A stretch of 18,847 bases of DNA from Candidatus Eiseniibacteriota bacterium (GTDB lineage Bacteria > Eisenbacteria > RBG-16-71-46 > CAIMUX01 > VGJL01): NCBI GenBank assembly GCA_041946735.1, contig JBHGAY010000048.1, positions 1 to 18,847 on the forward strand, given 5' to 3'. Position numbers and translations under genes: made by a program. A model generated the notes under the pieces. That model searched no databases, was not told the DNA's origin, and was given only the letters and a program-made list of their open reading frames with translations. Shown here in pieces: positions 1 to 18,847 of this stretch; position 1 is the first letter of the stretch; the number at the start of each line of letters is the position of its first letter.

Positions 1-168
1 GGCTCTAGGGTTCACGGTGGTGAAGGGGCTGCGTGAGACTCTCGGCTCTAGGGTTCACGTTGGTGAAGCGGCTGCCTGAGAGTCTCGGCGCCGGGGTTCA
101 CGGTGGTGAAGGGGCTGCATGAGAGTCTCGGCGCCGGGGTTCACGGTGGTGAAGCGGCTGCCTGAGAG
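1..168. repeat. 43-bp tandem repeat array (about 3.9 copies; probably continues left of the window)
   Basis: Units at 1-43, 44-86, 87-129 and 130-168, consensus about GGC(TCTA/GCCG)GGGTTCACGGTGGTGAAG(G/C)GGCTGCNTGAGAGTCTC. Each unit holds TTCAC-N4-GTGAA and GAGA(G/C)TCTC palindromes. No unique spacers. Confidence 0.9.
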
Positions 169-538
169 GGCTTCCCCGAGGCAGTGGCAACAGAGTACCC
201 GCGGACGGAAGTTCAGCGCCTTTGCCGAAAAGTGGGATGCGCGGTTCCCCTCCATCAGAAAGTCTTGGCGTTCTCGGTGGGAGCAGGTGATTCCGTTCTT
301 CGCCTACCCTCAGGAGATTCGGAGGGTGATCCACACGGCGAACGCGATCGAGTCGATCAATGCCTCCATTCGCAAGGTGACCAAGAGGCGTGGCGCGTTC
401 CCAAAAGCCGAGTCCATACGGAAGGTAACCTACCTGGCGATCCAGAAGGCGTCGGAACATTGGACTGTAGCGATCGGCAAGTGGCCCCAGGCGTTGAGTC
501 ACTTCGCGATCGTCTTCGGAAGTCGCGTTCCGCGGTGA
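169..538 (+). pseudogene. IS256-family (Mutator-type DDE) transposase, truncated and internally deleted
   Basis: 169-216 reads GFPEAVATEYPRTEVQ (cf. IS256 DGLKGFPEAI..VYP.T.VQ). A different frame from about 218 reads AFAEKWDARFPSIRKSW..WEQVIPFFAYPQEIRRVIHTANAIESINASIRKVTKRRGAFP...W..ALSHFAIVFGSR*, the IS256 C-terminus with the TN.IES.N motif. Confidence 0.85.
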
Positions 539-575
539 TCGATCCAGCCGCTTACTCGGAAATACCGACAGACCC
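169..575 (+). mobile_element. IS256-family insertion sequence relic (3' part with right terminal inverted repeat)
   Basis: Transposase fragments (next feature), then TTACTCGGAAATACCGACAGACCC at 552-575, which resembles the TTACAC..AA..T..GACA.TCCC right end typical of IS256 elements. No left end visible. Confidence 0.75.
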
Positions 576-620
576 GGGCTCGTGGTGGGGAACCGGCTGC
601 CCGCAACTCTCGCTCCCGGC

Positions 621-680
621 GTTGACGGTGGTGAAACGCCTGGCCGAGAGTCTCGGCCCCGATCTCTAGGGTGGTGAAAG
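621..680. repeat. Degenerate copies of the 43-bp repeat to the right of the IS256 relic
   Basis: GTTGACGGTGGTGAAACGCCTGGCCGAGAGTCTCGGCCCCGATCTCTAGGGTGGTGAAAG aligns with GTTCACGGTGGTGAAGCGGCTGCCTGAGAGTCTCGGCGCCGGGGTTCACGGTGGTGAAG. Contains the palindrome GGCCGAGA-G-TCTCGGCC (642-658). Confidence 0.7.
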
Positions 681-795
681 CTCCGCCGGGGATTGGACCC
701 CAGGCCTTCCGCGGCCGTGAACCCCCCGCCCGGGAGCATCAGCGGGCACAGACGCGTCCGGACTGCAGCGCGAGAGCGGCACCGCGCGGGCAGAC

Positions 796-832
796 GAAGG
801 GAGGAGGAGCGCCGCCCGCTCCTCCTCCCTTC
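796..832 (-). terminator. Strong hairpin (16-bp perfect stem), probable terminator of the metallopeptidase gene
   Basis: GAAGGGAGGAGGAGCG-ccgcc-CGCTCCTCCTCCCTTC, about 35 nt downstream of the stop at 867. No clear U-tract. Confidence 0.65.
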
Positions 833-866
833 TTACGAGGTCGGATTGATCAGCGATGCGCGCGGC

Positions 867-3836
867 TTACTTCAGCAGCACCATCCGCGCGTTGTAGGTC
901 TTTCCGTCCGCCTGGAGCCGGCAGAAATAGACTCCCGCCGGAACACGGTGGCCGGCATCGTTCTGGCCGTCCCAGTGCGCGAGGTGCTCGCCCGCCGCCA
1001 GCCGGCCGCTCGCGAGGTTGGCCACGCGACGCCCGCTCGCATCGTAGACGGCGAGGTCGACTTCGCTCGGGTTCCCGAGACGGAAGCGGATGTCGGTGCG
1101 CAGCCCGAACGGGTTCGGCGTGCTCGGCGCGAGGCCGGTCACGAAGCGAACCTGGAAGTCCTCCGTCGCCGCCAGGTCCCACACCGCCGTGAGCAGGAAG
1201 TCATCGAGCCCCGCCTCGACGAGCGAGCCGGGGGAGACGTCCGACGCGACGAAGCGGAACTGCACGATGCCCGGATCGGCGACGTAGTCAGCCAGGTCGA
1301 AGGACATCGGCGCCCACGCGTTCGTCGAGGTGGTCGTGTGCTCGATCGGAGTCCAGCTCTGGCCGCCGTCGTTGGTCACGTCGACGTCCCAGTAGTCCAG
1401 GTCCGGGGAGTTGCCGAGGTTGTTCGTGTAGTACTTCCAGTAGCTGACCTGGATCTGGCTGGCATGCGTCAGATCGAAGTTCGGGGAGAGGACCGTAGTC
1501 TTTCCCGCGTCGACGTCCGCCTCGCCGGCGGCGCCGCCCACCTGGCCGTTGCCGGTGATCCAGCAGATGTGGCCCGGGTCCGTCGTGTGGTCGTTCTCCG
1601 GCTGGCAGGGCTGGCCGTTGTAGGTCGTCCCGATCGGGTCTACCCGCTCCCAACGACCGGAGGCCGCGTCGTCGCCCTCCGCGCCGGCATGCCATGCCGT
1701 CGCCGTCTCCATCTCGTCCGGGAACGCGTCGTCGACCTGGAAGTAGTGCAGCTCGTCGGGGGCGTTGCGCGGGCTCGTCCCGTAGGCGCCCAGGTTGTCC
1801 GAAGCCGAGATGTAGTACTCGACGATCGAACCCCAGGCCGCCCCCGGAATCGTTCCCTCGTACTCGTCGGGATTCCCGGTCGGGACCATGGGCGCCGTCG
1901 CGAAGTCGCCGCCGTTCACGCGGTAGTGCACTTGAACCGAGCTGTCGACGATTTCGCCCTGGCCCAGCGGCAGGGAGACGGCGGTCGCCACGACGTCGTA
2001 CCCCGTCTGCTCAGCCGTGTACGGATGGTCGTCGCTATTGACGAAGACGCCAACGAGGATCTCGGGGCACTCGAAGCCGTGGTTCTGCGCCGCCTCGCAG
2101 AAGATCGCGTGGTGCGGCGTGCCGTCGTCGAGGTTGCCGTTGTCATCGTCCGCCACGAAGGTGGCGAGGACCTGATCCGGCTGCGTTTGCGGGTGCATCA
2201 GCACGCGGCCGAAATGCCAGCGGGTCGCGGACTCGATCGTCCCTTGATCCGTGCCGTACAGCCCCTGCAGCAGCACCATCGAGTCCCAGTTGAAGCCGGC
2301 GATCACCTGCCCGGCCGTGTGGATCTCCTGTCCGACGACGTCATCCGGGTACATCAGATGGTTGAGCGAGTTGCGGATCCCGCTGACGCAGTTGCCGGTG
2401 TAGAAGCCGCGGCCGATGATGGGATCCTGGGTGATGAGGTTCCCGAGGATATCGCTGTTGCCTTCCCCGATGCCCTGGGTCCCCTGGCCTCCGATGACCG
2501 TCTGCGAGACGCCGTGGCCGAACTCATGATGGACGACCTGCTGCAGCTCGCCGGTGTTGGCGTACTGGCCGCCCGCGGCGCAGAAGTTGATCGTCCCGTC
2601 CCACCAGGCGTTGCCCGGGCAGTAGAAGTCGTTGCGGCTGACATACGCGGAGATGCGCTGTTGCGTGTAGGAGAAGCCCGGGTCGAAGAGCTCGAAGAAG
2701 TCATGGACGTCGTTCACCGCATCGAAGGTGTCGCGCTCGTCCTGCTGGGCGTTGGAATCGAAGAAGGTGACGTTCAGCGGGACGTTCTCTTGCGCGGTGC
2801 CCGTGAATGTCGCCTCGGCGCCCGCGAAGTTGTTCATATCGACGAACGGGCCGTACAGGTCGGCGGTCACCTGGCGGGGGCCGCCGGTCCCGTTGATCGA
2901 CCAGTTGCCGTTCGCGTCCGTGTTCACGTTGCCGATCCCATTCACCTGGATGCGGAGGTAGGGGATCGTCATGTTCGTGCTGCCGTCGCACCAGCCGAAG
3001 CGCTGGACCTCGGTCTCCGTGGTGCCGAGGTAGGCGAAGCTGATGTCGTTGTAGCGCCAGAGGATCTCACCCGTGTGCGCGTCGACGTGCGTCACCCAGA
3101 TCCCGAGCGGGTTCTCGGTACGCACCCGCACCTTCCAGACCAGGTGGTGCGAGACCTCGCTGGCCGAGACGGGAACGGGCAGGACGAGCAGCGAGGTGCC
3201 GTCCTCCACGCGGTCGGTCGTTGCGTTGAACGGAACGCTGAGGCGCGCGATCTCGATCGCCTGCTCGCGCGACACACCGGTGACCGGGCTCAGCGAGATG
3301 TTCGGCTGATAGTCGGAGCCCATCAGCATCATCCGGCCATCGTCGGTCAGGATCACGCGGACGACGGCGCCGTGCACGTCGATCCCGTTCCAGGTCTGCT
3401 GGAAGTGGACTCCCCACTTCCCGAGAGCGTGCTCGACGGCGGTCAGACGGAGCTGCGACGCGTCGGCCCGCAGCAAATCCTGGTTGGCGCTGATGACACG
3501 GCGCGCCACGACCTCCGCCTGCGTCGCATCGTCGATCGCGTCGGAGACTTTCGGGCTCGTGCCGTACGCCCAACGGGCGGCGCCGGTCTGCGCGTTCCAG
3601 GAATAGATCTGCCAGTTCCCACCATACCGGGCGGAGAGAGTGCGGGCTCCGGAGAGGGTCGCCGCCATCTTCGCCGGGGACTGGTACCCCTCGATGTCGA
3701 ATTCGGGAAGACGAATCTCGAGAGATTCGTTTTGCGGCATGGGCTGGAATGCGCCCGCAGGCGGCGCGAGCCCGACGAGCAGGGAGGCGAAGGCGAGGAC
3801 GGCAATCCATCCCCCCGAGCGCATGCTGAAGTTCAC
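867..3836 (-). CDS. Secreted thermolysin/fungalysin-like (M4/M36) zinc metallopeptidase with FTP/PepSY-like propeptide, accessory beta domains and C-terminal FlgD-Ig sorting-type domain
   Basis: 989 aa ORF with GTG start and AGGAG SD. Signal peptide (WIAVLAFASLLVGLAPPAGA). Propeptide motifs VHFQQTWNGIDV and HVDAHTGEIL. Catalytic motifs NAWWDG, HEFGH, GEGNSD. C-terminus PNPF...LAVYDASGRRV...WDG...GVYFCRL. Confidence 0.9.
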   Translation of the reverse strand: MNFSMRSGGWIAVLAFASLLVGLAPPAGAFQPMPQNESLEIRLPEFDIEGYQSPAKMAATLSGARTLSARYGGNWQIYSWNAQTGAARWAYGTSPKVSDAIDDATQAEVVARRVISANQDLLRADASQLRLTAVEHALGKWGVHFQQTWNGIDVHGAVVRVILTDDGRMMLMGSDYQPNISLSPVTGVSREQAIEIARLSVPFNATTDRVEDGTSLLVLPVPVSASEVSHHLVWKVRVRTENPLGIWVTHVDAHTGEILWRYNDISFAYLGTTETEVQRFGWCDGSTNMTIPYLRIQVNGIGNVNTDANGNWSINGTGGPRQVTADLYGPFVDMNNFAGAEATFTGTAQENVPLNVTFFDSNAQQDERDTFDAVNDVHDFFELFDPGFSYTQQRISAYVSRNDFYCPGNAWWDGTINFCAAGGQYANTGELQQVVHHEFGHGVSQTVIGGQGTQGIGEGNSDILGNLITQDPIIGRGFYTGNCVSGIRNSLNHLMYPDDVVGQEIHTAGQVIAGFNWDSMVLLQGLYGTDQGTIESATRWHFGRVLMHPQTQPDQVLATFVADDDNGNLDDGTPHHAIFCEAAQNHGFECPEILVGVFVNSDDHPYTAEQTGYDVVATAVSLPLGQGEIVDSSVQVHYRVNGGDFATAPMVPTGNPDEYEGTIPGAAWGSIVEYYISASDNLGAYGTSPRNAPDELHYFQVDDAFPDEMETATAWHAGAEGDDAASGRWERVDPIGTTYNGQPCQPENDHTTDPGHICWITGNGQVGGAAGEADVDAGKTTVLSPNFDLTHASQIQVSYWKYYTNNLGNSPDLDYWDVDVTNDGGQSWTPIEHTTTSTNAWAPMSFDLADYVADPGIVQFRFVASDVSPGSLVEAGLDDFLLTAVWDLAATEDFQVRFVTGLAPSTPNPFGLRTDIRFRLGNPSEVDLAVYDASGRRVANLASGRLAAGEHLAHWDGQNDAGHRVPAGVYFCRLQADGKTYNARMVLLK

Positions 3837-3932
3837 GTCAGTTTCTCCTTTCCCAGCGATGTCCTGGAGACCGAGGTGCGCGGATCATGCGGATCGCGGC
3901 AACGAGCGGCCTACCTGATGACCCAGCAATCA

Positions 3933-3961
3933 ATTGTAACAGGAAGTTTAAGCCGCGTCGA
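3933..3961 (-). promoter_or_regulatory. Putative sigma-70 promoter of the metallopeptidase gene
   Basis: Minus strand TCGACG-17 nt-TACAAT with extended -10 TG (TGtTACAAT, 3933-3941), in a locally AT-rich patch about 100 nt upstream of the start. Confidence 0.5.
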
Positions 3962-4361
3962 CAGGATTGCGGCCCGGTGCGGGCCGGTCCTTCGCATGGC
4001 GCCGGAGCGGCAGGGAAGGGGCGCCGGAGCGGCAGGCGGGCAAGGGCATGCACCGAGGCGGGCAGCGGGGAACCGGATCGCGCCAATCCGCAAACACGAA
4101 TCTGCGACCGCTGCGGCGGATGGGGTGGAGCGGGTAGAATCGCCGGTCTGCGGCGGGCGGACGAGGGAGAGGGCAGCGGCAGCAGGAGAGGCGGCGAGGC
4201 CGGAGCGCCCGACCGGGCCACGAGGCCCGAAGGGCCGGCGGACCGCCCCGCGCTGAAGGCGCCGGGTCGCGCTCGTCCCTGTTCCGCCTGCCTGGGCGAA
4301 ACGCGGGTCGCGTCGACTCACATTCGGTCGCATCGATGAGCGGGAAGCGAAGGAGGAGAGA

Positions 4362-5063
4362 ATGCGGATCGAGAATGCGCGTGCGCTGGTGACGGGAGGA
4401 AGCGAGGGAATCGGGTACGCGATCGCCGAGGCGCTCGTCGCGCGCAAGGCGAAGGTTGCGATCCTCGCGCGGCGGCCCGGCCTGCTCGAGGAGGCGGGAA
4501 AGAAGCTCGGAGCTCTCCCGATCCAGGGAGACGTCGCGCGCGAGGAAGACGCGAAGCGCGCGGTCGAGAATGTCGTCGAGGCGTTCGGCGGGATCGATAT
4601 CCTGGTGAACAACGCCGGGTACGGGATCTTCAAGCCGCTCGTGGAGCTGGAGACCGAAGAGATGCGGTCGGTCTTTGACACCAACGTCTTCGGCGCGATG
4701 TGGATGGCGCGGGAGGCGGCGCGGCACTTCATCCGTCAGGGAAGCGGCAACATCATCAACATCTCCTCGACCTCGGGATTGAAGGGGGGAAGGGGAAGCA
4801 CCGCGTATTCGGCGTCGAAGTTCGCGCTCCGCGGCATGACGGAGTGCTGGCGGGACGAGCTGCGGCGCCACAACGTCCGCGTGATGCTGGTCAATCCGAG
4901 CGAAGTGCAGACCACGTTCTTCGAGAAGGTGGGCCGGAAGCAGGAGATGTCGCCGAAGAAGCTCCGCGGCAAAGAGATCGCCGACGCGATCGTCGGGGCT
5001 CTCGAGATGGACGATCGGGGGTTCATCCCGGAGTTGTCCGTCTGGGCGACGAACCCGTTCTGA
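4362..5063 (+). CDS. Short-chain dehydrogenase/reductase (classical SDR, NAD(P)-dependent oxidoreductase)
   Basis: TGGSEGIG nucleotide-binding motif, NNAG, catalytic S and YSASK. AGGAGG SD upstream of the ATG. Confidence 0.95.
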   Translation: MRIENARALVTGGSEGIGYAIAEALVARKAKVAILARRPGLLEEAGKKLGALPIQGDVAREEDAKRAVENVVEAFGGIDILVNNAGYGIFKPLVELETEEMRSVFDTNVFGAMWMAREAARHFIRQGSGNIINISSTSGLKGGRGSTAYSASKFALRGMTECWRDELRRHNVRVMLVNPSEVQTTFFEKVGRKQEMSPKKLRGKEIADAIVGALEMDDRGFIPELSVWATNPF

Positions 5064-5093
5064 TTCCCGCCCGGCTGGCGCCGCGCCCGCTTC

Positions 5094-5354
5094 CTACGTT
5101 GCCTTCGTCTTCGCGCCCTTCTTGCCGCGGAACGCTTTCAGCAACGCCATCATGAGCAGGCTCCAGAACGCGATCGCGATCCCGGCGCCCGCGCCGTAGG
5201 TGAGGAACGCGGCGTGGGCGGCGCCCGACTGAAAGCTCCCTATGAGGGAGGGGGGGATCGTCTTCTGGAAGAGGCTGAAGAACACCTGACCGAGGACGAG
5301 GCCGAAGACCAGGCTCAGGACGAACAGGAGGATTACGCCGGCGGACCGAGACAT
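5094..5354 (-). CDS. Small hypothetical membrane protein (2 TM helices, Lys-rich tail)
   Basis: 86 aa with two long hydrophobic segments, GAGGAAGGAG SD, and GC3-biased codons. Convergent with the SDR gene. Confidence 0.75.
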   Translation of the reverse strand: MSRSAGVILLFVLSLVFGLVLGQVFFSLFQKTIPPSLIGSFQSGAAHAAFLTYGAGAGIAIAFWSLLMMALLKAFRGKKGAKTKAT

Positions 5355-5446
5355 TCATCGCTCCTTCCTCGAGCGCGTCGCTCCACGATAGAGCGATCGA
5401 GCACGCACGCAGGATCCTGCCACACGCGAAGACGCCGCGAAAGTGG

Positions 5447-5488
5447 AGATGCGCTTGACCGCGCTTGAACCGCAAGATGCGCTTGACC
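5447..5488. repeat. 14-bp direct repeat AGATGCGCTTGACC x2 with a third GCGCTTGA core between them, in a divergent intergenic region
   Basis: Copies at 5447-5460 and 5475-5488; core at 5461-5468. Confidence 0.6.
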
Positions 5489-5577
5489 CCTTCCGTCGAT
5501 GGCGCAATCCGTGGCACAATTGTTCCCGTCGCATGCCGGCTGGCGATCCGCTCTCGGCCGATCCACGGAGGTGCTGC

Positions 5578-7275
5578 ATGACTTCTCGCTCCACCGCCAT
5601 CCTCGTTCCTGGTCTCTTCGTCCTCGGGCTTCTCGCCGTCGCGCCCGGGCTTGCCCGCGGGCAGGAGGGCACGGAGTCCCCGCCGGTGCCGAGCGGGGCG
5701 CCCCACGTCCACGTCGCTCCCGACGGAGAGACCACCACCACCTGCACCTGCCGCCCGGCCACGGAGGCGGAGCGCGGGGACCTGTCGATCGCCCCCGACG
5801 GCTACGTGCAGGACGAGCCCCGGGAGTCGTTCACGCGGGGGGAGGTGCCTCTGCCGCTCGTCCCCGACTGGGTGGGGACGCGCACGCGTGCGGTCGGCGG
5901 AATGGCGTGGGGAGACGCGGACAACGATGGCGACCTCGACCTGATGGTCGGAACCTACTGGGCGAACCAGTGGCCCCCGCTCGTCGACTACTACAACTTC
6001 CTCTACCTCAACGAAGGCGGGACGCTCGAGAGCCAGCCGAGCTGGATCTCGGTCGATCAGAAGCACACGACCGACGTGAAGGTTTGCGACATCAACCGGG
6101 ACGGCTACCCCGACTTCTTCTTCGCCAACGGTGGCAACTCCTTCCAGCCGAGCCAGGTCTTCTATGGCCGCGACGGCCTGCTGCCGACGACGGCCGGCTG
6201 GGCGAACAACGGCGGAGTGTGGTCGATCGGGGCGGCGGCCGCCGACTTCGATTCCGACGGCGACATCGACGTCGCGCTCGCGAACGAGGGGAACTCCAGC
6301 GATCCCTGGCGGCCCACGACGCTCTACCGCAACACGGGCACCCAACTCGAGGTGAGCCCATCCTGGGCCTCGGCGCAGGTCGGGATCACGAACTCCGTCG
6401 ACTGGGGGGACTTCGACGGCGACGGAGACCTGGACCTGGCCGCCGCGGGCTGGTCGAACTGGCAGACCGGCGTCTGGCGCAACCTCGGCACGACGCTCGA
6501 GACCGGCTTCGCATGGACGACCGGCCACCCGGAGCGGACCGACAAGGGGATCGGATGGGCGCTCGTCGACGCCGACCCGTACTACGACCTCGCGGTGGGC
6601 GGGAACGGGGCGCCGAGCTGGCTTTTCGCCAACGACGGCGACGGGCTTGGATCGTCCCCCGTGTGGGCCTCGACCGACGCCTACCAGGGAACGCAGGAAC
6701 TGACCTGGGTCGACATCGACAACGATGGGGATCCGGATCTCGCCTCGGTCCACTTCTCGACGGGCCACGTGCGGATTCACCTCAACAACGAGGGAGTGCT
6801 CTCGACGCTCGCCGATTGGCAGTACGACGCGGCGGTCAGCGCCACGGCGATCGCTTTCGGCGACCTGAACGGAGACGGCTGGCAGGATCTCGCGGTCGGC
6901 ACGGCGAACGGACCGGTCGAGATCTTCGTGAACTCCGGACCGCCGGCCGGGATTGCGGAGAGCGGATCCGAGCTGCCTCGTCCCGGGGAGGTGCGCGTGC
7001 GCGCCGCGCGCAATCCGGTCGCCGGCATCGCCCGGTTCCAGATCGAGGCGGCCGAGCCGATCACGATCGAGCGGGCCGAGGTGTTCGACGTCGAGGGGCG
7101 GCGGCTCGGAGCGGTGCATGGCCCGCTCTCCGACGCTCGCCGCTCGCGCGTCGTCTCGTGGGATCGCGCGGAGGCGGGAGCGCCCGCCGGGCTCTACTTC
7201 CTCCGCGTGGTCGGACGGAGCGTCGCCGGGGAGGAGATCGTTCGCACCACGCGATTCCTCGTCGTCTCGCGCTGA
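5578..7275 (+). CDS. Secreted FG-GAP/VCBS-repeat beta-propeller protein with C-terminal FlgD-Ig-like sorting domain
   Basis: GGAGGT SD then ATG 5578 (preferred over 5443). Signal peptide ending LARG. About 7 Ca-binding repeats (WGDADNDGDLDL, DINRDGYPD, DFDSDGDID, WGDFDGDGDLDL, DIDNDGDPDL, GDLNGDGWQDL). C-terminus RNPV...VFDVEGRRL...WD...GLYFLRV. Confidence 0.88.
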   Translation: MTSRSTAILVPGLFVLGLLAVAPGLARGQEGTESPPVPSGAPHVHVAPDGETTTTCTCRPATEAERGDLSIAPDGYVQDEPRESFTRGEVPLPLVPDWVGTRTRAVGGMAWGDADNDGDLDLMVGTYWANQWPPLVDYYNFLYLNEGGTLESQPSWISVDQKHTTDVKVCDINRDGYPDFFFANGGNSFQPSQVFYGRDGLLPTTAGWANNGGVWSIGAAAADFDSDGDIDVALANEGNSSDPWRPTTLYRNTGTQLEVSPSWASAQVGITNSVDWGDFDGDGDLDLAAAGWSNWQTGVWRNLGTTLETGFAWTTGHPERTDKGIGWALVDADPYYDLAVGGNGAPSWLFANDGDGLGSSPVWASTDAYQGTQELTWVDIDNDGDPDLASVHFSTGHVRIHLNNEGVLSTLADWQYDAAVSATAIAFGDLNGDGWQDLAVGTANGPVEIFVNSGPPAGIAESGSELPRPGEVRVRAARNPVAGIARFQIEAAEPITIERAEVFDVEGRRLGAVHGPLSDARRSRVVSWDRAEAGAPAGLYFLRVVGRSVAGEEIVRTTRFLVVSR

Positions 7276-7353
7276 TTCCACACGGGCGGGCGGCGATCCG
7301 CGCGCCGGCCGATGGGGCGCCGCCTCTCCCCGCGGCCTGCGCGTCTCTTTGCT

Positions 7354-7405
7354 CGTGCGACGCGCACGGCCGTCCTACCCCGTGTGACGCGCACGGCCGT
7401 CCTAC
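7354..7405. repeat. 27-bp period tandem duplication spanning the AI-2E stop codon
   Basis: CGTGCGACGCGCACGGCCGTCCTAC (7354-7378) and CGTGTGACGCGCACGGCCGTCCTAC (7381-7405). Confidence 0.75.
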
Positions 7406-8502
7406 TTCCGCAGGAACTCCCCGATCGAGCGGAGCGAGGCAACGTGCTCGCAGAGGATCCCGAAGACCACGACCATCGGGACGGCGAGCAGCGAACCCGC
7501 GATCCCCCACACGTACGACCAGAAAAGCAGCCCCAGGAAGATGACGAGCGGATTGAGGATGAGCCGGAAGCCGAGGATGAACGGCGTGACGACGTAGCTC
7601 TCCAGGATGTTGATCACCACGAAGCAGGCGGGAGCGAGCAGCGCGTGGCCGAGCCCCTCGAACGTGAGCAGTCCAGCCAGCGTGAGCAGCGTCACGGTGC
7701 CGATCGCGCCGAGATAGGGGACGAAGTTCAGCAGCCCCGCGATCGCGCCCCACAGAAGCGGATTCGGCATGCCGATCAGGCGCATCGCGAGTGCGGTCAG
7801 GAGCCCAACGGCGGCGTTGATCGTCGTGATCGTGGAGAGATAGGTGGAGATCTTCTTCTCGATGTCGCGCGCGATCGCCACCGCTTTCTTCTTGTCGGCG
7901 AGCTGCGGGAGGGCCCGGATCAGCCGCTCGAGCACCATGTCCCCGGAAGCGAGCAGGAAGTAGGTGAGGAACACGATGACGACGAGCGAGGAGAGAAAGC
8001 CGATCGTCCCGCCGAACACGCGGCGGAAGAGCGTGTTGCCGTCGTCCTTGACGCGGACTTCCGGTGTGGCGCGCCCTTCCTCCGTCGTCATCTCGGTCAT
8101 CTTCTGGACCTCTTGCGCCGCCCGCGACACCTCTTGCACCGGCTCCCTCAACGGCCGGAAGCGCTGCTCGACCCTGTGGAGGCTTTCGGGAAGGCGATTC
8201 GTCCACTGCGCGGCCGGACTGGCGACCTCGTAGGCGAGGAGGGCGGCGGCGCTGACGAAGACGAGCAGGACGAGCGCGCCGGCCACGGGGAACGGAACGC
8301 GGTGGCGGTGCAGCCAGCGCACGGGCGGCAGGAGCAGGAAGGTCAGGTACTGCGCGATCACGATCGGCACCAGCAAACCGCGCGCGGCGTGCAGCGTGTA
8401 GAGGATCGCCAGAACGAAGAGGCCGATCACCGCAACGTGGGCGGCGCTCGCGCGGCGGGCGCGGCTCCCCGCGTTCGGGGTCGTCGTCGCGCCGTCGCTC
8501 AT
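7402..8502 (-). CDS. AI-2E family (PerM/UPF0118) transporter
   Basis: 366 aa multi-TM protein with family motifs LLWGAIAGLLNFVPYLG, ESYVVTP, LNPLVIFLGLLFWSYVWGIAGSLLAVP. GAGGAG SD. Confidence 0.92.
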   Translation of the reverse strand: MSDGATTTPNAGSRARRASAAHVAVIGLFVLAILYTLHAARGLLVPIVIAQYLTFLLLPPVRWLHRHRVPFPVAGALVLLVFVSAAALLAYEVASPAAQWTNRLPESLHRVEQRFRPLREPVQEVSRAAQEVQKMTEMTTEEGRATPEVRVKDDGNTLFRRVFGGTIGFLSSLVVIVFLTYFLLASGDMVLERLIRALPQLADKKKAVAIARDIEKKISTYLSTITTINAAVGLLTALAMRLIGMPNPLLWGAIAGLLNFVPYLGAIGTVTLLTLAGLLTFEGLGHALLAPACFVVINILESYVVTPFILGFRLILNPLVIFLGLLFWSYVWGIAGSLLAVPMVVVFGILCEHVASLRSIGEFLRK

Positions 8503-8574
8503 GGGCTCGCGCTCCTCGTCGCCCCGGGACGGAGGCGGGCGCCGCCGGCGCCTCGATGGCGGCGCGCCCGCCCG

Positions 8575-9369
8575 CTACTCGATCTCATAGACCGCCAGCA
8601 CGGGCCAGTGGTCCGACGGGCTCATCCCGTCCTCGTGGCACTGGGGCACCAGAGCTGCGATGGCGCGCGCCTTGCCGTTGCTCACGATCCAGTCGATCGT
8701 CTCGCTCGGCAGTCCCCATCCGGACGGCTTCGTGGTGGCCGTGATCGAAGGGGACGTTGGGGGCGCCAGCAGGCCCAGTTCGCCGAAGCAGTTCGGCCAG
8801 CCCGCCTCGCGCATCATCTTCGCCGGATGGTACGGGTCGTTCCAGTCGCCCGTGAAGAACGCCGGCTCGCCGTCTCGCACGACCCGGCCGAGCGCCTCGA
8901 TCGCCCGCCGGGTCTGCCCGATCCGCAACGATCGCTCTTCCTCGATCTCCCGCTTGTGGCCGCGATGCGTGAGGTGCGCAGTGCCGGCGAAGATCGTCCT
9001 CTCCGGGGCGGAGGCGGGGCCCGAAGCGCCGGCGGCATCGCTCGACCGTAAGCGCAGGCGGACCCAGAAGAGCCTCCGGTATTCCTCCTCGATTCCGATC
9101 TCCTCGGCCCCGTGCTCCACCTCCTCGAGGTGGAGGGCATTCCAGTAGATGTTCCCTTGCACGGTCCAGCCGGGGAAGCTGTCGTGCACACGCGCGTGCT
9201 GCGGAAGCATCCGGTCGAGGCTCTCCTGGGTCTCCTTGCGCAGCTCCTGCACACAGAGGATGTCGGGCAGGAACGTGGTCACGAACCGGCGGAGGGCGGG
9301 CTCCCGTTCGGGCCAACGCTGCACATTCCACAGGTTGTACGTCACGATCGAGAGTCGCGCGGGGAACAT
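8575..9369 (-). CDS. Endonuclease/exonuclease/phosphatase (EEP) family protein
   Basis: Likely start ATG 9369 with GGAGG SD, not 12543. Motifs TYNL, PDILCVQE, TAHL, GDWN, IDWI, SDHWPV. Confidence 0.9.
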   Translation of the reverse strand: MFPARLSIVTYNLWNVQRWPEREPALRRFVTTFLPDILCVQELRKETQESLDRMLPQHARVHDSFPGWTVQGNIYWNALHLEEVEHGAEEIGIEEEYRRLFWVRLRLRSSDAAGASGPASAPERTIFAGTAHLTHRGHKREIEEERSLRIGQTRRAIEALGRVVRDGEPAFFTGDWNDPYHPAKMMREAGWPNCFGELGLLAPPTSPSITATTKPSGWGLPSETIDWIVSNGKARAIAALVPQCHEDGMSPSDHWPVLAVYEIE

Positions 9370-9406
9370 CGGTGTCCTCCCTGGGGGTTCCGGGTCGTGT
9401 TCGTCG

Positions 9407-9415
9407 ATCGTAGCA
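9407..9415 (-). promoter_or_regulatory. Putative extended -10 element for the EEP gene
   Basis: TGcTACGAT on the minus strand about 40 nt upstream of the start. Confidence 0.35.
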
Positions 9416-9456
9416 TCCTCGCCGGCCCGGAGCGGCTTTCCCGTGTGAGCTTGCTC

Positions 9457-9521
9457 TTTTCGAGTTCCTTCGTGTTCGTTTCGCGTTCGTTCCTTTCGCG
9501 TTCGTTCCTTTCGAGTTCGTT
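9457..9521. repeat. Pyrimidine-rich 15-bp minisatellite (TTTCGCGTTCGTTCC, about 3 copies plus degenerate upstream copies)
   Basis: Copies at 9479-9493, 9494-9508 and 9509-9521, with related TTTTCGAGTTCCTTCGTGTTCG before them. Confidence 0.75.
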
Positions 9522-9642
9522 GCGCCGGCCGCGCGCGTCCGGTACCCTTCGCCCGGATCGTTTCAGGGGGACGAACGACCGTGATCCGACCGGTGCGCAG
9601 GCCGGGGAGCCGGCGCACGAGCGAGACGTCGAGATGAGGGGC

Positions 9643-12510
9643 ATGGACGAGGAGCACAACCGCCGGCCGGCTGATCCGTCGCCGGACGTCGAGACGCGGG
9701 GGATGCCGGAACCGGCGACCCAGGCGATGCAGGATCCCGAAACCGGGGCGATGCCCGATTCCGAAGACCCGGAGATGGGCGCGCGCCCCAAGGAGGCGGC
9801 CGCGATCGACAGCGCCGGAGAGCGGTTCGTCCCCGGGACGATCCTCGCCGGGCGCTATCGAATCGTGGGGACGCTGGGACGCGGCGGGATGGGAGAGGTC
9901 TTCCGCGCGGTCGACATCCGCCTCGGGCAGACGGTCGCGCTGAAGTTCCGGCCGCGGGGCTCGGAGACCGACGTCACGCGCCTGCTGCACGAGGTTCGCG
10001 TCGCGCGTGAGATCGCGCATCCCAACGTCTGCCGGATCTACGACATCGTCGAGAGCGGCGATGAGCAGTTCCTCGCGATGGAGTACGTCGACGGGGAGGA
10101 CCTTTCCTCGCTGCTGCGCCGCATCGGTCGCGTCCCGGGCGACAAGGCGATCGAGATCGCGCGCCAGCTCTGCTCCGGGCTCGCCGGGATTCACGATCGC
10201 GGAGTCCTTCATCGCGATCTGAAGCCGGCGAACGTGATGCTCGACGGACGCGGCCGTGTCCGGATCACCGACTTCGGAATCGCCTCGAGCGGAGCGGGAC
10301 GCAAGGAGGATCGACAGCTCGCGGGAACTCCCGCGTACATGGCGCCGGAACTGCTCGCGGGCGGCGAGGCGACGCGGCAGAGCGACCTCTACGCGCTCGG
10401 CGCGCTGCTCTACGAGGTCTTCACGGGGAAGCACCCGTTCGCGACCGCGACGGCGGGGGGCGGGGCGCGCGATCGTCTCGCTCCCGGTCCGGCCCCCGCG
10501 CCGTCGACTCTGCTCTCCGACATGCATCCGGCCGTCGAGCAGGTCATCCTGCGGTGCCTCGATCCGGATCCGGCGCTGCGGCCTCCGTCGGTGATGGCAG
10601 TTGCCGCCGCGCTTCCCGGATTCGACCCTCTCGCCGAAGCGGTCGCGGCGGGTCAGACTCCATCCCCCGAGATGGTGGCGGAGGCGGGGAAGAGCGGCGC
10701 TCTGAGCGCTCGCTCCGCCCTCGGACTGCTGAGCGGCGCGTTCATCCTGATGCTGACCGTCACCGTCCTTCAGTCGAGCACCAACGTCGTCAACCGCCTT
10801 CCGATCGACAAGCCGCCGGCTGTGATGAACGAGCGGGCGATGCAGATCCTGAAGGAGCAGGGGTACACGGCGAGGCCCGCGCAGCGGATCGGCCGCTACG
10901 AGACGCTGCGCGACTCCTCGCGCCCTCTGCCGCGGACGCCGCCCGGATTCGATCTGCGGGGCGAGGCGGCCAAGACCCGTCCCTGGCCGGTCGTCTACCG
11001 CTACCGCAGCAGCCCGCGGGCGATGCTGCCGCATGGCCGGCTGATCGGAGCGGACGATCCGCCGTTCATTCGCGCCGGCATGACGCGCCTCACGCTCGAT
11101 CTCGAAGGCCGGCTCGTCGCCTTCGAGGTCGTCGCTCCGGGGGGACCGGACAGCGCCGGTGCTGCGGCTGCCGCGCCTGCGCCTGCGTCTGCCGTGCCTG
11201 CGCCTGCGGCTGCGGCGCAAACCGCTGCCTCTGCGGCTGCCGCGCAAGCGGCTACGACTACCGCCATGTCGGCGGCCGTGGCCGTCCAGCCCGACTGGTC
11301 GACGCTCTTCACGAGCGCGGGACTGAAGATGTCGGACTTCCGCGAGGAGACGCCCGTCCGCGCGCCGGCCGTGCCATCGGACCACGTGCAGGGCTGGCGT
11401 GGGGCGCTTCCGGAATCGCCATCCGACACGCTGCGAATCGCAGCCGGCAGCTACGGCGGCCGGCCCGTCTCGTTCGTGATCTACGGATCCCGTGGGTGGA
11501 GTGGAGCGGTGGAGGAGAGGGTCGACCCCGAGCCCGGCTCGCTCACGATCGCGTGGGCGGTGATTGCGATGGCCGTCCTCACGGCGCTGTTCCTCGGGAT
11601 CGCCGGCTTCGTCTATCTCGCCTACCGTCGCGGCCGATGGGATCGCCGCCTGGCACGGAACACCGCGGTGAGCCTCTTCGTCATGACCTTGGTAGGTTGG
11701 CTCCTCTCGTCCGACCTTCCCGCCGGGATTCAGGCGCTCGGCAGCATCCCGAAGGCTCTGAAGCACGGGCTGCTGATCGGGGCTCTCTGCTGGCTCCTCT
11801 ACGTGGCGCTCGAACCGCTCGGACGGCGCTACTGGCCCCACGGGGTGATCGGCTGGACGCGCCTCACCTCGGGACGCTTCCGGGACCCCCTCGTCGGCCG
11901 CGACATCCTGGCCGGGGCGTTGCTCGGAATCCTCGCAGGCCTGCTCGGAGTGCTGGCGCAGAGCTACCTCCCGCGATGGGTCGGGGACCCGCCGGCGATC
12001 GAGATGCTTCACAAGGCGGGCAACTCCCTCGGCCTCGGCGGGGGAAGGAGGGCGCTCGGGATGCTGCTCACCATCCTCCCGCAGACTCTCTTCGGCTCCG
12101 TCGTCCTGTTCTTCCTCTACCTGCTCCCGCGAACCTTCCTGCGGAATCGGATCGCCGCGCTGGCGATCACGTTCGGCGCCTACCTCGCGATACGCATGGT
12201 CGGGGAATCGGCGCGCGGGACGACCTGGCCCGCGGCGATCCTCGAGGTCGGCGCCGCCGTCGTCCTTCTCGCGGGGATGATCCGCTTCGGGATCCTGACG
12301 GGACTCGTCGCGTCCTTCTGCCTGGGATTGCTGCGCGCCTTCCCGTTCACCTGGGACCTGTCCCTCTGGTATGCGGGCGTCGGGGCGACCGGAGTCGTCG
12401 TGGTTGCGTCGATCGCCGCCTACGGCGCCTGGGTGGCTTCGCGCCGGAAGCTGGGGACGCAAGGGACCGCATCGGCCGCAACGCTTGGGCGGCGGACGAC
12501 CTCGATCTGA
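9643..12510 (+). CDS. Hanks-type Ser/Thr protein kinase with extracytoplasmic domain and C-terminal multi-TM membrane domain
   Basis: Kinase motifs GRGGMGEV, VALK, HPNV, HRDLKPAN, DFG, GTPAYMAPE, DLYALG. One TM after the kinase, a roughly 250-aa soluble region, then about 8 hydrophobic helices. Start uncertain (ATG 9634 or 9643; GAGGGG precedes 9643). Confidence 0.9.
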   Translation: MDEEHNRRPADPSPDVETRGMPEPATQAMQDPETGAMPDSEDPEMGARPKEAAAIDSAGERFVPGTILAGRYRIVGTLGRGGMGEVFRAVDIRLGQTVALKFRPRGSETDVTRLLHEVRVAREIAHPNVCRIYDIVESGDEQFLAMEYVDGEDLSSLLRRIGRVPGDKAIEIARQLCSGLAGIHDRGVLHRDLKPANVMLDGRGRVRITDFGIASSGAGRKEDRQLAGTPAYMAPELLAGGEATRQSDLYALGALLYEVFTGKHPFATATAGGGARDRLAPGPAPAPSTLLSDMHPAVEQVILRCLDPDPALRPPSVMAVAAALPGFDPLAEAVAAGQTPSPEMVAEAGKSGALSARSALGLLSGAFILMLTVTVLQSSTNVVNRLPIDKPPAVMNERAMQILKEQGYTARPAQRIGRYETLRDSSRPLPRTPPGFDLRGEAAKTRPWPVVYRYRSSPRAMLPHGRLIGADDPPFIRAGMTRLTLDLEGRLVAFEVVAPGGPDSAGAAAAAPAPASAVPAPAAAAQTAASAAAAQAATTTAMSAAVAVQPDWSTLFTSAGLKMSDFREETPVRAPAVPSDHVQGWRGALPESPSDTLRIAAGSYGGRPVSFVIYGSRGWSGAVEERVDPEPGSLTIAWAVIAMAVLTALFLGIAGFVYLAYRRGRWDRRLARNTAVSLFVMTLVGWLLSSDLPAGIQALGSIPKALKHGLLIGALCWLLYVALEPLGRRYWPHGVIGWTRLTSGRFRDPLVGRDILAGALLGILAGLLGVLAQSYLPRWVGDPPAIEMLHKAGNSLGLGGGRRALGMLLTILPQTLFGSVVLFFLYLLPRTFLRNRIAALAITFGAYLAIRMVGESARGTTWPAAILEVGAAVVLLAGMIRFGILTGLVASFCLGLLRAFPFTWDLSLWYAGVGATGVVVVASIAAYGAWVASRRKLGTQGTASAATLGRRTTSI

Positions 12511-12559
12511 AATCGCAGGCGCAGCGTATCGCCGGGGGCGCACGTCGTGTCCGCCGCCG

Positions 12560-12823
12560 TCAATCCAGCCAGTCCTGCTGGATCCGCGCGATCCGGGAGA
12601 GGACAGCGCGCCCCGTCCCGCTCAGCCCTTGCGGGTCGAGGGCTCGCTCGATCGCCCGGGTCTCCCGCTGCAAGTCGAAGAGGCGCTCGCGCTGCTCCTC
12701 GGAGAGGTCGAGCCAGGCGGGCGAGGGGAGGATGACTCCGAGCGCGTCACGCTCGCGGTAGGCGGACGCCGCCTGCTCGATCGTCGTCCCAGCCGGATCG
12801 TCCGGCCGGAGCCTGTCGGTCAT
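12560..12823 (-). CDS. Hypothetical 87-aa protein translationally coupled to the upstream sigma-4-like ORF
   Basis: GGAGG SD. ATG overlaps the upstream TGA (ATGA at 12820-12823). Protein-like helical sequence (AASAYRERD...PAWLDLSEEQRERLFD...IERALDPQGLSGTGRAVLSRI). Confidence 0.7.
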   Translation of the reverse strand: MTDRLRPDDPAGTTIEQAASAYRERDALGVILPSPAWLDLSEEQRERLFDLQRETRAIERALDPQGLSGTGRAVLSRIARIQQDWLD

Positions 12824-13062
12824 CGAAGCACCTCCTCGACCCGGTAGCCGCGGTGGCGCAGGCAGTCCCTCAGGTGCTCCCGCGCGCGCCCGAAGTTCTT
12901 CAGGAAGGTGTTGACCGTCATTCGCAAGCCGCGGGCCAGGTCGCGGTCGGGGGCCGATCCCGCCGAGGCGATCCGGGCCATCATCACCCGATGCTGCGTT
13001 GGCGATAGGCGATCGATGCATTCGCGGATCGCTCGCTCGAGCTGGGGATCGGGCAGCGCCAA
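12820..13062 (-). pseudogene. ECF sigma-70 region-4-like HTH fragment (5'-truncated sigma factor or stand-alone sigma-4 protein)
   Basis: LERAIRECIDRLSPTQHRVMMAR...DRDLARGLRMTVNTFLKNFGRAREHLRDCL matches the ECF region-4 pattern (L..C+..L....R.+....+A..L......+.....RAR..LR.CL). No region 2 and no SD-linked start; nearest candidate is TTG 13062. Confidence 0.55.
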
Positions 13063-13087
13063 GCAATGGAATCGCCGGACGAAGACA

Positions 13088-13163
13088 GCGGAGGGGACGA
13101 GCCGCTTCGCAGCGATCCGTCCCCTCCGCGTCCGATGGGGGGGGGCGCCAGTCAGTGGCGCCC
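13088..13163 (-). terminator. Two GC-rich hairpins downstream of the S8 protease gene
   Basis: GGGCGCCA-gtcag-TGGCGCCC (13143-13163) and GCGGAGGGGACG...CGTCCCCTCCGC (12-bp stem, 13088-13129, with inner CGCT-tcgc-AGCG). Confidence 0.5.
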
Positions 13164-13186
13164 AACCAGACGAGGCCGTGAAGATG

Positions 13187-16087
13187 CTAGCGCACGAGCA
13201 GGACCTTCTCGTTCGCCGTCTCCCGATCGCTCGAGATCCGGACGAAGTAGACACCGCCAGGGACGGCCCGGCCCAGGTCGTCTTTACCGTCCCAGCCGAT
13301 CGTGTGGCCTCCGGCCATCTGCCATCCGTTCCAGAGGGAGCGGACCCGCCGGCCCGCAGCGTCGAAGATCGAGATCTCCACGTCGCCGTTGCGCGGGATC
13401 GCGTAGCGGACGTCCGCGGCCGCCCGCATCGGGTTGGGCCCGATGGTCGCCTGGAACGCCGTCGACACCGGCGGCTGCGAAGCGGGGACCTCGAGGCTCG
13501 GACGCTCCTCGAGGGCGACCGCGCGTCCGGTCCGTCCCGCGAGAAGCAGTCCCGTCATCCGCGACTCGGTGGCGTCGTGCGAACCCCAGCGCCGCACGAG
13601 CGGCACCTCGATCGTCACCGGCTCCTGGCCCGCCGCGATGGCTCCGGCCAGCGCGTAGACGACGAGCTTCTCCTGGCCGAGCCGCGAGACGTGCGCAACG
13701 CGGACGTTCGCGCCGGCTCCGCGGACGGCCGGATCGCCGGCCACCTCGAAGCCGCGCGCCGGGATGAAGCTCATCTCGACGCCGGCGATGTCCCCCGCGC
13801 GCAACGTGAACCGGTAGGAATCCTCGTTGACCCCCTCGCCCCAGGCGATCGGCGTCGACGGTCCCTCGGAAGCGGCGAGGGCGCCGTCCGCCGGCCGGCC
13901 CGGCTCTCCGCCGTTCAGGATGATGTTCACGATCGCGACGACGTCGAGGATGTTGATCGAGCCGTTGCCGTCGACGTCGGCGCAGGCGCGCGGTCCCTCG
14001 CCCAGCGGCTGCAGCTGGAGGATGTCGTTGACCGTCGCCACGACGTCGAGGACGTTGACCGAGTTGTCCGCGGTCGCGTCGCCCGAGCGGGTCGCGCACT
14101 GGGGAGGACCGCCGCCGCCGACTGCGTCGACCGCCGCTTTCACGTCGAGCTTGCCGGCTCCGAACTTGCGGTTCGGCGTCGTGCCTGTCCAGTTGTCCGA
14201 GCGCGCGGTGTCCTGAAGGATCGTCTTCACCTGGCTCGGGGTGAGCGTTGGGTCCTTCTGGAGCATCAGGGCGATGGCGCCGGCGACGTGCGGGGTGGCC
14301 ATCGAGGTCCCGGGCATGATCACGTACTTCTGCGTCGGATCGGTGGTCGCCGGTTCGTTGTCCGATCCGGCCGCGAAGACCGACATGATCCAGGCGCCCG
14401 GCGCGGAAAGGTCCGGCTTCGCGGCGCCATGGCGCAGCGGCCCCCACGAGCTGAAGGAGCTGATGTCTCCCACCTCGTTCTCGTTCAGCGCCTGGTAGTG
14501 GCCGTCGAGACCATCCCATTCGAGCTTCGTGTTGTACGAGCCGACCGTGATCACTCCGGAGCAGCTTCCCGGCATCCCGACGATCGCCTCGTCGTTGGCT
14601 CCGGTCGTCACCCGGATGTTCGGCTGGTTGCGCTCGCAGAAGAGATCGACGACACCGCCCGAGGGCAGGGCGTTCTCGGCGATCGCGCGGATCGTCCAGT
14701 TCCCTCCCTCCACGCCGTTGGTCCGGTTCTGGATGATGTAGGAGGCGTAGCCCTGGCCGTTCACGGCCGAGGAGGTGGTCGTCCAGTAGAAGACCGAGTC
14801 GGAATGTGCGGTGCGCGTCCCGGGATATTGATCGAGCGGGATCGAGGACGGAACGTCGATCGTCGCGCCGCTCGGAGTCTGGACCTGCCACCGGAAGGCG
14901 TCTCCCTGATCGTACCAGCACTCGAAGAAGACCATGCCGCGCGCGCCCTGGGAGACGTCGTGCTGGATCACGAACGTTCCCTGTCCGCCCGGCGAGACGT
15001 CGGCGCGGCCGTGCCACGCCTCGTCTTGATCATTCCCGGACGCAACGCAGACGATCAGGTTGTCGTTCTGGATCATCTGGTTGTATGCCGTCTCGAAGAG
15101 GGTCGTCCCGTCGTGGGGCCCCATCATCGTGCCCTGGCTCTGGTTGACGACGAGCGGCTTGCCGAGCTGATCCCTCTTTTGCAGGAACCACTGCAGCGCG
15201 TCGATCGAACCCTTCGTGTCCTGCGGGCCGTAGGGAGGCATCCCCCCTCCGTAGCAGAACATGTCGCACCATCCGTTACGGACGGCGAGGATGTCCGCCT
15301 CCCAGGCGACACCGCGGTACTTGAGCGTCGGAGTCGAGGAGCCGTCGCCGACCGCGATCCCGGCAACGTGCGCGCCGTGGCCGCCGAAGTCGATGAAACT
15401 GGTCGCCTGCCCCGCGTCGATCTGTGACTTCGAGTACTCCGTCCCGTAGCCGAAGCCGGCGGGCGGGGCCCCGTCGATCCACTGATCCCAGACGTAGAGG
15501 GCGCGCGTCTTTCCCTGCCCGTCCTTGAAGTCGTCGTGGGTGAGATCGATCCCGTCGTCGAGGAGGCCGAACAGGACGCCGCGGCCGGTGTAGCCGCCCG
15601 CTCCGTTGACCAGGTTCGCCCGCACTTCCGGAACCGAGACGTCGAGGTTCGCCTCCATCCGGTACGACGCCTCGACCGCGTCGATCCCCGGATCGGAGCC
15701 GAGAAGCTCGAGCGTCTCCGCCGTCACCACCGCCGTGACAATGTCCCCGACGCGGGAGTCCGGCTCGGCTCCGAGCGCGGCCAACTCCGCGTCGGAGAGG
15801 CTCGTCCGGATCAGGACCGGATAGCGGATCTCCTCGAACGAGTCGCCGAGCAGCCGGATCTGCCGCCCCAGCGGGGCCAGGGTGCGGGCATTCTTCTCGG
15901 GAGTCGCGAGCGTGAGAAGCAGCCGCGGATCGAGCTTGCGGGCGGCCTCCCGCGAGACGGGTAGCGGCCGCGACAGCGACCGCTCTCCATGTGTCGTGTC
16001 CATCCCTTCCGCCCGCGCCGCGCTCCCCATGGGGAGCGCCAACGGCAAGAGAAGGAGGAGCGCCATTCGCGAAGTCAGGTTCTTCAA
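13187..16087 (-). CDS. Secreted S8 (subtilisin, CspA-like) serine protease with dockerin, cohesin-like module and C-terminal FlgD-Ig sorting-type domain
   Basis: Start TTG 16087 (GGAGG SD) or ATG 16102. Signal peptide ending AARA. Triad LDDGID / HGAHVAGIA / GTSMATPHVAG; oxyanion ASGND followed by a roughly 140-aa insertion. Dockerin duplicated loops GDATADNSVNVLDVV and ADVDGNGSINILDVV. C-terminus PNPM...IFDAAGRRV...WDG...GVYF. Confidence 0.92.
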   Translation of the reverse strand: MKNLTSRMALLLLLPLALPMGSAARAEGMDTTHGERSLSRPLPVSREAARKLDPRLLLTLATPEKNARTLAPLGRQIRLLGDSFEEIRYPVLIRTSLSDAELAALGAEPDSRVGDIVTAVVTAETLELLGSDPGIDAVEASYRMEANLDVSVPEVRANLVNGAGGYTGRGVLFGLLDDGIDLTHDDFKDGQGKTRALYVWDQWIDGAPPAGFGYGTEYSKSQIDAGQATSFIDFGGHGAHVAGIAVGDGSSTPTLKYRGVAWEADILAVRNGWCDMFCYGGGMPPYGPQDTKGSIDALQWFLQKRDQLGKPLVVNQSQGTMMGPHDGTTLFETAYNQMIQNDNLIVCVASGNDQDEAWHGRADVSPGGQGTFVIQHDVSQGARGMVFFECWYDQGDAFRWQVQTPSGATIDVPSSIPLDQYPGTRTAHSDSVFYWTTTSSAVNGQGYASYIIQNRTNGVEGGNWTIRAIAENALPSGGVVDLFCERNQPNIRVTTGANDEAIVGMPGSCSGVITVGSYNTKLEWDGLDGHYQALNENEVGDISSFSSWGPLRHGAAKPDLSAPGAWIMSVFAAGSDNEPATTDPTQKYVIMPGTSMATPHVAGAIALMLQKDPTLTPSQVKTILQDTARSDNWTGTTPNRKFGAGKLDVKAAVDAVGGGGPPQCATRSGDATADNSVNVLDVVATVNDILQLQPLGEGPRACADVDGNGSINILDVVAIVNIILNGGEPGRPADGALAASEGPSTPIAWGEGVNEDSYRFTLRAGDIAGVEMSFIPARGFEVAGDPAVRGAGANVRVAHVSRLGQEKLVVYALAGAIAAGQEPVTIEVPLVRRWGSHDATESRMTGLLLAGRTGRAVALEERPSLEVPASQPPVSTAFQATIGPNPMRAAADVRYAIPRNGDVEISIFDAAGRRVRSLWNGWQMAGGHTIGWDGKDDLGRAVPGGVYFVRISSDRETANEKVLLVR

Positions 16088-16143
16088 CCGTCTACCCTCC
16101 ATCGGCGGCTCGGCGCGGGTCGTCCCCGGCGAGCCTTCTGCGG

Positions 16144-16812
16144 TCAACCGGATCGTTCGTTCGAGAGCTTCTGAAGAAATGCGAGGACGGCGGACTCGAA
16201 GCTCGGATAGGTGACCCCGCCGATCGTCCAGGTCACGGGATTCCCGGCCTCGATGCTGCTCGCCTGGATCTGATTCGCGGCGTCGAGCGCTTGCGCGATC
16301 TGGTTCTTTCCCGCCAGCGCGAACGCCTCGACCAACACCAGGTCTTCGACGTTGAAGCTCGGCCGGTGCGAGAAGATGAACGACGGATTCGCAAGACGGG
16401 CCGCCTGCGCGTCGGTGATCGCGGAGCTGAGGTACAGGTCGCTTCCGAGAGCCAGCGCGGCCGCTGCCCGACCGGCGCGCAGGTCCGCGCCGGTCTCGCC
16501 ATGCTGGCTGGCGTTCTCGAACGCCGCGATCGCGGTCGCCAGCTCGGTCGAGCCGCTCGCCCGGCTGAGGTGGGTCCATCCCTTCCCGACGTATGCGGGG
16601 CCGTAGGTGGCATCCGCCTTGATGGCGGCGTCGAACGACTCCATCGCGGCGCCGAAGTCGCCTTGCTCGAACTCCGTCCAGCCTTCCGACGTCAACTCTT
16701 CCGGTGTCCCCGGTTCCACGATGTTGCTGCCCCCGTCCCCCCCGCCGCACGAAAGGCCGCCCGCGAGGAGCAGCAGCGCCAGCAGCCGGGCGGCACGGTC
16801 GATCCTTCTCAT
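16144..16812 (-). CDS. TPR-containing lipoprotein
   Basis: GGAGAGAGG SD and ATG 16812. Lipoprotein signal MRRIDRAARLLALLLLAGGLS-C. TPR-like helices GWTEFEQGDFGAAMESFDAAIKADATYGPAYVGKGWTHL. Confidence 0.85.
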   Translation of the reverse strand: MRRIDRAARLLALLLLAGGLSCGGGDGGSNIVEPGTPEELTSEGWTEFEQGDFGAAMESFDAAIKADATYGPAYVGKGWTHLSRASGSTELATAIAAFENASQHGETGADLRAGRAAAALALGSDLYLSSAITDAQAARLANPSFIFSHRPSFNVEDLVLVEAFALAGKNQIAQALDAANQIQASSIEAGNPVTWTIGGVTYPSFESAVLAFLQKLSNERSG

Positions 16813-16921
16813 CGATTCCTCTCTCCGGGCCTTCGACGGTTCCCGGGTCGTCTCCTGGTTCGTGGTCTTCGCGGCGCAGGCCGCCCGCGCGGATCTCAAC
16901 GCATCTCGCATCGCATCCTCC

Positions 16922-18847
16922 TCAGAAGTTCACCGTGGTGGAGGATGTCCCGGTGTCGACGCCGTCGGACCCGTTCGCCTGGATCTGCACGCTCGTGTCG
17001 GTGGCCGCGGCATGGTAGGTGGTCGTGTAGAGGAACTTCTGCGCGTCGATCTCGACGAGGTCGATCTGCGTCGTCCCGATCGTGATCGAGCGGGTCAGAA
17101 GCCGCTTGCTCGAAGTGACGAAGATCTGCAATGTGCGCGGCCTGCCGGGATTCTTCAGCGCGAGGACGTGCATCTCGATGGCGCCCGGCGCGACGGTCGT
17201 GATGGTGAAATCGCCGTCCGAGACGTCGGTCGCCTGATGCGTGATGTCCGAGACGGTGACGCGCACGCGGGCGTGCGTCGTCGCCACCTGCGGCACGCTC
17301 CACGGGTAGCTCCCGCTGTTCGTCTGGTTGGCGGCGATCACCGTCCAGGTGGTGCCGCTGTCGGTCGAATAGTCGAGCGAAATGAGCAGGTTCTGCGACG
17401 GGGTGTCCGGATCGCTCGCGATCCACGTGATCTGCTGCTGCGAGCCGCCCGCCCAGCTCTCGCCACCGTTGGGGGCGTTCAGCGTCACCGTCGGATTGCC
17501 CGTCTCGCTGGTGACCTGAATCGATCCCGCCTGACTCGTGACGGAGAGCGGCTGGCCGCTGGGATCAGAGAGGATCGTCTCGGTCGGTGTGAGCGCCGAC
17601 TGCGTGCCGCCCGCTCCGGTCAGATGGAAGGTCAAGTTGGCGACAGCGCCATTGCCGGCGGAGAGCGTCGTCGCGTCACTGTAGTACATCACGACCCGCA
17701 CCTTGTTGCCGCCGATGACGGAGGCCGAGAAGCTCATCCCAGCTCCGCGCTCGGTCGCGATGCCGCTCGTGTAGGAGACGACCGCGGGGTCGAAGGTGAT
17801 GTCGGTCTGCAGCGCCTTGACGGTGTCCTCGTTCTGCAGGCCGAGCGGCACGGTTACGTCGCTGCCGCTCGCGCCGGTCCCCGTGCCGGCCGAGAGGACG
17901 TTGTTCCCGGGCGGAGGCCCCTGCGTGATCGCGAAGTTGGCGTTGGATGTGTCCGAAGCCTGGTTCGTGCCGTCGGAAGCGGTGACGCGCACGCGCGCCT
18001 GCGTCGTCGCCACGGCCGGGAGCGTCCAGTTGTAGCTGCCGCTGTTCGTCTGGCCGGTGGCGATCGAGGTCCAGGTGCCGCCGCTGTTCGTCGAGTAGTC
18101 GAGCGCGATCGTCAGGTTCTGGGACGGTGTGTCGGGGTCGGTCGCGGTCCAGGTGATCGCATGCTGCGATCCCGCCGCCCAGCTCTCGCCGCCGTTGGGG
18201 GAGCTGACCGTCACGACCGGCGGGAGGCTCGTCCCCTCGGTGACCTGGATCGATCCCGCTTGATTGGTGACCGCGAGGGACTGGCCGGCCGGATCGGAAA
18301 GGATCGTCGCGCTCGGAGTGAGGGCCGTCTGCGTGCCTCCGGCGCCGACGAGCTGGAACGTGAGGTTCGCGAGAGCGCCGCTGCCGGCCGACAGGACGGT
18401 CTGGTCCGCGTAATACATCACGACGCGGACCTTGTTGCCGCCGATCACCGCCGCCGAAAAGCTCATGGTCGCCCCGCGACCGGTCGCCGAGCCGCTCACG
18501 TAGGAAACGACGGCGGGATCGAACGTGACGTCGGTCTGCAGCGCCTTGACGGTGCTCTCGTTCTGCAGGTTGAGCGGGATCGAGACCTGGGAGCCGCTCT
18601 CTCCGCTTCCGGTTCCGGCCGACACCACGTTGTCCCCGGGCGGCGGGCCCTGCGTGATCGCGAAGTTCGCGTTGGAAGTGTCGGAGCCCTGGTTCGCGCC
18701 GTCGGAAGCGGTCACGCGCACGCGCGCCTGGGTGGTCGCCACGGCCGGGATCGTCCAGTTGTAGCTGCCGCTGTTCGCCTGGCCGGCCGCGATCGAGGTC
18801 CAGGTGCCGCCGCCGTTCGTCGAGTAGTCGAGCGCGATCGTCAGGTT
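16922..18847 (-). CDS. Scaffoldin-like protein (5'-partial): repeated [Ig-like SPNGGE domain + cohesin] units and a unique C-terminal beta-rich domain
   Basis: Frame is open from the window edge (NLTIALDYSTNGGGTW...) to the stop at 16922, 641 sense codons. Two cohesin-like domains (about 18239-18634 and 17510-17905: VSIPLNLQN...ALQTDVTFDPAVVSY...GALANLTFQ...ILSDPAG...GSIQVT) alternate with three Ig-like domains (two complete with (S/A)PNGGESW..GSQ..ITW...DYST..G.TW; the first cut by the window edge). Confidence 0.85.
   Translation of the reverse strand, partial: NLTIALDYSTNGGGTWTSIAAGQANSGSYNWTIPAVATTQARVRVTASDGANQGSDTSNANFAITQGPPPGDNVVSAGTGSGESGSQVSIPLNLQNESTVKALQTDVTFDPAVVSYVSGSATGRGATMSFSAAVIGGNKVRVVMYYADQTVLSAGSGALANLTFQLVGAGGTQTALTPSATILSDPAGQSLAVTNQAGSIQVTEGTSLPPVVTVSSPNGGESWAAGSQHAITWTATDPDTPSQNLTIALDYSTNSGGTWTSIATGQTNSGSYNWTLPAVATTQARVRVTASDGTNQASDTSNANFAITQGPPPGNNVLSAGTGTGASGSDVTVPLGLQNEDTVKALQTDITFDPAVVSYTSGIATERGAGMSFSASVIGGNKVRVVMYYSDATTLSAGNGAVANLTFHLTGAGGTQSALTPTETILSDPSGQPLSVTSQAGSIQVTSETGNPTVTLNAPNGGESWAGGSQQQITWIASDPDTPSQNLLISLDYSTDSGTTWTVIAANQTNSGSYPWSVPQVATTHARVRVTVSDITHQATDVSDGDFTITTVAPGAIEMHVLALKNPGRPRTLQIFVTSSKRLLTRSITIGTTQIDLVEIDAQKFLYTTTYHAAATDTSVQIQANGSDGVDTGTSSTTVNF
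17200..18847 (-). repeat. Intragenic tandem repeat with 729/726-bp period (243/242 aa)
   Basis: Equivalent anchor CAGGTT ends at 18847, 18118 and 17392. The first two Ig copies are nearly identical at DNA level. Confidence 0.85.

Follow-up and report, generated by a model that had tools for sequence, protein, structure and literature searches.

A putative lipoprotein-tethered cohesin scaffold for dockerin-bearing S8 proteases in a Candidatus Eisenbacteria-like bacterium

Three adjacent genes of an uncultured Candidatus Eisenbacteria-like diderm probably specify a miniature complex of the cellulosome type: a lipoprotein-tethered scaffold would capture dockerin-tagged proteases for protein digestion. 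The domain anatomy, the S8 triad, the genes for SprA, PorV and PorU, the gene order, the co-occurrence of cohesins and dockerins and the protease cargo were observed directly and form the basis of this reading. The target of the complex is likely to be protein, not plant fibre.

The analyzed DNA (the window, 18,847 nucleotides) is the entire contig C43. The genes for the scaffold, the lipoprotein and the S8 protease lie in a row on the minus strand and are separated by 109 nt (scaffold/lipoprotein) and 56 nt (lipoprotein/protease), in agreement with the original prediction of three co-directional genes with gaps of about 110 and 56 nt. No CAZyme families were detected among the 11 window ORFs scanned (Pfam), as had also been stated, and no sigma-70 promoter or terminator consensus was found within positions 12400-17100. 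The following features were assigned:

13187..16087, minus strand: secreted S8 protease, 966 aa, same length as database gene call P0030
13190..13447, minus strand: T9SS type A/FlgD-Ig sorting tail (TIGR04183, 24.4 against a cut-off of 23; PF13860, 38.1 against 27)
13508..13855, minus strand: X domain, degenerate cohesin fold C-terminal to the dockerin in the same chain (structure model)
13910..14098, minus strand: dockerin (Pfam Dockerin_1, PF00404, match at 13919-14083)
16144..16812, minus strand: TPR-like lipoprotein, 222 aa, signal peptide, Cys22
16922..18847, minus strand: 3′ part of the scaffold gene, 641 aa, (Ig)-Coh-Ig-Coh-Ig-CT
16925..17191, minus strand: CT, beta-rich Ig-like domain at the scaffold C-terminus, about 90 aa, invariant N-P motif
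17513..17908, minus strand: cohesin 2 (Pfam match 17513-17893; 10/10 face residues)
17921..18226, minus strand: Ig-like spacer repeat (Kre9_KNH-like; Pfam scan)
about 17200-17500 and, partial, 18650-18847, minus strand: other Ig-like spacer copies
18242..18637, minus strand: cohesin 1, type I-like (Pfam match 18242-18625; 10/10 putative dockerin-face residues)
L001:3-653, minus strand, start of contig C59: most likely the 5′ part of the scaffold (signal peptide, PPC domain, start of the Ig repeats)

The scaffold ORF runs off the contig end at position 18847, and its 5′ part most likely sits at the start of contig C59, where a Pfam scan revealed the PPC domain with 39.8 bits. The unassembled gap between C59 and C43 probably holds at least one further Ig unit; loose read ends in two sequencing runs indicate such an additional unit. 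Further cohesins hidden in the gap were considered and rejected, since both cohesins exhibit single-copy depth (approximately 25 compared to 25.3 in a possible source run). A cellulose-binding module was not found by Pfam in the two scaffold pieces scanned, which are separated by the short unassembled gap.

At least two cohesin-like domains had been predicted for the scaffold, with a search for PF00963 as the check. Pfam Cohesin matched two stretches with 80.6 bits (cut-off 24.1), and both match solved type I modules, the cohesin profile aligning to 6KGC and 1G1K across positions 5-132, i.e. the whole beta-sandwich. Cohesin 2 is 78% identical to cohesin 1. The scaffold is a multi-cohesin, non-catalytic protein with two cohesins here and one to four in relatives, where the number varies by lineage-specific duplication according to a quick, poorly resolved cohesin tree from which no donor or order of events was drawn. 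By alignment to 6KGC numbering, conserved residues outside the cohesin core fall on strands 3/5/6/8, which the available text of PMC7608827 gives as the dockerin-binding strands of 6KGC. The ten face positions were chosen from the same alignment in which they were scored, and the motif stays at 8-10/10 down to 35% overall cohesin identity. An altered face (2/10, 6/10 and 7/10) occurs in three genomes in which a scaffold cohesin and no dockerin was found; scores of 7/10 or less are also present in dockerin-bearing genomes (second cohesin copies). Since two of the three decayed-face cohesins cluster with lipoprotein-borne cohesins in the poorly resolved tree, they may represent a separate subtype.

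The C-terminal CT domain gave no Pfam or NCBIfam match and no PDB sequence match. A variant FlgD tail is improbable, as the profiles show no similarity. Comparison with the ESM Atlas gave, as leads only, a similarity of CT to unnamed Ig-like clusters (0.91) and of the lipoprotein to unnamed TPR clusters whose taxa are mostly unrecorded. For the gene product between scaffold and protease, which had been described as a TPR lipoprotein, the signal peptide with Cys22 was recovered, while TPR families matched only below the Pfam cut-off. A TPR lipoprotein domain was located within 1 kb after CT at 39/39 loci in two phyla. The 99% complete genome G011 yielded no CT or TPR match; here, the gene immediately preceding the S8-dockerin gene codes for a scaffold that is lipidated itself. 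Since CT and TPR are paired at all 39 loci and both absent in the case of a lipidated scaffold, they likely form the envelope anchor of the scaffold, CT being the putative site gripped by the lipoprotein and the lipoprotein the likely membrane anchor. No described family was found for this pair. Contig C17 of the same genome harbors a paralogous CT-scaffold and TPR pair devoid of cohesins, indicating that the pair also has roles outside the cohesin complex. Domain scans of scaffold and lipoprotein revealed no recognized outer-membrane export tag, and neither of the export signals described in the accessible part of PMC5080379, K-(D/E)2 and Q-A-(D/E)2, is present behind the lipoprotein Cys.

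The protease comprises a signal peptide, a prodomain, a Csp-like S8 domain with an insertion, the dockerin, the cohesin-fold X domain and the T9SS type A/FlgD tail. Peptidase_S8 matched with 145.9 bits, the triad D177/H237/S595 is intact, with N352 as the oxyanion residue (read from located motifs), and the nearest solved structures to the S8 domain are Csp processing proteases. Dockerin_1 reached 25.9 bits (cut-off 22.9) with two calcium-loop repeats and a conserved Cys pair. The dockerin model matches the type I dockerin 2CCL_B (Z 11.8, rmsd 1.5, 62 aligned), and the dockerin profile also matches PDB 8X39. The original prediction of a secreted subtilase with a two-loop dockerin, to be checked by PF00404, was thereby borne out; the cis cohesin fold, the T9SS type A/FlgD tail and the scaffold CT domain had not been mentioned in it.

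The structure model of the X domain is similar to 2XDH (Z 10.9, rmsd 2.7, 109 aligned) and 2VN5_A (Z 10.8), and part of the cohesin binding face is retained (G, Q/E, V/L, Y, D). The X region continues after the dockerin in 31/31 dockerin-bearing proteins aligned, and no structure among the 50 matches listed aligned across dockerin and X as one full unit. Within the free enzyme, X is predicted to pack on the dockerin. Since dockerin and X are modelled with confidence as one rigid unit (pLDDT 92.5, pTM 0.88) and X keeps part of the face, the dockerin may be occupied in cis.

The host genome contains SprA, eight PorV-family matches and one PorU match above the cut-off; GldM gave no match in the genome, and the control search was equally silent. 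With its signal peptide and C-terminal sorting domain and with SprA, PorV and PorU in the genome, the protease fits a T9SS type A cargo. The genome-wide count of dockerin-bearing enzymes that had been suggested gave two dockerin proteins, both S8 proteases, compared to at least 150 FlgD-tail matches, and two cohesins on one cohesin gene, which one of the two dockerin genes adjoins. In the order-level genome set, one to three dockerin genes occur per genome. Proteases are encoded by 30 of the 35 dockerin genes inspected (22 S8, 4 M6, 4 trypsin-like); another four encode BNR/Vps10-like propellers, which are not proteases and showed no PDB sequence match and only sub-threshold family matches. None of the 35 carries a recognized CAZyme family. 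S8 or trypsin domains were present on 24 of 31 database matches.

Cohesins were found on 34 of 39 CT-scaffolds, and in 27 of these 34 a dockerin gene is located just downstream. Four of the seven cohesin-scaffold loci without such a gene stop within 2 kb. None of the five cohesin-free CT-scaffold loci possesses a downstream dockerin gene. Synteny in relatives, which had been proposed as a check, thus showed the order scaffold/lipoprotein/protease to be conserved in two phyla. Among 35 genomes of the host's order, a scaffold-type cohesin was detected in 22, a dockerin in 21, both in 20 and neither in 12; among 208 Krumholzibacteriota genomes, 14 had a cohesin, 13 a dockerin (all within the 14) and 194 neither, figures that come from mutually related genomes, from profiles built from many of these same genomes and from E-value thresholds placed at the gap visible after the search. 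Other orders revealed different arrangements: an S8-dockerin gene followed by a one-cohesin lipoprotein (G046), an S8-dockerin gene whose downstream neighbor encodes a PPC-Ig-cohesin protein that itself bears an FlgD tail (G053), and cohesin, dockerin, X and FlgD inside a single chain (L097, L098). Synteny, co-occurrence and the mainly proteolytic cargo speak for the predicted protease complex of cohesins and dockerins in a diderm, but the term multi-enzyme overstates the host genome, which has only two cohesins and, as dockerin proteins, only two S8 proteases.

In the proposed mechanism, the TPR lipoprotein would tether the two-cohesin scaffold to the cell envelope via CT. The dockerin-tagged proteases are predicted to leave through a type IX-like secretion system and would be captured in trans by the scaffold cohesins in a calcium-dependent manner. 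The trans cohesin may bind at the second site of the dockerin, or it may displace the degenerate X domain, whose role would then be to protect the dockerin on its way out of the cell. In the host genome, at most two S8 proteases would be loaded per scaffold. We infer every binding step as well as the surface location of scaffold and lipoprotein, by which protein digestion would be kept near the cell.

Dockerin and X could instead form a self-contained, calcium-stabilized stalk between enzyme and sorting tail. In that case, the scaffold would be a surface or adhesion protein in its own right, tethered by the lipoprotein and with cohesins that bind something else, and the genes would be neighbors by shared niche. 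A dockerin that binds nothing but its own cis cohesin-like module had been named in the original prediction as a refuting outcome; this cis-only reading is rather unlikely but gains weight from the predicted packing of X on the dockerin. The high pTM of dockerin-X, the full cohesin fold of X with its partly kept face, the 5/39 loci with CT and TPR pairs lacking cohesins and the single-chain proteins of L097 and L098 are consistent with it. However, a stalk leaves unexplained why dockerin-X occurs on just one to three of many tail-bearing proteins per genome and is nearly restricted to scaffold-cohesin genomes, why three differently anchored cohesin genes adjoin an S8-dockerin gene, and why the face motif persists among diverged cohesins.

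In another, improbable reading, trans binding is real but takes place in the periplasm, where the tethered scaffold would hold, fold or meter proteases before type IX export without any surface display. The lack of a recognized export tag on scaffold and lipoprotein, and of a clear export signal on the window lipoprotein, would fit such a role, and PorU, which the genome encodes, could attach the cargo to the surface by the cargo's own tail even without a scaffold. By contrast, the G053 cohesin protein bears an FlgD tail, the PPC, Ig and other modules of the scaffold are typical of secreted proteases, and cohesin duplication from one to four copies resembles that of display scaffolds. A further alternative keeps the architecture of the preferred reading and changes nothing but its purpose: instead of nourishing the cell, the complex would remodel the envelope, mature proteins or attack other cells, with a tether for one or two proteases like that of the clostridial S8 double-dockerin protease on ScaD. 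The small size of the system (one to three dockerin genes per genome), the similarity of the S8 domain to Csp processing proteases and the processing roles suggested for cellulosomal peptidases in the available text of PMC12484212 speak for this purpose, which is nevertheless very improbable, as the cargo covers three unrelated protease families plus a propeller.

Beyond the lipoprotein-tethered scaffold for protein digestion, a self-gating 'proteolysome' of diderms is conceivable, if doubtful. During type IX export, the dockerin would be capped by the degenerate cohesin of the same protease, a stronger cohesin on the scaffold would take over at the surface, and the freed X domain would catch the dockerin of the next enzyme, so that two sockets could grow protease chains. 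The so far undescribed pair of TPR lipoprotein and N-P Ig domain would hold this assembly and, as a more general tether of Eisenbacteria and Krumholzibacteriota, would fix proteins without cohesins to the envelope as well.

Protease-oriented cohesin-dockerin systems have already been proposed in print, and the earlier proposals rest on single lineages. Publications linking Eisenbacteria with cohesin or Krumholzibacteriota with dockerin, or describing the operon, were not found in a search that covered few subscription journals. Since the present system needs only three genes, recurs in two phyla and comes with natural anchor-swap variants, the idea can be tested directly with few recombinant domains. 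If it is correct, designer scaffolds would gain a new class of cohesin-dockerin specificity, and a lipoprotein-based envelope anchor would be added as a new candidate; the capping of a dockerin in cis would inform the role of the many dockerin-cohesin tails on type IX cargo.

As in the type I clostridial cellulosome (PDB 1OHZ, 2CCL, 2VN5, 6KGC), a secreted protein without catalytic function carries tandem cohesins, two-loop dockerins lie at the C-terminal side of the enzymes, and the cohesin and dockerin folds match. What separates the present system is a diderm host, no cellulose-binding module found and no recognized CAZyme cargo, one to four cohesins and one to three dockerin genes, a dockerin that precedes a cohesin fold in cis and a T9SS-type tail, and neutral or acidic dockerin helix residues with a basic cohesin face. 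Instead of the many dockerin-bearing plant-polysaccharide hydrolases that are a cellulosome hallmark, the host has its two S8 proteins. The 'planctosome' of freshwater Planctomycetes, likewise a hypothetical cohesin-dockerin machinery for polypeptide degradation in diderms, is characterized in the available text of PMC6461901 by a lamin-tail anchor, P-domains, an adaptor and M12B/M14 peptidases, none of which was detected by Pfam in the scaffold or the cargo; the present system has a TPR lipoprotein paired with CT, its cargo is of S8, M6 and trypsin-like type, and its operon is shared by two phyla. Ca. Stygibacter (Cloacimonadota) also combines dockerin-bearing S8 and other enzymes with a tandem-cohesin scaffoldin and CTD-type secretion, but according to the accessible part of PMC8542988 its scaffoldin has 3,755 aa with CBM2/CBM3 and its own CTD and its cargo is mixed (GH18/GH57/peptidase), whereas the scaffold described here is small, with no CTD or CBM found, and its cargo nearly protease-only. 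In C. thermocellum, a dockerin tethers an S8 protease to a cell-bound cohesin as well (PDB 8X39), although there, as far as the available text of PMC12484212 goes, the host is monoderm, the protease is a cellulosome accessory and the second module is a dockerin, not a cohesin fold. The best structural matches of the X domain are the non-cellulosomal cohesins of Archaeoglobus fulgidus (2XDH) and Clostridium perfringens (2VO8, 2W1N).

The three-gene cluster on contig C43, whose full length is the window and which belongs to a genome of 4.89 Mb (94.8% complete), is real and conserved; the idea of a protease-directed cohesin-dockerin complex has itself already been proposed. The main points of interest are a candidate anchor pair, consisting of CT (the scaffold's C-terminal beta-rich domain of ~90 aa) and the TPR lipoprotein, and a dockerin that appears to be capped in cis. 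The coordinates originally predicted were correct to within a few codons, and the three genes are indeed co-directional, lying on the minus strand with short gaps of 109 and 56 nt:

18847-16922, minus strand: scaffold gene, 3' part, open at the contig end
16812-16144, minus strand: TPR lipoprotein gene
16087-13187, minus strand: S8 protease gene (966 aa, the same length as database protein P0030)

Pfam analyses bore out the assignment of both module families. The scaffold contains two tandem cohesins between Ig-like repeats (80.6 bits, cut-off 24.1), and the supposed subtilase with a dockerin combines Peptidase_S8, Dockerin_1 (25.9 bits, cut-off 22.9) and FlgD_ig in one gene, with an intact S8 triad (D177/H237/S595). 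The TPR families scored below the Pfam cut-off in the lipoprotein. Nearest solved relatives of the S8 domain are the clostridial Csp proteases, while the cohesin and dockerin profiles matched type I modules in the PDB. Contig C59 of the same genome ends in an open frame encoding a signal peptide, a PPC domain (39.8 bits) and the start of a scaffold-type Ig repeat. Since the scaffolds of relatives show the order PPC-Ig-cohesin, both cohesins of the window have single-copy read depth and loose ends in two runs pass from one Ig unit directly into another, the likely order of the full scaffold, across a putative C59-C43 join, is PPC, two or more Ig, Coh, Ig, Coh, Ig, CT.

Proteins of G001, a genome from the same family, bear the name Ca. 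Eisenbacteria. Eisenbacteria stand near the FCB group. SprA, eight PorV-family matches and one PorU match exceeded the cut-off in the genome, which also yielded no fewer than 150 matches to the FlgD tail, 150 out of 249 candidates having been scored. Due to this equipment, the tail of the protease, whose TIGR04183 match is just above the cut-off, is interpreted as a sorting signal of the type IX system. DNA near-identical to the window is present in a soil run, its possible source, and in an industrial-waste run of a different study. In the whole genome, Pfam and locally built profiles detected two cohesins and two dockerins, the second dockerin being part of a likely second cargo:

L003:5274-8831, contig C19: S8 protease from a different subfamily that shares the dockerin-X-FlgD tail of the window protease, X being the domain between dockerin and tail

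Thus, the predicted multi-enzyme complex did not hold as far as many enzymes are concerned; what stands is a minimal system with two cohesins and two dockerins, both on S8 proteases. Searches across the order turned up 37 dockerin genes, of which 35 were inspected (two weak ones omitted, Pfam run on a subset); these comprise 22 S8, 4 M6, 4 trypsin-like and 4 BNR/Vps10-like propeller genes and 1 short stand-alone dockerin. A database search gave 31 proteins, of which 11 carried S8 domains, 13 trypsin domains and none a CAZyme family. The propellers, for which no solved relative was found, may be substrate receptors or glycan-active enzymes; in two loci such a gene lies upstream of the scaffold:

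L046:12995-16420, L053:3255-6704, L066 and L069: dockerin-bearing BNR/Vps10-like propellers

Synteny in relatives, proposed as a check, was assessed at 39 strong-CT loci, 21 from the own order and 18 from Krumholzibacteriota. Own-order loci were mostly fetched via the lipoprotein, and a genome-wide CT search returned the same 21 places; 17 Krumholzibacteriota loci were fetched via CT alone. A TPR domain follows CT within 1 kb in 39/39 loci. Scaffolds with one to four cohesins occur at 34 of them, 27 with a downstream dockerin gene (of the seven without one, four stop within 2 kb), compared to 0/5 at cohesin-free loci, one of the five being short. Of 61 genomes searched, 32 gave matches to the window-type lipoprotein. 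For CT, a search of 206 genomes from the own phylum gave strong matches in the own order only. With thresholds placed at the gap in the E-values, 35 own-order genomes gave cohesin in 22, dockerin in 21, both in 20 and neither in 12, and 208 Krumholzibacteriota genomes gave cohesin in 14 and dockerin in 13, all within the 14, related genomes not being independent and many of them having supplied profiles. Cohesin without dockerin was seen in G004 and G024, the reverse in G034 (69% complete). Frameshifts were noticed in a cohesin (L036:8633), ahead of an S8 tail (L036:13649) and in a dockerin (L046:6609); they may reflect assembly errors or decay.

CT carries an invariant N-P motif, matched no Pfam family or solved relative and does not resemble the FlgD tail. 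The 99% complete genome G011 gave no match to CT or TPR; its scaffold starts with a lipoprotein signal and sits directly before an S8-dockerin gene. In other orders, the gene next after the S8-dockerin gene encodes a one-cohesin lipoprotein in G046 and a PPC-Ig-cohesin protein with a FlgD tail in G053. The three interchangeable scaffold endings suggest that CT and the TPR lipoprotein form the scaffold's anchor. The genome also harbors a paralogous pair with no dockerin gene nearby:

L002:321-2722, contig C17: cohesin-free gene (signal peptide-PPC-3 Ig-CT), then a TPR lipoprotein (41% identity to that of the window)

Distant CT-like domains within large FlgD-tailed proteins adjoin distant TPR lipoprotein genes in L084-L088 and L091, suggesting a wider tether family; no such neighbor was seen in stretches L089 and L090. 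In L045:9008-10492, L047:8259-9611 and L056:8290-9726, the Ig resides on the TPR lipoprotein itself, in two cases with a cohesin of decayed face.

Ten non-core positions conserved in the cohesins (K31, G/A32, Q34, D36, R54, M58, R71, V73, Y75, D115), which mark a putative dockerin-binding face, were picked from the alignment on which they were scored; both window cohesins possess 10/10, and scaffolds down to 35% identity mostly 8-10/10. For five of them, the aligned residue of 6KGC lies within or at the interface according to PMC7608827. In three genomes with a scaffold cohesin and no dockerin found, the face is altered (2, 6 and 7 of 10); a score of 4-7 is likewise seen for some second cohesin copies in genomes that have dockerins, and a quick tree places two of the three altered cohesins together with lipoprotein-borne ones.

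X itself is modeled as a cohesin fold (hhalign probability 57%; Foldseek top matches 2VO8 and 2XDH; several cohesins aligned over 109-115 residues at Z 10.4-10.9). It keeps the face equivalents G, Q/E, V/L, Y and D, not those of K, D and R. The dockerin-X model reached a pLDDT of 92.5 and a pTM of 0.88 across a disordered linker, which indicates, as a confident prediction, packing in cis; the three-domain model had a pTM of 0.67. This predicted packing counts against a simple capture by the scaffold cohesins. A dockerin-X stalk with an unrelated scaffold is nevertheless rather unlikely in view of the co-occurrence of cohesins and dockerins and the conserved face. The first dockerin helix is more conserved than the third, which is compatible with two different partners and no proof of them. 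We consider it reasonably probable that the lipoprotein would hold the scaffold via CT, that its cohesins would capture exported dockerin-tagged proteases, and that X would be a weaker cap or use the dockerin's other site. Periplasmic holding of the proteases is improbable; in its favor, the window lipoprotein is devoid of the export signal described in PMC5080379, and the cargo bears its own putative type IX signal. That the same architecture serves processing is very improbable. L097:2501-4699 and L098:358-2361 from other orders encode single proteins with cohesin-dockerin-X-FlgD tails, possibly adaptors or self-polymerising units.

Mucinolysome and amylosome are further named systems in this field. 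The complex would be built like a cellulosome but its cargo separates it from that class. Peptide-directed complexes have been proposed for Planctomycetes (PMC6461901) and Cloacimonadota (PMC8542988), dockerin-bearing S8 proteases are known from clostridia (PMC12484212), and PMC11557425 lists non-cellulolytic bearers of scaffoldin. Searches of the main texts of available papers found no paper for Eisenbacteria with cohesin or Krumholzibacteriota with dockerin.

Elsewhere in the window, 867-3836 (minus) encodes a secreted M36/M4-like metallopeptidase that has a propeptide and a T9SS tail but lacks a dockerin, and 5443-7275 (plus) a secreted repeat protein, FG-GAP-like by eye, whose tail resembles a sorting domain. 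A membrane Ser/Thr kinase gene (9112-12510, plus) faces a short sigma-70-like gene (13254-12820, minus; weak TIGR02989 match), possibly a kinase/ECF pair; the latter starts inside the 3' end region of the protease gene and is overlapped by a small ORF. A Mutator-family transposase fragment (119-538, plus) is located at the contig end.
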